Shown here: positions 1-64,000 of the stretch, piece by piece
Position numbering within the stretch: the stretch's first letter is position 1
How the letters are laid out: each line of letters opens with the position of its first letter
Assembly: GCA_963829525.1 (NCBI GenBank)
Contig: CAWHIJ010000003.1
Span: 704,001-768,000, forward strand
DNA from: an uncultured Actinomycetota bacterium
GTDB taxonomy: Bacteria; Actinomycetota; Actinomycetes; JAHEKZ01
Length of the DNA stretch: 64,000 bases
Direction of reading: 5' to 3'
Position numbers and translations under genes: made by a program
The notes under the pieces: generated by a model
Databases searched by the model: none
What the model was told of the DNA's origin: nothing
The model's input: the letters and a program-made list of their open reading frames with translations, nothing else

Positions 1-1
1 C

Positions 2-118
2 AGTGCGCTGATGATCGCCAACCCATTCCGGGCCAGCGGCATGACCAAGCTCTTCTCGACGCACCCCGCCACCGCAGACCGCGTCGCGCGCCTCGAGGAG
101 ATGGCGGGCTATCGATGA
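2..118 (+). CDS. htpX: 3' end of zinc metalloprotease HtpX (partial)
   Basis: Frame 2 reads [38 protein letters not shown]; LFSTHP..RVARL is the M48/HtpX C-terminal motif. Confidence 0.8.
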
Positions 119-164
119 TTGACTAACTGATCAGTCAGTCAGTAGCATCGGAAGACTGATCAGT
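119..164 (+). promoter_or_regulatory. Sigma70-type promoter overlapped by two palindromic operators
   Basis: TTGACT(119-124)-N18-TAGCAT(143-148); ACTGATCAGT palindrome at 126-135 and 155-164. Confidence 0.6.
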
Positions 165-173
165 GGAGGTTTC

Positions 174-1767
174 ATGGCTCAGCGGTATGACGCCGTCGTC
201 ATCGGTGGGGGGCACAACGGGCTCGTCGCCGCCGCCTACCTCGCGAAGTACGGCAAGCGAGTCGTCGTGCTGGAGGCTCGTCATAAGACAGGTGGGGCTG
301 CAGACACCAGCCAGCCGTGGCCCGAAGCTCCGGAGTTCAAGGTGACGACGTTGTCGTACACGATGAGCCTGATGCCCGAGTACATCCTCAGGGATCTCCA
401 GCTGGCCAAGTACGGGTACAAGATCAACCCCCTCGGGCTCGGCTACCTGCCCACGTCGGATGGCCGTTCGCTGATCAGCGACGGTCCGCGTCAGTACGAC
501 TCGTTCGCGCAGTTCTCCAAGAAGGACGCCGACGCCTACGGTCCCGTACTTCGAGTGGATCGGCCGCATCGCCGGCATCTTGCACCCGCTGCTCGACAGG
601 ACGCCACCGCACGTTGGCTCCAAGAAGATAGGCGACATCAAGGATCTCGGCCAGCTTGCGTGGGCGCTCCGTAAGGAGATCGACGAGCGCACAGTCGCCG
701 ACATCACCAGGCTCTTCACCATGAGCGCGGCCGATCTGCTCGACCGCTGGTTCGAGAACCCCGTGGTGCTCGGCTCGCTCGCAGTCAACGGCATCATCGG
801 CACCTGGGCCGGCCCGATGAGCCCAGGGACCGCCTACGTGCTGATGCACCACTCGGTGGGCGAAGAAGCCGAGGGCAAGGTCTCGTCGTGGGGCATGCCC
901 GAAGGCGGCATGGGAGCGGTGGCCGACGCCTGCCGGATGGCCGCGGAGTCTTTCGGCGTCGAGATCCGGGTGAACTCTCCGGTCAGCCAGGTCACCATCA
1001 AGGACGGCCGCGTGACCGGCGTTGTTCTGGAGGACGGCGAGGAGATTGCCGCCGACCTCGTCGTCACCACGTGCCACCCGCAGATCACTTTCTTGAACCA
1101 GATCGAACGCCACCACCTGCCCGACGACTTCGTTCACGACATCGAGAACTGGCGATCACGGTCGGGCACGGTGAAGATCAACCTCGCCCTCGACCGGCTG
1201 CCGGAGTTCACCGCCGACCCAGGGTTCGACAAGGACATTCACGGCGGCGCCATCTTCATGATGGACGACCTCGAGTACCTCGAGACCGCGTTCCAGGAGG
1301 CCAGGGCAGGCAAGCCGGCGACGCTGCCGTTCTCCGACACCGAGATCCCAACGGTTTTCGACCGCACCCTGGCTCCTGAAGGCAAGCACATCATGTCGAT
1401 GTTCACCCAGTGGGTGCCCGAGTCGTGGAGCAAGGAGCCCCACGACGAGGAGCTCAAGGCCTATGCCAACCGCCTCTACGACCGCTTCGACGAGGTGGCC
1501 CCCGGTTTCAAGGACTCGATTCTTCACGAGCAGATCATCGGGCCGCATGAGATGGAGCGAGACTTCGGATTGATCGGCGGCAACATCTTCCACGGTGAGC
1601 TGACCGTCGATCAGCTCTTCCACATGCGTCCAGCCGTTGGGTACGCCGACTACCGGACGCCGATCAAGGGCCTGTACCAGGGCTCCAGCGCCACCCACGC
1701 CGGCGGCGGCGTCACGGGGATGCCAGGCCACCACGTCGTGCGCGAGATAAGGCGCGACAAGGCCTGA
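174..1767 (+). CDS. Phytoene dehydrogenase-like NAD(P)/FAD-dependent oxidoreductase, one frameshift near 543-545
   Basis: N-terminal IGGGHNGLVAAAYLA Rossmann motif and C-terminal GGNIFHG..THAGGGVTG; removing one C from CCC at 543-545 joins ORFs 174..674 and 580..1767 (GPYFEWIGRIAGILHPLL). Confidence 0.8.
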
Positions 1768-1952
1768 CGAATGCTTCTCAACTGGCAGCCTGAGCAGACA
1801 GAAGCGGCAAGTCGGTAGGCCAGCCGGACAACACACACACGATCCGGATCGCGGGTGCGGCGGTTTCTCAGGTGTCGAGCTGATCGCTACTCTTGCATCC
1901 CGTGCCCAGCCCAACGACGATCACCTCGGACGTCCAACTCCCTGCGAGTGGC

Positions 1953-4037
1953 ATGCGTCCAACGCATCGCCGAAGTGATATCCAGGGACTCCGGGCGATC
2001 GCGGTCGGTCTGGTCGTCGCCTACCACGGGGGGCTGCCGATACCCGGCGGATTCATCGGGGTCGACGTCTTCTTCGTGATCTCCGGGTACGTCATTGTCG
2101 GGCTCCTGTACCGCGAAGTCGAACGGTCCGGGCACATTGATCTTCTGCGCTTCATGACTAGGCGGGCCAGGCGGATTCTGCCGGCGCTCGCACTGGTCAC
2201 TGCCGTGACTTGCGTTGCGGCCTGGTTCTGGCTGAGTCCCTTCGGCCCACAGCAGGTGACTGCTGGGACAGCGGCCGGGGCGATGCTCTTTTACGCGAAC
2301 TGGTACATCCGGGTCCGTAGTGGGAACTACTTCGATGAGGCAGCAGACGTAAATCCGCTACTGCACACATGGTCTCTGTCCGTTGAGGAGCAGTTCTACT
2401 TCGTCTTTCCATCACTGATGGCCGTGGTGTGGCTTGCTGCCGTACGGCGCCGAGTCGCTCCCCGACCTGCGTTGGTCACCATGATGGTGTTGGTGGGTTG
2501 CGCCTCCCTGGCCGCCGCTCTTTGGATGACCAGCAGAGGGGGTGGTCAGTCCGTCGCCTGGGCGTTCTATGGCTCGCCTTTCCGGGCCTGGGAGTTTGCA
2601 GTCGGTGCGCTCGTCGCCGTCGGCGTCCGACAGCGGTCGAGGTTGCCTGGGATTGCGCTCACCGCGTTGGCGGGGCTCGGCGTTGCCGCCATTGCGGCCA
2701 GCGCCTTTCTGATCGATAGCTCTACCCGCTTCCCTGGGCCTTGGACACTCGTTCCTGTGCTGGGAACCGCCGTAGTCATCTACGCCGGGACGGGCACCTC
2801 TACGGGTCCGTTGCGTGGTCTGTCGTCAAGACCAATGGTGTGGTTGGGAGACCTTTCATACTCTTGGTACCTGTGGCACTGGCCGGTGATCGTCTTTGCG
2901 TCCCTTTGGTTGCGCGACCAACCTGTATGGGTTGCGACTGCAGCTGCGCTGTCGCTTGTGCCAGCCTGGCTTTCATTTCGGCTGGCGGAGGAGCCGATTC
3001 GTCACAGTGGATGGACGGGTCGGACAGTAGTGGTGCTTGCCGCAATCTGCATCGGTGTGCCTGTTGCTGGCGCTGCCCTCTTGACGCACCACGCAAATGG
3101 CGCCGTGGAGCAAATGAATGAGGTCGTCAAGTCACAACCGGCGCGAAAGTTCGGTTTCGTCGCGAAGAACCCACAGCCAGATGATCTCTTTCAGGCTGCT
3201 GCCCTCGCACAGCGAGGGCAATGGGCAGTCTTCAAAGAGCCCTGCCTTTCAGGTGCCGGCAACGTGTTGGGCGATTGCAAGTTCTTTGAGGCGCCAGGTC
3301 GCCCACGAGCTGTTCTCGTTGGTGACTCGCACGCAGGCGCCTATGCGGCAGGGTTCGCGGCGGCTGCTCGTGAACTGGGGTACTCCGTAGAGATCATCTC
3401 CAACGGAGGATGCCAAGTGCTCGATGTTCCCCTTCTACGTGACGGTGAGTACGACCGTGGGTGCGCTGAACGCGTGAAGGAGACCTGGAACTACCTTCGG
3501 GAGGATCCTCCAGACCTGCTCGCCATGGCGCATCGTTCACCGCGGGTGGTATCGCCGGAGATCTTGCTGGCTGATGAGCTTCGGCCGGGCTACACGACGA
3601 CTTGCATCACCGGATCGACCCACGAAGGGTGTCTGCCGCACGACGAGGCAGTCCGGGCCTGGGCCTCAGCTCTTGGTGACGCAGCAAAGAGTCTGCAGTC
3701 ACTTGGTGTTCCACTGGTCGTGCTTCAAACAGCTCCCGAGCACAGCGCGGGCCTTCCGGAGTGCGTTTCCGGGACGACGGTCGATATGGAATGCACTGAG
3801 ACTGACCGCGACCTCACGTGGGATCGCCGGGTAGACGTCATCGAAGCCGAGAAGCAGGTCGGCGCAGATTTGGGCTTCACTGTGTATGACCCCTTTGAAC
3901 ACTTCTGCGACGCTGAGACCTGCTATCAGTACATCGACGATCGTTTCTACTACCGTAACGACGACCACATGAACGCCGACGGCAGTGAGGCGCTCACCGG
4001 CGAGATAAAGACGGCCTTGGAAGAGGCGGTTTCGTAG
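1953..4037 (+). CDS. Acyltransferase-3 + SGNH-domain O-acyltransferase (OatA/OafA-like); start uncertain
   Basis: IQGLRAIAV, GVDVFFVISGY, HTWSLSVEEQFY, GDLSYSWYLWHWP; C-terminal GDSHA and NDDH SGNH-like motifs. Confidence 0.85.
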   Translation: MRPTHRRSDIQGLRAIAVGLVVAYHGGLPIPGGFIGVDVFFVISGYVIVGLLYREVERSGHIDLLRFMTRRARRILPALALVTAVTCVAAWFWLSPFGPQQVTAGTAAGAMLFYANWYIRVRSGNYFDEAADVNPLLHTWSLSVEEQFYFVFPSLMAVVWLAAVRRRVAPRPALVTMMVLVGCASLAAALWMTSRGGGQSVAWAFYGSPFRAWEFAVGALVAVGVRQRSRLPGIALTALAGLGVAAIAASAFLIDSSTRFPGPWTLVPVLGTAVVIYAGTGTSTGPLRGLSSRPMVWLGDLSYSWYLWHWPVIVFASLWLRDQPVWVATAAALSLVPAWLSFRLAEEPIRHSGWTGRTVVVLAAICIGVPVAGAALLTHHANGAVEQMNEVVKSQPARKFGFVAKNPQPDDLFQAAALAQRGQWAVFKEPCLSGAGNVLGDCKFFEAPGRPRAVLVGDSHAGAYAAGFAAAARELGYSVEIISNGGCQVLDVPLLRDGEYDRGCAERVKETWNYLREDPPDLLAMAHRSPRVVSPEILLADELRPGYTTTCITGSTHEGCLPHDEAVRAWASALGDAAKSLQSLGVPLVVLQTAPEHSAGLPECVSGTTVDMECTETDRDLTWDRRVDVIEAEKQVGADLGFTVYDPFEHFCDAETCYQYIDDRFYYRNDDHMNADGSEALTGEIKTALEEAVS

Positions 4038-4062
4038 CGTCAGGCTCGAGTGTGCTTGCGGC

Positions 4063-4557
4063 TCAGCGGTAGTTGACGTACTGCAGCGCGACTTCGAGGT
4101 CCTTGCCGTCGAGCAGCCGCTGGACGGACTGGAGATCATCGCGGCTCTTGCTCGTCACCCGCAGCTCGTCGCCCTGGATCTGAGCCTTGATGCCCTTCGG
4201 GCCTTCGTCACGGATGATCTTGCCGATCTTCTTGGCGTTCTCCTGGCTGATGCCCTGGGAGAGCGTCCCACTGATCCTGTACTCCTTGCCGGAAGCGGCT
4301 GGGTCCCCGGCGTCGAGGTGCTTGAGGGACACCTTCCGCTTGACCAGCTTGTCCTTGAAGACGTCCAGCGCCGCTTTGACCCGCTCCTCGGAGTTGGCCC
4401 GCACCTCGATGCCCATTTCACCCTGCCAGGCGATAGACGCGCCAGTGCCCTTGAAGTCGAAGCGCTGGCTCAGTTCCTTGGCCGTCTGGTTCAAGGCGTT
4501 GTCGATCTCCTGACGGTCGACCTTGCTCACGATGTCGAACGAGGACTCCGAGGCCAT
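4063..4557 (-). CDS. yajQ: YajQ family nucleotide/c-di-GMP-binding protein
   Basis: [34 protein letters not shown]. Confidence 0.92.
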
Positions 4558-4656
4558 GGGGTTCCTTCCGGGCTGGTCTGAGGCGCTGAATGGTCGGCAT
4601 ATGCGCGATAGGGGGCTGCGGTATTGTTGTCGTTCGTCGCCCAGCGCGGCAAGCCT

Positions 4657-4738
4657 GGCAGGTTGCCCGAGTGGCCAAAGGGAGCGGACTGTAAATCCGC
4701 CGGCTCAGCCTACGTTGGTTCGAACCCAACACCTGCCA
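4657..4738 (+). tRNA. tRNA-Tyr(GTA)
   Basis: GGCAGGT/ACCTGCC acceptor stem, CTGTAAA anticodon loop, long variable arm, GTTCGAA T-loop. Confidence 0.97.
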
Positions 4739-5099
4739 CGCCGAGAACCCCCGACCGCGGTCGGGGGTTCTCGCATTCGCCGGCCATTCGCCGGCCATTC
4801 GCCGCGACGATGGATGCCAGGACTGCGAGGCCCACCACAGTTCCGATCAGACGCCAGCGCCCCGTAACCGTCCCCAAAACGGCGCCGGCACTCGCCGCCG
4901 ACATCAGCGACCCCACGCTGGCGGCCGAGAGCGCTGACGCAGCCGAAGCTGCTGAGCCAATCGACAGGACCGACCCCACAGACCCCACAGAGCCGATGCT
5001 CGCTGCCGACCCAATCGAGCCGATCGATAGGACACTGCCCTGAGATGCGATGGAAAGGAACGAGTCGCTGGACGCGAGGGAGAGCCGGGAGTTCGCCAT
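4710..5099 (-). CDS. Hypothetical (Ser-X-X)23 repeat protein with C-terminal TM helix
   Basis: Ser at every third residue from 4 to 70, encoded by both TCN and AGY codons; CACAAT -10-like box 6 nt before the ATG. Confidence 0.7.
   Translation of the reverse strand: MANSRLSLASSDSFLSIASQGSVLSIGSIGSAASIGSVGSVGSVLSIGSAASAASALSAASVGSLMSAASAGAVLGTVTGRWRLIGTVVGLAVLASIVAANGRRMAGECENPRPRSGVLGVAGVGFEPT
4742..4773. terminator. Perfect 32-bp palindrome, probable bidirectional terminator
   Basis: CGAGAACCCCCGACCG/CGGTCGGGGGTTCTCG directly after tRNA-Tyr. Confidence 0.7.
4774..4804. repeat. 11-nt tandem repeat (about 2.8 copies)
   Basis: CATTCGCCGGC CATTCGCCGGC CATTCGCCG. Confidence 0.85.
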
Positions 5100-5208
5100 A
5101 CGCGAATTGTGGTCCCCAAGCGGGGATCGCGATAGTCGAGCGTGAGGCCGATTTCTCCGGCAGTGTCAGCCCCGTGTAACCTGTCTCCGCTCGGGAAAGC
5201 CGAGTAAG

Positions 5209-5281
5209 GCCCCAATAGCTCAGTCGGTAGAGCGTCTCCATGGTAAGGAGAAGGTCTACGGTTCGATTCCGTATTGGGGCT
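5209..5281 (+). tRNA. tRNA-Thr(GGT)
   Basis: GCCCCAA/TTGGGGC acceptor stem, TCTCC-ATGGTAA-GGAGA anticodon arm, GTTCGATTCC. Confidence 0.96.
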
Positions 5282-5328
5282 CGGGGCCTGGCCATCGATC
5301 TTCACCGGTCGCGGCGTCAGGTTCGGTC

Positions 5329-5402
5329 GGCGGAGTAGCTCAGGTTGGCAGAGCAAGCGGCTCATAATCGCTGTGTCGCCGGTTCAAATCCGGCCTCCGC
5401 TA
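5329..5402 (+). tRNA. tRNA-Met(CAT), elongator-type (could be Ile2)
   Basis: GGCGGAG/CTCCGCT acceptor stem, CTCATAA anticodon loop, GTTCAAATCC. Confidence 0.93.
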
Positions 5403-5453
5403 CTCAGCAGGTAGGCAGTCCAGAATCACCCGAAAGCAACCCAAGGAGTCCCG

Positions 5454-5618
5454 GTGGCCAAGAGCGACGTTCGGCCGAAGATCACGATGGCCTGCGCGGA
5501 CTGTAAGAACCGCAATTACATCACCAAGAAGAACCGCCGGAACGACCCCGACAGGATCTCGTTGCAGAAGTTCTGTCCCAACTGCGGCAAGCACACTGAG
5601 CACCGCGAGACCCGTTAG
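5454..5618 (+). CDS. rpmG: 50S ribosomal protein L33, Zn-binding form (below ORF-track cutoff)
   Basis: [54 protein letters not shown]; RBS AAGGAG. Confidence 0.97.
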
Positions 5619-5695
5619 TCCCGGTCTGGTGACGCGGTGAACCCTCGCGTCCCGCCTCCGGTCACCGGGGGCCAGTTCGGAGGGATGGGCTGAGC

Positions 5696-6142
5696 ATGGC
5701 GATCAATGTCGAACTTGTCGGTAAGCACTATCCGCCGCAGACCTACGAGGTTGGACGCGAGAAGATCCGGGAGTTTGCCTCGGCGGTCGGCGATACCAAC
5801 CCCGCCTATCACGACGTCGATGTCGCAAAGGCGCTCGGCCATGGTGATCTGGTCGCGCCACCTACCTTCGCAGTCGTTGTGACGCGCGGGCCGCAGATTG
5901 CGGTCATCGACGACCCCGAGCTTGGCCTCGACTTCTCCCGGGTCGTGCACGGTGACCAGAAATTCTGGTTCACTCGCCCCATCGTTGCGGGTGAAACACT
6001 GCACACCACTGCATCGGTCCACTCTGCTCGCACGATGGCTGGCAACGACGTCTTGACGATTCGGAGCGATGTGGCAGACCAAGCTGGAGCCCCAGTGGTC
6101 TCAGTCTTCGCCACCCTCGTCGCTCGCGCATTGGAGGGGTGA
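5696..6142 (+). CDS. MaoC-like dehydratase N-terminal domain protein (HadA-like)
   Basis: YEVGREKIREFA, APPTF, VHGDQKF; conserved position after rpmG. Confidence 0.88.
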   Translation: MAINVELVGKHYPPQTYEVGREKIREFASAVGDTNPAYHDVDVAKALGHGDLVAPPTFAVVVTRGPQIAVIDDPELGLDFSRVVHGDQKFWFTRPIVAGETLHTTASVHSARTMAGNDVLTIRSDVADQAGAPVVSVFATLVARALEG

Positions 6143-6145
6143 CCG

Positions 6146-6574
6146 GTGGCAGCAGCTGTTCACGCTGACGACGTTGAAGTCGGTAGCGAGCTTCCACCGC
6201 AGTCCTTCTCGCTGCGGCGCGTTGACCTCGTCAAGTACGCCGGTGCATCGGGCGACTTCAACGTCATCCATTGGAACGAGCGAGTCGCTACCGAGGTCGG
6301 TCTGCCAAACGTCATTGCACACGGAATGCTCACGATGGCCGAGGCGGTGCGAGTGGTCACTGACTGGTGTGGTGATCCCGGAGCGGTCGTTGAGTACAGC
6401 ACCAAGTTCACCAAGCCGGTACCTGTTCCGGACACCGATTCCGGCGCCACCATTGTTGTCGGTGGCAAGGTGATCGAAGTTCTGGACGCCGGGCGAGTCA
6501 AGGTTGAGCTCACCGCCACCTGCGACGGCGTGAAGGTGCTCGGAATGGCGCGCGCTGTTGTGCAGCTCGCCTGA
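6146..6574 (+). CDS. MaoC family dehydratase (HadB-like)
   Basis: YAGASGDFNVIHW and IAHGMLTM hydratase-2 motifs. Confidence 0.9.
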   Translation: MAAAVHADDVEVGSELPPQSFSLRRVDLVKYAGASGDFNVIHWNERVATEVGLPNVIAHGMLTMAEAVRVVTDWCGDPGAVVEYSTKFTKPVPVPDTDSGATIVVGGKVIEVLDAGRVKVELTATCDGVKVLGMARAVVQLA

Positions 6575-7605
6575 TGCTCGAACGCACCGACGTCTCACTC
6601 GGCTCACTGACCACCCTCCGGATCGGTGGTAAGGCGGCACGCCTCTTCGAGGCGTCGACGACCGACGAGTTGGTGGGCGTCGTGCGTGGCGAAGGTCGGC
6701 ACGGTTGCCTCGTCCTCGCTGGAGGGTCGAACCTGGTGGTGTCCGACGAGGGGATCGATGTCCCTGTGGTCGCGGTGCGCACCACCGGTGTTGAAGTCCG
6801 GCGCGCTCCCGACAACGTGCTTATCGACGTGAAGGCTGGAGAGTTATGGGACGACCTCGTCGCACGTTGCGTCGGTGAGGGGTGGTCAGGGATTGAGGCG
6901 CTCTCGGGGATTCCCGGCTCAGTGGGTGCGACGCCGATCCAGAATGTGGGTGCCTACGGCCAAGAGGTTTCTGACGTCGTGGCCGGCGTCGACGTCTTCG
7001 ACCGGCTCACCGATCGAATCCACTCCCTGACAGCTACCGACTGTGCGTTCGGCTACCGCACGAGCGTCTTCAAGAAGGTTCCGGACAGATTTGTTGTGCT
7101 GTCGGTGCGGCTTCGGCTCCGGGCATCGAGTCAAAGCGCCCCTGTTCGATATACCGAGCTGTCCCGACGCCTGGATGTCGAGGTCGGTGAGTCCGCCCCG
7201 CTTGCCGAGGTGCGGGCCGCCGTGCTCGAACTTCGTCGCGCGAAGGGAATGGTGCTCGACGATGCGGACCACGACACCTGGTCGGCCGGCTCGTTCTTCA
7301 CTAACCCGGTGATTGCCCCGGGAGATGTTCCGGCCGACGCTCCGCAGTGGCTGCAGGCGGACGGGCGAGTCAAGACATCCGCCGCGTGGATGATCGATCA
7401 CGCGGGGTTCCCCAAGGGGTACGGCGCCAATGTTGGCACCGGCGCGGCGACTCTCTCGACCAAGCACACTCTGGCCGTCACCAATCGTGGCGGGGCGACG
7501 ACCGAAGACGTCTTGATCCTCGCTCGGACGGTACGTGAAGGCGTTCACGACCGATTCGGGTTGACTCTGCATGCCGAGCCAACCCTGGTCGGCGTCCACC
7601 TCTGA
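6574..7605 (+). CDS. murB: UDP-N-acetylmuramate dehydrogenase
   Basis: TTLRIGG, GGSNLV, GIPGSVGATPIQNVGAYG, FGYRTSVFK, SAGSFFTNP. Confidence 0.95.
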   Translation: MLERTDVSLGSLTTLRIGGKAARLFEASTTDELVGVVRGEGRHGCLVLAGGSNLVVSDEGIDVPVVAVRTTGVEVRRAPDNVLIDVKAGELWDDLVARCVGEGWSGIEALSGIPGSVGATPIQNVGAYGQEVSDVVAGVDVFDRLTDRIHSLTATDCAFGYRTSVFKKVPDRFVVLSVRLRLRASSQSAPVRYTELSRRLDVEVGESAPLAEVRAAVLELRRAKGMVLDDADHDTWSAGSFFTNPVIAPGDVPADAPQWLQADGRVKTSAAWMIDHAGFPKGYGANVGTGAATLSTKHTLAVTNRGGATTEDVLILARTVREGVHDRFGLTLHAEPTLVGVHL

Positions 7606-7633
7606 CCCCGGCTCGCCCATCCCCTTGAACCGA

Positions 7634-8683
7634 TCACTGACGGGGGGTCGAGAGCCAGGAGTCGATACCTTGCAGGATCTGCCGTCGGTGCGACTCGGGG
7701 GCTAGAGATGCGTTCACCGAAGACCGCGCAAGATCAGCCAGGCCGTGGTCGTCGAACGCGTGCGCGTCGCGGGCGGCCTCGTACTGCGCGGTCAGCCGCG
7801 ACCCGAAGAGCAGGGGGTCGTCGGCGCCCAGAGCCACTTCGACGCCAGCTTCCACCAATGTACGGACCGGAACGTCGGCGAGCGTGTCGTAGACCCCGAG
7901 CCCCACGTTCGAAGCCGGGCATATCTCAAGCGCAACTCCATCATCTGCCAGGCGCTTGACGAGGTCGGCGTCCTCGACACTTCGGACGCCGTGACCCACA
8001 CGGGTCGCCTTGAGAACTTCGAGGCAGCCGCGGACGCTTTCGGCTCCAAGAAGCTCACCGCCGTGCGGGACGCTAGCCAGACCGGCGTTTCTGGCGATGC
8101 GAAATGCCTCAGCAAAGTCGTCGACCCTGCCGCGACGCTCGTCGTTGGCGAGACCGAACCCCACAACCCCCTCATCGGCATAGCGCACGGCAAGCCGTGC
8201 GAGCGTGCGGGCGTCCAGTGGATGGCGGGTGCGGTTGGCGCCGACGATCACTCCGATCGCCAGACCGGTCGATCCCGATGCTGCGCGCACCGCGGCCAGC
8301 ATCAGTTCGAAGGTAGCCGTGAGGCCGTCAAATCGGGCGGCGTAGCCGGAGGGATCGACCTGGATCTCCAGCCACTGGGATCCATCGGCAACCTCGTCCT
8401 CGGCCACCTCACGGACGAGTCGGAAGATGTCGTCCGGGTCGCGCAGCACCGACCGGGCCGTGTCGTAGAGCCGCTGGAACCGGAACCAACCGCGTTCGTC
8501 AGTGGCCCGCAGCTCCGGGGGGTCGTCCGACATCAGGGCCTCGGGCAGGTGCACCTGGTGGCGCTCAGCCAGCTCGAGCAACGTGGTGTGCCGCATCGCT
8601 CCGGTGAAGTGGAGGTGCAGGTGGGCCTTGGGGAGGGCTCGCGCGCTTCGGGAGTGTCTGCTGTTCTCGTCCGCACCTGCCAC
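7634..8683 (-). CDS. add: Adenosine deaminase family protein
   Basis: LPKAHLHLH, HGGE, RVGHGVR, CPASN, GADDP. Confidence 0.9.
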   Translation of the reverse strand: MAGADENSRHSRSARALPKAHLHLHFTGAMRHTTLLELAERHQVHLPEALMSDDPPELRATDERGWFRFQRLYDTARSVLRDPDDIFRLVREVAEDEVADGSQWLEIQVDPSGYAARFDGLTATFELMLAAVRAASGSTGLAIGVIVGANRTRHPLDARTLARLAVRYADEGVVGFGLANDERRGRVDDFAEAFRIARNAGLASVPHGGELLGAESVRGCLEVLKATRVGHGVRSVEDADLVKRLADDGVALEICPASNVGLGVYDTLADVPVRTLVEAGVEVALGADDPLLFGSRLTAQYEAARDAHAFDDHGLADLARSSVNASLAPESHRRQILQGIDSWLSTPRQ

Positions 8684-8714
8684 GTGTCCAGGGTATGCAC
8701 CGCGACCGCCTCTA

Positions 8715-8751
8715 GGGCCTTTGGTCCCGGGAGTGCCGGGACTATATACCC
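8715..8751. promoter_or_regulatory. Two tandem DosR/DevR-like boxes
   Basis: GGGCCTTTGGTCCC (8715-8728) and GGGACTATATACCC (8738-8751), each 12/14 to the GGGACTWWAGTCCC core, 23 bp apart. Confidence 0.6.
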
Positions 8752-8761
8752 TGGGGGGTAT
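8746..8761. promoter_or_regulatory. CsoR/RcnR-family (CstR-like) operator
   Basis: ATACCC-TGGG-GGGTAT inverted repeat with G/C tracts, over the expected -35 of a promoter whose -10 is TACCGT (8775-8780). Confidence 0.7.
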
Positions 8762-8849
8762 CGGACCAGAGTCTTACCGTGGGGTGTGGAAGTCCCCCAC
8801 GGATTCTCAGGGTCCTGGTGGAGAACCCACGAAGACTCGGGAGGGCACG

Positions 8850-10097
8850 ATGAAGCGCCTGCTCGTACTCGGCGGCGGCACCGCCGGAACCATGGTCGTC
8901 AACAAACTCCGCCCCCGGCTTTCCAGGGATGAGTGGCAGATCACCGTTGTCGACCAGCGTGACGTCCACTACTACCAGCCCGGCTATCTCTTCATCCCCT
9001 TCGGCGCCTACACGCCGGACGAGGTGGTCAAACCCACCAAGCGCTTCATCCCGGAGGGCGTCGACCTTCTCCACGGTGAGATCGACCGGGTCGACGCTGA
9101 GGCAGGCCATGTACTGCTCGTGGACGGAACGGTCCTCGAGTACGACCAGCTTGTCATCGCTACCGGTACGACGCCGCGACCAGCCGAGACCCCAGGCATG
9201 GATGAGGGCGAGTGGCGCAAGAGCATCCACGAGTTCTACACCCACGAAGGAGCTACCGCCCTGGGCGAGAAGTTCAAGACGTGGGAGGGCGGACGCCTCG
9301 TGGTGCACATCGTGGACATGCCCATCAAATGCCCAGTCGCTCCGCTCGAGTTCACCTTCCTGGCAGACTCGTTCTTCCGCGAGAACGGCATCCGAGACCA
9401 GGTCGAGATCGTCTACGTGACCCCGCTTCCCGGCGCTTTCACCAAGCCCATCTCGTCCGAGCACCTCGGTGGCATGCTCGCGGAGCGCAAGGTTGAGGTC
9501 GAGTCCGACTTCATGGTCGAGAGCATCGACCCCGAGGCCAAGAAGCTCATCTCGTACGACGAGCGCGAGGTGCCGTTCGACCTGCTCGTCACGATCCCAC
9601 TCAACATGGGCGCCGACTACGTCGCGCGGTCCGGTCTCGGAGACGACCTCAACTACGTCAAGGTGGACAAGCACACCTTCCAGTCGACGCAGTTCGACAA
9701 CGTCTTCGCCATCGGGGACGCCTCGAACATCCCGGCGTCCAAGGCTGGTTCGGTCGCCCACTTCTCGGTCGACGTCTTCACCCACAACTTCTTGCGTCAC
9801 GTCGACGGCCTGCCGATGGACGAGAAGTTCGACGGGCACGCCAACTGCTTCATCGAGTCCGGTGGTGGCAAGGGACTACTCATCGACTTCAACTACGACA
9901 CCGAGCCACTCCCCGGCAAGTACCCGCTGCCTGGGATCGGCCCCTTCAGCCTGCTGAAAGAGACTGAGCTCAACCACTGGGGCAAGTTGATGTTCCGCTG
10001 GATCTACTGGAATGTCCTGCTCCCTGGCAAAGAGCTGCCGCTGCCAGCGCTGATGTCGATGGCCGGCAAGGAAGTTCCCGACGAGGTGGCATCATGA
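8850..10097 (+). CDS. sqr: Sulfide:quinone oxidoreductase-like flavoprotein (type III-like)
   Basis: LGGGTAG FAD motif, HYYQPG, catalytic-type Cys motifs KCPVAPLE and ANCFIESG, IGDA, NHWGKLMFRWIYW; RBS GGAGGG before ATG 8850. Confidence 0.85.
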   Translation: MKRLLVLGGGTAGTMVVNKLRPRLSRDEWQITVVDQRDVHYYQPGYLFIPFGAYTPDEVVKPTKRFIPEGVDLLHGEIDRVDAEAGHVLLVDGTVLEYDQLVIATGTTPRPAETPGMDEGEWRKSIHEFYTHEGATALGEKFKTWEGGRLVVHIVDMPIKCPVAPLEFTFLADSFFRENGIRDQVEIVYVTPLPGAFTKPISSEHLGGMLAERKVEVESDFMVESIDPEAKKLISYDEREVPFDLLVTIPLNMGADYVARSGLGDDLNYVKVDKHTFQSTQFDNVFAIGDASNIPASKAGSVAHFSVDVFTHNFLRHVDGLPMDEKFDGHANCFIESGGGKGLLIDFNYDTEPLPGKYPLPGIGPFSLLKETELNHWGKLMFRWIYWNVLLPGKELPLPALMSMAGKEVPDEVAS

Positions 10098-10798
10098 CCG
10101 CTCTTGCCACTGAGCGCTCCGTCGACGAGCGACTCGACCTCCTCACCGAACAGGTGGCGCTGATCGCCGAAGAGATGCGCCAGCAACGCCTGCAGAGAGA
10201 GCGTTGGGCAGATCTCGTCTCCGACTCCGCCCCGGTCGTCAGTGGTGCCTTCGACATGGTGAGTCGCGAGCTCGAGTCACTCAGCGACGACGTCACCGTC
10301 GACGACGCCGTGCAGCTGGCGCGCACTGTGGCGCGAGCTGTCCCAACCATGGAAGCGTTGCTGCGTCAGCTGGAGTCGCTCAGTTCTCTCGGTGAAGAGA
10401 TCGTCCCCCTCGCAAGCCCAGCAATGGCCACCCTGACGGCCACGCTTCAAGAGTTCGATGCCAAGGGCTATTTCACTTTTGCCAAGGGCGGGGCAGGCAT
10501 TGTCGACAAGGTCGTGACGTCGTTCACCGAAGACGACATCGACGCGCTGGGTGACAACGTCGTCCTGATCCTGAACACGGTCAAGGAGATGACGCAGCCC
10601 GAAGTCATGACATTGCTGCAGCGGACCGCGCTGACAGCCCAGGACGTTGACGAGGAGTTTGCTGAGGCACCCTCCACGTTCGCTCTGCTCAAGCAGATGC
10701 GAGACCCACAAACCCGCCGGGGCCTTGGTCGTGTGATGACCATGCTCCGCACCATCGGAGCCGAACAGTCGGCGCCGAAGTCCGAAACAGAGAGGTAA
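10094..10798 (+). CDS. DUF1641 domain protein
   Basis: C-terminal PSTFALLKQMRDPQTRRGLGRVMTMLRTIG resembles the DUF1641 signature; ATGA-coupled to sqr. Confidence 0.8.
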   Translation: MTALATERSVDERLDLLTEQVALIAEEMRQQRLQRERWADLVSDSAPVVSGAFDMVSRELESLSDDVTVDDAVQLARTVARAVPTMEALLRQLESLSSLGEEIVPLASPAMATLTATLQEFDAKGYFTFAKGGAGIVDKVVTSFTEDDIDALGDNVVLILNTVKEMTQPEVMTLLQRTALTAQDVDEEFAEAPSTFALLKQMRDPQTRRGLGRVMTMLRTIGAEQSAPKSETER

Positions 10799-10802
10799 GA
10801 CC

Positions 10803-11117
10803 ATGCCAGTCACCACGATCAACGGCCGCGAGATCCACGTCGACGACGAAGGCTTCCTCACCGAGTTCGACGAGTGGGACGAAGACCTCGCGAAGGTCCT
10901 CGCCGCCAATATCAACGTCGATCTCACCGATGAGCATTGGACGGCCATCAAGTTCGCCCGTGAGGACTACAAGTCTCAGGGCGAGACCCCGACGATTCGC
11001 CGGATGGCCTCGGTGGGCGGCGTCGACACCAAGAAGATGTTCCAGCTCTTCCCGAAGAAGCCAGCCAAGAAGATGTCCTACATCGCTGGTGTCCCCAAGC
11101 CCCACGGCTGCGTGTGA
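10803..11117 (+). CDS. TusE/DsrC/DsvC family sulfur relay protein (single C-terminal Cys)
   Basis: VDDEGFL, LTDEHW, LFPKKPAK, IAGVPKPHGCV. Confidence 0.9.
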   Translation: MPVTTINGREIHVDDEGFLTEFDEWDEDLAKVLAANINVDLTDEHWTAIKFAREDYKSQGETPTIRRMASVGGVDTKKMFQLFPKKPAKKMSYIAGVPKPHGCV

Positions 11118-11146
11118 GCGCTGTACCCAGCGAAGGAGAGTCAGTC

Positions 11147-11677
11147 ATGACCACCGAAACCCAAGCACCGCTCGTCCCCAACTTCGATGACGACGACACC
11201 GATCGCAAGATCGCCTTCATCTGCAGCAAGGGCAACCTCGACATGGCCTACCCGGCCCTGGTTCTTGCCAACGCTGCCCTTGGTGAGGGCATCGAGACGC
11301 ACCTGTTCTTCACCTTCTGGGGCTTCGACATGATCACCAAGTCTCGGATGCACGACCTGAAGTTCAGCCCGGTCGGCAACACGGCGATGCACATGCCCGT
11401 CGGGGACATTCGTATCCCTCAGGCCCTGGCACCCCTCCCCGGCATGCAGCCGATGGCAACCAAGATGATCAAGGACCAGATCGCGGCCCTCGGTGTTCCA
11501 GAGGTACCGGAGTTCCTCGACCAGATCGTTGCCTCAGGTGGCCATCTGTGGGCCTGCCGGATGTCGGCCGACATGAACAAGCTTGTTGAAGAAGATCTGT
11601 ACGAGGGAGTCGAGGCCATCATCAACGCCTCCGACTTCATCGAGATGACTGACGGTGCGCAGCTGCTCTTCATCTAG
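11147..11677 (+). CDS. DsrE/DsrF/DrsH-like (DsrE2-type) sulfur carrier
   Basis: SKGNLDMAYP, LFFTFWG, WACRMS; RBS GAAGGAG before ATG 11147. Confidence 0.88.
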   Translation: MTTETQAPLVPNFDDDDTDRKIAFICSKGNLDMAYPALVLANAALGEGIETHLFFTFWGFDMITKSRMHDLKFSPVGNTAMHMPVGDIRIPQALAPLPGMQPMATKMIKDQIAALGVPEVPEFLDQIVASGGHLWACRMSADMNKLVEEDLYEGVEAIINASDFIEMTDGAQLLFI

Positions 11678-11726
11678 CGCGCCGTGCCTGCCGTTTCCGG
11701 CCCTCGGGTCGAGGGCAGCAGGTCCA

Positions 11727-11933
11727 GGGACGCCGTTGTGGGGGCTTTGACTGGCACCCCGAGCAACGTGCGGCGGCCCCGGTCGGCTCCGTGGGGGAGC
11801 CTCCGACCGGGGCCGCATTCTGCTGTCGTAGCCCCGGCAGACTTAGCGAGGCCCACCACGCTGGTGGGTGCGTGTGGAAGACCAAACGGTCGTCGGGGGA
11901 GCTATGGGGTCCGCCAAACTCGGAGCCGACCGC
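11727..11933 (-). ncRNA. Candidate 6C-like RNA with multiple C-rich-loop hairpins
   Basis: Three hairpins with C5 loops on the minus strand; G-U pairs in two stems form only on the minus strand. Confidence 0.45.
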
Positions 11934-11955
11934 CCTGTCGCCGAGAGGCGCCGAC

Positions 11956-13185
11956 CTACTGGGCGTCGGCGATGAGCTTGCCGAAGCGGGTGACGCCTTC
12001 GACGATGTCGTCGTCGCCGAGTGCGTACGACAACCGGAGGTAGCCCGGCGTGCCAAATGCCTCACCGGGAACGACAGCCACCTCGGCGACGTCGAGAGCC
12101 ACATCAGCAAGCGTGAGTGATGAGTCGATCACCGTGCCGTTGATGCTCTTGCCGAGAACGCCCTTCACCGATGGGTACGCATAGAAGGCACCCTCGGGCT
12201 CGGGACAGTTGACGCCCGGGATGTCGTTGAGCATCGAGACGATGGTCTTCCGGCGTCGATCGAACGCGACGCGCATCTCGGCGGCCGCGTCCAACGGGCC
12301 GGAGACGGCTGCGAGGGCGGCCATCTGGGCGACGTTGCTGACGTTGCCCGTGGAGTGCGACTGCAGATTGGTGGCGCCCTTGATGATGTCCTTGGGGCCG
12401 ATGACCCAGCCCACGCGCCATCCGGTCATGGCGAAGGTCTTGGCCACACCGTTGACGATCACGCAACGGTCGACGATGTCGGGCACGAGGTTCGGCATCG
12501 ACGAAAAAGTGACATCGCCGTAGACGAGGTGCTCGTAGATCTCGTCGGTCATCACCCAGATGCCATGCTCGACGGCCCACCGCCCGATGGCGGTGATCTG
12601 CTGGGCAGAGTAGACAGCGCCGGTGGGGTTCGACGGAGAGCTGAAGATCAGCATCTTGGTGCGCGGGGTACGAGCTGCCTCAAGCTGCTCGACCGTGGCC
12701 CGGTAGCCGGTGGTCTCGTCGGTGACGACCGGAACGGGCACGCCGCCGAAGATGGAGACGGCAGCTGGGTAGGTCACCCAGTAGGGCGCCTGGATGATGA
12801 CCTCGTCGCCGGGGTCGATCAGTGATGCGATGGCGCTGAAGATGGCGTGTTTGCCGCCGTTGGTCACCAGCACCTGGGACGCCTCGACCTCGAGGCCGGA
12901 GTCGCGCAGCGTCTTGGCGGCGATGGCCTCGCGCAGTGCTGGAAGGCCAGCAGCGGGGGTGTACCGGTGCCAACGCGGGTCGTGGGCAGCCGCTGCCGCC
13001 GCCTCGACGATGTAGTCGGGAGTGGGGAAGTCCGGCTCTCCGGCACCGAAGCCGATCACCGGCCGGCCAGCTGCCTTGAGCGCCTTTGCCTTGGAGTCGA
13101 CGGCCAGCGTGGCTGACTCTTCGATGTCGGCCACCCTGGCCGAAAGACGCGGGGCGGGCGAGGAGGGCGAGGAGGGAACAGTCAT
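11956..13185 (-). CDS. aspC: PLP-dependent class I aminotransferase (aspartate aminotransferase)
   Basis: [42 protein letters not shown]. Confidence 0.9.
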
Positions 13186-13423
13186 GCAGCCAGTGTCCCA
13201 CCGGGCGGCTCGAGCCAGGCAGGGCGTTCCACACACCATCCTCTGTCGCCCTCCTTGGCGCCCTCCTCTGGCGTCAGTGCGGCCACACCCGCGGTTCGAC
13301 GGCGCCCGCCTCGACCCCGTAGACTCACCGCCGGTGGCATTTGCCATGGTCTTGCCATGCCCGGACTTCTGTGAAGACCCTCACAGCCCGGGTGTGGCCC
13401 GCCCGGACGCCTATGCCTCCTGG

Positions 13424-13496
13424 AGGGCAGTAGCTCAATTGGCAGAGTCCCGGTCTCCAAAACCGGTGGTTGGGGGTTCGAGTCCCTCCTGCCCTG
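13424..13496 (+). tRNA. tRNA-Trp(CCA)
   Basis: AGGGCAG/CTGCCCT acceptor stem, CTCCAAA anticodon loop; directly upstream of secE. Confidence 0.96.
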
Positions 13497-13568
13497 CACG
13501 TGGCGGCAACCGTCGTCAGGTCAACGCAAGTCCGTCTTGGCGGGCGTGAACAAGGTCAGGTGAGGCTG

Positions 13569-13817
13569 GTGGCGGAGTCGCGCGGTTCGACCGCCACGCC
13601 CGAGCACGGCCAGTCGGCGCAGAAGAAGGGCTTGATCGCCAGGATCTTGCTCTTCTACCGCCAGGTTGTCGCGGAGATGCGCAAGGTCGTCTGGCCGACG
13701 CGCAACGAGCTGATCACCTACACGATCGTCGTCGTGGTGTTCGTCGCGTCGTTCGCCGCGATCGTCCTGGTGTTCGACATCGGCGTTGCCAAGGTTGTCA
13801 GAGCCGTTTTCGGCTGA
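13569..13817 (+). CDS. secE: Preprotein translocase subunit SecE
   Basis: EMRKVVWPTRNEL followed by a TM helix; canonical synteny. Confidence 0.93.
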   Translation: MAESRGSTATPEHGQSAQKKGLIARILLFYRQVVAEMRKVVWPTRNELITYTIVVVVFVASFAAIVLVFDIGVAKVVRAVFG

Positions 13818-13848
13818 CCGAAGAACTGATCGTCAGGAGTTTCGTACC

Positions 13849-14603
13849 GTGTCCGAGCTTGAAACCGGCGCAGCCGTCGACGTCACCGACGCTATCCGAC
13901 GACGACGGCCGTCGAGGTGACGCCAGATGCCGCAGACGCCGATGGGTCAGTTGCCGACGGGGACTCTTTGGCGGGTCGAGGAAGCTGAGGCCGAGCCCGA
14001 GGTCGACCCCGCGAGGATTTCCGCGACCACCTGAACAGCCTTCCCGGTGACTGGTACGTCGTGCACTCCTACGCCGGGTACGAGAATCGGGTGAAGCAAA
14101 ACCTCGAGAACCGCCGTACTTCGCTGTCGATGGAGGAGTTCATCCACGATGTCCAGGTGCCGCAGGAGGAGGTCATCGAGATCAAGCAGGGGCAGCGCAA
14201 GCAGGTCAAGCGCAACAAGTTCCCCGGCTACGTCCTCGTCCGGATGGACCTCACCGACGAGTCGTGGTCAACGGTTCGGCATACCCCAGGTGTGACCGGT
14301 TTCGTCGGTCACGCCCACCAGCCAACGCCGCTCACCTCAGATGAGGTCATCTCGATCCTGTACGTCGAGCCAGAAGCCGCACCTGGCAAGGCCTCGGCGG
14401 GTGGTGGGCTCAGCAAGAGCGAGACGACCCTCGTCGACTTCGAGGTCGGCGAGTCCGTCACCGTGATCGATGGCGCCTTCGCCACCCTCCCCGCAACCAT
14501 CAACGAGATCAACCCGGACGCCCAAAAGTTGAAGGTGCTCGTGTCGATCTTCGGTCGTGAGACGCCTGTCGAGCTCTCGTTCGACCAGGTCGAGAAGCTC
14601 TAA
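13849..14603 (+). CDS. nusG: Transcription factor NusG; several indels in the acidic N-terminal extension (13895-14010)
   Basis: [36 protein letters not shown] domain ending [10 protein letters not shown]; RBS AGGAG before GTG 13849. Confidence 0.9.
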
Positions 14604-14645
14604 CCCGCCCAGACTGCCCGCAGCTACCGAAGAGAAGGACCCGCA

Positions 14646-15077
14646 ATGCCCCCCAAGAAGAAGGTCTCCGGCCTCATCAAGCTTCAGATCGAGGCTGGCC
14701 AGGCCAACCCCGCCCCGCCGGTGGGCCCAGCCCTCGGCCAGCACGGCGTCAACATCATGGAGTTCTGCAAGGCCTACAACGCGGCGACTGAGTCGCAGCG
14801 TGGCAACGTGATTCCGGTCGAGATCACGGTCTACGAAGACCGCTCCTTCACCTTCATCACGAAGACTCCGCCGGCCGCCAAGCTCATCCTCAAGGCTGCT
14901 GGTCTCGACAAGGGATCTGGCGTCCCGCACAAGGACAAGGTCGGATCGCTCACCCGTGACCAGGTCCGGTCGATCGCCGAGCAGAAGATGGCCGACCTCA
15001 ACGCCAATGACCTCGACGCCGCCGAGAAGATCATCGCCGGTACCGCACGGTCGATGGGCGTTACCGTTACTGAGTAG
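14646..15077 (+). CDS. rplK: 50S ribosomal protein L11
   Basis: [27 protein letters not shown]. Confidence 0.98.
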
Positions 15078-15106
15078 CACCAACGATGCACGATCTTCAA
15101 CAGAAA

Positions 15107-15136
15107 TGTGGGAGGGCCTCCGGCCCACACACCACA
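15107..15136 (+). promoter_or_regulatory. Putative L1-binding leader hairpin
   Basis: TGTGG-GA-GGGCC..GGCCC-ACACA-CCACA stem with asymmetric internal loop between rplK and rplA. Confidence 0.55.
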
Positions 15137-15183
15137 CCTGACAATGCCGCTCATCACGAGCGGCTCAGAATGGAGTCAGACAC

Positions 15184-15897
15184 ATGAAGCGCAGCAAGGG
15201 TTATGAGGCAGCCGCGGCCAAGATTGATGCGGACAAGCTGTACACACCTGTCGACGCGGTCCGTCTGGCCAAGGACACGTCGCCGATGAAGAACCCAGCC
15301 ACCGTCGAGGTCGCCATGCGGTTGGGCGTCGACCCCCGCAAGGCTGATCAGATGATCCGGGGAACGGTCAACCTTCCGCACGGAACCGGGAAGACTGCCC
15401 GCGTCATCGTCTTCGCCGCTGGTGAGAAGGCTGAGCAGGCTCGAGCAGCTGGCGCCGACGAGGTCGGGTCGGACGATCTCATCGAGAAGGTGTCGGGTGG
15501 CTGGACCGACTTCGACGCCGCCGTCGCAACTCCTGACCTCATGGGCAAGGTCGGTCGCCTCGGCAAGGTGCTGGGTCCCCGCGGACTGATGCCGAACCCG
15601 AAGACCGGCACCGTGACGATGGACGTCGCCAAAGCTGTCGAGGACATCAAGGGCGGAAAGATCGAGTTTCGCGTCGACCGACACTCAAATCTGCACATGA
15701 TCATTGGCAAGACCTCGTTCAGCGAGGAGCAACTTGTCGAGAACTACGCAGCCGCGCTCGAGGAAGTTCTTCGTCTCAAGCCTTCAAGTGCCAAGGGCCG
15801 CTACATCAGGAAGATTGCCGTTTCGACCACCATGGGTCCCGGGATCTTGGTCGACCCGAACCGGACGCGCAACGTCACGGTCGACGACAACGCCTGA
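15184..15897 (+). CDS. rplA: 50S ribosomal protein L1
   Basis: [28 protein letters not shown]. Confidence 0.98.
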
Positions 15898-15934
15898 ACC
15901 CGCCAACGACCACGTTGCGTGGCCGGGACCCGTT

Positions 15935-16115
15935 TTGACCAGGGTGCGACGGCCCCGTAGTCTTGGAGCACCAAAGACCGCTGGTTACCTGAGGGGCCGT
16001 CCCTCAGGTCGAAGGCCCGTAGTTGCGGGCGGCCCGCCGAGGTGAACGAGTGTCCTGCCCCGACGCCACAGGCGTCCGGTCACGCCCCGTGCGCCTGCGC
16101 CGGGGCGTTCGTCGT
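15935..16115 (+). promoter_or_regulatory. rplJ promoter and L10 leader
   Basis: TTGACC-N17-TAGTCT; AAAGACCGCTGG start of leader; CGCCCCG..CGGGGCGTT hairpin. Confidence 0.7.
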
Positions 16116-16161
16116 TTCACAAGGGCTGGGAACCGGCGATCCGACCAGGTTAAGGAGATCC

Positions 16162-16866
16162 ATGGCGCGGGCTGACAAAGCAGCTGCCGTTGCAGAGATC
16201 GCGGACCAGTTCCGTGACTCGTCCGGCGCCGTGCTCACCGAGTACCGCGGCCTGACCGTGAAGCAGCTCAAAGAGCTGCGTAGTGCTCTCGGTGGGAACG
16301 CCACCTACGCCGTGGTGAAGAACACGCTGACCAAGATCGCGGCCAAAGATGCCGGGGTCGAGGGGCTGAGCGAACTGCTCGCCGGTCCATCCGCCATCGC
16401 CTTCATCACCGGTGACGCGGTGGAGACGGCCAAGGGGCTGCGTGACTTTGCCAAGGCCAACCCCCAGTTGCTGATCAAGGGCGGAGTGCTCGACGGAAAG
16501 TCGCTCACCCCGGCCGAGATCGACAGGCTGGCATCGCTTGAGTCTCGTGAGGTTCTCCTCGCCAAGCTCGCCGGTGCCATGAAGGCGTCGCTGTCTGGCG
16601 CCGTCGCGCTCTTTGCCGCTCCGCTGTCGCAGACAGCGCGCGTCCTCGGCGCGTTGCAAGAGAAGGCACAGCAGGACCCGTCGGTCCTCGCTGGCGGTGC
16701 CGGTACCCCGGCTCCCGCCGCAGCAGAGGCCCCAGAGCATGTGGAGGCTCCCGCCGAAGCGGAGGCCGCCACGGCTGCTGAGACCGAAGCGGCAGTCGAC
16801 GAGGCACCGGCAGCAGAGGCGCCAGCCCCTGCCGCTGAGGCCGAGGAGACGACCCCCGAGGGCTGA
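16162..16866 (+). CDS. rplJ: 50S ribosomal protein L10 with long Ala/Glu/Pro C-terminal tail
   Basis: [21 protein letters not shown]; RBS AAGGAG. Confidence 0.97.
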
Positions 16867-16932
16867 CCGCCCGGTAGGAACCCACCTCATAACAGAGCCC
16901 TCCCGGGCCGACAACATGGAAGGACGCCGATC

Positions 16933-17325
16933 ATGGCGAAGATGAGCACCGATGAACTGCTCGATGCGTTCAAGGAAATGACGCTGATCGAGCTGAGCGA
17001 GTTCGTGAAGCAGTTCGAGGAGACCTTCGAGGTCACCGCGGCTGCCCCCGTCGCCGTCGCGGCAGCTCCTGTGGCCGGTGGCGCTGCCGGTGGCGGCGAG
17101 GCTGCGGCCGAGCAGGATGAGTTCGATGTCGTACTCGAAGCTGCTGGTGACAAGAAGATCCAGGTCATCAAGGAGGTGCGCGCCCTCACGAGCCTCGGCC
17201 TGAAGGAGGCCAAGGACCTCGTCGAGAGCACCCCGAAGCCGGTCCTGGAGAAGGTCGCCAAGGACGCAGCCGACAAGGCCAAGGAGGCCCTCGAGGCCGC
17301 TGGCGCCACGGTGACGCTGAAGTAG
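16933..17325 (+). CDS. rplL: 50S ribosomal protein L7/L12
   Basis: [25 protein letters not shown]. Confidence 0.98.
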
Positions 17326-17341
17326 CAACGCACTACCTAAG

Positions 17342-17375
17342 GAACGGCCTGCCCCATCGATGGGGCAGGCCGTTC
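17342..17375 (+). terminator. Perfect 34-bp palindrome, probable terminator after rplL
   Basis: GAACGGCCTGCCCCATC/GATGGGGCAGGCCGTTC. Confidence 0.75.
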
Positions 17376-17386
17376 GTCATTCCGAG

Positions 17387-17433
17387 GGCCGGGCTCGCTG
17401 GCCGGGTTCGCTGGCCGGGCTCGCTCGCCGGGC
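17387..17433. repeat. 13-nt tandem repeat (about 3.6 copies)
   Basis: GGCCGGGCTCGCT GGCCGGGTTCGCT GGCCGGGCTCGCT CGCCGGGC. Confidence 0.85.
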
Positions 17434-17828
17434 CGCCAACCAGCATCGGCAATCAGGTCACAACCGGGCGGATGTGCTTGACGCGCCTAGGCTTTTGGCC
17501 TCATAGTCTTGGCCAGTGCTCGTTGCGCACTTGGGCAGCCGGCCCCTTTCGGGGATCAGCCGCCCGGTGCGTTCGACCCAGGTCGGTCCCGCAAGGGTCG
17601 GACTGAAGGAGGCGCGACTGGACAGCCGCGGCCGCATGCCGCTACGCTGTCGCTTTGCGCTGCCCTGACCCCTCTCTCAGCTAATCCTCTCGTCGCGCCT
17701 TGAACGCGTGCCCCGTGCCTGCATGGTGCCCGCCAACGCGTATGGCGTCGAGATCGGCTCCTCGAGGTCCCGCTGATGTGGGGGTCCGACCGGTTGCGCG
17801 CTGTAAGTCGAGCCCGGAAGGACGCCTC

Positions 17829-20800
17829 TTGGCCCCCTCGCGAAACGCCAGTAGCTCTGTCAACACCCCAGCGCCCGTGACGCCCCGGCTGAGTTTCGCC
17901 AAGATCTCGGAGTCATTGCCGGTCCCTGATCTGCTCGACCTTCAGGTCAAGAGCTTCGACTGGTTGCTCGGCAACGACGTCTGGAGGGCGAGGGTCGAGG
18001 AGGCAGCCGCATCCTCGAAGCCAATCCCCGACAAGTCGGGGCTCGAGGAGATCTTCGAGGAGATCAGCCCGATCGAGGACTTCCAGGGCACGATGTCGCT
18101 CAGCTTCCGCGATCACCGGTTCGAGCCGCCGAAGAACTCCGTGGACGAGTGCAAGGATCGGGACTTCACCTACTCGGCGCCGCTGTTCGTCACCGCTGAG
18201 TTCATGAACAACGAGACCGGCGAGATCAAGTCCCAGACGGTATTCATGGGCGACTTCCCGTTGATGACCAACAAGGGCACGTTCGTCATCAACGGCACCG
18301 AGCGTGTCGTGGTATCGCAGTTGGTTCGTTCCCCCGGCGTCTACTTCGAGCGCTCGGTCGACAAGGCGTCCGACAAAGACATCTACACCGCCAAGATCAT
18401 CCCCTCACGGGGTGCCTGGCTTGAGTTCGAGATCGACAAGAAAGACATCGTCTCAGTTCGCGTGGACCGTAAGCGCAAGCAGAACGTGACCGTCCTGCTC
18501 AAGGCCCTCGGCTGGGATGACGCCAAGATCCGTGAAGAGCTCGGCGCCTACGAGTCCATCAATCTGACGCTCGACAAGGACAACACCACCACCCAGGACG
18601 AAGCCCTGCTCGACATCTACCGCAAGCTGCGGCCAGGCGAGCCGCCGACCCGTGAGGCTGCCCAGACTCTGCTCGACAACCTCTACTTCAACGGCAAGCG
18701 CTACGACCTGGCGAAGGTCGGCCGCTACAAGGTCAACAAGAAGCTTGGCCTTGAGCGCCCGCTCTCCGACACCGTCTTGACCGTTGACGACATCGTCGCC
18801 GCGATCAAGTACATCGTCGCTCTTCACGCCGGCGAGACCGAGGCGCCCAGCACCAAGGGCACCATCCGCGTCGAGACCGACGACATCGACCACTTCGGTA
18901 ACCGACGGCTCCGTACGGTAGGCGAGCTCATCCAGAACCAGGTCCGTACTGGCCTGGCTCGCATGGAGCGCGTCGTTCGTGAGCGCATGACCACCCAAGA
19001 CGTCGAGGCGATCACGCCGCAGACTCTGATCAACATCCGGCCCGTTGTTGCCTCCATCAAGGAGTTCTTCGGCACCAGCCAGCTTTCGCAGTTCATGGAC
19101 CAGACAAACCCGCTGGCCGGGCTGACCCACAAGCGGCGCCTGTCGGCACTCGGCCCCGGTGGCCTCTCGCGTGAGCGCGCAGGCTTCGAGGTCCGCGATG
19201 TCCATCCCTCGCACTACGGACGCATGTGCCCCATCGAGACGCCAGAAGGCCCCAACATCGGGCTGATCGGGTCGCTGTCGACCTACGGTCGGGTGAATCC
19301 GTTCGGCTTTATCGAGACGCCGTATCGCAGGGTTACCAAGGGCAAGGTCACCGACCAGATCGACTACCTGACCGCTGACGAGGAAGACCTCCACGTCATC
19401 GCCCAGGCGAACGCCGTCCTTGGCCCGGACAACAAGTTCACCGAAGAGCGCGTGCTCGTGCGCACCAAGGCTGGCGAAGTCGACTACGTCCACGGGTCTG
19501 ACGTCGACTTCATGGACGTTTCGCCCAGGCAGATCTGGTCGGTCGCCACTGCGCTGATCCCGTTCCTCGAGCATGACGACGCCAACCGTGCGCTGATGGG
19601 TTCGAACATGCAGCGCCAGGCTGTTCCGCTGCTCCGCCCGGAGTCACCGCTGGTGGGTACCGGTATGGAGCACCGCGCCGCCGTTGACGCTGGCGACGTG
19701 GTCACGGCCGAGGTCGCCGGCGTCGTGCAGGAGGTCGCTGCCGACCACATCACGATCGAGCAGGACGACGGCGTCCACCGCACCTACCGGATCGCGAAGT
19801 TCATGCGTTCCAACCAAGGCACGTCCTACAACCAGAAGCCGCTGGTTGACGAAGGTGCACGGGTCGAGGCCGGACAGGTCATTGCCGACGGCCCGAGTAC
19901 GCAGAAGGGCGAGCTCGGACTCGGCAAGAACCTGCTGGTTGCGTTCATGTCGTGGGAGGGACACAACTACGAGGACGCGATCATCCTCTCGGAGCGCTTG
20001 GTCAAGGACGACGTTCTTTCCTCGATCCACATCGAGGAGCACGAGGTCGACGCTCGCGACACCAAACTCGGCCCTGAAGAGATCACCCGGGACATACCGA
20101 ACGTCTCCGAAGAGGTACTGGCCGACCTCGACGAGCGGGGCATTATCCGTATCGGCGCCGAGGTTCGGCCGGGCGACATTCTCGTCGGCAAGGTTACGCC
20201 GAAGGGCGAGACCGAACTGACACCTGAAGAGCGCCTCCTCCGCGCGATCTTCGGTGAGAAGGCTCGCGAAGTTCGGGACACCTCGCTCAAGGTGCCGCAC
20301 GGTGAGTCCGGCATCATCATCGGCGTTCGCGTCTTTGAGCGGGAGAACGGCGACGAGCTTCCCCCAGGCGTCAACGAGCTGGTTCGCGTCTACGTGGCAC
20401 AGAAGCGCAAGATCACCGAGGGCGACAAGCTCGCCGGACGTCACGGCAACAAGGGCGTCATCTCCAAGATCCTGCCGGAAGAGGACATGCCTTTCCTCGA
20501 GGACGGCACCCCGGTCGACATTGTGCTCAACCCACTCGGTGTCCCTGGACGCATGAACGTGGGTCAGGTTCTCGAGACGCACCTCGGGTGGGTCGCCAAG
20601 ACCGGATGGTCGATCGAGGGCACTCCGCCCTGGGCCGCCCGACTGTCGGAAGAGGCGCAGTCGGCCGAACCGGGCACCAAGGTTGCCACCCCGGTCTTCG
20701 ACGGAGCTCGAGAAGAGGAGATCACCGGCCTGCTTGGCTCGACCCACCCGAACCGTGACGGCGTACAGCTGATCGGATCATCGGGGAAGGCCACGTTGTT

Positions 20801-21299
20801 CGACGGCCGGACCGGCGAGCTGCTGCCCCAGGCAGTCTCGGTCGGCTACATCTACATCCTCAAGCTGCTCCACCTGGTGGATGACAAGATCCACGCCCGG
20901 AGCACCGGTCCGTACTCGATGATCACCCAGCAGCCGCTTGGCGGTAAGGCGCAGTTCGGCGGTCAGCGATTTGGTGAGATGGAGGTTTGGGCGCTCGAGG
21001 CGTACGGCGCTGCGTACGCACTCCAAGAGCTCCTCACCATCAAGTCCGACGACGTTCTCGGTCGCGTGAAGGTTTACGAGGCCATCGTCAAGGGCGAGAA
21101 CATCCCAGAGCCAGGCATCCCTGAGTCTTTCAAGGTGCTCATCAAGGAGATGCAGTCGCTTTGTCTCAACGTCGAGGTGCTGTCCAGCGACGGTATGTCG
21201 ATCGAGATGCGCGACACCGATGATGAGGTCTTCCGCGCCGCGGAAGAGCTCGGTATCGACCTGTCCCGGCGTGAGCCGAGCAGTGTCGAAGAGGTCTGA
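17829..21299 (+). CDS. rpoB: RNA polymerase beta subunit
   Basis: [50 protein letters not shown]; probable TTG start after GGAAGGA. Confidence 0.99.
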
Positions 21300-21381
21300 G
21301 GTTTCGCCGGAGCACGCACTTTGCTCCGGCCGGCCTCAGGCGGACCTGACGACGACTAGATCCAAGAAGGACTGGTAAACC

Positions 21382-24300
21382 GTGCTCGACGTCAACTACT
21401 TCGACGAACTGCGAATTGGTCTTGCAACTGCTGACGACATCCGTCAGTGGTCGCACGGTGAGGTGAAGAAGCCGGAGACCATCAACTACCGCACTCTCAA
21501 GCCGGAGAAGGACGGTCTCTTCTGCGAGAAGATCTTCGGGCCGACTCGCGACTGGGAGTGCTACTGCGGCAAGTACAAGCGCGTTCGCTTCAAGGGCATC
21601 ATCTGCGAGCGCTGCGGCGTCGAGGTCACCCGTGCCAAGGTGCGCCGTGAGCGGATGGGCCACATCGAGCTCGCCGCACCCGTTACGCACATCTGGTACT
21701 TCAAGGGCGTGCCGAGCCGGTTGGGATACCTGCTCGACCTTGCACCGAAGGATCTTGAGAAGGTCATCTACTTCGCGGCGTACATGATTACGTGGGTCGA
21801 CGAAGACTCTCGTCACCGCGATCTGCCGTCGCTGGAGACAAAGATCGGCCTCGAGCGCGAAAAGCTCGAGAAGAAGCGGGACTCCGACGTGGAGGCTCGA
21901 CAGAAGAAGCTCGAGACAGACCTGGCTGCTCTTGAAGCAGAGGGCGCCAAGGCCGACCAGCGGCGCAAGGTCCGCGAGTCAGCGGAGCGCGAGATGAACC
22001 AGATTCGCAAGCGCGCCGACCTTCAAATTGACCGAATCACTGCCGTCTGGGACCGCTTCAAGGGTCTGAAGGTTCAAGATCTCGAAGGCGACGAGATGCT
22101 GTACCGCGAGATGCGGGACCGCTTCGGCATGTATTTCAAGGGTGGCATGGGCGCTGCGGCGATCAAGGCGCGTCTTGAATCCTTCGGCCTCGAAGCCGAA
22201 GCTGAGCGACTGCGCGAGATCATCGCGACCGGCAAGGGCCAGAAGAAGACCCGCGCGCTCAAGCGCCTCAGGGTTGTCTCCGCCTTCCTGTCGACGCGCA
22301 ACAGCCCCATGGGCATGGTGCTAGATGCTGTCCCGGTGATTCCGCCGGACCTTCGCCCCATGGTTCAGCTCGACGGTGGCCGATTCGCCACTTCCGATCT
22401 CAACGACCTCTATCGCCGCGTGATCAACCGGAACAACCGGTTGAAGCGCCTTCTCGACCTCGGCGCCCCCGAGATCATCGTCAACAACGAGAAGCGCATG
22501 CTGCAAGAGGCCGTCGACGCTCTGTTCGACAATGGCCGTCGAGGACGACCTGTCACCGGTCCTGGTAACCGCGCCCTGAAGTCGCTGTCGGACATGCTCA
22601 AGGGCAAGCAGGGACGATTCCGCCAGAACCTCCTCGGCAAGCGCGTTGACTACTCGGGCCGTTCGGTCATCGTTGTCGGTCCACAGCTGAAGCTTCACCA
22701 GTGTGGCCTGCCCAAGCAGATGGCACTCGAGCTCTTCAAGCCCTTCGTCATGAAGCGGCTGGTCGACCTGTCACACGCTCAGAACATCAAGAGTGCAAAG
22801 CGCATGGTCGAGCGTCAGCGCCCCGTGGTGTGGGATGTTCTCGAAGAGGTCATTGCCGAGCACCCGGTGCTGCTGAACCGGGCACCGACACTCCACCGCC
22901 TCGGGATCCAAGCGTTCGAGCCACAGCTGGTCGAGGGCAAGGCCATCCAGATTCACCCGCTGGTCTGCACTGCCTTCAACGCCGACTTCGATGGTGACCA
23001 GATGGCGGTTCACCTGCCGCTTTCAGCAGAGGCGCAGGCCGAGTCCCGGATCCTCATGCTGTCGAGCAACAACATCTTGTCGCCGGCAGACGGTCGTCCG
23101 ATTGCTTCGCCGACGCAGGACATGGTGCTTGGCATCTACTTCCTCACCACCGACAAGCCCAAGGGCAAAGGCGCCGGAGAGGCTTTCTCTTCGATTTCTG
23201 AGGGCGTCATGGCTTTCGATCGGGGTCTGCTCGACATTCAGGCGCCCATCAAGTTGCGGCTCCGCGGGGTTGTGCCCTCGAACGAGGTCCACGCGCCTGA
23301 AGGTTGGAGCGAGGGCGAACCCCTCACTGTCGAGACGACACTCGGTCGTGCGCTGTTCAACGAGGCGTTGCCGGTTGACTATCCCTATGTCGACGCGCGC
23401 GTCGACAAGAAGCGTCTGTCGTCGATCGTCAACGACCTGGCTGAGCGCTACCCGAGAGTGACTGTCGCAGCCGTTCTCGACGCGCTCAAGGCAACGGGTT
23501 TCCACTGGGCAACGCGGTCCGGCGTCACGATCTCGATCGACGATGTCGTCACTCCTCCGAACAAGTCCACGATCATGGAGACCTACGAGACCAAGGCCGA
23601 AAAGGTTCAGAGCCAGTACGAAAAGGGCCTGATCACCAACGATGAGCGCCGTCAGGAGCTCATCGAGATCTGGACCCAGGCAACGAACGAGGTCTCGCGT
23701 CAGATGGAGATCAACTTCGTCGCGTCAGAGGCGAACCCGATCTGGATGATGGTCAACTCCGGCGCCCGCGGAAACATGATGCAGGTCCGACAGATCGCCG
23801 GTATGCGTGGACTGGTCGCCAACCCAAAGGGTGAGATCATCCCGCGGCCCATCAAGTCCAACTTCCGTGAGGGCCTGTCGGTGCTCGAGTACTTCATCTC
23901 CACGCACGGCGCCCGCAAGGGTCTGGCTGACACCGCGCTACGTACCGCTGACTCCGGTTACCTGACGCGGCGTCTGGTCGACGTCTCCCAGGACGTGATT
24001 GTGCGTGAGGAAGACTGCGGGACCGACCGGGGTCTCGTGCTGCCGATCGCCACGCAGGCGGCCGACGGAACCTGGCAAAAAGTCGAGTCCGTCGAGAACA
24101 GCATCTACTCACGTGCGCTCGCTGAGGATGTCGCAGGGCACAAGGACGCGAAGGCGACCACCCTGCTCGGCGACGTGCTGATCGATGCACTTGTCGCAGC
24201 TGGCGTGCACGAGGTGAAGGTCCGTTCGGTTCTCACTTGTGAGAGCAAGAAGGGGATCTGCGCCTTCTGCTACGGCCGTTCCCTGGCCACCGGAAAGCTC

Positions 24301-25248
24301 GTCGACGTGGGCGAAGCAGTCGGCATCATCGCGGCCCAGTCCATCGGTGAGCCGGGTACTCAGCTGACCATGCGGACCTTCCACACAGGTGGCGTGGCCG
24401 GTGAGGACATCACTCACGGTCTGCCGCGTGTGGTCGAGCTCTTCGAGGCCCGAACTCCCAAGGGCAACGCGCCGATCGCTGAGGCAACGGGCCGGATCCG
24501 CATCGAGGACTCCGAGCGTGAGCGCAAGATCGTCCTCGTTCCCGACGATGGCACCGACGAGTTCCCCTACAAGGTCAGCAAGCGTTCGCGTCTGCTGGTG
24601 GGTGAGGGTGACCATGTCGAGGTGGGCCAGCAGCTCATCGTCGGTGCGGTTGACCCGAAGACCGTGCTGAGGATTCTCGGTCCCCGCAGGGTGCAGGAGT
24701 ACCTCACTGCGCAGGTGCAGGAGGTGTACCGCAGTCAGGGCGTGCAGATCCACGACAAGCACATCGAGGTCATTGTCCGGCAGATGCTGCGTCGGGTCAC
24801 GATCATCGAATCTGGCGACTCCGACATGCTGCCGGGCGAGCTGGTCGAGCGTGCTCGATTTGAGACCGACAACCGTCGGATCGTCTCGGAGGCCGGTTCG
24901 CCGGCGTCTGGACGTCCGGAGCTGATGGGTATCACCAAGGCGTCGCTGGCGACCGAGTCATGGTTGTCGGCGGCCTCCTTCCAGGAGACGACGCGAGTAC
25001 TCACGGATGCGGCCATCCACGCCAAGTCCGACTCGCTGCTCGGCCTGAAGGAGAACGTCATCATCGGAAAGCTCATCCCGGCTGGAACCGGTCTTGCCCG
25101 CTACAGCAACGTGCGGGTCGAGCCAACCGAGGAGGCCAAGGCGGCGATGTACTCGATGGTCGGCTACGACGACTACGCCTATGGATTCGGTGCCAACTCC
25201 GGCGAGGCCGTACCACTGGAGGACTACGACATGGGTTACCGCGGCTAG
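21382..25248 (+). CDS. rpoC: RNA polymerase beta' subunit
   Basis: NADFDGD, Zn-ribbon cysteines, SAASFQETT. Confidence 0.99.
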
Positions 25249-25265
25249 CCGCGGACCCGCACGCC

Positions 25266-25301
25266 AAGGCCCGGCGCTCCTCCGTGGAGTAGCCGGGCCT
25301 T
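25266..25301 (+). terminator. Hairpin after rpoC
   Basis: AAGGCCCGGC..CTCC..GGAG..GCCGGGCCTT. Confidence 0.65.
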
Positions 25302-25404
25302 CGCGCGTGATTCCCATGAAGGCGAGCCGATGGTCCGGGGTCATCAGTTCGTCGAGGAATCTCCCGGTGCTCGCAATTTGGCCACCTTGGGCAAGAATGA
25401 GCTG

Positions 25405-25827
25405 GTGACCGATTCGCCTGACTCCTCACTGCCTGACCCGACGGCATCGTCACGTGCAGCGCCGCCGACATCCCCACCAGTCCCACCAGTTCCGCCGGCC
25501 GCCGATCTGCCACCGGCTCTCGCGTACCCAGCCCAGGGAGAGCCCCCGGCCGTCCAGCCGCTTCTGGTCCCTCGAACCGAGGGAAGTGCGGTTGCTGCCC
25601 TGGTCTGCGCGATCCTCGCGTGGTTCGTCGTGCCGATCGTGCTGGCCATCGTTGCCCTGGTTCTTGCCAGAAGCGCGGAAAAGGCGATCGATGCGCGACC
25701 GACCGAGCTCTCCGGCAGGGGCCTGGTGACCGGCGCGCGGTGGGTGGCCTGGGTGCACCTGGTGCTGGTTGCGATGGTCGTGGCCTTCTTGGCAGCGTTC
25801 GCGATCGCGGTCTGGGTCGGCCGCTGA
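25405..25827 (+). CDS. DUF4190-like membrane protein with Pro-rich N-terminus
   Basis: AVAALVCAIL..IVLAIVALVLAR..SGRGLVTGA pattern with two TM segments; start uncertain. Confidence 0.65.
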   Translation: MTDSPDSSLPDPTASSRAAPPTSPPVPPVPPAADLPPALAYPAQGEPPAVQPLLVPRTEGSAVAALVCAILAWFVVPIVLAIVALVLARSAEKAIDARPTELSGRGLVTGARWVAWVHLVLVAMVVAFLAAFAIAVWVGR

Positions 25828-26149
25828 CCGGCCAGCTGCATACTGTTCCCGGGTCGAGGAGGCCCCCGTTTTGACCGTTCGCGGGACCACTCGGTAGTCT
25901 CGTTCCCTGTGCCTGGGTCAGACCAGGCTGCCGTGCCTGCCCGCACGCCCCTCGTTCGTCCCGCACCATAGGTGTGGATCCAGCGGCGAGGATGCTCCAG
26001 GGCGCCGCATGGTCCCAAGTAACAGCCCTCATTCTGGGTGTTCGTGCTGTGCAGACAGCGCGACACACCCGGGCGCGGGGGTGGGAGGTTCCATCCGGGC
26101 CCCCCGCGAATGACTTCTGTACGCGACGACGAACGGGAAAGACGCACCG

Positions 26150-26524
26150 GTGCCTACGATCCAGCAGTTGGTCCGCAAGGGCCGTCAGGACAAGGTCGAC
26201 AAGAGCAAGACGCCCGCGCTCAAGGGAAGCCCGCAGCGCCGCGGCGTCTGCACGCGCGTGTACACGACCACGCCGAAGAAGCCGAACTCCGCGCTCCGCA
26301 AGGTTGCTCGTGTGCGACTGACCTCCGGTATCGAGGTCACTGCGTACATCCCCGGCGTCGGCCACAACCTGCAGGAGCACTCGATCGTGCTCGTGCGTGG
26401 TGGCCGTGTTAAGGACCTCCCCGGTGTCCGCTACAAGATCATCCGCGGCGCGCTCGATACCCAGGGCGTGAAGAACCGCAAGCAGGCTCGTAGCCGTTAT
26501 GGCGCGAAGAAGGAGAAGAGCTAA
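26150..26524 (+). CDS. rpsL: 30S ribosomal protein S12
   Basis: [20 protein letters not shown]. Confidence 0.99.
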
Positions 26525-26994
26525 TGCCCCGCAAGGGCCCGGCCCCCAAGCACCCGGTCGTCGCCGACCCGGTCTACAACAGCCCCGTCGTCACCTCGGT
26601 GATCAACAAGATCCTGGTGGACGGCAAGCGCTCGACGGCGCAGAAGATCGTCTACGGCGCCCTCGAGGGCTGCCGCGCCAAGACCGGCACCGACCCGGTT
26701 GTCACGCTCAAGCGCGCACTCGACAACGTCAAGCCCACCCTCGAGGTGCGCAGCCGTCGCGTCGGTGGTGCTACCTACCAGGTACCCGTTGAGGTAAAGC
26801 CTGGTCGTAGCCACACGCTCGCCATTCGCTGGCTGGTGATGTATGCCCGACAGCGGCGTGAGAAGACGATGACCGAGCGCCTCATGAACGAGCTTCTTGA
26901 TGCCTCCAACGGCCTCGGCGCATCAGTGAAGCGTCGCGAGGACACCCACAAAATGGCTGAGTCCAACAAGGCGTTCGCCCACTACCGCTGGTAG
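26524..26994 (+). CDS. rpsG: 30S ribosomal protein S7
   Basis: [20 protein letters not shown]. Confidence 0.99.
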
Positions 26995-27064
26995 GCCTTG
27001 CCGCTCTCGCGCAGCCCATCCCGGCACCCGCCCCTGATCGCATCAACCGACGGAGACCCCGACC

Positions 27065-29167
27065 GTGTCCACCGACACCGCTGCCGACCTGGCCAAGGTC
27101 CGCAACATCGGCATCATGGCGCACATCGACGCCGGAAAGACCACGACGACCGAGCGGATCTTGTTCTACACCGGCATCAACTACAAGATCGGTGAGGTCC
27201 ACGAGGGTGCGGCGACGATGGACTGGATGCCTCAAGAGCAGGAGCGTGGCATCACGATCACCTCGGCCGCGACCACCTGCGAGTGGGACGGCCACCTCAT
27301 CAACATCATCGACACGCCCGGCCACGTCGACTTCACCGTGGAGGTCGAGCGATCGCTGCGGGTCCTCGACGGTGCCGTCGCAGTGTTCGATGGAGTGGCA
27401 GGCGTTGAGCCTCAGAGCGAGACCGTCTGGCGCCAGGCCGACCGCTACAGCGTTCCTCGTATCTGCTTCGTCAACAAGCTCGATCGCACCGGGGCGGAGT
27501 TCCACCGCTGCGTCGACATGATCGAGAACCGGCTCGCCGCCGTCCCGCTCGTTCTGCAGATTCCGATCGGGGCAGAGGCCGACTTCCGCGGCCTCGTCGA
27601 TCTGATCGCCATGAAGGCCCTCGTCTGGCCGCCGGAGGCCGAAAAGGGCGAGATGTACAACATCGAGGAAATCCCCTCGACCCACGCCGAGGCAGCCCGC
27701 GACTGGCGGGACCGGCTGATCGAGACCATCTCCGAGGCCGACGACGAGATGATGGAGCTCTACCTCGAGGGAACAGCACCCACCGAGGAGCAGCTCATCG
27801 CGGCAATTCGTCGTGCCACCCTCGCAGCCAAGCTCACCCCAGTTCTGGCCGGATCGGCGTTCAAGAACAAGGGCGTCCAGCCCATGCTCGACGCCGTTGT
27901 CCGCTATTTGCCGAGCCCGCTGGACGTCGACGCAATCACCGGTCACGACGTGAAGGACGAGAGCCTCGAGATCGAGCGTCAGCCGAACGAGAACGAGCCG
28001 TTCTCTGCTCTGGCCTTCAAGATCATGAGCGACCCGCACCTGGGCAAGCTCACCTACATCCGCCTCTACTCCGGCACCCTTGAGACCGGCACATCGGTGC
28101 TCAACTCGACGAAGGGGCGCAAAGAGCGGATCGGCAAGATCTTTCAGATGCATGCCAACAAGCGGGAAGAGAAGCCGAACGCGGTTGCCGGCATGATCGT
28201 GGCCGTCATGGGACTGAAGGACACCACCACGGGCGACACGCTCTGTGACAACGCCAAGCCGGTGATCCTTGAGTCGATGACCTTCCCGGCCCCGGTCATC
28301 TCCGTCGCCATTGAGCCGAAGTCGAAGGCTGACCAGGAGAGGCTGGGTACTGCCATTCAGCGGCTCGCCGAGGAGGACCCCACCTTCCAGGTGCGCTCCG
28401 ACGAGGAGACCGGCCAGACGATCATCGCCGGTATGGGCGAGCTGCACCTTGAGGTGCTCGTCGACCGCATGAAGCGTGAGTTCCGCGTCGAGGCCAACGT
28501 CGGACGCCCGCAGGTCGCCTACCGCGAGACCATCACCGCAGTCGTCGACCGCATCGACTACACACACAAGAAGCAGACCGGTGGCTCTGGCCAGTTCGCC
28601 AAGGTGCAGATCAGCATGGAGCCCCTCGGCGCCGGCGAAGAGGCTGGCTACGAGTTCGAGAACAAGATCTCCGGTGGCCGCATCCCTCGCGAATACATCC
28701 CGAGCGTTGACGCCGGAGCCCAGGAGGCCATGGAGTACGGCGTCCTTGCCGGTTATCCCATGGTCGGTGTCAAGGTGACCCTGAAGGACGGGGCCTACCA
28801 CGACGTCGACTCCTCAGAGCTCGCGTTCAAGATCGCCGGTTCGATGGCATTCAAGGAAGGCGCCAAGCGCGCCAAGCCGGTGCTTCTCGAACCGATGATG
28901 TCCGTCGAGGTGATCACCCCAGAAGACTTCATGGGTGACGTCATCGGCGACCTCAACTCCCGCCGCGGACACATTTTGTCGATGGACGAGCGCTCAGGTT
29001 CGCGCATCGTCACGGCAACTGTTCCACTGTCGGAGATGTTCGGATACGTCGGCGACCTGCGCAGCAAGACGCAGGGCCGCGCGTCGTACTCGATGCAGTT
29101 CGACTCCTACGCCCAGGTCCCGAACAATGTGGCGACGGAGATTATCGCGAAGGCGCGAGGCGAGTAG
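27065..29167 (+). CDS. fusA: Elongation factor G
   Basis: [30 protein letters not shown]. Confidence 0.99.
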
Positions 29168-29256
29168 CCCCGGGCGACGCACCACCACAACTTCACCAAG
29201 AAGATCCAAGATTACGTCGAACGACGTAAGGCAAATCAGTCCAGAGGAGGACTCCA

Positions 29257-30450
29257 GTGGCGAAGGCCAAGTTCGAGCGGACCAAACCGCACGTCAACAT
29301 CGGCACCATTGGCCACATCGACCACGGTAAGACGACTCTGACCGCGGCGATCACCAAGGTGCTGCACGACAAGTACCCAGACCTCAACGAGGCCTCGGCG
29401 TTCGACCAGATTGACAAGGCTCCTGAGGAGCGCGAGCGCGGTATCACGATCTCGATCGCGCACGTCGAGTATCAGACCGAGGCACGCCACTACGCACACG
29501 TCGACTGCCCAGGGCACGCCGACTACATCAAGAACATGATCACCGGTGCTGCGCAGATGGACGGTGCGATCTTGGTGGTTGCAGCGACCGACGGCCCCAT
29601 GCCGCAGACCAAGGAGCACGTCCTCCTGGCCCGCCAGGTGGGTGTGCCCTCGATCGTCGTTGCGCTCAACAAGGCCGACATGGTCGACGACGAGGAGATC
29701 CTCGAGCTCGTCGAGCTCGAGGTCCGCGAGCTGCTCAGCGAGTACGAGTACCCCGGCGATGACATTCCGATCGTTCGGCTCTCGGCGCTGAAGGCCCTCG
29801 AAGGTGACGCAGAGTGGGGGGAGAAGATCCTCGAGCTCATGAACGCAGTCGACACGGCGATCCCAACCCCCGAGCGCGAGACCGAGAAGCCCTTCCTCAT
29901 GCCCGTCGAGGATGTCTTCACGATCACCGGTCGTGGCACCGTCGTCACCGGCCGTATCGAGCGCGGAATCGTCAAGGTCAACGAAGACGTCGAGATCGTC
30001 GGCATCAAGCCGGAGAGCACCAAGACCACGGTCACCGGCATCGAGATGTTCCGCAAGCTCCTCGACGAGGGCCAGGCCGGTGAGAACGTCGGTCTGCTCA
30101 TTCGTGGCATCAAGCGCGAGGACGTCGAGCGTGGCCAGGTTGTGGTGAAGCCCGGAACGACCACCCCGCACACCAACTTCGAGGCAAACGTCTACATCCT
30201 CTCCAAGGATGAGGGCGGCCGGCACACACCGTTCTTCAACAACTACCGTCCGCAGTTCTACTTCCGCACCACGGACGTCACCGGTGTTGTGACTCTTCCT
30301 GAGGGCACCGAGATGGTCATGCCGGGCGACAACACCGAGATGTCGGTCGAGCTGATCCAGCCCATCGCCATGGACGAGGGTCTGCGGTTCGCCATTCGTG
30401 AGGGTGGCCGCACCGTTGGCGCTGGTCGCGTGACCAAGATCAACAAGTAA
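29257..30450 (+). CDS. tuf: Elongation factor Tu
   Basis: [21 protein letters not shown]. Confidence 0.99.
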
Positions 30451-30749
30451 GGCACGATTTCGGTAATCCGCCCCCCATGGGGCATACTGTCCAGGTTGCT
30501 TGGGCAGGGGCTCAGGTTCAAAGAGCGTTGGTCGCAAGACTGACCAGGACCTAACGTCCCTGCCCGGCGCCCGGCACCAGCCGGGCTTCGAACCCCGTCT
30601 CTTTGGCGCAATCGCTGGAGGACGTCTGTGTGCGCAAACGCGACACACCCGACCGCGGGGGTCGGAGCCACGAGGCTCGCAGCGAGGCTGCGGGGCTTAC
30701 CGGCTAGCCACTAACGGCACTTACGAAGAGAAGGATTTCGGGAAACGAC

Positions 30750-31058
30750 ATGGCGGGACAGAAGATCCGCATCCGGCTGAAGGCGTATGACCATGAGGTC
30801 ATCGACTCATCGGCCCGGAAGATCGTTGAGACGGCCACCCGCACGGGTGCGCAGGTCGCCGGCCCTGTGCCGTTGCCGACGGAGAAGAATGTCTTTGTCG
30901 TCATCCGGTCGCCGCACAAGTACAAGGACAGCCGCGAGCACTTCGAGATGCGTACGCACAAGAGGCTCATCGACATCATCGACCCGACCCCGAAGACCGT
31001 CGATTCGCTCATGCGACTCGACCTTCCGGCCGGCGTCGACATCGAGATCAAGCTCTAA
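30750..31058 (+). CDS. rpsJ: 30S ribosomal protein S10
   Basis: [26 protein letters not shown]. Confidence 0.99.
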
Positions 31059-31072
31059 AGGGACGCGGGACA

Positions 31073-31723
31073 ATGGGTAAGAACGTGAAGGGAATCCTGG
31101 GCGAAAAGCTGGGGATGACTCAGGTGTGGGACGAGGACAACAAGATCGTTCCAGTGACCGTCGTCAAGGCTGGCCCCTGCGTCGTGACGCAGGTGCGCTC
31201 CGCCGATGGCGACGGGTACTCCGCTGTCCAGCTCGGCTTCGGTGCCATCGACCCGCGCAAGGTGAACAAGCCTGCTGCAGGGCACTACGCCAAGGCCGGT
31301 GTCACGCCGCGCCGTCATCTGGTCGAGCTTCGCACCGACGACGCGTCTGAGTACACGCTCGGTCAAGAGCTCGGCCCGGACGTGTTCGAGGCGGGCCAGA
31401 TGGTCGACGTCGCCGGCACGTCCAAGGGCAAGGGCTTTGCTGGAACGATGAAGCGTCACAACTTCAAGGGAGTCAGCGCCAGCCACGGCTCGCACCGCAA
31501 CCACCGCAAGCCCGGGTCGATCGGCGCCGGATCAACTCCAAGCCGCGTCTTCAAGGGCCTGAAGATGTCTGGCCGCATGGGTGGCGAGTCGGTAACCCTG
31601 CAGAACCTCACTGTGCACGCCGTCGACACCGAGAATGGCTTGCTCCTGATCAGGGGCGCGATCCCCGGTTCCGTCGGCAGCCTCGTCTTCGTCAAGAGCG
31701 CAGCGAAGGGAGCCACCAAGTGA
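31073..31723 (+). CDS. rplC: 50S ribosomal protein L3
   Basis: [22 protein letters not shown]. Confidence 0.98.
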
Positions 31724-32415
31724 GCACCGTCGACGTCATCACCCCTGACGGCACCAAGAGCGGTACAGCTGAGCTGCCTGCCGAGATCTTCGAGGTCCAG
31801 GTCAACATCCCGCTGATCCACCAGGTCGTGGTCGGCCAGCTTGCCGCCGCTCGGCAGGGCACTGCGTCGACCAAGACTCGCGCTGAGGTGGCCGGCGGTG
31901 GCCGGAAGCCTTACCGCCAGAAGGGCACAGGGCGTGCTCGCCAGGGTTCGATTCGCGCACCGCAGTTCGTCGGTGGTGGCGTGGTTCATGGCCCGCAGCC
32001 CCGTAGCTACGAGCAGCGCACGCCGAAGAAGATGAAAGCCGCGGCTCTTCGCGGCGCCCTCTCCGACCGACTGGCCAACGGCCGGGTCCATGTCGTAACA
32101 GCGATAGTCGATGGTGAGACGCCCTCAACCAAGGCAGCGGCAGCGACAGTGGCGCGGCTCTCTGAGCGCCGACATGTTCTAGTCGTGCTCGAGCGAGGTA
32201 ACGACACTGCGTGGCTCAGCCTCCGCAACCTCACCCACGTGCACATAGTCACCCCCGACCAACTGAACACTTACGACGTCCTTGTCAGCGATGACGTCGT
32301 GTTCACCCAGGCAGCGCTGAACGCGTTGCTCGAGGGCCCGGTGCGCGGGAAGTCGGCAAAGGCGGTCGCCACGTCGACCGAAGCCGCCATTGCAGACGAG
32401 GAGGCCCTGGCATGA
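31720..32415 (+). CDS. rplD: 50S ribosomal protein L4
   Basis: [15 protein letters not shown]. Confidence 0.98.
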
Positions 32416-32723
32416 CCGCCGCCGCTGTCCAGAAGGACCCCCGCGACGTCCTTATCAAGCCGGTGATCTCAGAGAAGAGCTACGGGCTCCTCGATGAGAA
32501 CAAGTACACCTTCGAGGTGCACCCTGATGTCAACAAGACCGAGATCAAGATCGCGGTAGAGAAGGTCTTCGGGGTCACCGTTGTCAGCGTCAACACCCTG
32601 AACCGTCAGGGCAAGCGTCGTCGCACCCGCACCGGGTGGGGCAAGCGCAAGGACACCAAACGAGCCATCGTCAGTGTCGCCCCCGGCGACCGCATCGACA
32701 TCTTCGGCGGTCCGGTCTCCTGA
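32412..32723 (+). CDS. rplW: 50S ribosomal protein L23
   Basis: [20 protein letters not shown]. Confidence 0.97.
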
Positions 32724-32756
32724 CCGGCGAGAGCTACCTAAGGACTGTTAAGAGCT

Positions 32757-33593
<837 letters not shown>

Positions 33594-33605
33594 GAGCCAC
33601 CAGCG

Positions 33606-33887
33606 ATGCCGCGCAGTCTCAAGAAAGGTCCCTTCGTGGACGACCACCTCGTCAAGAAGGTGGACGCCCAGAACGAGGCCGGTACGCGAAACGTCATCAA
33701 GACGTGGTCTCGGCGCTCGATGATCGTCCCGTCGATGATCGGTCACACGATCGCCGTCCACGATGGTCGCAAGCATGTGCCGGTCTTCATCACCGATGCC
33801 ATGGTTGGTCACAAGCTCGGTGAGTTCGCCCCCACCCGCACCTTCCGTGGCCACGAGAAGGACGACCGGAAAGGACGGCGGCGCTGA
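33606..33887 (+). CDS. rpsS: 30S ribosomal protein S19
   Basis: [21 protein letters not shown]. Confidence 0.99.
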
Positions 33888-34264
33888 TGGCTACCGCTCC
33901 TTCGACCACGAGCGCCCGCAGCACTGCGCGGTACGTCCGCATCACGCCGCAGAAGGCGCGTCGCATGGTCGACCTCATCCGTGGCCTGCCGGCCGCCGAG
34001 GCCAAGACCGTGTTGCGGTTCGCCCCGCAGGCAGCAAGTGAGCCTGTTGGCAAGGTGCTCGACAGCGCCATCGCGAACGCTGAGAACAACCACGGCCTTG
34101 ACGCCGACACTCTGGTCGTCAGCTCTGCCTACGTTGACGAGGGACCGACGCTTAAGCGCTTCCGTCCTCGTGCTCAGGGCAGGGCGTTCCGCATTCGCAA
34201 GCGCACCAGTCACATCACCGTCGTCGTGTCGGAAGACGCGACGCCCGCTGGAAAGAAGGGCTGA
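33887..34264 (+). CDS. rplV: 50S ribosomal protein L22
   Basis: [20 protein letters not shown]. Confidence 0.98.
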
Positions 34265-34266
34265 CC

Positions 34267-35103
34267 GTGGGTCAGAAGGTCAACCCTCATGGGTTCCGAC
34301 TCGGCATCACCTCCGAGTACACCTCTCGTTGGTACGCCGACAAGGGGTACAAGGACTACGTGAAAGAGGATGTGGCGATCCGCCGCATGCTCTCCAAGGG
34401 CATGGAGCGAGCCGGAATCAGCCGGGTCGACATCGAGCGCACCCGTGATCGCGTGCGCGTCGACATCCACACTGCCCGACCCGGCATCGTCATCGGACGC
34501 CGTGGCGCCGAGGCAGACCGCATTCGCGGCGATCTGGAGAACCTCACGGGCAAGCAGGTGCAGCTCAACATCCTCGAGGTCAAGAACCCCGAGGTAGATG
34601 CTCAGCTGGTGGCTCAGGGTGTGGCCGAGCAGCTCTCCAGCCGGGTCTCCTTCCGCCGTGCGATGCGCAAGGCAATCCAGAGCGCGATGAAGGCAGGCGC
34701 TAAGGGCATCCGCGTGCAGGTCAGCGGTCGCCTTGGCGGAGCTGAGATGTCGCGTACGGAGTTCTACCGCGAAGGTCGTGTGCCGCTGCACACCCTGCGC
34801 GCAGACATCGACTACGGCTTCTACGAGGCCCGCACCACCTTCGGCCGTATCGGCGTCAAGGTGTGGATCTACAAGGGCGATGTCACCGGTTCGCGCGCTG
34901 AGCGGGAGGCGGCGGCCGCCGCTGCCCGTATTGGCCAGCGCGGCGCGCGCCCCCCGGCGCGGGCCCCACGGCCGGCTCGTGGTCGTGATGCCGCCCCGAC
35001 CGCTGAGGCCACTGCCGCCGATGCCGCTGAGCCGACCGCTACCGCCGGGGCCGCCCCAGCAGCGGCTGACCCGGCTCCAGACCAGACGGCGACGGAGGCC
35101 TAG
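34267..35103 (+). CDS. rpsC: 30S ribosomal protein S3
   Basis: [26 protein letters not shown]. Confidence 0.99.
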
Positions 35104-35106
35104 ACC

Positions 35107-35526
35107 ATGCTGATTCCACGGCGGGTCAAGCACCGCAAGCAGCACCACCCCTCGCGACGCGGCGTCGCCAAGGGCGGAACCAAGGTCACCTTTGGTGAGT
35201 TCGGGATCCAGGCCATGGAGCCCGGCTACATCACCAACCGGCAGATCGAGGCAGCCCGTATCGCGATTACTCGTGCGATCAAGCGCGGTGGGAAGGTCTG
35301 GATCAACATCTACCCAGACCGTCCCCTCACCAAGAAGCCCGCTGAGACACGCATGGGATCGGGTAAGGGTTCGCCGGAGTGGTGGATCGCCAACGTAAAG
35401 CCGGGCCGCGTGATGTTCGAGCTCTCGGGAGTGTCCGAGCCGCTCGCTCGGGAAGCCATGCAGCGTGCTCAGCACAAGCTTCCGATCAAGACTCGTTTCG
35501 TCAAGCGTGAGGCAGGTGAGCTCTGA
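35107..35526 (+). CDS. rplP: 50S ribosomal protein L16
   Basis: [12 protein letters not shown]. Confidence 0.99.
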
Positions 35527-35762
35527 TGCCCATCGGCACCGCAGCCACGGACTATCGCACCCTCGAGACCGAGGAACTGGTCGCGAAGCTCACAGAGGCC
35601 AAGGAGGAGCTCTTCAACCTCCGGTTTCAGGCCGCCACCGGCCAGTTGGAGAACCACGGACGCCTCCTGGCGGTCCGTAAGGACATTGCCCGCATCTACA
35701 CCGTGCTGCGCGAGCGCGAGCTCGGCATCACGTCGGTCGAGACGCCGGAGGATGTGGCATGA
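35526..35762 (+). CDS. rpmC: 50S ribosomal protein L29
   Basis: [25 protein letters not shown]. Confidence 0.97.
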
Positions 35763-36043
35763 GTGAACAGAAGGCGAGCATGAGCAGCCCAGAGCGTTCC
35801 GCGCGCAAGATCCGTGAGGGCCTTGTGGTCAGCGACAAGATGGATAAGACCGTGGTCGTTGCGGTTGAGGACCGTGTCAAGCACCCGCTTTACGGCAAGG
35901 TCGTTCGTCGCACGAACAAGCTCAAGGCACACGACGAGACCAACTCCGCAGGCGTCGGCGACCGCGTTCTTCTGATGGAGACGCGGCCGTTGAGCAGGTC
36001 GAAGCACTGGCGCCTCGTTGAGATCCTCGAGAAGGCCAAGTAG
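35759..36043 (+). CDS. rpsQ: 30S ribosomal protein S17
   Basis: [21 protein letters not shown]. Confidence 0.98.
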
Positions 36044-36055
36044 GCAGGAGCTGAC

Positions 36056-36424
36056 GTGATCCAGCAGGAGTCGCGACTGAAGGTCGCCGACAACACAGGT
36101 GCCAAGGAGATCTTGTGCATCCGGGTTCTCGGCGGCTCTGGTCGGCGCTACGCCGGTATCGGCGACATCATTGTGGCTACGGTCAAGGACGCCATCCCCG
36201 GCGGTAACGTGAAGAAGGGTGAGGTCGTCAAGGCCGTCATCGTGCGTACCACCAAGGAGCGTCGCCGCCCAGACGGTTCGTACATCAAGTTCGACGAGAA
36301 TGCCGCGGTCATCATCAAAGATGGTGGTGACCCGCGCGGTACCCGCATCTTCGGCCCAGTTGGCCGAGAACTGCGCGACAAGCGCTTCATGCGGATCATC
36401 TCGCTTGCACCGGAGGTGCTCTAG
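36056..36424 (+). CDS. rplN: 50S ribosomal protein L14
   Basis: [23 protein letters not shown]. Confidence 0.99.
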
Positions 36425-36426
36425 TC

Positions 36427-36750
36427 ATGCACGTAAGAAAGGGCGACACCGTCATGGTGATCGCGGGTAAAGACAAGGGTGCTGTGGGCAAGGTGATTGC
36501 AGCTTTCCCGGCCCAGGACCGCGTCGTCGTCGAAGGCGTCAACCTGGTTAAGAAGCACACCAAGATCGGTCAGACCAATCGTGGTGCCAAGACTGGCGGG
36601 ATCATTACGCAAGAGGCGTGGATTCACATCTCGAATGTGCTGCCCGTGGTCAAGGTTGACGGTAAGGACGTTCCCACCCGAGTGGGATACCGAGTGGACG
36701 AAGACGGCACCAAGGTTCGCATTGCCAAGCGCACGAACGAGGAACTTTAA
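36427..36750 (+). CDS. rplX: 50S ribosomal protein L24
   Basis: [20 protein letters not shown]. Confidence 0.97.
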
Positions 36751-36753
36751 GAG

Positions 36754-37332
36754 ATGACTACGACTGACAGCACAATTGTGGCACCAGCGGTGCCGCGGCT
36801 CAAGGTGCGCTACCGCGAAGAGATCGTGCCAGCGTTGCGCGAGGAGTTCGGTTTCGCGAACATCATGCAGGTGCCTGGGGTCACCAAGGTCGTCGTGAAC
36901 ATGGGTGTCGGTGACGCAGCCCGCGACTCCAAGCTCATCGAAGGGGCGATCCGCGACCTCGGCTCCATCACGGGACAACGGCCGACGGTAACCAAGGCGC
37001 GTCAGTCAATCGCCCAGTTCAAGCTCCGTGAGGGCATGCCAATTGGGGCGCACACAACGCTCCGCGGCGACCGCATGTGGGAGTTTCTCGACAGGCTGCT
37101 GTCAGTTGCGCTGCCGCGTATTCGTGACTTCCGTGGACTTTCGCCCCGGCAGTTCGACGGACGCGGCAACTACACCTTTGGTCTCAACGAGCAGAGCATG
37201 TTCCACGAGATCGATCAGGACTCGATCGACCGAGTCCGTGGCATGGACATCACTGTGGTGACCACCGCCAAGACAGACGACGAGGGACGTGCGCTCCTGC
37301 GCGCTCTCGGCTTCCCGTTCAAGGAGAACTGA
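36754..37332 (+). CDS. rplE: 50S ribosomal protein L5
   Basis: [22 protein letters not shown]. Confidence 0.99.
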
Positions 37333-37334
37333 GC

Positions 37335-37520
37335 GTGGCAAAGAAGGCGCTGGTCAACAAAGCGGCCCGCAAGCCGAAGTTCGCGGTGCGCGGATACACA
37401 AGGTGCAACGTGTGCGGTCGTCCGCACTCGGTGTACCGCAAGTTCGGGCTCTGTCGTGTCTGCCTGAGAAACATGGCACACCGTGGAGAGCTTCCCGGCG
37501 TCACCAAGAGCAGCTGGTAA
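37335..37520 (+). CDS. rpsN: 30S ribosomal protein S14 type Z (Zn-binding)
   Basis: [24 protein letters not shown]. Confidence 0.97.
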
Positions 37521-37533
37521 CCACACATCCCTA

Positions 37534-37575
37534 CGCCGTAGGTCCCCAGAGACAAGTGCAGCGGAAACCGCGGCG
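37534..37575 (+). promoter_or_regulatory. Putative S8-binding leader hairpin before rpsH
   Basis: CGCCGT-A-GGT..ACC-GCGGCG stem with bulged A next to the RBS. Confidence 0.45.
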
Positions 37576-37593
37576 AGAGAGAGTTAACGAATC

Positions 37594-37998
37594 ATGACGA
37601 TGACCGACCCGATCGCAGACATGCTGACGCGTCTGCGTAACGCCAACTCGGCGTTCCACGAAGATGTTGCCATGCCCTCAAGCAAGATCAAGCAGGGCAT
37701 TGCACAGATCCTGCAAGACCAAGGATACGTGAAGAGCTGGCACGTCAAGCAAGAAGAGGGCGCACCTGGCGAGACGCTGGTGATCGATCTGAAGTTCGGT
37801 CCGCAGCGTGAGCGTTCGATCGCCGGTATCCGTCGCATCTCCAAGCCAGGTCTTCGCGTCTACGCGAAAGCGACGGCGATGCCGCGCGTCCTCGGCGGCC
37901 TAGGTATCGCGATCATCTCGACCTCTTCAGGGCTGATGACCGACAAGCAGGCGACCAAGAAGGGCGTAGGTGGGGAAGTCCTCGCCTACGTCTGGTAA
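37594..37998 (+). CDS. rpsH: 30S ribosomal protein S8
   Basis: [28 protein letters not shown]. Confidence 0.99.
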
Positions 37999-38010
37999 GC
38001 GGGGTCTGAC

Positions 38011-38550
38011 ATGTCGCGCATTGGCAAGCTTCCCATCGCCGTTCCCTCTGGGGTCGACATCGCGATTGAAGGACAGGACGTCACGGTCAAGGGTCCGAAG
38101 GGCACCTTGAGCCACACGATCGCCACCCCGCTGACGGTTGAGCGGTCAGAGGCAGGTGACCTCGTCGTGAACCGTCCAGACGATGAGCGCCTTTCGAAGT
38201 CGCTGCACGGACTGACCCGAACGTTGGTGGCCAACATGGTCACAGGGGTTACCGACGGGTATGAGAAGAAGCTCGAGATCGTCGGCGTCGGCTACCGTGT
38301 CATCGCTAAGGGCAAAGACCTCGAGTTCGCCGTCGGTTACAGCCACCCTGTTGTTGTGACCCCTCCTGAGGGCATCACCTTCGCAGTCGAGAGCCCCACG
38401 AAGTTCGCGGTGGCCGGCATCGACAAGCAGCAGGTGGGGCAGGTTGCTGCCAACATCCGCAAGATCCGTAAGCCTGAGCCATACAAGGGTAAGGGCATCC
38501 GGTACGCCGGTGAGCACGTCCGCCGCAAGGTCGGAAAGGCTGGTAAGTAG
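38011..38550 (+). CDS. rplF: 50S ribosomal protein L6
   Basis: [17 protein letters not shown]. Confidence 0.99.
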
Positions 38551-38552
38551 TC

Positions 38553-38933
38553 ATGGCACTGTCCACAAAGCCAGGACGCCGCACGGCCCGGCAGGCGTCC
38601 CGCGCCCGCCGGCACCTGCGCGTCCGCAAGAAGGTCGAAGGCACCCCGGTGCGACCGCGGCTCGTCGTCAACCGATCGGCTCGGCACGTGTTCGTCCAGG
38701 TGATCGACGACGAGGCCGGCCGCACGCTGGCGTCAGCGTCGACGATGGAGAACGATGTCCGAGTCGCTGACGGCGACAAGACAGCCAAGGCCCGCAAGGT
38801 CGGTTCCCTGGTCGCTGAGCGAGCCAAGGCTGCCGGAGTCGAGTCCGTGGTCTTCGACCGCGGGGGTAACCGCTACACCGGCAGGGTCGCTGCTTTGGCA
38901 GATGGCGCCCGCGAAGCCGGACTGAACTTCTGA
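38553..38933 (+). CDS. rplR: 50S ribosomal protein L18
   Basis: [22 protein letters not shown]. Confidence 0.98.
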
Positions 38934-38964
38934 TCCCGATCATCGAAAAAGAGGAAACAACCAC

Positions 38965-39558
38965 ATGAGCAGCGCACCTTCGCGCCGCGGTAGCGGCGGT
39001 GGCAACGAGCGTCGCGGTCGCCGCGGCGACGCCGCCGACAAGACGCAGTACGTCGAGCGCGTCGTCGCCATCAACCGTGTGGCCAAGGTGGTCAAGGGCG
39101 GACGTCGTTTCAGCTTCACCGCCCTGGTCGTCGTCGGCGACGGTGACGGCACCGTCGGCGTTGGCTACGGCAAGGCCAAAGAGGTCCCGGCCGCGATCGC
39201 CAAGGGTGTCGAGGAAGCCAAGAAGAACTTCTTCAAGGTGCCTCGGATCCAGGGCACCATCCCGCACCCCGTCCAGGGTGAGAAGGCCGCAGGCGTCGTC
39301 CTGCTGAAGCCAGCCGCCCCAGGTACCGGTGTCATCGCCGGTGGTCCGGTGCGTGCGGTCCTTGAGGCAGCCGGAATCCATGATGTGCTCAGCAAGTCGC
39401 TCGGATCGTCCAACGCCATCAACATCGTGCACGCCACCGTTACCGCCCTTAAGAGCTTGGAGCGCCCCGAGCAAGTTGCGGCGCGCCGTGGCCTGCCGCT
39501 GGAGGACGTGGCCCCCGAGGGCCTACTGAAGGCGCGCGCCGCCGGGATGAGCTCCTGA
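38965..39558 (+). CDS. rpsE: 30S ribosomal protein S5
   Basis: [19 protein letters not shown]. Confidence 0.99.
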
Positions 39559-39740
39559 TGGGTCGGATCAAGGTCACGCAGCGGAAGTCCGTCATCGGTG
39601 GCACGACCAGCCAGCGCAACTCCATTCGTTCGCTGGGGCTGAAGCGCATCGGTGACGTTGTCGTCAAGGAAGACCGCCCCGAAATCCGGGGAATGGTCAG
39701 CACGGTGTCGCACCTGGTCACCGTTGAGGAGGTTGACTGA
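39558..39740 (+). CDS. rpmD: 50S ribosomal protein L30
   Basis: SVIG, LGLKRI, IRGMV, VSHLV. Confidence 0.96.
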
Positions 39741-39741
39741 C

Positions 39742-40182
39742 ATGACGCTCAAGGTTCATCACTTGCGTCCGGCTCCAGGAGCCAAGACGGCCAAGACCCG
39801 CGTGGGCCGAGGTGAGGGTTCGAAGGGCAAGACCGCTGGTCGCGGCACCAAGGGCACCAAGGCGCGCTACCAGGTTCCCGCTGGCTTTGAGGGCGGTCAG
39901 ATGCCCCTGCACATGCGGCTGCCGAAGCTTCGCGGCTTCAAGAACCGCAACCGTGTGGAATACCAGGTAGTCAACCTGGCCAAGCTCGAGGCGCTCTTCC
40001 CTGAGGGTGGCACGGTCGGTGTCGACGAAATGGTGGCCGCTGGCGCAGTTCGTAAGGATCGTCCGGTGAAGGTCTTGGGCAACGGCGATCTGACCGTCAC
40101 GCTCCAAGTGACGGCGCACAAGTTCTCCGAGACAGCCAAGACCAAGATCGTCGCCGCTGGCGGATCGACCACAGAGCTCTAG
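39742..40182 (+). CDS. rplO: 50S ribosomal protein L15
   Basis: [24 protein letters not shown]. Confidence 0.98.
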
Positions 40183-40261
40183 ACCCCCTCCGAGCCGTGG
40201 CCGCGTGCCGCGGCTCGGCTGTTAGGGTCCCTGAGATGACCATCCGCGGGGAGGACCAGCT

Positions 40262-41557
40262 GTGATGCTTCGAGTGTTCGGGCAGGCGTTCCGCACGCCT
40301 GACTTGCGCACGAAGATCTTGTTCACGCTGTCCATGATCGGGATCTACCGCATCGGATCGTACGTTCCGACGCCTGGGGTCGACTATCCAGCGGTTCAGA
40401 CCTGCCTCGACGCTGTGAAGGGCGACAGCCTCTATGCGCTGATCAACCTCTTCAGTGGTGGCGCGCTCCTGCAACTGTCGATATTCGCACTCGGGATCAT
40501 GCCGTACATCACCGCGAGCATCATTCTGCAGCTGCTGACCGTGGTGATTCCGCGGCTGGAGACCCTCAAGAAGGAGGGACAGGCCGGAACCGCCAAGATC
40601 ACCCAGTACACCCGCTACCTGACCATCGGGCTGGCGATCTTGCAGTCGACGGGAATCATCGCCCTGGCGCGTTCCGGCCAGCTGCTGCAGGGCTGTCCTG
40701 AGCCGATCATTCCCGACAACTCGATCCAGATGACGTTCACGATGATTGCGATCATGACCGCAGGTACTGCGGTCATCATGTGGCTCGGTGAGCTCATCAC
40801 GGACCGCGGGATCGGCAACGGAATGTCGCTGATGATCTTCACCTCGATCATCGCGGGGTTCCCCGGACAGCTCAGCGCGATCTACGCCAGCCGTGGCGCG
40901 TGGACGATCCTCGTCGTCCTGGTCGTCGGTCTGGCCGTCGTCGCCTTCGTGGTTCTTATGGAACAGGCGCAGCGACGCATCCCTGTGCAGTACGCCAAAC
41001 GCATGGTGGGACGGCGTCAGTACGGCGGCTCGTCGACCTACATCCCGATCAAGGTCAACCAGGCCGGTGTCATCCCGGTCATCTTTGCATCGTCGATGCT
41101 CTACCTCCCAGTGCTCTTCGTCACCCTCAGCAACAACACGGGCGCGCTCAACACGTGGGTCCAGACGCACCTGGTGCGCGGAAGCGGTGCCTGGTACGCG
41201 TTGCTCTTCTTTGCGTTAACTATCTTCTTCACGTACTTCTACGTAGCGATTACCTTCAACTCCGACGACATCGCCGACAACATGAAGAAGTACGGCGGCT
41301 TCATCCCAGGAATCCGAGCTGGACGACCGACCGCTGAGTACCTCGACTATGTCCTGACGCGTCTTACCGCGGTCGGCGCGGTCTACCTGGCGGCGATCGC
41401 GGTGATCCCGATCGTGGTCTTCGCCAGCTTCGGTCAGGGCCAAAACTTCCTCTTCGGAGGCACGTCCATCCTGATCATGGTCGGCGTCGGTCTCGACACG
41501 GTAAAGCAGATCGAGAGCCAGCTCCAGCAGCGGTCGTACGAAGGGTTCTTGCGCTAG
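40262..41557 (+). CDS. secY: Preprotein translocase subunit SecY
   Basis: SIFALGIMPYITASII, GIGNGMS, GFIPGIRAG, GGTSILI. Confidence 0.99.
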   Translation: MMLRVFGQAFRTPDLRTKILFTLSMIGIYRIGSYVPTPGVDYPAVQTCLDAVKGDSLYALINLFSGGALLQLSIFALGIMPYITASIILQLLTVVIPRLETLKKEGQAGTAKITQYTRYLTIGLAILQSTGIIALARSGQLLQGCPEPIIPDNSIQMTFTMIAIMTAGTAVIMWLGELITDRGIGNGMSLMIFTSIIAGFPGQLSAIYASRGAWTILVVLVVGLAVVAFVVLMEQAQRRIPVQYAKRMVGRRQYGGSSTYIPIKVNQAGVIPVIFASSMLYLPVLFVTLSNNTGALNTWVQTHLVRGSGAWYALLFFALTIFFTYFYVAITFNSDDIADNMKKYGGFIPGIRAGRPTAEYLDYVLTRLTAVGAVYLAAIAVIPIVVFASFGQGQNFLFGGTSILIMVGVGLDTVKQIESQLQQRSYEGFLR

Positions 41558-42114
41558 TGCGTCTTGTACTCATCGGACCGCCTGGGGCTGGCAAGGGCAC
41601 ACAGGCCGCTGTCATCGCGGCCAAGCTCGGCATCCCGCACATCTCGACGGGCGATATCTTCCGAGCCAATGTCGGCGAGGAGACGGCTCTGGGACTTGAG
41701 GCGAAGAAGTACATGGATGCGGGTCAGCTCGTTCCCGACGAGGTCACCAACGCCATGGTGGCAGATCGCCTCACCGACCCGGACGTCGTTCCGGGCTTTC
41801 TGCTCGACGGCTACCCGCGCAACTTGGGCCAGGCCGACGTCCTTGCTGACTATCTTGACTCGGCCCACACGCCCCTCGACGCAGTCGTCGAGATCGTTGT
41901 CGACAGCGAAGCCGTCGTCGCTCGGCTGCTGGCTCGAGGTCAGGGGCGCGCAGACGATACCGAGGACGTGATCCGGCACCGCCTGGACGTCTACGCATCT
42001 GAAACGGCACCGTTGGTGGGTTACTACCGAGAACGCGGACTGCTCCGCGTGGTCGACGGTGTCGGCTCGGTCGACGACGTTACTGCCCGCATCCTCGCTG
42101 TGCTTTCGGCCTGA
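41557..42114 (+). CDS. adk: Adenylate kinase (short-LID type)
   Basis: GPPGAGKGTQA, HISTGD, LLDGYPR. Confidence 0.97.
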   Translation: MRLVLIGPPGAGKGTQAAVIAAKLGIPHISTGDIFRANVGEETALGLEAKKYMDAGQLVPDEVTNAMVADRLTDPDVVPGFLLDGYPRNLGQADVLADYLDSAHTPLDAVVEIVVDSEAVVARLLARGQGRADDTEDVIRHRLDVYASETAPLVGYYRERGLLRVVDGVGSVDDVTARILAVLSA

Positions 42115-42120
42115 GCATCG

Positions 42121-42945
42121 ATGTTCGGCCGGAGGAGCTCGATCGAGCTTAAAAAGCCGGAGCAGTTCGAGAAGATGCGCGCGGCAGGGATCGTGGTCGC
42201 CGACACCCTCCAGCGGCTGCGCGAGTCCCTGGCTCCCGGGATCACCACAGCAGACCTCGACGCCATCGCCCGTGAGGCGATCGCTTCAGCCGGCGCCACC
42301 CCGTCGTTTCTGGGCTACCACGGTTTTCCTGCGGTGATCTGTACGTCGGTCAACGAAGAGATCGTCCACGGCATCCCTGGCTCGCGCGTGATCAATGACG
42401 GTGACCTGGTCTCGATCGACTGCGGGGCGATAGTCGAGGGGTGGCATGGCGACGCCGCCTTCTCCGCCACCGTTGGGGATGCTGCCCACGAGGTAACTGA
42501 GCTGCTAAAAGTGACCGAGACCGCACTTTGGCGGGGCATCGCCAAGGCGTGCGCCGGTGGACGTCTGAGCGACATCGGTCATGCCGTCGAGTCGCACGTC
42601 CGGGCCTCGGGGGACTACGGAATCGTTGAGGAGTTTGTCGGTCACGGGATCGGCACTTCGATGCACATGGAGCCGAGCGTCCCCAATTACGGCCAGCCTG
42701 GCCACGGGCCGAAGCTGGAAGCAGGCATGGCGCTGGCGATTGAACCGATGATCAACCTCGGTGTCCGGCACACCAAGACTCTCGACGACGACTGGACGGT
42801 CGTCACCATTGACGGGCGCTGGTCGGCCCACTTCGAGCACACCGTGGCGATCACCGCTGCCGGACCCTGGGTGCTCACCGCCCACGACGGGGGAGCGGAG
42901 CGTCTGCGTGCCCTGGGCGTCCCCACGCCCGCCGTACCCGTCTAG
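42121..42945 (+). CDS. map: Type I methionine aminopeptidase
   Basis: CTSVNEEIVHGIP, GHGIG, AIEPM, SAHFEHT. Confidence 0.97.
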   Translation: MFGRRSSIELKKPEQFEKMRAAGIVVADTLQRLRESLAPGITTADLDAIAREAIASAGATPSFLGYHGFPAVICTSVNEEIVHGIPGSRVINDGDLVSIDCGAIVEGWHGDAAFSATVGDAAHEVTELLKVTETALWRGIAKACAGGRLSDIGHAVESHVRASGDYGIVEEFVGHGIGTSMHMEPSVPNYGQPGHGPKLEAGMALAIEPMINLGVRHTKTLDDDWTVVTIDGRWSAHFEHTVAITAAGPWVLTAHDGGAERLRALGVPTPAVPV

Positions 42946-43058
42946 ACGCCCGCACGATGATCAAATGACCTGGTCGTTAGGGGGCTGGGTTGGCGGCCGA
43001 ACGCCACCCTTGTGCGCCAGCACCACGTTGGCTCCGCCGACGGAGGTGAACGGGCACC

Positions 43059-43132
43059 TTCCCTAGTTTGGCGGTCGGGATTGCATTAAACGACCCTCTC
43101 TGGCACACTTTTCCCACTAAGTCACTAGGAAA
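43059..43132 (+). promoter_or_regulatory. Promoter flanked by two Rrf2-like operators
   Basis: TTGCAT(43081)-N17-CACACT(43104); TTCCC-N13-GGGAT (43059-43081) and TTTCC-N13-GGAAA (43110-43132). Confidence 0.55.
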
Positions 43133-43142
43133 GGGTGTCATT

Positions 43143-44060
43143 ATGTGGTTCTTCGCGGCATTCGCGATCGCCGGCGGCGCGGCACAGTTCGTGGATGGAA
43201 CGTTGGGGATGGGTTTCGGTGTCACCTCGGCGACGATCCTGCTCTACATGGGAGTTAGCGCGGCAGCGGCATCCGCGGCCACCCATATGGCCAAGCTTCC
43301 GACCACCTTTGTGTCCGGGCTCGCCCACTGGCGCCAGGGCAACGTCGACAAGGGCACGTTCGTCCGTATCGCCATCCCCGGTGGCATCGCTGCCTTCATC
43401 GGGGCCGTGGTGCTGGTCAATCTCAGCCTCGAGACCGCCAAAACCTGGATGGCCGGCCTCCTGCTTTTCTTCGGACTGGTGATCATGCTGCGATTCGGCT
43501 TCAACAGGCGGCTGATCCCGGCGCCCAAGCGCGGTCACGGCGCCCTATGGCTCAGCCCCCTCGGAGCCCTGGGCGGTTTCACCGACGCCATGGGCGGGGG
43601 CGGCTGGGGGCCGGTGGTCACCCCGTCAGTTATGACCGTCACCAACCACGAGCCACGCAAGGTTGTCGGCTCAGTGAATGCGGCTGAGTTCTTCGTGGCG
43701 GTCTGTGCCTCCCTTGGCTTCCTGACCGGGGCGGACCAGATCGAGGAGAACATGCCGTGGCTGGCGGTTCTGGGGCTAATCACCGGAGGCGTGATCGTCG
43801 CACCCTTCGCCGCGCGGCTCGCCGGGCGCCTTCCCCATCACGTCATGGGGACGTTGGTCGGTGGCCTGATGCTGATCGTCAACGGCAGCGTCATCGGAAA
43901 GTCGCTCGGAGTGCCCACTGCGGCGGGCCTTACGAGCACGGCTATCGCGCTGCTGCTGACGGCCGCAGTCGCGTGGCGTGCCTACGGCTACGATCGGGCG
44001 GAGCGGGCCAAGCACAGCCACACCGATGAAGACGCCCCGGCATTGGAGCACATGCCCTAG
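43143..44060 (+). CDS. Sulfite exporter TauE/SafE family protein
   Basis: AQFVDGTLGMGFGVTS, HWRQGNVD, DAMGGGGWGPV, VGSVNAAEF. Confidence 0.9.
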   Translation: MWFFAAFAIAGGAAQFVDGTLGMGFGVTSATILLYMGVSAAAASAATHMAKLPTTFVSGLAHWRQGNVDKGTFVRIAIPGGIAAFIGAVVLVNLSLETAKTWMAGLLLFFGLVIMLRFGFNRRLIPAPKRGHGALWLSPLGALGGFTDAMGGGGWGPVVTPSVMTVTNHEPRKVVGSVNAAEFFVAVCASLGFLTGADQIEENMPWLAVLGLITGGVIVAPFAARLAGRLPHHVMGTLVGGLMLIVNGSVIGKSLGVPTAAGLTSTAIALLLTAAVAWRAYGYDRAERAKHSHTDEDAPALEHMP

Positions 44061-44310
44061 CGCGGGCTACCTGGCAGATCAGCTAGGCACCGGGGGGTGC
44101 GAATCGGGGGATGGGGCTCTCAATGACCAGATTGGCCTTCGGCGCCCCATCTCCCGTAGACTCCTGTGCTTGTCGGCTTGAAGCCGCTGTTTCGTCGCGC
44201 CCCGCGGCTGGGGCTGGCGCGCGAACTGCGTGGAGGACCGGCGACCAAAGAAGTTCGAAGGAACCGTACCGATCCCCGAGGTGAACGCCCGTGAGGGCGC
44301 GAAAGGAACC

Positions 44311-44532
44311 ATGGCCAAGAAAGAAGGTGCCATCGAGATTGAGGGCACCGTCGTTGAGTCTCTACCCAATGCAATGTTTCGGGTTGAGCTCACCAACGGC
44401 CACAAGGTTCTCGCGCACATCAGCGGCAAGATGCGCCAGCACTACATCCGGATCCTCCCTGAGGACCGGGTAGTGGTGGAGTTGAGCCCGTACGACCTCA
44501 CTCGTGGACGCATCGTCTACCGGTACAAGTAA
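44311..44532 (+). CDS. infA: Translation initiation factor IF-1
   Basis: [25 protein letters not shown]. Confidence 0.99.
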
Positions 44533-44588
44533 GCCACCCGAACCGAACGCGTTGAGACCCCTAAGACCTCTACCCCGGAGTAGGCACG

Positions 44589-44702
44589 ATGAAGGTTAAC
44601 CCCAGCGTCAAGCCGATCTGTGACAAGTGCAAGGTGATTCGCCGGCACGGTCGCGTGATGGTGATCTGCGAGAACCTGCGGCACAAGCAGCGTCAGGGCT
44701 GA
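44589..44702 (+). CDS. rpmJ: 50S ribosomal protein L36 (below ORF-track cutoff)
   Basis: [37 protein letters not shown]. Confidence 0.98.
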
Positions 44703-44824
44703 CCTGACTCCGGCGTTCTAACAACTAAAAGACCAGCACGACCAGTAGTCCCAGCAAGCACATCAGGGCTGCACCCGACCCCTGCGGGATCTGTGCCACG
44801 GCATCGACCCCTGCAGGACGCCAC

Positions 44825-44893
44825 CTCCGGACGAAGGCCGGAGACCGCTCGCCGGCAACGGCAGGCGGACCGGTGCGGCCGATAAGACCTTCG
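44825..44893 (+). promoter_or_regulatory. Putative pseudoknot leader of the rpsM (alpha) operon
   Basis: Stem CTCCGG/CCGGAG; loop CGAAGG is complementary to CCTTCG at 44888-44893. Confidence 0.5.
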
Positions 44894-44912
44894 GCAGTGA
44901 AAGAGGAGCAAC

Positions 44913-45290
44913 ATGGCTCGCCTTGTGGGCGTTGACCTCCCGCGTGAAAAGCGCATGGAGATCGCCCTGACGTACATCTACGGCATCGGCCGTACCCGCT
45001 CGAAGGAGACGCTCGTCGCTACTGGCGTCGATCCCAACATGCGCTCTGCAGACCTCACCGACGAGCAGCTGGTCAAGCTGCGCGACTGGATCGAGGAGAA
45101 GTACCAGATCGAGGGTGACCTCCGCCGTGAGGTAGCCGCCGACATCCGCCGCAAGGTCGAGATCGGCAGCTATGAGGGCCTTCGCCACCGCCGCGGACTT
45201 CCCGTTCGTGGGCAGCGCACACACACCAACGCTCGGAGCCGTAAGGGTCCGCGCAAGGCTGTAGCGGGTAAGAAGAAGGTCACCAAGTAG
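44913..45290 (+). CDS. rpsM: 30S ribosomal protein S13
   Basis: [21 protein letters not shown]. Confidence 0.99.
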
Positions 45291-45362
45291 TAGCCGCACG
45301 TTCCGCAGCCTGCACAGCGGGCGCGCACGATGCGGACCGATCACCTCCAGGAGTAGAAGAAC

Positions 45363-45764
45363 ATGCCCCCTAAGGCAAAGAGCGGCGCCAAGAAGGTGCG
45401 CCGCAAGGAAAAGAAGAACGTCGCCCACGGGCACGCTCACATCAAGAGCACGTTCAACAACACGATCGTGTCGATCACGGACCCCACCGGGGCAGTGATC
45501 TCGTGGGCGTCCGCCGGCCAGGTCGGTTTCAAGGGGTCCCGCAAGTCGACGCCTTACGCCGCCCAGATGGTGGCCGAGGCAGCCGCCCGCCGGGCACAGG
45601 AGCACGGCATGCGCAAGGTTGACGTCTTCGTCAAGGGTCCCGGCTCCGGTCGTGAGACCGCGATTCGCGCCCTGCAGGCAGCCGGCCTTGAGGTCGGGTC
45701 AATCCAGGACGTCACCCCCGTTCCGTTCAACGGTTGCCGGCCGCCCAAGCGTCGCCGCGTCTAA
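45363..45764 (+). CDS. rpsK: 30S ribosomal protein S11
   Basis: [28 protein letters not shown]. Confidence 0.99.
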
Positions 45765-45799
45765 TCCCCCCGAGACTTCGAAGCAGGAGCAGAACTTTC

Positions 45800-46426
45800 A
45801 TGGCCAGGTACACCGGAGCCGACTGCCGCAAGTGCCGTCGCGCAAAGATGAAGCTTTACCTCAAGGGCTCAAAGTGCGACAGCGCCAAGTGCCCCTTTGA
45901 GGCACGCCCGTATCCCCCCGGCCAGCATGGCCGAGGACGCAGCAAGGACAGCGAGTACTTGCTGCAGCTTCGTGAGAAGCAGAAGGCCAAGCAGATGTAC
46001 GGAATCTTCGAACGCCAGTTTCGTGGCTACTACGAAGAGGCGAACCAGAAGAAGGGTAAGACTGGCGACAACCTGCTGCGCATCCTCGAGTCGCGGCTTG
46101 ACAACGTTGTCTACCGTGCAGGGTTCGCCAAGTCGCGCGACATGGGACGCCAGTTGGTGCGCCACGGCCACATCATGGTCAACGGTCGCAAGGTTGACGT
46201 GCCTTCGTTCCGAGTATCTGACACCGACATCGTCGAGGTTCGGCCCAGCTCGGTTGAGCTGACCCCCTTCGTCATTGCGCGTGCCGAGGCTGGCGAACGC
46301 GAGGTGCCGGCGTGGATCGAGGTCATCCCCTCGAAGATGCGCATCTTGGTTCACTCGTTGCCTGTTCGGCAGCAGATCGACTCTCAGCTGCAGGAGCAGC
46401 TGATCGTCGAGCTCTACTCCAAGTAG
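45800..46426 (+). CDS. rpsD: 30S ribosomal protein S4 (Zn-finger form)
   Basis: CRKCRR..KCDSAKC, PPGQHG, LESRLDNVVYR, IVELYSK. Confidence 0.98.
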   Translation: MARYTGADCRKCRRAKMKLYLKGSKCDSAKCPFEARPYPPGQHGRGRSKDSEYLLQLREKQKAKQMYGIFERQFRGYYEEANQKKGKTGDNLLRILESRLDNVVYRAGFAKSRDMGRQLVRHGHIMVNGRKVDVPSFRVSDTDIVEVRPSSVELTPFVIARAEAGEREVPAWIEVIPSKMRILVHSLPVRQQIDSQLQEQLIVELYSK

Positions 46427-46515
46427 CAGCTCGACAGCGGGGTTCGGCAGCCGCCGAACCGTGCACCTGTTCGAGGCGTCAAATAGTGGGCGCCCTGACC
46501 CGGAGGTAGCTACAC

Positions 46516-47532
46516 GTGCTGATTGCACAGCGGCCGTCATTGGCCGAAGAGGTTGTCAACGAGAACCGATCACGATTCATCCTCGAGCCGCTCGAGCCTG
46601 GCTTCGGCTACACGCTCGGCAACTCGCTTCGCCGCACGCTGCTCTCATCGATCCCTGGAGCAGCAGTGACGTCGATTCGTATCGATGGGGTGCTGCACGA
46701 GTTCACGACGGTTCCTGGTGTCAAGGAAGACGTCACCGATCTCGTTCTCAACGTCAAAGAGCTCATCGTGAGCACTGAGCACGACGAGCCGGTTGTGATG
46801 TACCTCCGTAAGCAAGGCCCTGGTGTTGTCACTGCTGCCGACATTGCGCCACCGGCGGGTGTCGAGGTGCACAACCCCGAGCTCTTGCTGGCCACGCTCA
46901 ACGGCAAGGGCAAGCTTGAGATGGAGCTGACGGTCGAGCGCGGGCGGGGCTACGTGCGCGCCGAGCTCAACAAGCAGGCCGGCCAGGAGATCGGCCGTAT
47001 ACCGGTCGACTCGATCTACTCGCCCGTGCTCAAGGTCTCGTACAAGGTCGAGGCGACCCGCGTCGAGCAGCGAACCGACTTCGACCGCCTGGTGATCGAC
47101 GTCGAGACAAAGTCGTCAATGCGTCCGCGTGACGCAGTGGCGTCCGCTGGCAAGACCCTCGTCGAGCTGTTCGGTCTCTTCCGTGAGCTCAATGCGGAGG
47201 TCGAGGGGATCGACATGGGTCCGTCGCCGGCTGATGCGGCACTAGCTGCTGACATGGCCCTGCCCATCGAGGAGCTCGACCTCACCGTGCGGTCGTATAA
47301 CTGCCTCAAGCGTGAGGGCATCCACACGGTGGGTGAGCTCGTAAGTCGTAGCGAGGCCGACCTCATGGACATCCGCAACTTCGGTGCGAAGTCGATCGAC
47401 GAGGTCAAAGCCAAGCTCGTCGGACTCGGTATGGCCCTGAAGGACAGCCCGCCCGGATTCGACCCCTCGGCCATCGTCGACAACTACGACGAAGACGACG
47501 ACGAGGGATACGTCGAGGACGAGCAGCTCTAA
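46516..47532 (+). CDS. rpoA: RNA polymerase alpha subunit
   Basis: [30 protein letters not shown]. Confidence 0.99.
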
Positions 47533-47565
47533 CCATCGCCTGACTGAACGCAAGGAGAACGAGAA

Positions 47566-48150
47566 ATGCCAAGCCCCACCAAGGGCCCGCGTCTTGGCGG
47601 CAGTCCGGCGCACGAGCGGCTCATCCTGGCGAACCTCGCCACCGCGCTCTTCGAGCACGGCCGAATCACCACGACCGAAGCCAAAGCCAAGCGGGTTCGC
47701 CCACTGGCCGAGCGACTGATCACCTTCGCCAAGCGGGGTGACCTCGCCTCGCGGCGTCGGGTGATGACAGTCATCGGCGACAAGGGTGTGGTGCACATGC
47801 TCTTTGCCGAAATCGCACCTCAGTACGACAACCGTGCAGGTGGCTACACCCGAATCACCAAGATCGGTCCGCGAAAGGGCGACAACGCCCCGATGGCGGT
47901 CATCGAGCTGGTGGAGCGGCTGGACGAGAGCAAACGCAAGACACGTGCCAGCAAACCCAAGAAGGAAGCAGCGGCAGCTCCGGCTGCGGTCGAGGAGACC
48001 GTGACCGAGGAGACCGCTGACGAGACCGCAACTGAGTCTGCCGACGAGGCGACTGAGCCGGTGGAATCTTCCGAGGGGGTGTCGGCCGATGAGGCTGCCA
48101 CCGACGAGTCGGCGTCAGCTGACGAGGCTGACGGTTCCAAGGAGTCCTGA
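47566..48150 (+). CDS. rplQ: 50S ribosomal protein L17 with acidic C-terminal tail
   Basis: [24 protein letters not shown]. Confidence 0.98.
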
Positions 48151-48170
48151 CGACTCCCGCGACTGAACAC

Positions 48171-48200
48171 GAGCCCGTTCCCCCTGAGGGGAGCGGGCTC
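48171..48200 (+). terminator. Hairpin after rplQ abutting the truA start codon
   Basis: GAGCCCGTTCCCC-CTGA-GGGGAGCGGGCTC. Confidence 0.65.
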
Positions 48201-49004
48201 GTGCGTTTGCGCCTTGATCTCGGTTACGACGGCTCGGGCTTTTCGGGATGGGCCAAGCAACCTGGGCGTAGGACGGTGGAAGGAGTGCTCGACGAGGCGC
48301 TCGCCGTCGTCCTTCGGCTGGACGCCGCGCCTGGACTGACGGTCGCCGGGCGCACCGATGCCGGCGTCCACGCTCGGGGCCAGGTTGCGCACAGCGACGT
48401 CCCCGCCGATGCGTGGGCCGCGAACGGTGAGCGTGCGTTGTTCAGACTTTCGGGTGTGCTGCCGGTCGACGTCCGCGTGTGGCGGGTTGCAAGAGCACCG
48501 CAAGGCTTCAACGCCCGCTTCAGCGCGACCTCGCGCCGCTACGCCTTCCGCATCTGCGACAACCCAGTGGGTGGCGACCCGATCCGGCGCTCAGACGTGG
48601 TGTGGAACCGTCGTCCGCTCAGCGTTGATGCGATGAACGCAGCTGCTGCCCAGCTCGTGGGCGAGCACGACTTCGTGGCCTTCTGCAAGAAGCGCGAGGG
48701 CGCGAGCACTGTGCGTACATTACGGGTCTTTGAGTGGCGCCGGCTCGATGATGGGGTGCTGGAGGCAACGGTTCAGGCTGACGCCTTCTGTCACAACATG
48801 GTGCGCTCACTGGTGGGTGCCTGCGTCGCGGTGGGGGAGGGCCGGAGTCCGGCGTCCTGGGTCGGCGATGTTCTTCGCGAGAGTCAGCGATCCTCGGCGG
48901 TCTTGGTGATGCCCCCGCGCGGCCTAACTCTCGAGGAAGTCACCTACCCAACGGACGCGGAGTTGGCAGCTCAGGCGTTAGCCTCCCGTCGATACCGTGG
49001 CTGA
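48201..49004 (+). CDS. truA: tRNA pseudouridine(38-40) synthase
   Basis: YDGSGFSGW, AGRTDAGVHARGQV, FCHNMVR. Confidence 0.97.
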   Translation: MRLRLDLGYDGSGFSGWAKQPGRRTVEGVLDEALAVVLRLDAAPGLTVAGRTDAGVHARGQVAHSDVPADAWAANGERALFRLSGVLPVDVRVWRVARAPQGFNARFSATSRRYAFRICDNPVGGDPIRRSDVVWNRRPLSVDAMNAAAAQLVGEHDFVAFCKKREGASTVRTLRVFEWRRLDDGVLEATVQADAFCHNMVRSLVGACVAVGEGRSPASWVGDVLRESQRSSAVLVMPPRGLTLEEVTYPTDAELAAQALASRRYRG

Positions 49005-49015
49005 CTCTCGCAGAG

Positions 49016-49055
49016 TGTTGCGGGAAGTGGCGTCATAACACCACTTCCCGCAACA
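49016..49055. terminator. Bidirectional terminator between convergent genes
   Basis: 15-bp perfect inverted repeat TGTTGCGGGAAGTGG/CCACTTCCCGCAACA. Confidence 0.75.
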
Positions 49056-49085
49056 ACCCGAAGCGTCCCCCGATGTTGACTGGGT

Positions 49086-49700
49086 TCAGCCGATGAGCTC
49101 GTCGGCGATGTCGCAGAAGTCGACTTCAAACGTCTGCCAGTGACCCGATGTCCTGATGAACTCGTCGGAGATGAACTCCCCGCCTGGCGCGCCATCGCCT
49201 CCGGTGTCGAAGACATAGGACCACACGAGGTTTCCGGCACTTCGGTAGCGCACCTTGCCCGATGAGTCGCGAATCGTGTCCCAGACGCCGCTCTCCTTGG
49301 TCTGGTAGGTGACTACCGAGTCACTCCCAGCGACAAGTGTTGCTGGCATCTCCCGCCAGTTCGTGTGCCACTCCTCGGTAAAGTACGCCCCGGTCTTTGA
49401 GTTGGTGAACGTTCCTTCGTAGGCGATTCGTTGATGCAATCTGAAGTACTGCCCACCGGTCTTCTTCGTGCCCTTGCTGGTGGTGTAGTTGCCAAAGGCG
49501 TGCGAGTCTTCCCTGATTTGGTATCCGCAGTCATCGAAGGTGATCGAGTCGGTGAAGTCGAAGCTTCCTGAGTCGATCGGCGCTGCGCTGGCTGGTGGTG
49601 CCGCAATCCCAACAGCGGCCGTGCTGGCAAAGACCGCAAGGAGCGCCAACCAGGTTGTTCGCGTACCGATGACTCGGGCGGTGTGGTGGTTAGTGTGCAT
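49086..49700 (-). CDS. Secreted hypothetical protein
   Basis: Sec-type signal peptide ending PASA-A; two Cys; beta-strand-like aromatic-rich mature part; RBS AGGGAAG. Confidence 0.75.
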   Translation of the reverse strand: MHTNHHTARVIGTRTTWLALLAVFASTAAVGIAAPPASAAPIDSGSFDFTDSITFDDCGYQIREDSHAFGNYTTSKGTKKTGGQYFRLHQRIAYEGTFTNSKTGAYFTEEWHTNWREMPATLVAGSDSVVTYQTKESGVWDTIRDSSGKVRYRSAGNLVWSYVFDTGGDGAPGGEFISDEFIRTSGHWQTFEVDFCDIADELIG

Positions 49701-49734
49701 TGGGCTTCTTCCCTAACTAGTAGGACGCGTTGCG

Positions 49735-50508
49735 TTAGCGCGCGTTTGAGTGGTGGATCGACTGCAGTAGCTCGCTGAGTGCATCAAGGGTCTGCTGATC
49801 GTCGGCGACGGAAGAGGTCGCCGCGAAGGCGATCGGTCTAGAACCCTCGAGGCTTACCTCCGCGAAGCGGAACAGGGCATCGTGACGAGTAATGGCGAGC
49901 GGTGCGCCGCGACCGATGCCGGCAAGCGGGAGGATGGGCACCGAGCTTTGATCGGACCTGCCCCCTGCCAGCGAAAGGTCGATCGTGTTGCCGCTCCAGG
50001 GACGGATCCCCCTTGGGTCTTCGTATTGGTAGATGCCCTGTCGATCAGCGGACTGGATTGCCGGGTGCTTAAGCAACCAGAGGAGCAGATCCCCTTGAAT
50101 TGGAGTGCGGTCGTACCCACGCGGTTCGTACACCTCGTAGGGGATGGTGATGACTAGCCGCGCATCGGATCCATCCTGCGGTGTTAGCTCAACGTAGCGG
50201 CCGTCGTGTGCGATGTCCCAGCCAGCAGGTACGCGCATCGTGGCCGGCCCTGGAAGATCTACGCCGATCGTTGCCGATTTCGGTTGGCTGGCGGGAGGTG
50301 CTGGAGTATCGGACTGCATCGGCCCACCGGCGATGATCCAGCCGACCATGGCCACGACCGCCACTGCAGCGAGCACCAGCGAAGGTCGCACCAGACCGTT
50401 TCTCCGTCCGCCCGCCAGCACATGGTCGAAGGCCTGGTCGACATCAAGCAGAGCCACCTCTGATCTGAGGTCATCCATGGCGCGACGCGCGTGGAGGTCG
50501 ACTGACAT
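49735..50508 (-). CDS. Single-pass membrane protein, putative anti-sigma factor
   Basis: Short N-terminus, TM segment VLAAVAVVAMVGWII, Pro-rich linker; TGATG-coupled to the sigma gene. Confidence 0.6.
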   Translation of the reverse strand: MSVDLHARRAMDDLRSEVALLDVDQAFDHVLAGGRRNGLVRPSLVLAAVAVVAMVGWIIAGGPMQSDTPAPPASQPKSATIGVDLPGPATMRVPAGWDIAHDGRYVELTPQDGSDARLVITIPYEVYEPRGYDRTPIQGDLLLWLLKHPAIQSADRQGIYQYEDPRGIRPWSGNTIDLSLAGGRSDQSSVPILPLAGIGRGAPLAITRHDALFRFAEVSLEGSRPIAFAATSSVADDQQTLDALSELLQSIHHSNAR

Positions 50509-51058
50509 CAGGCGTCATCTCCTTCATCGACGTCGAGTCCGAGCCGGGCCGCGAGCACCTGTCGTCCACGGGACAGGTGGGTCTTGGCGGTTCCGGGGAT
50601 ATCCCAAGCGTCATGGCAAGGTCTGCCACGCTCATGTCGTAGCCGTAGAACAACGCAACGACCTGTGCTTGGCGTCTGGGCAGACGGCGTACTTCTGACC
50701 AGAAGACCTCGTTCTCGGCATCTAACGCCGGGGCACTCCCCTGTGGTGTCCCAATGCGTAGTAGAGCCCGAGTCTCGGCCATCTTTCTTCGCACCCACGA
50801 GACCGAGAGGTTGGAGCAAGACCGTCGGACGTAGGCAGCCGGGTTTTCGATCGACTCACCGCGTTCGAGCCTACGGTGGAGGCTCAGCAGTGCCTCTTGT
50901 GCCATGTCCTCCGCAGTTTCGCGTGAACCAGTGAGCCCCCAAGCGATCGCCACCAACCCGCGGTACTCGGCCCGAAAGACAGCCGAAAACGACACCACCC
51001 CAGGGAGATGCTCGACCTGACCCTCGATGATGTGTGGTGCGTCGTCGGTAGTACCCAC
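50508..51058 (-). CDS. ECF RNA polymerase sigma factor (SigE-like), frameshift at 50595-50598
   Basis: AEDMAQEA (region 2), LPRRQAQVVALFY (region 4); one added C gives LGISPGTAKTHLSRGR. Confidence 0.82.
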
Positions 51059-51339
51059 ACCACGCCCTTCCGTCTGGGGCTCACCGGTCAAGGTCACACC
51101 ATGTAGTCGTCTGGACCTGATTCTTTGGTTGACACGGCTCCGGAGGAGTTTTCGGGGGATGCCAGCTACTGGCTCCGCTGAGTATCTCCCCTCCACGAGC
51201 AGCCGAGTGGGGCAGAGGTGGGCAACCGAACGCGTACTGGCGCCCGTGGCTTCAGCTTGCGCGGTGACCGCCGCCGGAGGCGTCCTCTCATTCACTGCGC
51301 TCTAAGGGCCAGCTCTCGCTGGGGGTGCAGGTCTGATGT

Positions 51340-52254
51340 CTATGCGCAGACGGCCTTCGAAAGCCCCTTGACGCTGATACCGGCGGTGGAGGTGGCGCCG
51401 CCGACCTGCACCACCAGCGTCAGTCGGTCACTGTCGGTCGCAGGTGGACACGGGTCAACGGGCTCAAGCTGGATCTCTGATGACCCCCCTGGTGGGACTG
51501 AAGCAACGCAAGACGCGTCGCAGTCAGGGTTCGGGACGAGCGCCGCGACCCCCGATGCCGAACCGATCGCTTTGACGATGAGCGTCTGGGGGCCGAGCCA
51601 AGTAAGGCGCACGCGTAGAGAATTCCCCTCAAGCACTTTGCCAGAAAGGTCAGGGAGCGGTTTGGCCGCCGGTCTGCTCTTTGGGCAGATGGCGTAGGCA
51701 GTGTGCAGCGGGCCGTCCAGTCGTAGGTAGCTGCGAGTGGCATTTGGAAAATCCGTTGGTGAGGGCCACTGGACAGGAATCACATCAGGACAATCGGTAA
51801 GGCGATAGCGACTGCGCACCGTCAGCGTTCCGCTGGCGTTGATGGAGATGGGTCCCTCGAACGAGGTGGATCGCCCATCCGGTGTGATGACTGATGTGTC
51901 AACCAGCTCCAGCCCAAGGGGGGTCAGCTCACTCGGGACTGCGCGGGCTCTGTCACCTTCGATGACGGACGAGACCTCATCGACGACGATCATATCGCCA
52001 GTAACGGTGACAGTGCTGGTGCTCTCGACTGTTGCAGCGGACTCGCTGGCGTTGCCATCTCGGGCGCTTGACGAGATCGACGGCTGGACCGACGGGGTCT
52101 GATCACGTGGCGATGGGTCGCCTGGCCACACGAACATCGCGGCGGCAAAGACCCCGACGGTCAGCATTGCCACCAGGGAGATCAGGAGTCCCAAGTGCCA
52201 GCGCGGGCGCGGCGGGACCGGCGAGCGGTGTCGACCTGACGGGGCGTGGGACAC
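51340..52254 (-). CDS. Hypothetical single-pass membrane protein with Cys-containing ectodomain
   Basis: TM segment [21 protein letters not shown], Ser/Pro linker, six Cys; CAGACT box 6 nt before GTG. Confidence 0.6.
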
Positions 52255-52363
52255 GGCGACAGTCTGCCGAGTCAAAGGCGCAGGCGGTGACACCGGCACG
52301 CACTCGACGCGCCAGGGGCCCACCAGGCACGCACTCGGTGAGCCGGTGGGGCACACTCCAGGG

Positions 52364-53296
52364 ATGCGACTCGTGGTGGCTCTTGGCGGTAATGCTCTTC
52401 TGAGGCGTGGCCAACCGATGACCCTGGAGAACCAGCGCGTCAACGTCCGAGTCGCCGCCGAGGCGCTGGCGCCGGTCGCGATGGAGCATGAGCTGGTCAT
52501 CACCCATGGCAACGGGCCACAGGTGGGGCTGCTCGCGCTCCAGGGCGCGGCCTACCACCCGGACGAGGCGTTCCCGCTCGACGTCCTGGGCGCCGAGACC
52601 GAAGGGTTGATCGGCTACCTGATCGAGCAAGAGCTTGGCAACCTGCTGCCGTTCGAGAAGCCCCTTGCCACGTTGCTGACGATGGTCGAGGTCGATCCGA
52701 GCGACCCGGCTTTCGCGGATCCGACGAAGTTCGTAGGGCCGGTCTACGAGAAGCAGGACGCCGATGCGCTCGTTGCTGCAAAGGGCTGGCACTTCAAGAT
52801 GGACGGCGAGGTGTGGCGCCGTGTCGTTCCGTCACCGCGTCCGAAACAGATCTTCGAACTGCGGCCTGTGCGCTGGCTGCTGGAACAGGGCGCCGTCGTC
52901 ATCGCGGCGGGTGGCGGAGGAATACCCACCATGTACCTACCTGGCACGCGCACGCTGGTGGGAGTCGAGGCGGTTGTCGACAAGGATCTCGCGAGCGCAC
53001 TGATGGCTCAGCTGATCGATGCCGACGAGTTCGTCGTCGCTACCGACGCCGACGCGGTCTATGTCGACTGGGGAACCGATCATCAGCGGGCGTTGGCGCG
53101 CGTCAGCCCCGATGCTCTGGCGCAGATGAACTTTCCGGACGGATCAATGGGCCCCAAGGTCGGTGCCGCGTGCGACTTCGTGCTGACGACCAAGCGTCCG
53201 GCCCGAATCGGTGACCTGGCGGCTCTGCCCGCCGTCCTCGGTGGTGCCGCTGGCACCGTGATCGTCCACGGTGAGGGCATCGTCGAGTACCGCTGA
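52364..53296 (+). CDS. arcC: Carbamate kinase
   Basis: [52 protein letters not shown]. Confidence 0.95.
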
Positions 53297-53414
53297 GCTC
53301 ACCCCTCAGGATTGGGGGTGTTCCCTGACGCATGGCCTGGTGGGGTATCACAATGCTGAGGGGTGAGGGAATTCGTTGGCCCGTCGAGTGCCCGATAGGT
53401 GAGACTGTCTGCTC

Positions 53415-55037
53415 GTGGGACATGTCGACGTCAATGGAGTCAGCTTCGTGCTGCCGGATGGCCGCACGCTCTTCGCCAGTGTGTCCTTCCGAGTGGGCGA
53501 CGGAGCCGTTGTCGCCCTGGTTGGCGCGAACGGAGCCGGCAAGACGACCCTGATGCGGATCATTGCGGGTGACATCGACCCTGTCGAGGGTTCGGTGTCG
53601 CGCAGCGGCGGCCTCGGAGTGATGCGTCAGTTCGTCGGCAGTGTGCGCGACGAGTCGACGGTTCGGGACCTGCTGGTTTCGGTGGCACCACCTCGAATTC
53701 GCGAAGCCGCACTCGAGATGGATGCAGCCGAGCTGCAGATGATGCAGCACGACGACGAGAAGACCCAGATGCGCTACGCACAAGCGATCGCCGATTGGGG
53801 CGATGCCCACGGCTACGACGCCGAAGTGATTTGGGATGCCTGCACCATGCAGGCGATTGGTCTTCCTTATGAGCGCGCCCAGTACCGCGAGGTGCGAACG
53901 CTCTCCGGCGGTGAGCAGAAGCGCCTGGCACTCGAAGCCTTGTTGCGCGGGCCAGACGAGGTGCTGCTACTCGACGAACCGGACAACTACCTCGACGTCC
54001 CGGGTAAGCAGTGGCTCGAGGAGCGGCTGGCGTCCACCCAGAAGACAGTGCTGCTGATCTCGCACGACCGTGAGCTCTTGGCTAAAGCAGCGAATCGCAT
54101 CGTCACGATCGAAGGTGGCTCGAGCTGGGTGCATGGTGGCGGGTTCGCGTCCTACCACGAGGTGCGCAGCGACCGGCATGAGCGCCTCGCCGAGCTACTG
54201 CGGCGCTGGGACGAGGAGCATCAACGACTTAAGGACCTGGTGCGCACCCTGCAGCAGCAAGCTGCGATCAGTCCCGACATGGCGTCAAAGTACAAGGCCA
54301 TGCAGACCCGCCTGCGCAAGTACGAGGAGGTTGGTCCACCAGAGGCGCCCCCCGTGGCGCAGAACGTTCGTATGCGGTTGAAGGGAGGACGTACCGGCGT
54401 CCGAGCCGTCACGTGTCAGCAGCTCGAGCTGACCGGCCTCATGCAGCCGTTCGACCTCGAGGTCTTCTACGGCGAGCGGGTCGCGGTGCTCGGGAGCAAC
54501 GGATCGGGAAAGTCACACTTCCTGCGACTGCTGGCATCCGGGGACGCCGAGCATGCCACGGTTGCGCATACCGGCGCGTGGAAGCTGGGTGCGCGAGTCG
54601 TGCCCGGGCACTTCGCCCAGACCCACGACCATGCGGAGTTCATCGGCCGGACGCCCATCGAGCTGTTGTGGCACGAGCACTCCTTGCAGCTCGGCCCGGC
54701 GAAGTCGTCACTACGCCGCTACGAGCTCGAGCACCAGGCCGACCAGCGGTTCGAGACGTTGTCGGGAGGTCAGCAAGCGCGCTTTCAGATCTTGCTCCTC
54801 GAGCTCTCGGGCGTCACGCTGCTCCTCCTCGACGAGCCGACCGACAACCTCGACCTCGCAAGCGCGGAGGCTTTGGAGGAGGGGCTGGAGGCCTTCGACG
54901 GCACCGTGATGAGCGTGACCCACGACCGCTGGTTCGCCAGGTCGTTCGACCGCTATCTGATCTTTGGATCTGACGGTCAGGTCTACGAGGCCTCCGAACC
55001 GGTCTGGGACGAGGCCCGGGTTCAGCGCGCCCGCTAG
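53415..55037 (+). CDS. ABC-F family ATPase
   Basis: Two nucleotide-binding domains (GANGAGKT/LSGGE/LLDEP; GSNGSGKS/LSGGQ/LLDEP), coiled-coil linker, no TM. Confidence 0.92.
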   Translation: MGHVDVNGVSFVLPDGRTLFASVSFRVGDGAVVALVGANGAGKTTLMRIIAGDIDPVEGSVSRSGGLGVMRQFVGSVRDESTVRDLLVSVAPPRIREAALEMDAAELQMMQHDDEKTQMRYAQAIADWGDAHGYDAEVIWDACTMQAIGLPYERAQYREVRTLSGGEQKRLALEALLRGPDEVLLLDEPDNYLDVPGKQWLEERLASTQKTVLLISHDRELLAKAANRIVTIEGGSSWVHGGGFASYHEVRSDRHERLAELLRRWDEEHQRLKDLVRTLQQQAAISPDMASKYKAMQTRLRKYEEVGPPEAPPVAQNVRMRLKGGRTGVRAVTCQQLELTGLMQPFDLEVFYGERVAVLGSNGSGKSHFLRLLASGDAEHATVAHTGAWKLGARVVPGHFAQTHDHAEFIGRTPIELLWHEHSLQLGPAKSSLRRYELEHQADQRFETLSGGQQARFQILLLELSGVTLLLLDEPTDNLDLASAEALEEGLEAFDGTVMSVTHDRWFARSFDRYLIFGSDGQVYEASEPVWDEARVQRAR

Positions 55038-55054
55038 GCGGCGATCGGAGCGTT

Positions 55055-56333
55055 TCAGTCATTCTCACGAGCTGTGACGGTCTCCGAAGTGGCTGAAGCG
55101 CTTCGATCATGTCCCGGGACGCCAGCGAAGGCGATGACGGCGGCGAAGGCCGTCACCACCGTGCCCGCGGTGAAGGTCCAGGTGGGGCTGATGTCGGCGA
55201 GGACGCCGCCGATTGCGGCTCCACCACCGAAGCCCAGCAACAGGAAGGTCGTCGTCCATGCGAACGCGTCCGTGCGGCGTCCCGCCGCCGCTCGGTCACC
55301 GACGACGCCGTAGCCGGCGGCCAGCGAGGGCGCCAGTGCCAGACCTGACAGGAAAAGCGTGAACCCGAGCCACCCGAGTCCGAAGTGCCATCCCACCATG
55401 ATCGTTGCCGTTCCGAGAGTGACCCCTGCCAGCAGCCACGGCCAGCGTTCGGCCGGCCCCCTTCGCCAGTGCACCCGAGACGCCGTCAGGCCGCCGACCA
55501 GCGAGCCCACACTCCACAGCGCGAGCAGCCACCCGCTCGCCGCACGGTTCTGCTCCAAGATCGCCACAGCTGGGACGCCGACCTCCACCAAGCCGAGTCC
55601 CAGTGCCATGACACAGAGAGCTGCGTAGGGACCGGCTAGTCCCAGCAGCGCGGTACCGAGCGGAACACGGGACGCCGGAGCCGGGTGCGGCTGCCACAGG
55701 GGCCGGACCACCCACGCAAAGACAAGACCTCCCAGCGCGCCACAGGTGGCTGCAGCGAGTAGCGCGGCGTCCGGACCGGACAACGCAACCAGGACGCCGA
55801 CCAGGGCCGGCCCGGCGATGAACACCATCTCTTGCCAGGTGGCGTCCAGTGCGTACAGCGCATCCAGGTCGCGCTGGTCCCGGGCTAGCTGCGGCCACAG
55901 CGTCCGCGAGATCGGGGAGGTGGGAGCCGCGAGTAGGCCCGCCGGCCGCAGCGAGCACCACGAGGGCGGTCTCGGCCTCCCACGGGCCAAACGCCAGCAC
56001 CAGAAGGAGCAGCCCCTGAGCCAGGGCAGTGACGGCCTCGACGCGGTGAGCGCGGCCGCGTCCGGCAAACCCGCCCCACAGCGGCTGGCTGACGGCTGAG
56101 CCGATTGCCCAGGCGCCGCCGGCGAGCCCGGCTGCGGCGATCGATCCCGTGCGTTCCTGGGCTAGGAGGACGACCGCCAGGGGCGCCAGCCCCTGAGGCA
56201 TCCTGGCCACGATGGAGAGCACCAGCACGAGCCGGCTGGTGCGGTGCCCTCCGGCGGTCGGACCCGAGCTGGGGTCCGGCTCTGGATGTGGCCCAACAGG
56301 GGGCTGGGCCGACGAGGCATCCGGGGCGGTCAT
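55055..56333 (-). CDS. MFS transporter, frameshift near 55942
   Basis: ARMPQGLAPLA..LAQERTGSIAAAG in one frame continues as YALDATWQEMVFIAGPAL in another; removing one base rejoins them. Confidence 0.8.
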
Positions 56334-56581
56334 CCAGCCAGCCTAGGAAGGCGGTCGATCTTGGGTGCGACGGGCTGGCGCCGGTACCCGGTTTTGACCG
56401 TCTACCCCGGGCACAGGTAACCTAAAGGGCTGTTGCGCCTTGTATCTGTCGGGGTCGCTGGTCGGCCGCAGATCGTTGGCGCCGGAAGCTCCGCGCGGAA
56501 CGCCCTGCTTGTTGATGCAAATCGATGCAGAGCCTGATGCAGAGTGCTCTTGACCCGACTCGACTCACGAAGGTTGTGCCC

Positions 56582-57025
56582 GTGCGCACGTACAGCCCCA
56601 AGCCCGACGACGTCCAGCGTCAGTGGTTTGTCATCGACGCCGAGGATGTCGTCCTCGGACGTCTCGCGTCGCAGGTCGCCCAGCTGCTGCGCGGCAAGCA
56701 CAAACCCGTCTTCGCCCCGCATGTCGACACCGGTGACTTCGTGGTCGTCATCAACGCTGAGAAGATCGCCCTGACCGGCGCCAAGCGGGAGCAGAAACTG
56801 GCGTATCACCACTCGGGCTACCCCGGTGGCCTGCGTGCCACCGGATATGAAGAGCTGCTTTCCAAGAACCCCCGCAAGGCCGTTGAGAAGGCCGTCTGGG
56901 GCATGCTCCCCAAGAACCGCATTGCCCGGCAACAGCTCAAGAAACTGAAGGTGTATGCCGGCTCAGAGCACCCGCACCAGGCACAGCAGCCCGTGCCGTT
57001 CGAGATCACCCAGGTCGCGCAGTAG
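56582..57025 (+). CDS. rplM: 50S ribosomal protein L13
   Basis: LGRLAS, LRGKHKP, HSGYPGG, GMLPKN; TTGACC-N18-TAACCT promoter at 56394-56423. Confidence 0.98.
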
Positions 57026-57062
57026 CGCAGCCCGAAGGCCTAGAGAAGGTATCGAGAGGACC

Positions 57063-57599
57063 ATGTCCGACGTGACTGTCACCACTGACACCGCCCCTGA
57101 CGAGGCAACTGCCCCCGAGGTGGATGCCGCTGGCCCCGAGGCCGAAGGCACCCCCAGCGGAGATTTCACCAGCGAGACGGCAGCTGTTGTCGCCCCGCGG
57201 GAGATTTCCGACGCACCGGGTGCGGCGACTGGCCGTCGCAAAGAGGCGATCGCCCGCGTGCGCATCACTCCGGGTACGGGACAGTGCACCGTCAACGGCA
57301 AGACCCTCGAAGACTTCTTCCCCAACAAGGTGCATCAGCAGGTGGTCAACGACCCGTTCCGCGTGCTTTCGGTGGAGGGACGCTACGACGTCATCGCACG
57401 CGTTCACGGCGGCGGCGTTTCTGGCCAAGCCGGCGCCATCCGCCTCGGCATCTCGCGTGCATTGAGCGAGATTGACACAGAGGGCAACCGCCCCACGCTG
57501 AAGAAGGCCGGCTACCTGACACGTGACCCACGTGCCAAGGAGCGTCGCAAGGCTGGACTCAAGAAGGCCCGCAAGGCTCCGCAGTACAGCAAGCGCTGA
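57063..57599 (+). CDS. rpsI: 30S ribosomal protein S9 with acidic N-terminal extension
   Basis: [31 protein letters not shown]. Confidence 0.98.
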
Positions 57600-57681
57600 C
57601 GGGCTCTGCCCGCGTTACCTCGCTCTGCCTCGTCGGCCCCATCGGCCCCCGGCTTGCGGGGCGCGCGCATGAGGAGGTGCT

Positions 57682-59025
57682 GTGACTCGGCTCTTCGGAA
57701 CCGATGGCGTCCGTGGCCTCGCCAACCGTGACCTCACCGCGGAGCTAGCGGTCGACCTCAGCGTTGCCGCCGCTCACGTGCTTGGTGAGACGGGGGCTTT
57801 CGCGGGTCATCGTCCCGTGGCCGTTGTGGGGCGCGATCCGCGTGCATCCGGTGAGTTCCTGGAGGCAGCCGTGGTCGCAGGACTGGCCAGCGCAGGCGTG
57901 AATGTGCGTCGGGTCGGAATCCTCCCCACCCCCGGAGTTGCCCACCTGACGGCGGTTCGCGGGGCGGACCTTGGCGTGATGCTTTCGGCATCGCACAACG
58001 CGATGCCCGACAACGGGATCAAGTTCTTCGCCAGGGGCGGACACAAGCTCGGCGATGTCATCGAGGACGCCGTCGAGTCACGTCTTGGTGAGCCATGGGA
58101 CCGACCGACCGGCGCTGACGTAGGTCGCGTCACCGATGACTCGCAGGCGTCCGACGACTACGTCACCCATCTGCTTGCGACGCTCGGCGGACAGCGTCTC
58201 GACGGCGTCCGTATCGTGGTCGACTGCGCTAACGGGGCGGCTTCTTTTGTGGCAGCGACGGCGTTCGCCGGGGCTGGCGCCGATGTCATCACAATCCATG
58301 ATGACCCCGACGGGTTGAACATCAATGTGGCGTGTGGGTCCACACACCTTGAGTCCCTTCAAGCTGCCGTTGTCGAACACGATGCCGATCTCGGAGTTGC
58401 TCTCGATGGTGATGCCGACCGATGCCTCGCAGTCGATGCTGCCGGCCAACTTGTCGATGGCGACCAGATCCTGGCGATCCTGACGTTGGCCATGCGGGCG
58501 TCCGGCCACCTGGCCCACGACACTGTTGTTTCGACGGTTATGTCCAACCTCGGGTTCCGTCAGGCGATGCAGCGCGAGGGCGTCGCCGTCGTCGCCACCG
58601 CAGTGGGGGACCGGTATGTGCTCGAGGCAATGCGATCGTTCGGGTACACGCTCGGTGGTGAGCAGTCTGGTCACTTGATCATGTCTGAGTTCGCTACGAC
58701 TGGCGATGGCCTGCTCACCGCACTCCACCTTGCCGCTCAGGTGACGGCATCCGGGCAGTCCCTCGCCGACCTCGGCGATGTGATGCAGCGGTTCCCGCAG
58801 GTCTTGGTCAACGTTGCTGATGTCGACCGACTTCGCGTCGATGCGCCGGCCATCGCTGCCGCGGTTGCCGAGGAGCAACGTGCCTTGGGCAATCAAGGAC
58901 GTGTACTTCTCCGTCCCAGCGGAACCGAGCCTCTTGTACGCGTGATGGTTGAAGCTGACTCTGCAGAGCGGGCCAGCGAGGTTGCTGATCGGCTCGCTGC
59001 CGTCGTGCGAGCAACAATCGGCTAA
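57682..59025 (+). CDS. glmM: Phosphoglucosamine mutase
   Basis: [33 protein letters not shown]. Confidence 0.97.
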
Positions 59026-59084
59026 TCGGCCTCGGCTGGTCTGAACGGCGCTGCCCCCTGGTAGCAGAACGTAAGGTGTAACCC

Positions 59085-60923
59085 ATGTGCGGAATCGTCG
59101 GGTACGTCGGTCAGCAAAATGCTGTTGATGTCGTGATCGAAGGGCTCCGGCGGTTGGAGTACCGCGGCTATGACAGTGCCGGTGTTGCGGTGGTCTCGGC
59201 CGACAAGGTGCAGGTGCGGCGACGTGCCGGCAAACTCGCCAATCTTGAGAAGCTGTTGGCCGAGCAGCCGCTACCGGCGGCCACTTTCGGTATGGGCCAT
59301 ACGCGGTGGGCGACTCATGGTGCGCCGACCGACCGAAATGCGCATCCACACCTCGATGAGGCGTCGCAGGTAGCAGTCGTTCACAACGGCATCATCGAAA
59401 ACTTTGCCATGCTCCGCGCCCAGCTTGAACGAGATGGTGTGGTCATGGCGTCCGACACTGACACCGAGGTTGTCTCACACCTGCTGGCACAGGCCTTCGA
59501 TGGAGACCTCGCGGAGGCCATGCGTGCGGTCTGCCGCCGATTGGAGGGGGCATTCACCCTCGTTGCGATTCATGCTGACCAGCCAGACGTCGTTGTCGGA
59601 GCACGTCGCAACTCCCCACTGGTGGTTGGTCGGGGAGATGGGGAGAACTTTCTCGGTAGCGATGTCTCGGCGTTCATTGCGCACACTCGACATGCCGTTG
59701 AGCTGGGGCAGGATCAAGTCGTCGAGATCACTGCCGACCGCATCACCGTGACCACCTTCGACGGCCAGCCCGCCGAGGTCAAGGAGTACGAGGTCGACTG
59801 GGATGCCTCGGCTGCTGAGAAGGGTGGTTACGACTACTTCATGCTCAAGGAGATCCACGAGCAGCCGAAGGCAGTGGCGGACACACTTCTGGGAAGGGTC
59901 GATGACGAAGGTCATCTACAGCTGGATGAGATGCGGTTGTCCGACGAAGATCTGCGGGACGTCGACAAGATCGTCATCATTGGCTGCGGCACGTCGTACA
60001 ACTCGGGGCTGATCGCCAAATACTCGATCGAGCACTGGTCGCGGATCCCCGTTGAGGTCGAGGTGGCTTCGGAGTTTCGTTACCGTGACCCGATCCTCAG
60101 TCAGCGGACACTCGTGATCGCTATCTCGCAGTCCGGTGAGTCGATGGACACATTGATGGCTATTCGGCACGCCCGCGAACAGGGCTCACGGGTGCTGGCG
60201 ATCTGCAACGTCAACGGGTCAACGATTCCGCGCGAGTCAGATGCGGTCGTCTACACCTATGCCGGGCCAGAGATCGCTGTCGCCTCGACCAAGGCGTTCC
60301 TCACCCAGATCGTCGCGGTGAACCTGGTGGCGCTCTACCTCGCTCAAGTTCGCGGTACCAAGTGGGGTGACGAGATCATCCGGCACGTCGAAGAGCTCGC
60401 TTCGATGCCTGCCGCCGTTGAGCGCGTCCTTGACACCGTCGAGCCAATGCGTGCTTTGGCCCGCGAGTTGGTGAACGCCAAGGCGGTTCTCTTCCTCGGG
60501 CGGCACGTCGGATATCCGGTGGCTCTCGAAGGTGCCCTCAAACTCAAGGAGCTTGCCTACATGCACGCCGAAGGCTTTCCGGCCGGTGAGCTCAAGCACG
60601 GACCGATCGCGTTGATCGAGCAAGATCTCCCAGTCGTGGTCATCGTTCCACCGCGAAGCCGCAAGGTGCTGCACGACAAGATCGTCAGCAACATCCAGGA
60701 GATCCGGGCCAGAGGGGCGCGCACAATCGTCATCGCTGAAGAGGGCGACGACACCGTGGCCCAATACGCTGACACCCTCATTCGAGTGCCCGCCGTTCCG
60801 ACCTTGCTGCAGCCAATTGTTGCCACCGTTCCACTCCAGGTCTTCGCCTGCGAGCTAGCCAGCGCCAAAGGCTACGACGTGGACCAGCCACGGAACTTGG
60901 CGAAGTCCGTCACAGTGGAGTGA
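59085..60923 (+). CDS. glmS: Glutamine--fructose-6-phosphate transaminase
   Basis: MCGIVG, GHTRWATHG, SQSGES, PRNLAKSVTVE. Confidence 0.98.
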   Translation: MCGIVGYVGQQNAVDVVIEGLRRLEYRGYDSAGVAVVSADKVQVRRRAGKLANLEKLLAEQPLPAATFGMGHTRWATHGAPTDRNAHPHLDEASQVAVVHNGIIENFAMLRAQLERDGVVMASDTDTEVVSHLLAQAFDGDLAEAMRAVCRRLEGAFTLVAIHADQPDVVVGARRNSPLVVGRGDGENFLGSDVSAFIAHTRHAVELGQDQVVEITADRITVTTFDGQPAEVKEYEVDWDASAAEKGGYDYFMLKEIHEQPKAVADTLLGRVDDEGHLQLDEMRLSDEDLRDVDKIVIIGCGTSYNSGLIAKYSIEHWSRIPVEVEVASEFRYRDPILSQRTLVIAISQSGESMDTLMAIRHAREQGSRVLAICNVNGSTIPRESDAVVYTYAGPEIAVASTKAFLTQIVAVNLVALYLAQVRGTKWGDEIIRHVEELASMPAAVERVLDTVEPMRALARELVNAKAVLFLGRHVGYPVALEGALKLKELAYMHAEGFPAGELKHGPIALIEQDLPVVVIVPPRSRKVLHDKIVSNIQEIRARGARTIVIAEEGDDTVAQYADTLIRVPAVPTLLQPIVATVPLQVFACELASAKGYDVDQPRNLAKSVTVE

Positions 60924-60969
60924 CGTAGTGACCCTGGCCCGGGGAGTCGTGTAGTGACACACTGGTGCT

Positions 60970-61320
60970 GTGATCGTTGGAATCGGCATTGACGTCGTAG
61001 ATGTGGCGCGGTTCGGGCAGACGCTCGAGCGCACACCCGCGCTGCGAGACCGGCTCTTCACGCCCGAAGAGGCAGCGCTGCCCTTGGCCTCGCTTGCTGC
61101 CCGATTTGCCGCCAAAGAAGCCCTTGCCAAGGCGCTGGGTGCGCCAGCAGGTCTCCAGTGGCACGACTGCGAGGTGGTCAAGGACTCCGACGGTCGCCCA
61201 GCCTTCGAGCTGTCTGGCACGGTGCACACCCGCGCAATCGCCCTGCGGGCGCACACCATCCACCTCTCGCTCAGCCACGACGCTGGAATCGCCTCTGCGA
61301 TGGTCGTGGCTGAGGCTTAG
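60970..61320 (+). CDS. acpS: Holo-ACP synthase
   Basis: [22 protein letters not shown]. Confidence 0.95.
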
Positions 61321-61329
61321 GGGGACGCC

Positions 61330-62781
61330 ATGCACGCTGTGCACACCGCCGAGGAGGTGCGAGCAGCCGAGGAGTCGGTGCTTGCCCGAACTGCTGAGGG
61401 CGAGCTGATGCAGCGAGCTGCAACGGGCCTTTCAAGAACCTGTGCCCAGGTGATCGGCGCTCATCGCGGTGGGGTCTACGGCGCGCAAGTTGTCGTGCTG
61501 GCCGGCACCGGAAACAACGGGGGAGATGCGCTCTTCGCCGGTGCGGCACTGGCCAAGCGGGGTGCACAGGTCGTCGTTGTCCCGACGGGCTCGCGCATAC
61601 ATGAGGCTGGCGTGGGCGCTGTGCTTCGAGCAGGAGGCCGAGTCACCGAACTGCCCGAGGCCGCTGGTGCCATCGGGGCCGCAGACCTCGTGGTCGACGG
61701 GATCTTGGGTATCGGTGGGAAGGGTGGGCTCCGTGAGCCTGCAGCGACCCTCGCTGACCTGGCCACCTCCAGTGATGCCATCGTCATTGCCGTCGACCTA
61801 CCGTCCGGCGTTGATGCCGATACCGGGGTCGCTGATGACGGAGCTATATGGGCAGACGTCACCGTGACCTTTGGTCTGATGAAGCCGGGCCTTCTCCTTG
61901 CGCCCGGCTCGATGCACGTCGGACTGTTGGAGCTGGTCGACATTGGCCTTGGCAGTGATGTCGTCGTGCCGTCCATCACCAGCCTCGAGGCCTGGGACGT
62001 CGCTGGCATTGTGCCGCGACCAGGCCCGCTCGACCACAAGTACTCGCAGGGCGTAGCAGGCGTTGTCGCGGGCTCAGATCGCTACCCCGGCGCCGCCGTG
62101 CTGGCCGTGTCTGGGGCGCTTCATGTCAAGGCTGGGCTGGTCCGCTATGTCGGCAGTGCAGCGCCGAACGTGGTGAATGCTTGGCCTTCGGCCATCGTCT
62201 CGACCGGCTCGATCGCCGATGCGGGTCATGTTCAGGCGTGGGGGGTCGGCCCCGGCCTTGGCGTCGACGACCGTGCACGGCAGCAGCTCGCAGAGGTTCT
62301 GGCCGAACCGATACCCGTTGTCATCGATGCTGACGGTCTGACGATGCTGGCCGAGGCCCCGGACCTGCTGCGTGCACGCAGGGCGCCGACGGTTCTGACG
62401 CCGCACGTGCGCGAGTTCGCCAGGCTCGCCCCCGAGCTGGACGTCGACGAGGACCCGATCACCGCGGTGCGAACCCTCGCGGCGCGCCTCCACAGCACGG
62501 TGCTGCTCAAAGGAGCGACGACCGTCGTTGCTGATGCCGATGGGCAGGTGCGCCTGAACCTCACCGGAACGCCTTGGCTGGCCAGCGGTGGGACCGGCGA
62601 TGTCCTTACTGGGATGATTGCCGGGCTGCTGGCGGCGGGGATACCCACCCTCGATGCGGCGTCCTGTGCGGCATTTCTGCACGGGCTGGCGGGTCGACTG
62701 GCTGCCGACGATGCACCGACGACCGCAGTGTCGGTTGCCGCTGCCCTGCCCGACGCAATTCGAGCCGTCACGCGTCCCTGA
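61330..62781 (+). CDS. nnr: Bifunctional NAD(P)H-hydrate epimerase/dehydratase
   Basis: GTGNNGGD, VDLPSG, VIDADG, LTPHVREF, GGTGDVLTG. Confidence 0.93.
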   Translation: MHAVHTAEEVRAAEESVLARTAEGELMQRAATGLSRTCAQVIGAHRGGVYGAQVVVLAGTGNNGGDALFAGAALAKRGAQVVVVPTGSRIHEAGVGAVLRAGGRVTELPEAAGAIGAADLVVDGILGIGGKGGLREPAATLADLATSSDAIVIAVDLPSGVDADTGVADDGAIWADVTVTFGLMKPGLLLAPGSMHVGLLELVDIGLGSDVVVPSITSLEAWDVAGIVPRPGPLDHKYSQGVAGVVAGSDRYPGAAVLAVSGALHVKAGLVRYVGSAAPNVVNAWPSAIVSTGSIADAGHVQAWGVGPGLGVDDRARQQLAEVLAEPIPVVIDADGLTMLAEAPDLLRARRAPTVLTPHVREFARLAPELDVDEDPITAVRTLAARLHSTVLLKGATTVVADADGQVRLNLTGTPWLASGGTGDVLTGMIAGLLAAGIPTLDAASCAAFLHGLAGRLAADDAPTTAVSVAAALPDAIRAVTRP

Positions 62782-62816
62782 ATGGGCACTGCACGTGTCG
62801 GTGGGAGGATGGAAAA

Positions 62817-63953
62817 GTGTCCGGCCACCTCCGCGAGCTGATCGTCGATCTCGATGCGATCACCGCCAACACCCAGGTCCTGGTGAGCCGATCTGGCTCG
62901 GCGGGGGTGATGGCCGTTGTCAAGGCTGATGCCTACGGGCACGGGCTCGTTCCGTCGGCGCGGGCGGCCATCGCTGGTGGGGCGCAGTGGCTCGGGGTTG
63001 CGCTGTTGGATGAGGCGCTGGCTCTTCGCGCCGGCGGCATCGAAGACCCCGTGCTGGCGTGGTTGGTCGGTCGTGGGGAACCCTGGGCAGAGGCACTCAC
63101 AAGGAGTATCGACCTCTCGGTCTCTGACGTGTGGGTACTCGATGACATCACAGCCGCGGCTCGCGAGCTCGGTCGCGTGGCTCGGGTCCACCTGAAGGTC
63201 GACTCCGGCCTCGGAAGGTCCGGAGCCCCGGTCGGTGACTGGCCGGCGCTGGTCGAAGCGGCCCGGAAGGCCGAACTCGACGGCATCATTGTCGTGGTGG
63301 GAGTGTGGTCGCACCTGGCCTACGCCGATGCACCGGGACACCCCACGATCGACCGCCAGCTCGAGGTCTTCCAGAACGCGGTGGACATCGCCGAAAGGGC
63401 GGGTCTGCAGCCAGAGGTCCGCCACCTCGCCAATTCTGCGGCGACGCTGACACGTCCAGATACGCACTTCGACCTGACCCGTCCTGGGCTGGCGGTCTAT
63501 GGGCTCTCACCGCTGCGAGATGCGCCAGCTGCCTCGCTCGGATTGCTCCCTGCCATGTCCTTGCAGGCGCGCCTGACTTTGGTCAAGAGGGTGCCAGCCG
63601 GACACGGGGTCTCCTACATGCACCGCTACGTGACCAACCGTGAGACGACCCTCGGCCTGGTCCCGCTCGGTTACGCCGATGGTGTTCCGCGGAATTCCAC
63701 CAACGTCGGGCCGGTGCAGGTAGGGGGGCGGCGACGCACCATCGCAGGTGTGGTCTGCATGGACCAGTTCGTCGTCGACCTCGGCGACGACCCGCTGGCA
63801 ATCGGTGATGTCGTATCCCTTTTCGGCCCAGGCAGCTCCGGCGAGCCAACCGCCCAGGACTGGGCAGACGCCACCGGCACGATTTCCTACGAGATCGTCA
63901 CGCGCATGGGCCCACGCATCGCTCGTCGATACCTTGGGGGTGCGGAGTCATGA
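62817..63953 (+). CDS. alr: Alanine racemase
   Basis: AVVKADAYGHG, HLKVDSGLGR, HLANSA, GYADG, CMDQ, TISYE. Confidence 0.97.
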   Translation: MSGHLRELIVDLDAITANTQVLVSRSGSAGVMAVVKADAYGHGLVPSARAAIAGGAQWLGVALLDEALALRAGGIEDPVLAWLVGRGEPWAEALTRSIDLSVSDVWVLDDITAAARELGRVARVHLKVDSGLGRSGAPVGDWPALVEAARKAELDGIIVVVGVWSHLAYADAPGHPTIDRQLEVFQNAVDIAERAGLQPEVRHLANSAATLTRPDTHFDLTRPGLAVYGLSPLRDAPAASLGLLPAMSLQARLTLVKRVPAGHGVSYMHRYVTNRETTLGLVPLGYADGVPRNSTNVGPVQVGGRRRTIAGVVCMDQFVVDLGDDPLAIGDVVSLFGPGSSGEPTAQDWADATGTISYEIVTRMGPRIARRYLGGAES

Positions 63954-64000
63954 ACCCTGCTCGTCGTGCAGGTCTGGCCGGCGCCGCGCTCGTTGCCGCA
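63950..64000 (+). CDS. Start of next gene (partial), by synteny probably an alpha/beta hydrolase
   Basis: ATGA overlap with the alr stop; MNPARRAGLAGAALVAA; product inferred from synteny only. Confidence 0.4.
   Translation, partial: MNPARRAGLAGAALVAA

Follow-up and report, generated by a model that had tools for sequence, protein, structure and literature searches.

The window, that is, the whole 64,000-nucleotide stretch of an uncultured Actinomycetota genome analysed here, carries on its minus strand an open reading frame (ORF) of 129 codons flanked by two tRNA genes. The features of the locus, in window coordinates and with the source of each in brackets, are as follows:

5209-5282, plus strand: tRNA-Thr (GGT), divergent from the ORF (ARAGORN; Rfam 68.8 bits)
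5106-5111, minus strand: -10-like hexamer CACAAT, 6 nt upstream of the ATG (read from the sequence; kept in orthologues G008 and G006)
4710-5099, minus strand: coding sequence of 129 aa plus TAG stop (4710-4712) (ORF list and translation; dN/dS in frame)
4884-5090, minus strand: Ser-x-x repeat domain, residues 4-72, 23 triplets with Ser at 4...70 (residue count, family alignment)
4800-4856, minus strand: predicted hydrophobic membrane helix, residues 82-100 (AlphaFold2; hydropathy)
4788-4799, minus strand: basic tail NGRR, residues 101-104, the usual C-terminus of orthologues in the genus (ends of G008 and G006)
4774-4804, no strand: 11-bp tandem repeat, 2.8 copies (Tandem Repeats Finder; 11-column insertion in a three-way DNA alignment)
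4713-4787, minus strand: genome-specific C-terminal extension of 25 residues from a frameshift (translation; orthologue alignment)
4742-4773, no strand: 14-bp G+C-rich hairpin 3' of tRNA-Tyr, likely a bidirectional terminator, within the extended ORF (folding; conservation)
4657-4739, plus strand: tRNA-Tyr (GTA), convergent with the ORF and overlapped by its last 30 nt (ARAGORN; Rfam 54.9 bits)

Serine recurs at every third residue of the predicted protein

As the earlier note had described, Ser stands at every third residue of the translated ORF from residue 4 to residue 70 (23 of 23 positions), whereas period-3 runs of Ser reached at most 11 (mean 3.4) when residues 1-75 were shuffled 100,000 times. 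All six Ser codons are used (TCG 10 times, TCC 4, TCT 3, and TCA, AGT and AGC twice each), and Tandem Repeats Finder detected only two short repeats in the DNA, one of 9 bp in 2.2 copies (4972-4991) and the 11-bp repeat in 2.8 copies (4774-4804), which bears out the proposal that the periodicity belongs to the protein and is not a DNA repeat. Only three residues precede the repeat, a signal peptide is absent, and residues 1-104 contain no His. The membrane helix and NGRR tail that the note had placed after the repeat are also present: residues 82-104 read WRLIGTVVGLAVLASIVAA then NGRR, and AlphaFold2 predicts a C-terminal helix at residues 79-106 with pLDDT 83-89 in a run on a 72-sequence alignment (83-91 over both runs).

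The minus-strand ORF has the marks of a genuine gene

The dN/dS analysis that the earlier note had suggested points to purifying selection on the minus-strand frame. Among the window ORF and its orthologues in genomes G008 and G006 of the same genus, dN/dS in this frame was 0.10, 0.10 and 0.14; differences at codon positions 1/2/3 numbered 7/6/40, 11/9/49 and 8/5/29 in the three comparisons, third positions thus contributing 29-49 of 42-69 differences. Syntenic homologues between tRNA-Tyr and tRNA-Thr were found in eight relatives from four genera of the same taxonomic family.

The start of the ORF has the arrangement of a leaderless gene, with a -10 hexamer about 6-7 nt upstream and no ribosome-binding site, and the CACAAT box noticed earlier generalises beyond this locus: the pattern NANNNT has its end 7 nt upstream of the start at 36 loci and 8 nt upstream at 10, together 46 of 77 family loci, while each of the other offsets between 1 and 30 accounts for 0-4 of the same loci. 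This placement of the box is predicted to put the transcription start at the start codon, giving a leaderless mRNA. Starts in other genera have a GGAG-type ribosome-binding site upstream. From these comparisons, the minus-strand ORF is judged to be a genuine protein-coding gene with its own promoter. Contigs from four runs that are RNA or possibly RNA match the locus; three cover the tRNA-Tyr part only, and the fourth, whose RNA status is a guess, holds a 124-nt adapter-flanked piece matching 4917-5040 with one mismatch.

That the ORF is spurious, be it a chance frame in G+C-rich DNA, a shadow of the other strand or a Ser-codon-rich regulatory leader, is extremely improbable. A plus-strand frame of 139 aa is indeed open at 4624-5043, and dN/dS in the antisense frame is also lowish (0.20-0.33) because wobble positions are common to both frames. 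However, the plus-strand frame begins upstream of tRNA-Tyr and crosses it, the lowest dN/dS is that of the minus-strand frame, it is the minus-strand start that has position-specific promoter and ribosome-binding signals, and the protein belongs to a family of 1305 clusters (see below). A Ser-starvation leader peptide would not keep its non-Ser positions and would precede a regulated gene, whereas here non-Ser positions are conserved and the next feature is a convergent tRNA; this candidate was ruled out.

The 3' end of the window copy departs from that of its orthologues

The earlier note had observed that the ORF runs through the terminator and antisense into tRNA-Tyr, and indeed the TAG lies within that gene, the ORF ending 30 nt (stop included) inside it. 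The hairpin it traverses has a folding energy of -38.5 kcal/mol (z -4.74; none of 200 shuffled sequences folded as stably) and is kept in genomes of the genus both with and without the ORF. The two closest orthologues, G008 and G006, stop before the hairpin (...NGRRT-stop and ...TARRT-stop), and relative to both, the window has one extra 11-bp copy that shifts the frame after residue 104. The read-through into tRNA-Tyr is thus attributed to an 11-bp tandem duplication in the window genome, and on the orthologue alignment it is not a feature of the family. The tRNA setting and the tRNA-Tyr overlap, both mentioned in the earlier note, are misleading in this respect; we regard them as lineage- or strain-specific accidents that have no bearing on the working of the protein. 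A more general link of the family to tRNA genes was likewise rejected, as a tRNA lies within 4 kb at only 5 of 80 other family loci.

These alterations raise the question of whether the window copy, whatever the family does, is a gene being lost, its normal stop having been removed by the duplication. We consider this somewhat unlikely. The message would either end at the hairpin without a stop codon, to be rescued and degraded, or be translated into a protein whose last 25 residues are foreign. Should transcription indeed stop at the hairpin, the mRNA would lack a stop codon, and the window copy may therefore be non-functional. Such decay would fit the 11 bp gained and the TAA lost in comparison with G008 and G006, the strong hairpin inside the extension, and the deletion of the gene in four genomes of the genus and its frameshifting in two. 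Yet the repeat, linker, helix and NGRR are intact and under purifying selection relative to the orthologues, the ORF of G017, from another genus, ends at the same TAG inside tRNA-Tyr, indicating that such an end is tolerated, and the duplication could be an assembly error.

Homologues form a large family that preserves the serine register

A search for the family returned 404 matches at E<=0.01, and the representative clusters, defined at 50% identity, numbered 1305, 598 and 50 at E<=1e-3, 1e-10 and 1e-30, respectively, with at least 557 confirmed genomic loci. Homology searching thus answered in the affirmative whether relatives keep the Ser register: across 19 core columns at 80 loci, Ser fills 1481 of 1520 cells, the substitutions being mostly Ala (21) and Cys (11). 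Codons of the TCN and AGY types both occur in 17 of the 19 columns at these loci, and a rule of Ser at every third residue that is kept across switches of codon family points to a fold or chemistry in which Ser is irreplaceable.

Conservation extends beyond Ser. In an alignment of 72 sequences (A2), with almost no indels, S22, S25, S28, S31, S34, S40 and S43 are invariant and eleven more Ser columns are at least 90% Ser, while G21, G30, G36, G39, G48, L15, L24 and I26 are at least 90% conserved. The number of triplets is 21-24 in 101 of 131 members. Autocorrelation of the triplet profile is 0.38 at a lag of three triplets, 0.14 at six and -0.03 at two, giving the repeat domain a superperiod of nine residues. 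Gly fills some of the third positions (about 44-96%, depending on the triplet), and the core of the repeat, roughly residues 21-61, has almost no charged residues across the family and no Asp. Members are stand-alone proteins of about 100-140 aa with a common architecture: a very short N-terminus without a signal peptide; a Ser domain of ~66 residues, near-invariant in length and composed of about seven nonapeptide units of approximately S-x-L S-I-G S-V-G; a short Arg-containing linker; a single hydrophobic helix predicted to span the membrane; and a short basic tail. Only 3 of the 150 best representatives exceed 230 aa, and since their extra parts resemble read-through from neighbouring frames, fused forms of the family were discounted.

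Searches for a described function or family bore out the earlier note, which knew of none: no match was found in Pfam, NCBIfam, the PDB or the literature. Specifically, Pfam gave no domain in the window protein, NCBIfam no match above cut-off, and a PDB sequence search only the artificial (TGS)n linkers of fusion constructs. The ESM Atlas held only unnamed Actinomycetota clusters and no named one. PADLOC returned nothing and PHROGs nothing below E 0.03, and tblastn against plasmids and phages gave no match, although the BLAST low-complexity filter may have masked the query. A literature search from the angles of motif, Actinobacteria, tail anchoring and serine richness, which covered the papers themselves, yielded nothing on this family. 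A sortase-type sorting signal was also considered and rejected: 'TG-R' precedes the helix in the window genus and is not conserved in the family. Judged by these searches, the homologues constitute a large Actinomycetota family without a name. The window protein and its two nearest orthologues are absent from 15 billion predicted proteins; gene callers often miss members of this family.

The family is patchily distributed and has no constant gene neighbour

In a sample of the phylum, 35 of 401 genomes and 24 of 254 genera had a match, an unpublished genome (G127) being among the 35. Carriers include Streptomyces, Micromonospora, Salinispora, Kribbella, relatives of Frankia, Acidimicrobiia, Thermoleophilia and many uncultured lineages. 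Within the window genus, the gene is cleanly absent from the same site in G001, G004, G009 and G010, and the copies in G007 and G012 are frameshifted, by at least two frameshifts. Judging from these genomes, the gene is dispensable in the window genus, where it is undergoing loss, and accessory and patchy across the phylum. No neighbour gene is common to more than 9 of 80 loci, and the largest cluster of neighbours other than the family itself (9 of 80 loci) looks like an ABC-type ATPase.

The family resembles several known repeat systems and matches none

The only curated match was to the model of HxsA, of the HXS antiphage system (NCBIfam NF038313), at E 0.012 and 16.5 bits against a cut-off of 55. 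Both HxsA and the window protein are small, bacterial and built on a strict repeat of three residues that includes Ser. HxsA, however, carries a signal peptide together with a peptidoglycan-binding domain, its basic His-x-Ser repeats number only five, and it needs the radical-SAM enzymes HxsB and HxsC plus HxsD (PMC13128918). In contrast, the window protein is devoid of His in residues 1-104, lacks a signal peptide, and combines 23 uncharged repeats with a predicted anchor at its C-terminus. The best matches in its own genome to HxsB (74.4 bits, cut-off 370) and HxsC (28.3 bits, cut-off 267.9) are both far from the locus, and no radical-SAM partner is conserved near family members at 80 loci.

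The earlier note had likened the repeat to collagen and to the antifreeze proteins of springtails, an analogy that fails on their defining rule of Gly at every third residue, since the periodic residue here is Ser. The springtail (snow flea) polyproline-II (PPII) proteins are likewise small and consist of tripeptide repeats without a break; in them, a helical turn takes exactly three residues and every residue class has its own face (PMC10235112). Their repeat is G-X1-X2, where Gly points inward and X1 is itself often Gly; they are exported by way of a signal peptide, and the PPII-bundle fold is reported only from Collembola (PMC10235112). In the present family, the invariant residue is Ser, Gly takes only some third positions, there is no signal peptide, and the protein has a predicted membrane anchor. 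With the collagen triple helix (PF01391) the protein shares a period-3 repeat of small residues over about 70 residues, but it lacks Gly at every third residue and abundant Pro, and Pfam Collagen matched 1 of 72 members (E 0.85).

Solenoids built of nonapeptides or hexapeptides, such as the RTX beta-roll and the left-handed beta-helix of acyltransferases, are a further comparison, as they too combine a short regular repeat with a superperiod of 9 or 18 residues and with Gly and aliphatic residues at conserved places. Unlike the RTX beta-roll, the family repeat has no GGxGxD motif and no Asp in its core and so would offer no calcium sites, and unlike the hexapeptide beta-helix it shows no six-residue periodicity (lag-2 value -0.03). 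The Pfam Hexapep and RTX repeat families had no match at E<=1 in 72 members. Precursors of peptide natural products, such as class III lanthipeptides (SxxSxxxC) and azole peptides such as phazolicin, also have Ser at fixed spacing; they are encoded beside the enzymes that modify them, contain Cys or a leader, and lack a membrane anchor. The likeness lies in Ser recurring every third residue of a short actinobacterial or bacterial peptide, whereas the family has no adjoining modifying enzymes at 80 loci, no Cys or leader, and an anchor.

More than 1000 clusters share a strikingly regular design to which no curated family, solved structure or paper was found to correspond, in a phylum, Actinomycetota, of high biotechnological interest. 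Solving the structure of a single member would yield either a novel repeat fold or a small membrane element of a new type, and the question is open to direct experiment, the gene being short, stand-alone and dispensable and occurring in culturable genera.

A predicted C-terminal anchor and a candidate non-alpha serine ladder

The protein is predicted to belong to the single-pass, C-terminally anchored class, as it lacks a signal peptide and has a single hydrophobic helix close to its C-terminus. The best 19-residue window of the anchor has a mean Kyte-Doolittle hydropathy of 2.01. Across the family, a 19-residue window in the C-terminal part reaches at least 1.6 in 67 of 131 members, with a median of 12 residues after it; many members under this threshold come from short contigs, and some may truly be without an anchor. 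In the 67, Lys and Arg average 2.96 in the 12 residues after the helix and 2.03 before it, while Asp and Glu flanking the helix average 0.43 after and 1.21 before. Given this charge balance, the basic tail is somewhat more probably cytoplasmic than not, with the Ser domain on the outer face. Two observations count against the outer face: the charge asymmetry is modest, and for an N-terminal domain of ~80 residues to cross the membrane without a signal peptide is unusual.

For the repeat itself, which the earlier note had thought might form a PPII-helix bundle or a triple-stranded fold, AlphaFold2 runs on alignments of 72 and 131 sequences both drew one long alpha-helix at pLDDT 41-62, a low-confidence model that should not be trusted either way. 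Taken at face value, it would suit a protein whose repeat is alpha-helical within the membrane, the uncharged core of ~40 residues forming a small-residue-rich hairpin that, with the C-terminal helix, makes three helices; Gly/Ser contacts would let the protein oligomerise, perhaps into a channel lined by Ser or an element that perturbs the membrane. This is a rather unlikely alternative, though one in keeping with the near absence of charge from residues ~21-61 across the family, with the Ser found four residues after every conserved Gly, which creates small-xxx-small spacing, and with a family that is small, accessory, patchy and partnerless, like many small membrane proteins. Against it, beyond the low pLDDT, a period of three would spread Ser over all faces of a helix and leave the strict register without a reason, the register has no conserved turn-forming break, and summed Hessa-scale insertion energies of +4.7 to +8.8 kcal/mol for 19-residue windows of the repeat are unfavourable for insertion (anchor about +2 to +3).

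We lean instead, with confidence just short of even, towards an accessory membrane-anchored protein with a self-packing, non-alpha Ser-ladder domain. Gly, Ser and the beta-branched residues Val and Ile abound in the repeat, whose hydrophobic pattern peaks at a three-residue period. That the Ser domain is something other than an ordinary alpha-helix, namely a solenoid or an extended chain that makes a turn every three residues, we propose tentatively. In a three-residue-per-turn geometry, the Ser hydroxyls would lie on one face, Ile, Val and Leu on a second, and Gly and Ala on the third, and the domain would pack on itself or on copies of itself at the membrane surface.

It is improbable that the Ser ladder is instead a substrate, either an array of acceptors for O-glycosylation, acylation or phosphorylation on an anchored carrier or a ribosomally made precursor peptide with Ser residues destined for conversion. 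The rare substitutions in Ser columns would accord with this, being mostly Ala or Cys (21 and 11 of 1520), as would the existence of an enzymatically matured, 3-periodic His-x-Ser effector (PMC13128918). The genome also encodes a PMT-family glycosyltransferase (78.9 bits), a match that hardly discriminates because the same model also matches E. coli and B. subtilis. On the other side, no modifying enzyme is a conserved neighbour at 80 loci, HxsB and HxsC are below cut-off in the genome, and peptide precursors are not known to carry a C-terminal membrane anchor. Moreover, the non-Ser positions and the length of the domain are as tightly conserved as Ser, which argues for a fold and not a mere acceptor array.

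Under the favoured reading of a self-packing Ser domain, the cellular role might be that of an envelope-associated scaffold or surface-modifying element, and not that of an enzyme, toxin or peptide precursor. A bolder version, which we think unlikely, is a hitherto undescribed structural principle, a 'serine collagen': a chain of set length, either turning every three residues or coiled as a nonapeptide solenoid, in which a continuous ladder of ~20 Ser hydroxyls would replace Gly packing, tethered to the outer face of the actinobacterial membrane. In an extended chain with three residues per turn, successive Ser residues are spaced by roughly 10 Å; were the 'serine collagen' reading true, this spacing could match a periodic envelope polymer, for example a beta-1,4 glycan strand.

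The Ser-repeat open reading frame is a conserved gene

The Ser-repeat open reading frame (ORF) lies between two tRNA genes, and the elements around it are as follows.

Features at and around the Ser-repeat locus (window coordinates)
1893-4037, plus strand: neighbour gene, AT3 acyltransferase fused to an SGNH domain
4063-4557, minus strand: neighbour gene, DUF520 (YajQ-type) protein
4624-5043, plus strand: 139-aa ORF antisense to the Ser-repeat ORF, starting before tRNA-Tyr and running through it
4657-4739, plus strand: tRNA-Tyr, flanking the Ser-repeat ORF
4710-5099, minus strand: Ser-repeat ORF, 129 residues
4742-4773: 14-bp hairpin (-38.5 kcal/mol, z -4.7), traversed by the Ser-repeat ORF
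4774-4804: 11-bp unit, CATTCGCCGGC on the plus strand, 2.8 tandem copies
5209-5282, plus strand: tRNA-Thr, flanking the Ser-repeat ORF
5454-5618, plus strand: neighbour gene, ribosomal protein L33
5696-6142, plus strand: neighbour gene, FAS1-like/MaoC-type dehydratase

In the window protein, Ser occupies every third position from residue 4 to residue 70 (23 of 23); when residues 1-75 were shuffled 100,000 times, the longest period-3 Ser run was 11. Within the triplets, Ser is followed mostly by Ile, Val, Leu or Ala, and the third place is taken mostly by Gly, Ala or Leu; a hydrophobic stretch (residues 82-100) followed by NGRR lies downstream. The earlier note had described this periodicity as a property of the protein rather than of a DNA repeat, and both parts of that description hold: the Ser residues are encoded by six codons drawn from both families, and Tandem Repeats Finder reported in the ORF just repeats of 9 bp (x2.2) and 11 bp (x2.8), with no DNA repeat beneath the Ser periodicity.

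The ORF is a real gene. Among 40 relatives searched, homologues occupy the equivalent position between the tRNA-Tyr and tRNA-Thr genes in four genera of one bacterial family: G008 (88% identity) and G006 (84%), the two closest carriers in the same genus, and G019, G018, G015, G017, G012 and G007. Over codons 1-104, dN/dS in the gene frame, a check that the earlier note had asked for, was 0.10, 0.10 and 0.14 for the window against the G008 and G006 orthologue set, with 40/53, 49/69 and 29/42 of the differences at third codon positions in the same three comparisons. Two other sense frames gave 2.7-6.7, and the antisense frame that shares wobble positions gave 0.20-0.33. This antisense frame is the plus-strand ORF at 4624-5043; as it starts before tRNA-Tyr and crosses it, we regarded it as the gene's shadow on the opposite strand and rejected it as a gene in its own right, its low dN/dS being a wobble-sharing artefact; it exemplifies how an antisense shadow can look selected.

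A widespread and unnamed family

The word-indexed protein search returned 404 matches (E<=0.01), all 'hypothetical' or unnamed, and a profile search of 1.84 billion representatives returned 1305 clusters at E<=1e-3, 598 at 1e-10 and 50 at 1e-30. At least 557 loci were confirmed by a pattern scan of species genomes, the best 80 of which include Streptomyces, Kitasatospora, Micromonospora, Salinispora, Virgisporangium, Kribbella, Nocardioides, Cellulomonas, Janibacter, Terrabacter, Parafrankia and Jatrophihabitans, as well as Acidimicrobiales, Solirubrobacterales, Thermoleophilia and others. Two of these 80 (L025 and L074) come from bins labelled Acidobacteriota and Rubrivirga, which could reflect mis-binning or rare transfer beyond Actinomycetota. 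In an even sample of the phylum, matches (E<=1e-5) were found in 35 of 401 genomes (one of them the unpublished G127) and 24 of 254 genera; as 10 candidates were scored per genome, 35/401 is a lower bound.

The gene and its family are real and, within the searches made, undescribed, in keeping with the earlier note, which knew of no described function. Pfam matched neither the window protein nor 72 family members, NCBIfam gave the window protein a sub-threshold HxsA4 match only, PADLOC and PHROGs gave nothing, and we found no description of the family in the literature. A PDB sequence search returned synthetic (TGS)n linkers only and the ESM Atlas only unnamed Actinomycetota clusters; members in NCBI are labelled 'hypothetical protein', and 15 billion predicted proteins contained no identical entry for the protein of the window, of G008 or of G006. 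According to its description (PMC13128918), HxsA has a signal peptide, a peptidoglycan-binding domain, His residues and radical-SAM partners, all absent from the Ser-repeat system, so that a three-residue repeat containing Ser is all that the two share. Peptide-precursor families were ruled out on genomic context (neighbours of 80 loci).

Anatomy and predicted structure of the repeat

Homologues preserve the Ser register, which is nearly free of indels in alignments of 72 and 131 sequences, with seven invariant Ser columns and eleven more at >=90% Ser; L15, G21, L24, I26, G30, G36, G39 and G48 are also conserved. In the 19 core columns, taken over 80 loci, 1481 of 1520 cells are Ser, the rare replacements being mostly Ala (21) and Cys (11), and TCN and AGY codons occur side by side in 17 of the 19 columns. 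Most members (101/131) have 21-24 triplets. The triplet profile correlates with itself three triplets apart (r 0.38) and six apart (0.14) but not two apart (-0.03); the repeat is therefore made up of some seven nine-residue units (roughly S-x-L S-I-G S-V-G) and not of hexapeptides. An S-R-W-S-L motif marks both repeat ends in most members; its Trp residues are lost in the window protein.

After the repeat come a variable Arg-containing linker, a hydrophobic segment and a basic tail. A 19-residue stretch with Kyte-Doolittle hydropathy >=1.6 is present in 67 of 131 members, with a median of 12 residues after it; in those 67, K+R averages 2.96 after the helix versus 2.03 before, and D+E 0.43 versus 1.21. 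AlphaFold2 gave mean pLDDT values of 57 (window protein, 72 sequences) and 61 (P0031, a second family member, 131 sequences), and in both runs confidently predicted an anchor helix (pLDDT 83-91), in agreement with the C-terminal transmembrane helix proposed from the sequence.

The repeat itself was drawn as a single long helix at pLDDT 41-62, which we do not trust. An alpha-helical, membrane-embedded hairpin is a serious rival fold, if on balance an unlikely one; by a simple Hessa sum, inserting the repeat into the membrane is unfavourable (+4.7 to +8.8 kcal/mol per 19 residues). These energies, together with the Gly/Ser/beta-branched composition, the exact three-residue hydrophobic period and the nine-residue superperiod, lead us to favour, tentatively, either an extended chain that completes a turn every three residues or a solenoid. 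In such a repeat Ser would line one face, with the aliphatic residues and Gly/Ala each on a face of their own. The likeness to collagen and springtail antifreeze proteins drawn in the earlier note fails on the placement of Gly: the periodic residue is Ser, and collagen's Gly at every third position is missing, as is that needed by springtail PPII antifreeze proteins according to PMC10235112. Hexapeptide and RTX solenoids were ruled out on period or motif.

Expression signals and genomic setting

Leaderless actinobacterial genes, in which transcription starts at the start codon, are expected to carry a promoter hexamer at a fixed short spacing. At 77 loci, taking the start codon closest to the repeat and offsets of 1 to 30, a NANNNT hexamer ended exactly 7 nt upstream of the start in 36 and 8 nt upstream in 10, with 0-4 at any other offset; a start of transcription at the start codon would give this spacing. 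The CACAAT box of the window, noticed earlier as leaderless-type, lies 6 nt upstream of the ATG and fits this modal class. GGAG-type ribosome-binding sites precede the start in other genera of the bacterial family, and in the wider protein family 22 of 79 loci have such a site.

The gene stands alone, as all-against-all comparison of neighbouring ORFs at 80 loci found no widely common cluster beyond the gene itself (79) and its antisense shadow (70), the next having 9. Only 5 of the 80 best loci have a tRNA within 4 kb, and the tRNA setting is therefore peculiar to the bacterial family of the window. The ORF runs through the hairpin, a likely bidirectional terminator, and ends 30 nt inside tRNA-Tyr, as first read; this overlap is a local accident. 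As assembled, the window carries one more copy of the 11-bp unit (4774-4804) than G008 and G006 do and lacks the TAA that they have, and the resulting frameshift replaces a 3' end of ...NGRRT-stop with 25 further residues, encoded across the hairpin and into tRNA-Tyr. In G017, of another genus, the ORF (L008) likewise continues past the hairpin to the same TAG in tRNA-Tyr antisense, independently of the duplication.

The whole cassette of ~360 bp (window ~4775-5140) is cleanly missing from G001, G004, G009 and G010 (L089-L092), which retain the tRNA-Tyr hairpin and the block before tRNA-Thr just 20-90 nt apart. The G007 and G012 copies are readable only with at least two frameshifts, G011 has no Ser-repeat ORF in the 340 nt upstream of tRNA-Thr, and the site is not assembled in G002, G003, G005 and G013. 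Since all these genomes are metagenome-type assemblies, some indels may be assembly errors. The low dN/dS of intact copies and the losses and frameshifts elsewhere indicate a gene that is under purifying selection where intact, yet dispensable and repeatedly lost.

Between the gene and tRNA-Thr, L006 (G018) and L007 (G015), from two other genera, carry extra ORFs (~1-2 kb in total), one of which looks by eye like a short-chain dehydrogenase; the site thus seems prone to insertions and deletions. Above the Rfam threshold there were three tRNAs and nothing else. The neighbouring genes show the tRNA-L33-dehydratase order typical of Actinomycetes. The block at 5141-5208 before tRNA-Thr (GTGAGGCCGATTTCTC...GTGTAGCCTGTCTCCGCTCGGG) is conserved across five genomes of the genus, with or without the gene, and presumably serves as promoter or leader for the tRNA-Thr/tRNA-Met unit. 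Among sequencing runs X1-X11, those that contain 0.23-0.52 of the sampled words of positions 4560-5210 carry freshwater sediment, sediment or estuary metagenome labels, and the run with the largest share may come from the source sample itself.

Follow-up and report, generated by a model that had tools for sequence, protein, structure and literature searches.

Type III sulfide quinone reductases (SQR) have been called the least understood class of SQRs (PMC10205796). In Methylacidiphilum fumariolicum SolV the gene of such an enzyme opens the operon MFUM_v2_0219-0221 and, as in the locus described here, is followed by genes of two small carriers, one of which belongs to the DsrE2 kind (PMC10205796). 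Pairs of sulfur carriers are also known from DsrEFH-DsrC and TusBCD-TusE, which, like the present locus, combine DsrE-type proteins having an active-site cysteine with proteins of DsrC/TusE type having a penultimate cysteine (PMC11094781). In Streptomyces coelicolor (ScCsoR) and in Staphylococcus aureus (cst-CstR) the repressor belongs to the CsoR family and has two cysteines 29 residues apart, its site is the 16-nt ATACC-N6-GGTAT, and its targets are genes of dioxygenase, rhodanese and tauE as well as its own gene; all this has putative counterparts here (PMC7533328). ScCsoR (Cys37/Cys66) binds ATACCn6GGTAT in EMSA and is released by polysulfide (PMC7533328). Finally, the DUF1641 family provides quinone-transporting scaffolds in Ndh-Ncp, Huc and ForCE, and in Bacillus subtilis Ndh-Ncp (YjlD-YjlC), Huc-HucM and ForCE, as here, the gene of a protein with C-terminal DUF1641 lies beside that of a quinone-reducing enzyme (PMC13524794).

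The window, i.e. the whole stretch of 64,000 nucleotides analysed here (C3:704001-768000), belongs to a 97% complete genome of 2.96 Mb. It carries four co-oriented genes (Table 1), the first two of which share an ATGA overlap of 4 nt, while gaps of 4 and 29 nt precede the third and the fourth; they are thus as tightly spaced as the initial annotation had claimed. The add and aspC genes named as neighbours of this set were found as genes of adenosine deaminase and class I aminotransferase, the translations contain CPVAP, CFIE and WACRMS, and the identification of the products as SQR, DUF1641, DsrC/TusE and DsrE was borne out by Pfam and NCBIfam matches. Since the consensus sigma-70 scan of positions 8500-12100 registered neither a promoter nor a terminator, the operon and its −10 element are deduced from spacing. 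On balance, a sulfide-detoxifying and sulfide-oxidising operon responsive to sulfane sulfur is the best explanation of this locus, and somewhat probably the right one.

Table 1. Features of the locus (positions in the window)
Feature	Positions	Strand	Remarks
Adenosine deaminase gene (flank)	7634-8683	-	family match
Palindrome GGGCCTTTGGTCCC	8715..8728	.	degenerate copy of GGGAC[TC]TTGGTCCC; DevR/DosR-box-like
TATATA, possible -10 element	8743..8748	+	read from sequence; overlaps left arm of operator
CstR/ScCsoR-type operator ATACCCTGGGGGGTAT (putative)	8746..8761	.	exact ATACCC-N4-GGGTAT, 16-nt palindrome
Inverted repeat CCGTGGGG-N10-CCCCACGG	8777..8802	+	presumed leader; sequence conserved in relatives
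sqr	8850..10097	+	415 aa from MKRLLVLGGG start; ORF list and family matches
DUF1641 gene	10094..10798	+	234 aa; Pfam match
TusE-type gene	10803..11117	+	104 aa; family models and alignment to 1sau, 1yx3
DsrE2-like gene (DrsE_2 family)	11147..11677	+	176 aa; alternative GTG start at 11114
Class I aminotransferase gene (flank)	11956-13347	-	family match

The product of the first gene scores 640.4 bits with the NCBIfam model NF049943 (“type III sulfide quinone reductase”, cut-off 525, model positions 1-406) and also matches Pyr_redox_2 (E 7e-20, N-terminal FAD-binding fold); it is the sole gene of the NF049943 type in the genome. Redox cysteines Cys161 (CPVAP) and Cys333 (CFIE) are aligned with those of VKCAGAP and TSCPLVTG in human SQOR (E 1e-36) and do not vary across the 35 rows of alignment A2. 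With this score and this alignment the flavoprotein can be accepted, as was initially supposed, as an SQR that retains its two redox cysteines.

The genes of TusE and DsrE directly follow that of SQR in all 68 loci having at least 2000 nt downstream, as well as in 18 of the 20 loci of relatives, the other two of which end at contig ends. The core is common in Actinobacteria, and the neighbourhood survey confirmed the expectation that similar gene sets exist in other genomes (SQR-TusE-DsrE in 68/68, DUF1641 in 23/68). Within 5 kb, CstR was registered in 7, DUF302 in 6, thioredoxin in 5, rhodanese in 10 and a dioxygenase-rhodanese in 6 of the 80 loci. Because carriers with cysteines are invariably linked to SQR, we infer, in line with the earlier suggestion, that sulfane sulfur may be held on protein carriers or passed to them.

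The TusE-type protein, encoded by the only DsrC-family gene of the genome, clearly belongs to its family (PF04358, E 2e-33, 115.6 bits; TIGR03342, 89.1 bits against 53.5). Its single C-terminal cysteine, Cys103 in PKPHGCV, is aligned to PKPTGCV of 1sau and 1yx3, while the CysB position of DsrC, where both these structures have Cys, is occupied by Ser. Two specialised members of the family were considered and rejected: DsrC proper, the substrate of DsrAB, since CysB, which would stand ten residues ahead of the cysteine at the C-terminus, is absent and no dsrA is found in the genome, and TusE of tRNA 2-thiouridine synthesis, since the equivalog model NF008562 gives 75.9 bits with a cut-off of 191. 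The fourth protein matches PF13686 (DrsE_2) with E 3e-30 (105.5 bits against 25) and stays below the cut-off of the DsrE2 equivalog NF047629 (112 bits against 210). The Cys of its WACRMS is aligned with that of FACSTT in 2qs7 and YACQLS in 3pnx. Its best solved relative is 2qs7, the DsrE2B of S. solfataricus (PMC4175335, PMC11094781), and the protein is assigned neither to DsrE2B nor to DsrE4. Of the DsrE kinds studied so far, the nearest is DsrE2B of M. cuprina, which was inert toward all six sulfur compounds offered in vitro (PMC4175335), which counts against a carrier step.

Both the clear TusE/DsrC family match, with the single-Cys form characteristic of the TusE type, and the uniqueness of this gene in the genome would also suit a biosynthetic role, in which the carriers DsrE and TusE supply thiolated cofactors or tRNA with sulfane sulfur of SQR in the manner of TusBCD-TusE of E. 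coli. Such a role is highly improbable given the low score with the TusE equivalog, the linkage to SQR in every locus, several of which also contain genes of CstR, dioxygenase, rhodanese or DUF302, and the position of the genes downstream of a persulfide-sensor site, as would suit the handling of stress.

This site, the putative CstR-type operator ATACCCTGGGGGGTAT, is the clearest promoter element that can be read here. It precedes sqr by approximately 100 nt and is kept in relatives of the same genus; the overlapping TATATA is conserved in 8 of the 11 aligned relatives. Exact ATACCC-N4-GGGTAT sites occur in the 2.96 Mb genome five times, with approximately 0.1 expected by chance (hand calculation from base composition). 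Besides that upstream of sqr, one precedes the rhodanese/dioxygenase-rhodanese genes, one is located between the genes of DUF302 and thioredoxin, and the other two lie before the genes of an exported rhodanese and of a LuxR/STAND regulator, the latter without evident sulfur link. A shorter TACCC-N4-GGGTA form, TACCCCTGGGGGTA, precedes the only CsoR-family gene of the genome (PF02583), which has CstR-type sites on both sides. The product of this gene has Cys44 and Cys73, 29 residues apart, and Gly in the position of the His ligand of CsoR. Based on the site and its precedent, a CstR-like repressor apparently switches the operon. Among SQR loci the CstR-type site was registered upstream of SQR in 19 of 77, compared with a frequency of 0.010 per 260 nt elsewhere; since 58 of the 77 have no site by the pattern used, this type of control is not general.

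The same regulon bears upon oxygen dependence. As was noted from the start, the window contains no persulfide dioxygenase, rhodanese or dsrAB: all 9 rhodanese and all 17 MBL-fold matches in the genome fall outside it, and dsrA was not found in the genome (97% complete). The absence of dioxygenase had been taken as a sign of an oxygen-independent module under hypoxic control, either storing sulfur on carriers or running SQR in reverse, from menaquinol to polysulfide, as an anaerobic electron sink. This argument found no support in the genome-wide search. Behind the CstR-like gene, at C3:2.768-2.772 Mb, there is a cst-like operon (cstR, rhodanese, MBL-rhodanese, rhodanese, TauE), the third product of which is a CstB-like dioxygenase-rhodanese fusion with 3tp9 and 3r2u as best PDB matches and ETHE1 (4chl) also matching. 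Since this operon and sqr have a common CstR-type site, a pathway with an O2-dependent end is encoded in the genome; the dioxygenase is located elsewhere than sqr and probably belongs to the same regulon. Ordinary sulfide detoxification remains the best reading. Reverse electron flow found no support: midpoint potentials are about −74 mV for menaquinone and about −270 mV for sulfur/sulfide, so it would be uphill by approximately 200 mV, and among the products of the operon no reductase partner that handles polysulfide was found. The SQR step itself has no need of O2, and there are traces of a low-oxygen signal in the promoter region, but altogether an oxygen-independent module of this kind appears quite improbable.

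These traces deserve separate consideration. The half-site of DevR is GGGACT, and DevR promoters contain tandem boxes (PMC3177182). There are two or more of them, the proximal one being close to −35. The exact palindrome GGGAC[TC]TTGGTCCC is present in the presumed −35 region of 8 out of 10 relatives (alignment A3, 11 upstream regions), and exact GGGAC-N4-GTCCC precedes the SQR gene in five of the 77 loci, with 4 sites in 760,987 nt elsewhere in the loci. In the window one half is mismatched (GGGCC), and the copy is thus degenerate; a second half-match, GGGACTATATACCC, follows GGGCCTTTGGTCCC at a distance of 23 nt, which resembles the tandem layout of DevR promoters. Each of them coincides in 12 of 14 positions with the core of the Dev box. 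Scanning of the genome revealed no site with three or fewer mismatches from the 20-nt DosR consensus, and only five exact GGGAC-N4-GTCCC sites, two of which adjoin genes of TetR-family and HTH-type regulators. A gene of GAF-HisKA_3 kinase adjoins that of a NarL-type (REC-GerE) regulator, and a GGGACGTTAGTCCC box is located 56 nt before an operon of tandem USP and nitroreductase. Since the conserved palindrome resembles the DevR/DosR box, the idea of a hypoxia-type promoter keeps some basis in this conservation, in the kinase/regulator pair and in the box of the USP operon; it is weakened by the degeneracy of the window's own copy and by the clearer CstR-type operator. The second conserved palindrome may therefore add control by a DevR-like regulator. 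For the inverted repeat in the presumed leader RNAalifold registered no compensatory pairs (0/16).

The gene of DUF1641, single in the genome, overlaps the stop codon of sqr. Its cysteine-free product matches PF07849 in the C-terminal domain (residues 191-222, E 8e-7, 29.2 bits against a cut-off of 21) and is predicted to be all-helical, with a poor monomer model (pLDDT 53). Conduits such as Ncp, HucM and ForE are tetrameric helical tubes in which quinone is bound and to which the enzyme docks. The profile of 41 relatives matches ForE1/YjgD (8rqz, E 0.007, residues 117-232) and, weakly, YjlC/Ncp (E 0.17-0.35). Of the 80 loci, 28 have the gene (23 of the 68 with enough downstream sequence), and its place is always that between sqr and tusE; in 15 other Actinomycetota genomes 17 of 20 DUF1641 places follow an SQR-family gene.

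Membrane binding through C-terminal amphipathic helices is ascribed to type III SQRs, and it is the C-terminal tail that varies with DUF1641. In a set of 90 SQRs, E/D occupies position 395 in 37/37 cases with DUF1641 and in 0/53 without it, while residue 373 is E/Q in 37/37 of the former and E/D/Q in 1/53 of the latter, both positions having been chosen after inspection of 415. One further DUF1641-linked SQR is an exception with Q at 395. Tails of SQRs with DUF1641 have a net charge of −0.62, and those of SQRs without it, of +4.40. On the SQR tree, constructed from columns 1-362 only, the state of DUF1641 changes at least 10 times, and tail residues follow its presence in 6/6 independent pairs (sign test, p 0.031, uncorrected). 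A second SQR-like clade, 34-37% identical, also precedes DUF1641 and has E in the position aligned to 373 (7/7); carrier genes were not found within 1.5 kb on either side of it. The difference between charge-neutral and cationic tails would suit a DUF1641 protein that, like Ncp, HucM and ForE, serves as an adaptor to quinone and membrane. Based on gene linkage and tail covariation, we propose the pairing of SQR with DUF1641 as a putative quinone conduit.

An unlikely alternative leaves the roles of SQR and carriers unchanged but denies that DUF1641 is a quinone conduit: SQR would be attached to the membrane through its tail, and DUF1641 would serve as a chaperone, as a regulator or as a scaffold of the carriers. 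SQRs with and without DUF1641 retain the hydrophobic tail motif NHWGKLMFRWIYWNVLLPG, so SQR may still bind to the membrane itself; moreover, 45 of 68 loci dispense with DUF1641, and its similarity to solved conduits is weak. Against this alternative speak the invariable position of the gene between sqr and tusE with its overlap of the sqr stop codon, the switch of tail charge and of residues 373 and 395 along with its presence in at least 6 independent pairs, and the glutamate of the second SQR-like clade.

Returning to the sulfide-detoxifying operon, one can assume the following sequence of events. A CstR-like repressor of ScCsoR type would occupy ATACCCTGGGGGGTAT over the presumed −10 element and leave it once persulfidated. 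Type III SQR, as family membership and conserved residues suggest, would then oxidise H2S at Cys161/Cys333 and transfer two electrons via FAD to menaquinone. In this lineage the amphipathic tail of SQR has probably lost its positive charge, and the DUF1641 protein may have taken over membrane contact and quinone supply, its models being Ncp for NDH-2, HucM for Huc hydrogenase and ForE for formate dehydrogenase. Judging by the invariant synteny, cysteines of the DsrE2-like and TusE-like proteins would take sulfane sulfur of the enzyme without release of polysulfide, and the carriers may feed the distant rhodanese/dioxygenase-rhodanese/TauE operon of the same putative regulon, which would produce sulfite or thiosulfate with O2 and then export it.

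A bolder version of this scheme is conceivable, though rather doubtful: SQR-DUF1641 may constitute the fourth class of DUF1641 respiratory complexes, i.e. an off-membrane sulfide oxidase sitting on a tube that supplies menaquinone. The switch in the tail would then consist in the change of Arg/Pro to Glu at 373 and 395, with the net charge falling from approximately +4 to approximately 0, and direct membrane binding would have given way to tube docking, gained or lost repeatedly in Actinomycetota. Sulfane sulfur would pass straight to DsrE2-like and TusE-like carriers with no free polysulfide, and the operon would integrate a persulfide signal, perceived by the CstR-type site, with a DevR-like signal of low oxygen.

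Nothing in this locus is surprising in kind. The SolV operon of type III SQR, TusA and DsrE2 was reportedly up approximately 1.7-fold in sulfide-adapted cells (PMC10205796); the initial statement that no physiological characterisation of such gene sets is known should be qualified accordingly. The first SolV carrier is TusA-like, in contrast to the TusE/DsrC-family carrier of the present locus, and what that account says of the operon names neither a DUF1641 gene nor a CstR-type site (PMC10205796). A DsrE-family gene directly downstream of the SQR gene, as here, is a linkage already printed in 2014. In comparison with DsrEFH-DsrC and TusBCD-TusE there is one DsrE-like gene instead of three subunits, dsrAB is absent, CysB is missing, and sulfur would be donated by SQR, not by TusA or a rhodanese. 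The fixed trio of SQR, TusE-type and DsrE2-type proteins suggests that a protein, and not a small thiol, accepts sulfane sulfur. The circuit of S. coelicolor was set by its authors against H2S-oxidising circuits that hold SQR and PDO (PMC7533328). Unlike the sites of ScCsoR, those found here also appear to front the SQR operon, DUF302/thioredoxin, the exported rhodanese and the LuxR/STAND regulator. This compact putative CstR-type regulon with five exact sites offers a ready map of the response to sulfide stress for an uncultured actinobacterial lineage. As for conduits, Ndh is a flavoprotein of the SQR superfamily without the usual membrane-binding residues, while SQR, the partner in our case, appears in the conduit paper only as an outgroup (PMC13524794). 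The DUF1641 protein of 234 aa is longer than the conduit chains in PDB (140-186 aa), to which it is similar mainly in the C-terminal half. Since the presence of the optional DUF1641 partner goes along with a change of charge in the SQR tail, the principle of quinone conduits, described only recently, may extend to sulfide oxidation.

The four genes at 8850–11677 probably constitute, on balance, a CstR-type sulfide-oxidation operon inducible by sulfane sulfur, in which SQR is served by the DUF1641 protein and sulfur is passed to the carriers and then to the rhodanese/dioxygenase/TauE set. They overlap by 4 nt at the first junction and are separated by 4 and 29 nt at the next two, in agreement with the initial annotation, and are presumably co-transcribed. 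A consensus scan of positions 8500–12100 returned 0 promoters and 0 terminators. The genome under study, in which the window spans C3:704001–768000, comprises 2.96 Mb with 65% G+C and is 97% complete. Farther upstream, at 5696–6574, two MaoC/hotdog-like ORFs (148 and 142 aa) are followed by a murB-like ORF at 6574–7605, as judged by eye from the translations.

Table. The module, its flanking genes and the CstR-type sites of the genome (C3, contig that carries the window; other coordinates are window positions)
Feature	Position	Strand	Basis or context
Adenosine deaminase, flanking gene	7634–8683	−	family match
CstR-type site 1	8746–8761		upstream of sqr
sqr ORF, 415 aa	8850–10097	+	ORF call
DUF1641 ORF, 234 aa	10094–10798	+	ORF call
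TusE-like ORF, 104 aa	10803–11117	+	ORF call
DsrE-like ORF, 176 aa (alternative GTG start 11114)	11147–11677	+	ORF call
Class I aminotransferase, flanking gene	11956–13347	−	family match
CstR-type site 2			upstream of rhodanese and MBL-rhodanese fusion
CstR-type site 3			between DUF302 gene and thioredoxin gene
CstR-type site 4			upstream of exported rhodanese
CstR-type site 5	C3:411499 (locus L004, 4001–4014)		upstream of LuxR/STAND regulator

The product of sqr, the sole gene of its type in the genome, scored 640 bits with NCBIfam model NF049943 (cut-off 525), the full name of which is “type III sulfide quinone reductase, selenoprotein subtype”. Its closest solved structure is human SQOR (E 1e-36). 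Since IKCPVAP and ANCFIESG of SQR are aligned to VKCAGAP and TSCPLVTG of SQOR, both redox cysteines are in place, and they are invariant across 35 relatives. The TusE-like protein belongs to the DsrC/TusE family and ends with PKPHGCV; alignment to DsrC structures places Ser at the second DsrC cysteine, which makes it a single-Cys TusE type, and its score is under the TusE equivalog cut-off. The reported lack of dsrAB in the window accords with a dsrA search of the 97%-complete genome, which gave no match. The DsrE-like protein is a member of DrsE_2 (PF13686), scoring 112 bits with the DsrE2 equivalog model against a cut-off of 210. Its closest solved structure, 2qs7, is named DsrE2B of S. solfataricus in two papers (PMC4175335, PMC11094781), and the WACRMS cysteine is aligned to a cysteine of both 2qs7 and 3pnx.

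Several related loci deserve separate mention. In a genome of the same genus (G001, loci L027/L034) the SQR gene is represented by two overlapping matches that differ in frame, and it contains an in-frame TGA; the frame change between the matches ruled out selenocysteine at this codon, and the gene is either frameshifted or affected by an assembly error. At loci L124, L125 and L127 (genomes G227, G266 and G104) a TGA codon in the SQR-like gene upstream of DUF1641 is aligned to Cys333 (GHANC versus GH[IV]I*P). Judged by the aligned codons, these are candidate selenocysteine forms, in agreement with the name of NF049943. In the studied genome itself, a second DrsE_2 gene (134 aa) at C3:2755–2759 kb (L121) is divergent from a gene for a rhodanese-MBL protein (376 aa) and has a SulP/STAS transporter and a 4Fe-4S dicluster protein as neighbours. 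These genes possibly form another cluster for sulfur handling; a pattern search of the region found no CstR-type site.

Regulatory context of sqr was read from the 166-nt spacer before the gene, which contains ATACCCTGGGGGGTAT, a palindrome of the form ATACCC-N4-GGGTAT resembling the ScCsoR operator. This pattern has exactly 5 sites in the 2.96-Mb genome, while ~0.1 is expected from base composition by a hand calculation. The site TACCCCTGGGGGTA precedes the sole CsoR-family gene of the genome, in the product of which Cys44 stands 29 residues from Cys73. ScCsoR of S. coelicolor, a protein with Cys37 and Cys66, was shown by EMSA to bind ATACCn6GGTAT, and polysulfide causes its release (PMC7533328). 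Downstream of the CsoR-family gene there are genes for a rhodanese, a 509-aa MBL-rhodanese, a second rhodanese and TauE. The structures closest to the 509-aa protein are 3tp9 and 3r2u, and ETHE1 and BpPRF were also matched. Thus, the absence of a persulfide dioxygenase claimed at the outset is true for the window but not for the genome, where a dioxygenase-rhodanese with the same operator lies elsewhere. Among the best 80 of 592 relatives found in a wider scan, 19 of 77 loci have a CstR-type site in the 260 nt preceding SQR, and the remaining parts of these loci hold 30 sites in 760,987 nt, i.e. 0.010 per 260 nt. Within 5 kb of the module, the best 80 loci contain genes for CstR-like (7), DUF302 (6), thioredoxin (5), rhodanese (10) and dioxygenase-rhodanese (6) proteins. 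Both the upstream enrichment and these neighbours agree with a dioxygenase sharing the operator of sqr.

When 11 upstream regions, drawn from the genus and family, were aligned, a second conserved element emerged, GGGAC[TC]TTGGTCCC, with the window copy GGGCCTTTGGTCCC at 8715–8728; 23 nt after it there is GGGACTATATACCC, which overlaps the CstR-type site. The hypoxia-type promoter proposed in the initial annotation is consistent with conservation of this DevR-like palindrome, but the window copy is imperfect, and control of the sqr promoter by a DevR-like regulator appears possible though rather doubtful. In M. tuberculosis, DevR makes contact with GGGACT in both palindrome halves, and every DevR promoter has at least two tandem boxes (PMC3177182). 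Such control would fit the GAF-HisKA_3 kinase adjoining a REC-GerE regulator in the genome, the GGGACGTTAGTCCC box 56 nt upstream of a tandem-USP and nitroreductase operon, and the distribution of exact GGGAC-N4-GTCCC, which precedes SQR in 5 of 77 loci and has 4 sites in 760,987 nt elsewhere. However, only 5 exact sites were found genome-wide, two of them adjoining TetR-family and HTH-type regulator genes, and the 20-nt DosR consensus has 0 genome sites within 3 mismatches and 1 within 4. Moreover, a perfect 14-nt core at C3:970815 has a cupin gene on one side and a TetR gene on the other, which means that a hypoxia regulon is not marked by core matches alone. Even if real, DevR-like control would give the sulfide-responsive promoter a further, low-oxygen signal, and the module would not thereby become oxygen-independent.

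The tandem-USP gene behind the box at C3:1073227 (L120) is followed by a gene for a 337-aa nitroreductase, and ABC-transporter genes are adjacent to the kinase and REC-GerE regulator at C3:209.4–211.9 kb (L123); taken together, these loci resemble a small dormancy system of the DevRS/OsdRK-like type. About 90 nt after CstR-type site 5 begins a gene for a 732-aa LuxR-type regulator with STAND-ATPase/TPR parts and a GerE-type DNA-binding domain, a domain type with which DevR recognises GGGAC-type palindromes; linking it to the second palindrome of the sqr promoter is pure speculation. In the putative sqr leader, GGAAGTCCCCCACGGAT and GGTCCTGGTGGA (8777–8802 and 8810–8822) are nearly unchanged across the genus, and the inverted repeat at 8777–8802, considered as an RNA hairpin, has 0 of 16 pairs compensatory.

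Conservation of the module separates its parts. SQR exceeds the NF049943 cut-off in 20 of 41 related genomes, and TusE and DsrE follow directly in 18 of these 20 loci, the remaining two stopping where their contigs end; DUF1641 occurs in 14 of the 20 and is lacking from 5, with 1 undeterminable. The wider scan, with one genome per species, gave 592 relatives in 596 candidate stretches; the best 80 used here are mainly Actinomycetes and Acidimicrobiia, with one Trueperaceae and one labelled Acidobacteriota. Among them, TusE and DsrE lie downstream of SQR on the same strand in all 68 loci having at least 2000 nt downstream, and 23 of the 68 have DUF1641 inserted between SQR and TusE (28 of 80 overall). 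SQR-TusE-DsrE is therefore the core and DUF1641 an optional insert. The core of three genes is present in species of Nocardioides, Terrabacter and Nakamurella.

Presence of this insert covaries with the SQR tail. The comparison set of 90 SQRs (37 with DUF1641, 53 without) was composed of 75 loci from the best-80 scan, leaving out 5 with an SQR match below 400 residues or less than 700 nt downstream, and 15 of the 20 relatives' loci, leaving out 5 near-identical or truncated same-genus ones (L012, L014, L015, L017, L018). Residue 395 is E or D in 37/37 SQRs with DUF1641 and in 0/53 without; residue 373 is E or Q in 37/37 of the former and E, D or Q in 1/53 of the latter. Of the 11 positions that discriminate best, 7 fall within residues 362–411. 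On a tree built from alignment columns 1–362 only, presence or absence of DUF1641 switches at least 10 times, and six of six independent pairs on well-supported branches have the same direction at 395 (sign test p 0.031, uncorrected; positions 373 and 395 were picked after inspection of the data). Net charge from residue 362 to the end is −0.62 (−3 to +1) with DUF1641 and +4.40 (−1 to +8) without, while residues 1–361 are alike in charge. The expectation that DUF1641-linked SQRs lack the C-terminal tail was rejected: the tail is kept, with its hydrophobic core retained in both groups, and only charge and a few residues differ.

A check on 301 sampled Actinomycetota genomes, partly independent, with some genomes possibly of the same species as the best-80 loci, found DUF1641 in 16, the studied genome included. 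In the other 15 it occupies 20 places, 17 of them directly after an SQR-family gene: 5 are full modules, and 12 have an SQR-like gene with 28–37% identity and no carriers within 1.5 kb on either side. The other 3 places have no such gene. All five full modules have E at 373, with E, E, E, D and Q at 395; in the SQR-like clade with 34–37% identity, E is aligned to 373 in 7/7, and both cysteines are retained.

The DUF1641 protein, encoded by the sole such gene in the genome, has no cysteine and carries the Pfam domain at residues 191–222. Its AlphaFold2 monomer is all-helical with low confidence (pLDDT 53, pTM 0.22). A single-sequence PDB search gave nothing meaningful; a profile of 41 relatives matched ForE1/YjgD (8rqz, E 0.007, residues 117–232) and YjlC/Ncp only at E 0.17–0.35. 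Ncp, HucM and ForE have been placed in one family serving as enzyme scaffold, in membrane attachment and in quinone transport, and the Ndh-Ncp complex holds lipids and menaquinone inside a hydrophobic tube (PMC13524794). Two runs of complex prediction from alignments of SQRs and DUF1641 proteins, made without controls, scored 0.00 with the verdict “no answer”, which is neutral on binding.

Returning to the sulfane-sulfur-inducible operon, sulfane sulfur would induce transcription via CstR-type control, and SQR would oxidise sulfide and reduce menaquinone. The DUF1641 protein may provide SQR, the tail of which is no longer positively charged in this lineage, with membrane contact and quinone. 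Sulfane sulfur would then move to cysteines of the DsrE2-like and TusE-like proteins and further to products of the rhodanese/dioxygenase/TauE operon. In the part of the DUF1641 literature covered, no description of SQR-DUF1641 pairing was found; the genomic-context supplement of PMC13524794 may bear on it, and in that paper SQRs serve solely as an outgroup. The CstR-type regulon, the DevR-like box and the charge switch in the SQR tail are additions of this analysis. Both the trio of SQR and carriers and the CstR-type circuit are themselves of known kinds. A pairing similar to the trio is in print for Methylacidiphilum fumariolicum SolV, with a type III SQR-TusA-DsrE2 operon ~1.7-fold up in sulfide-adapted cells (PMC10205796).
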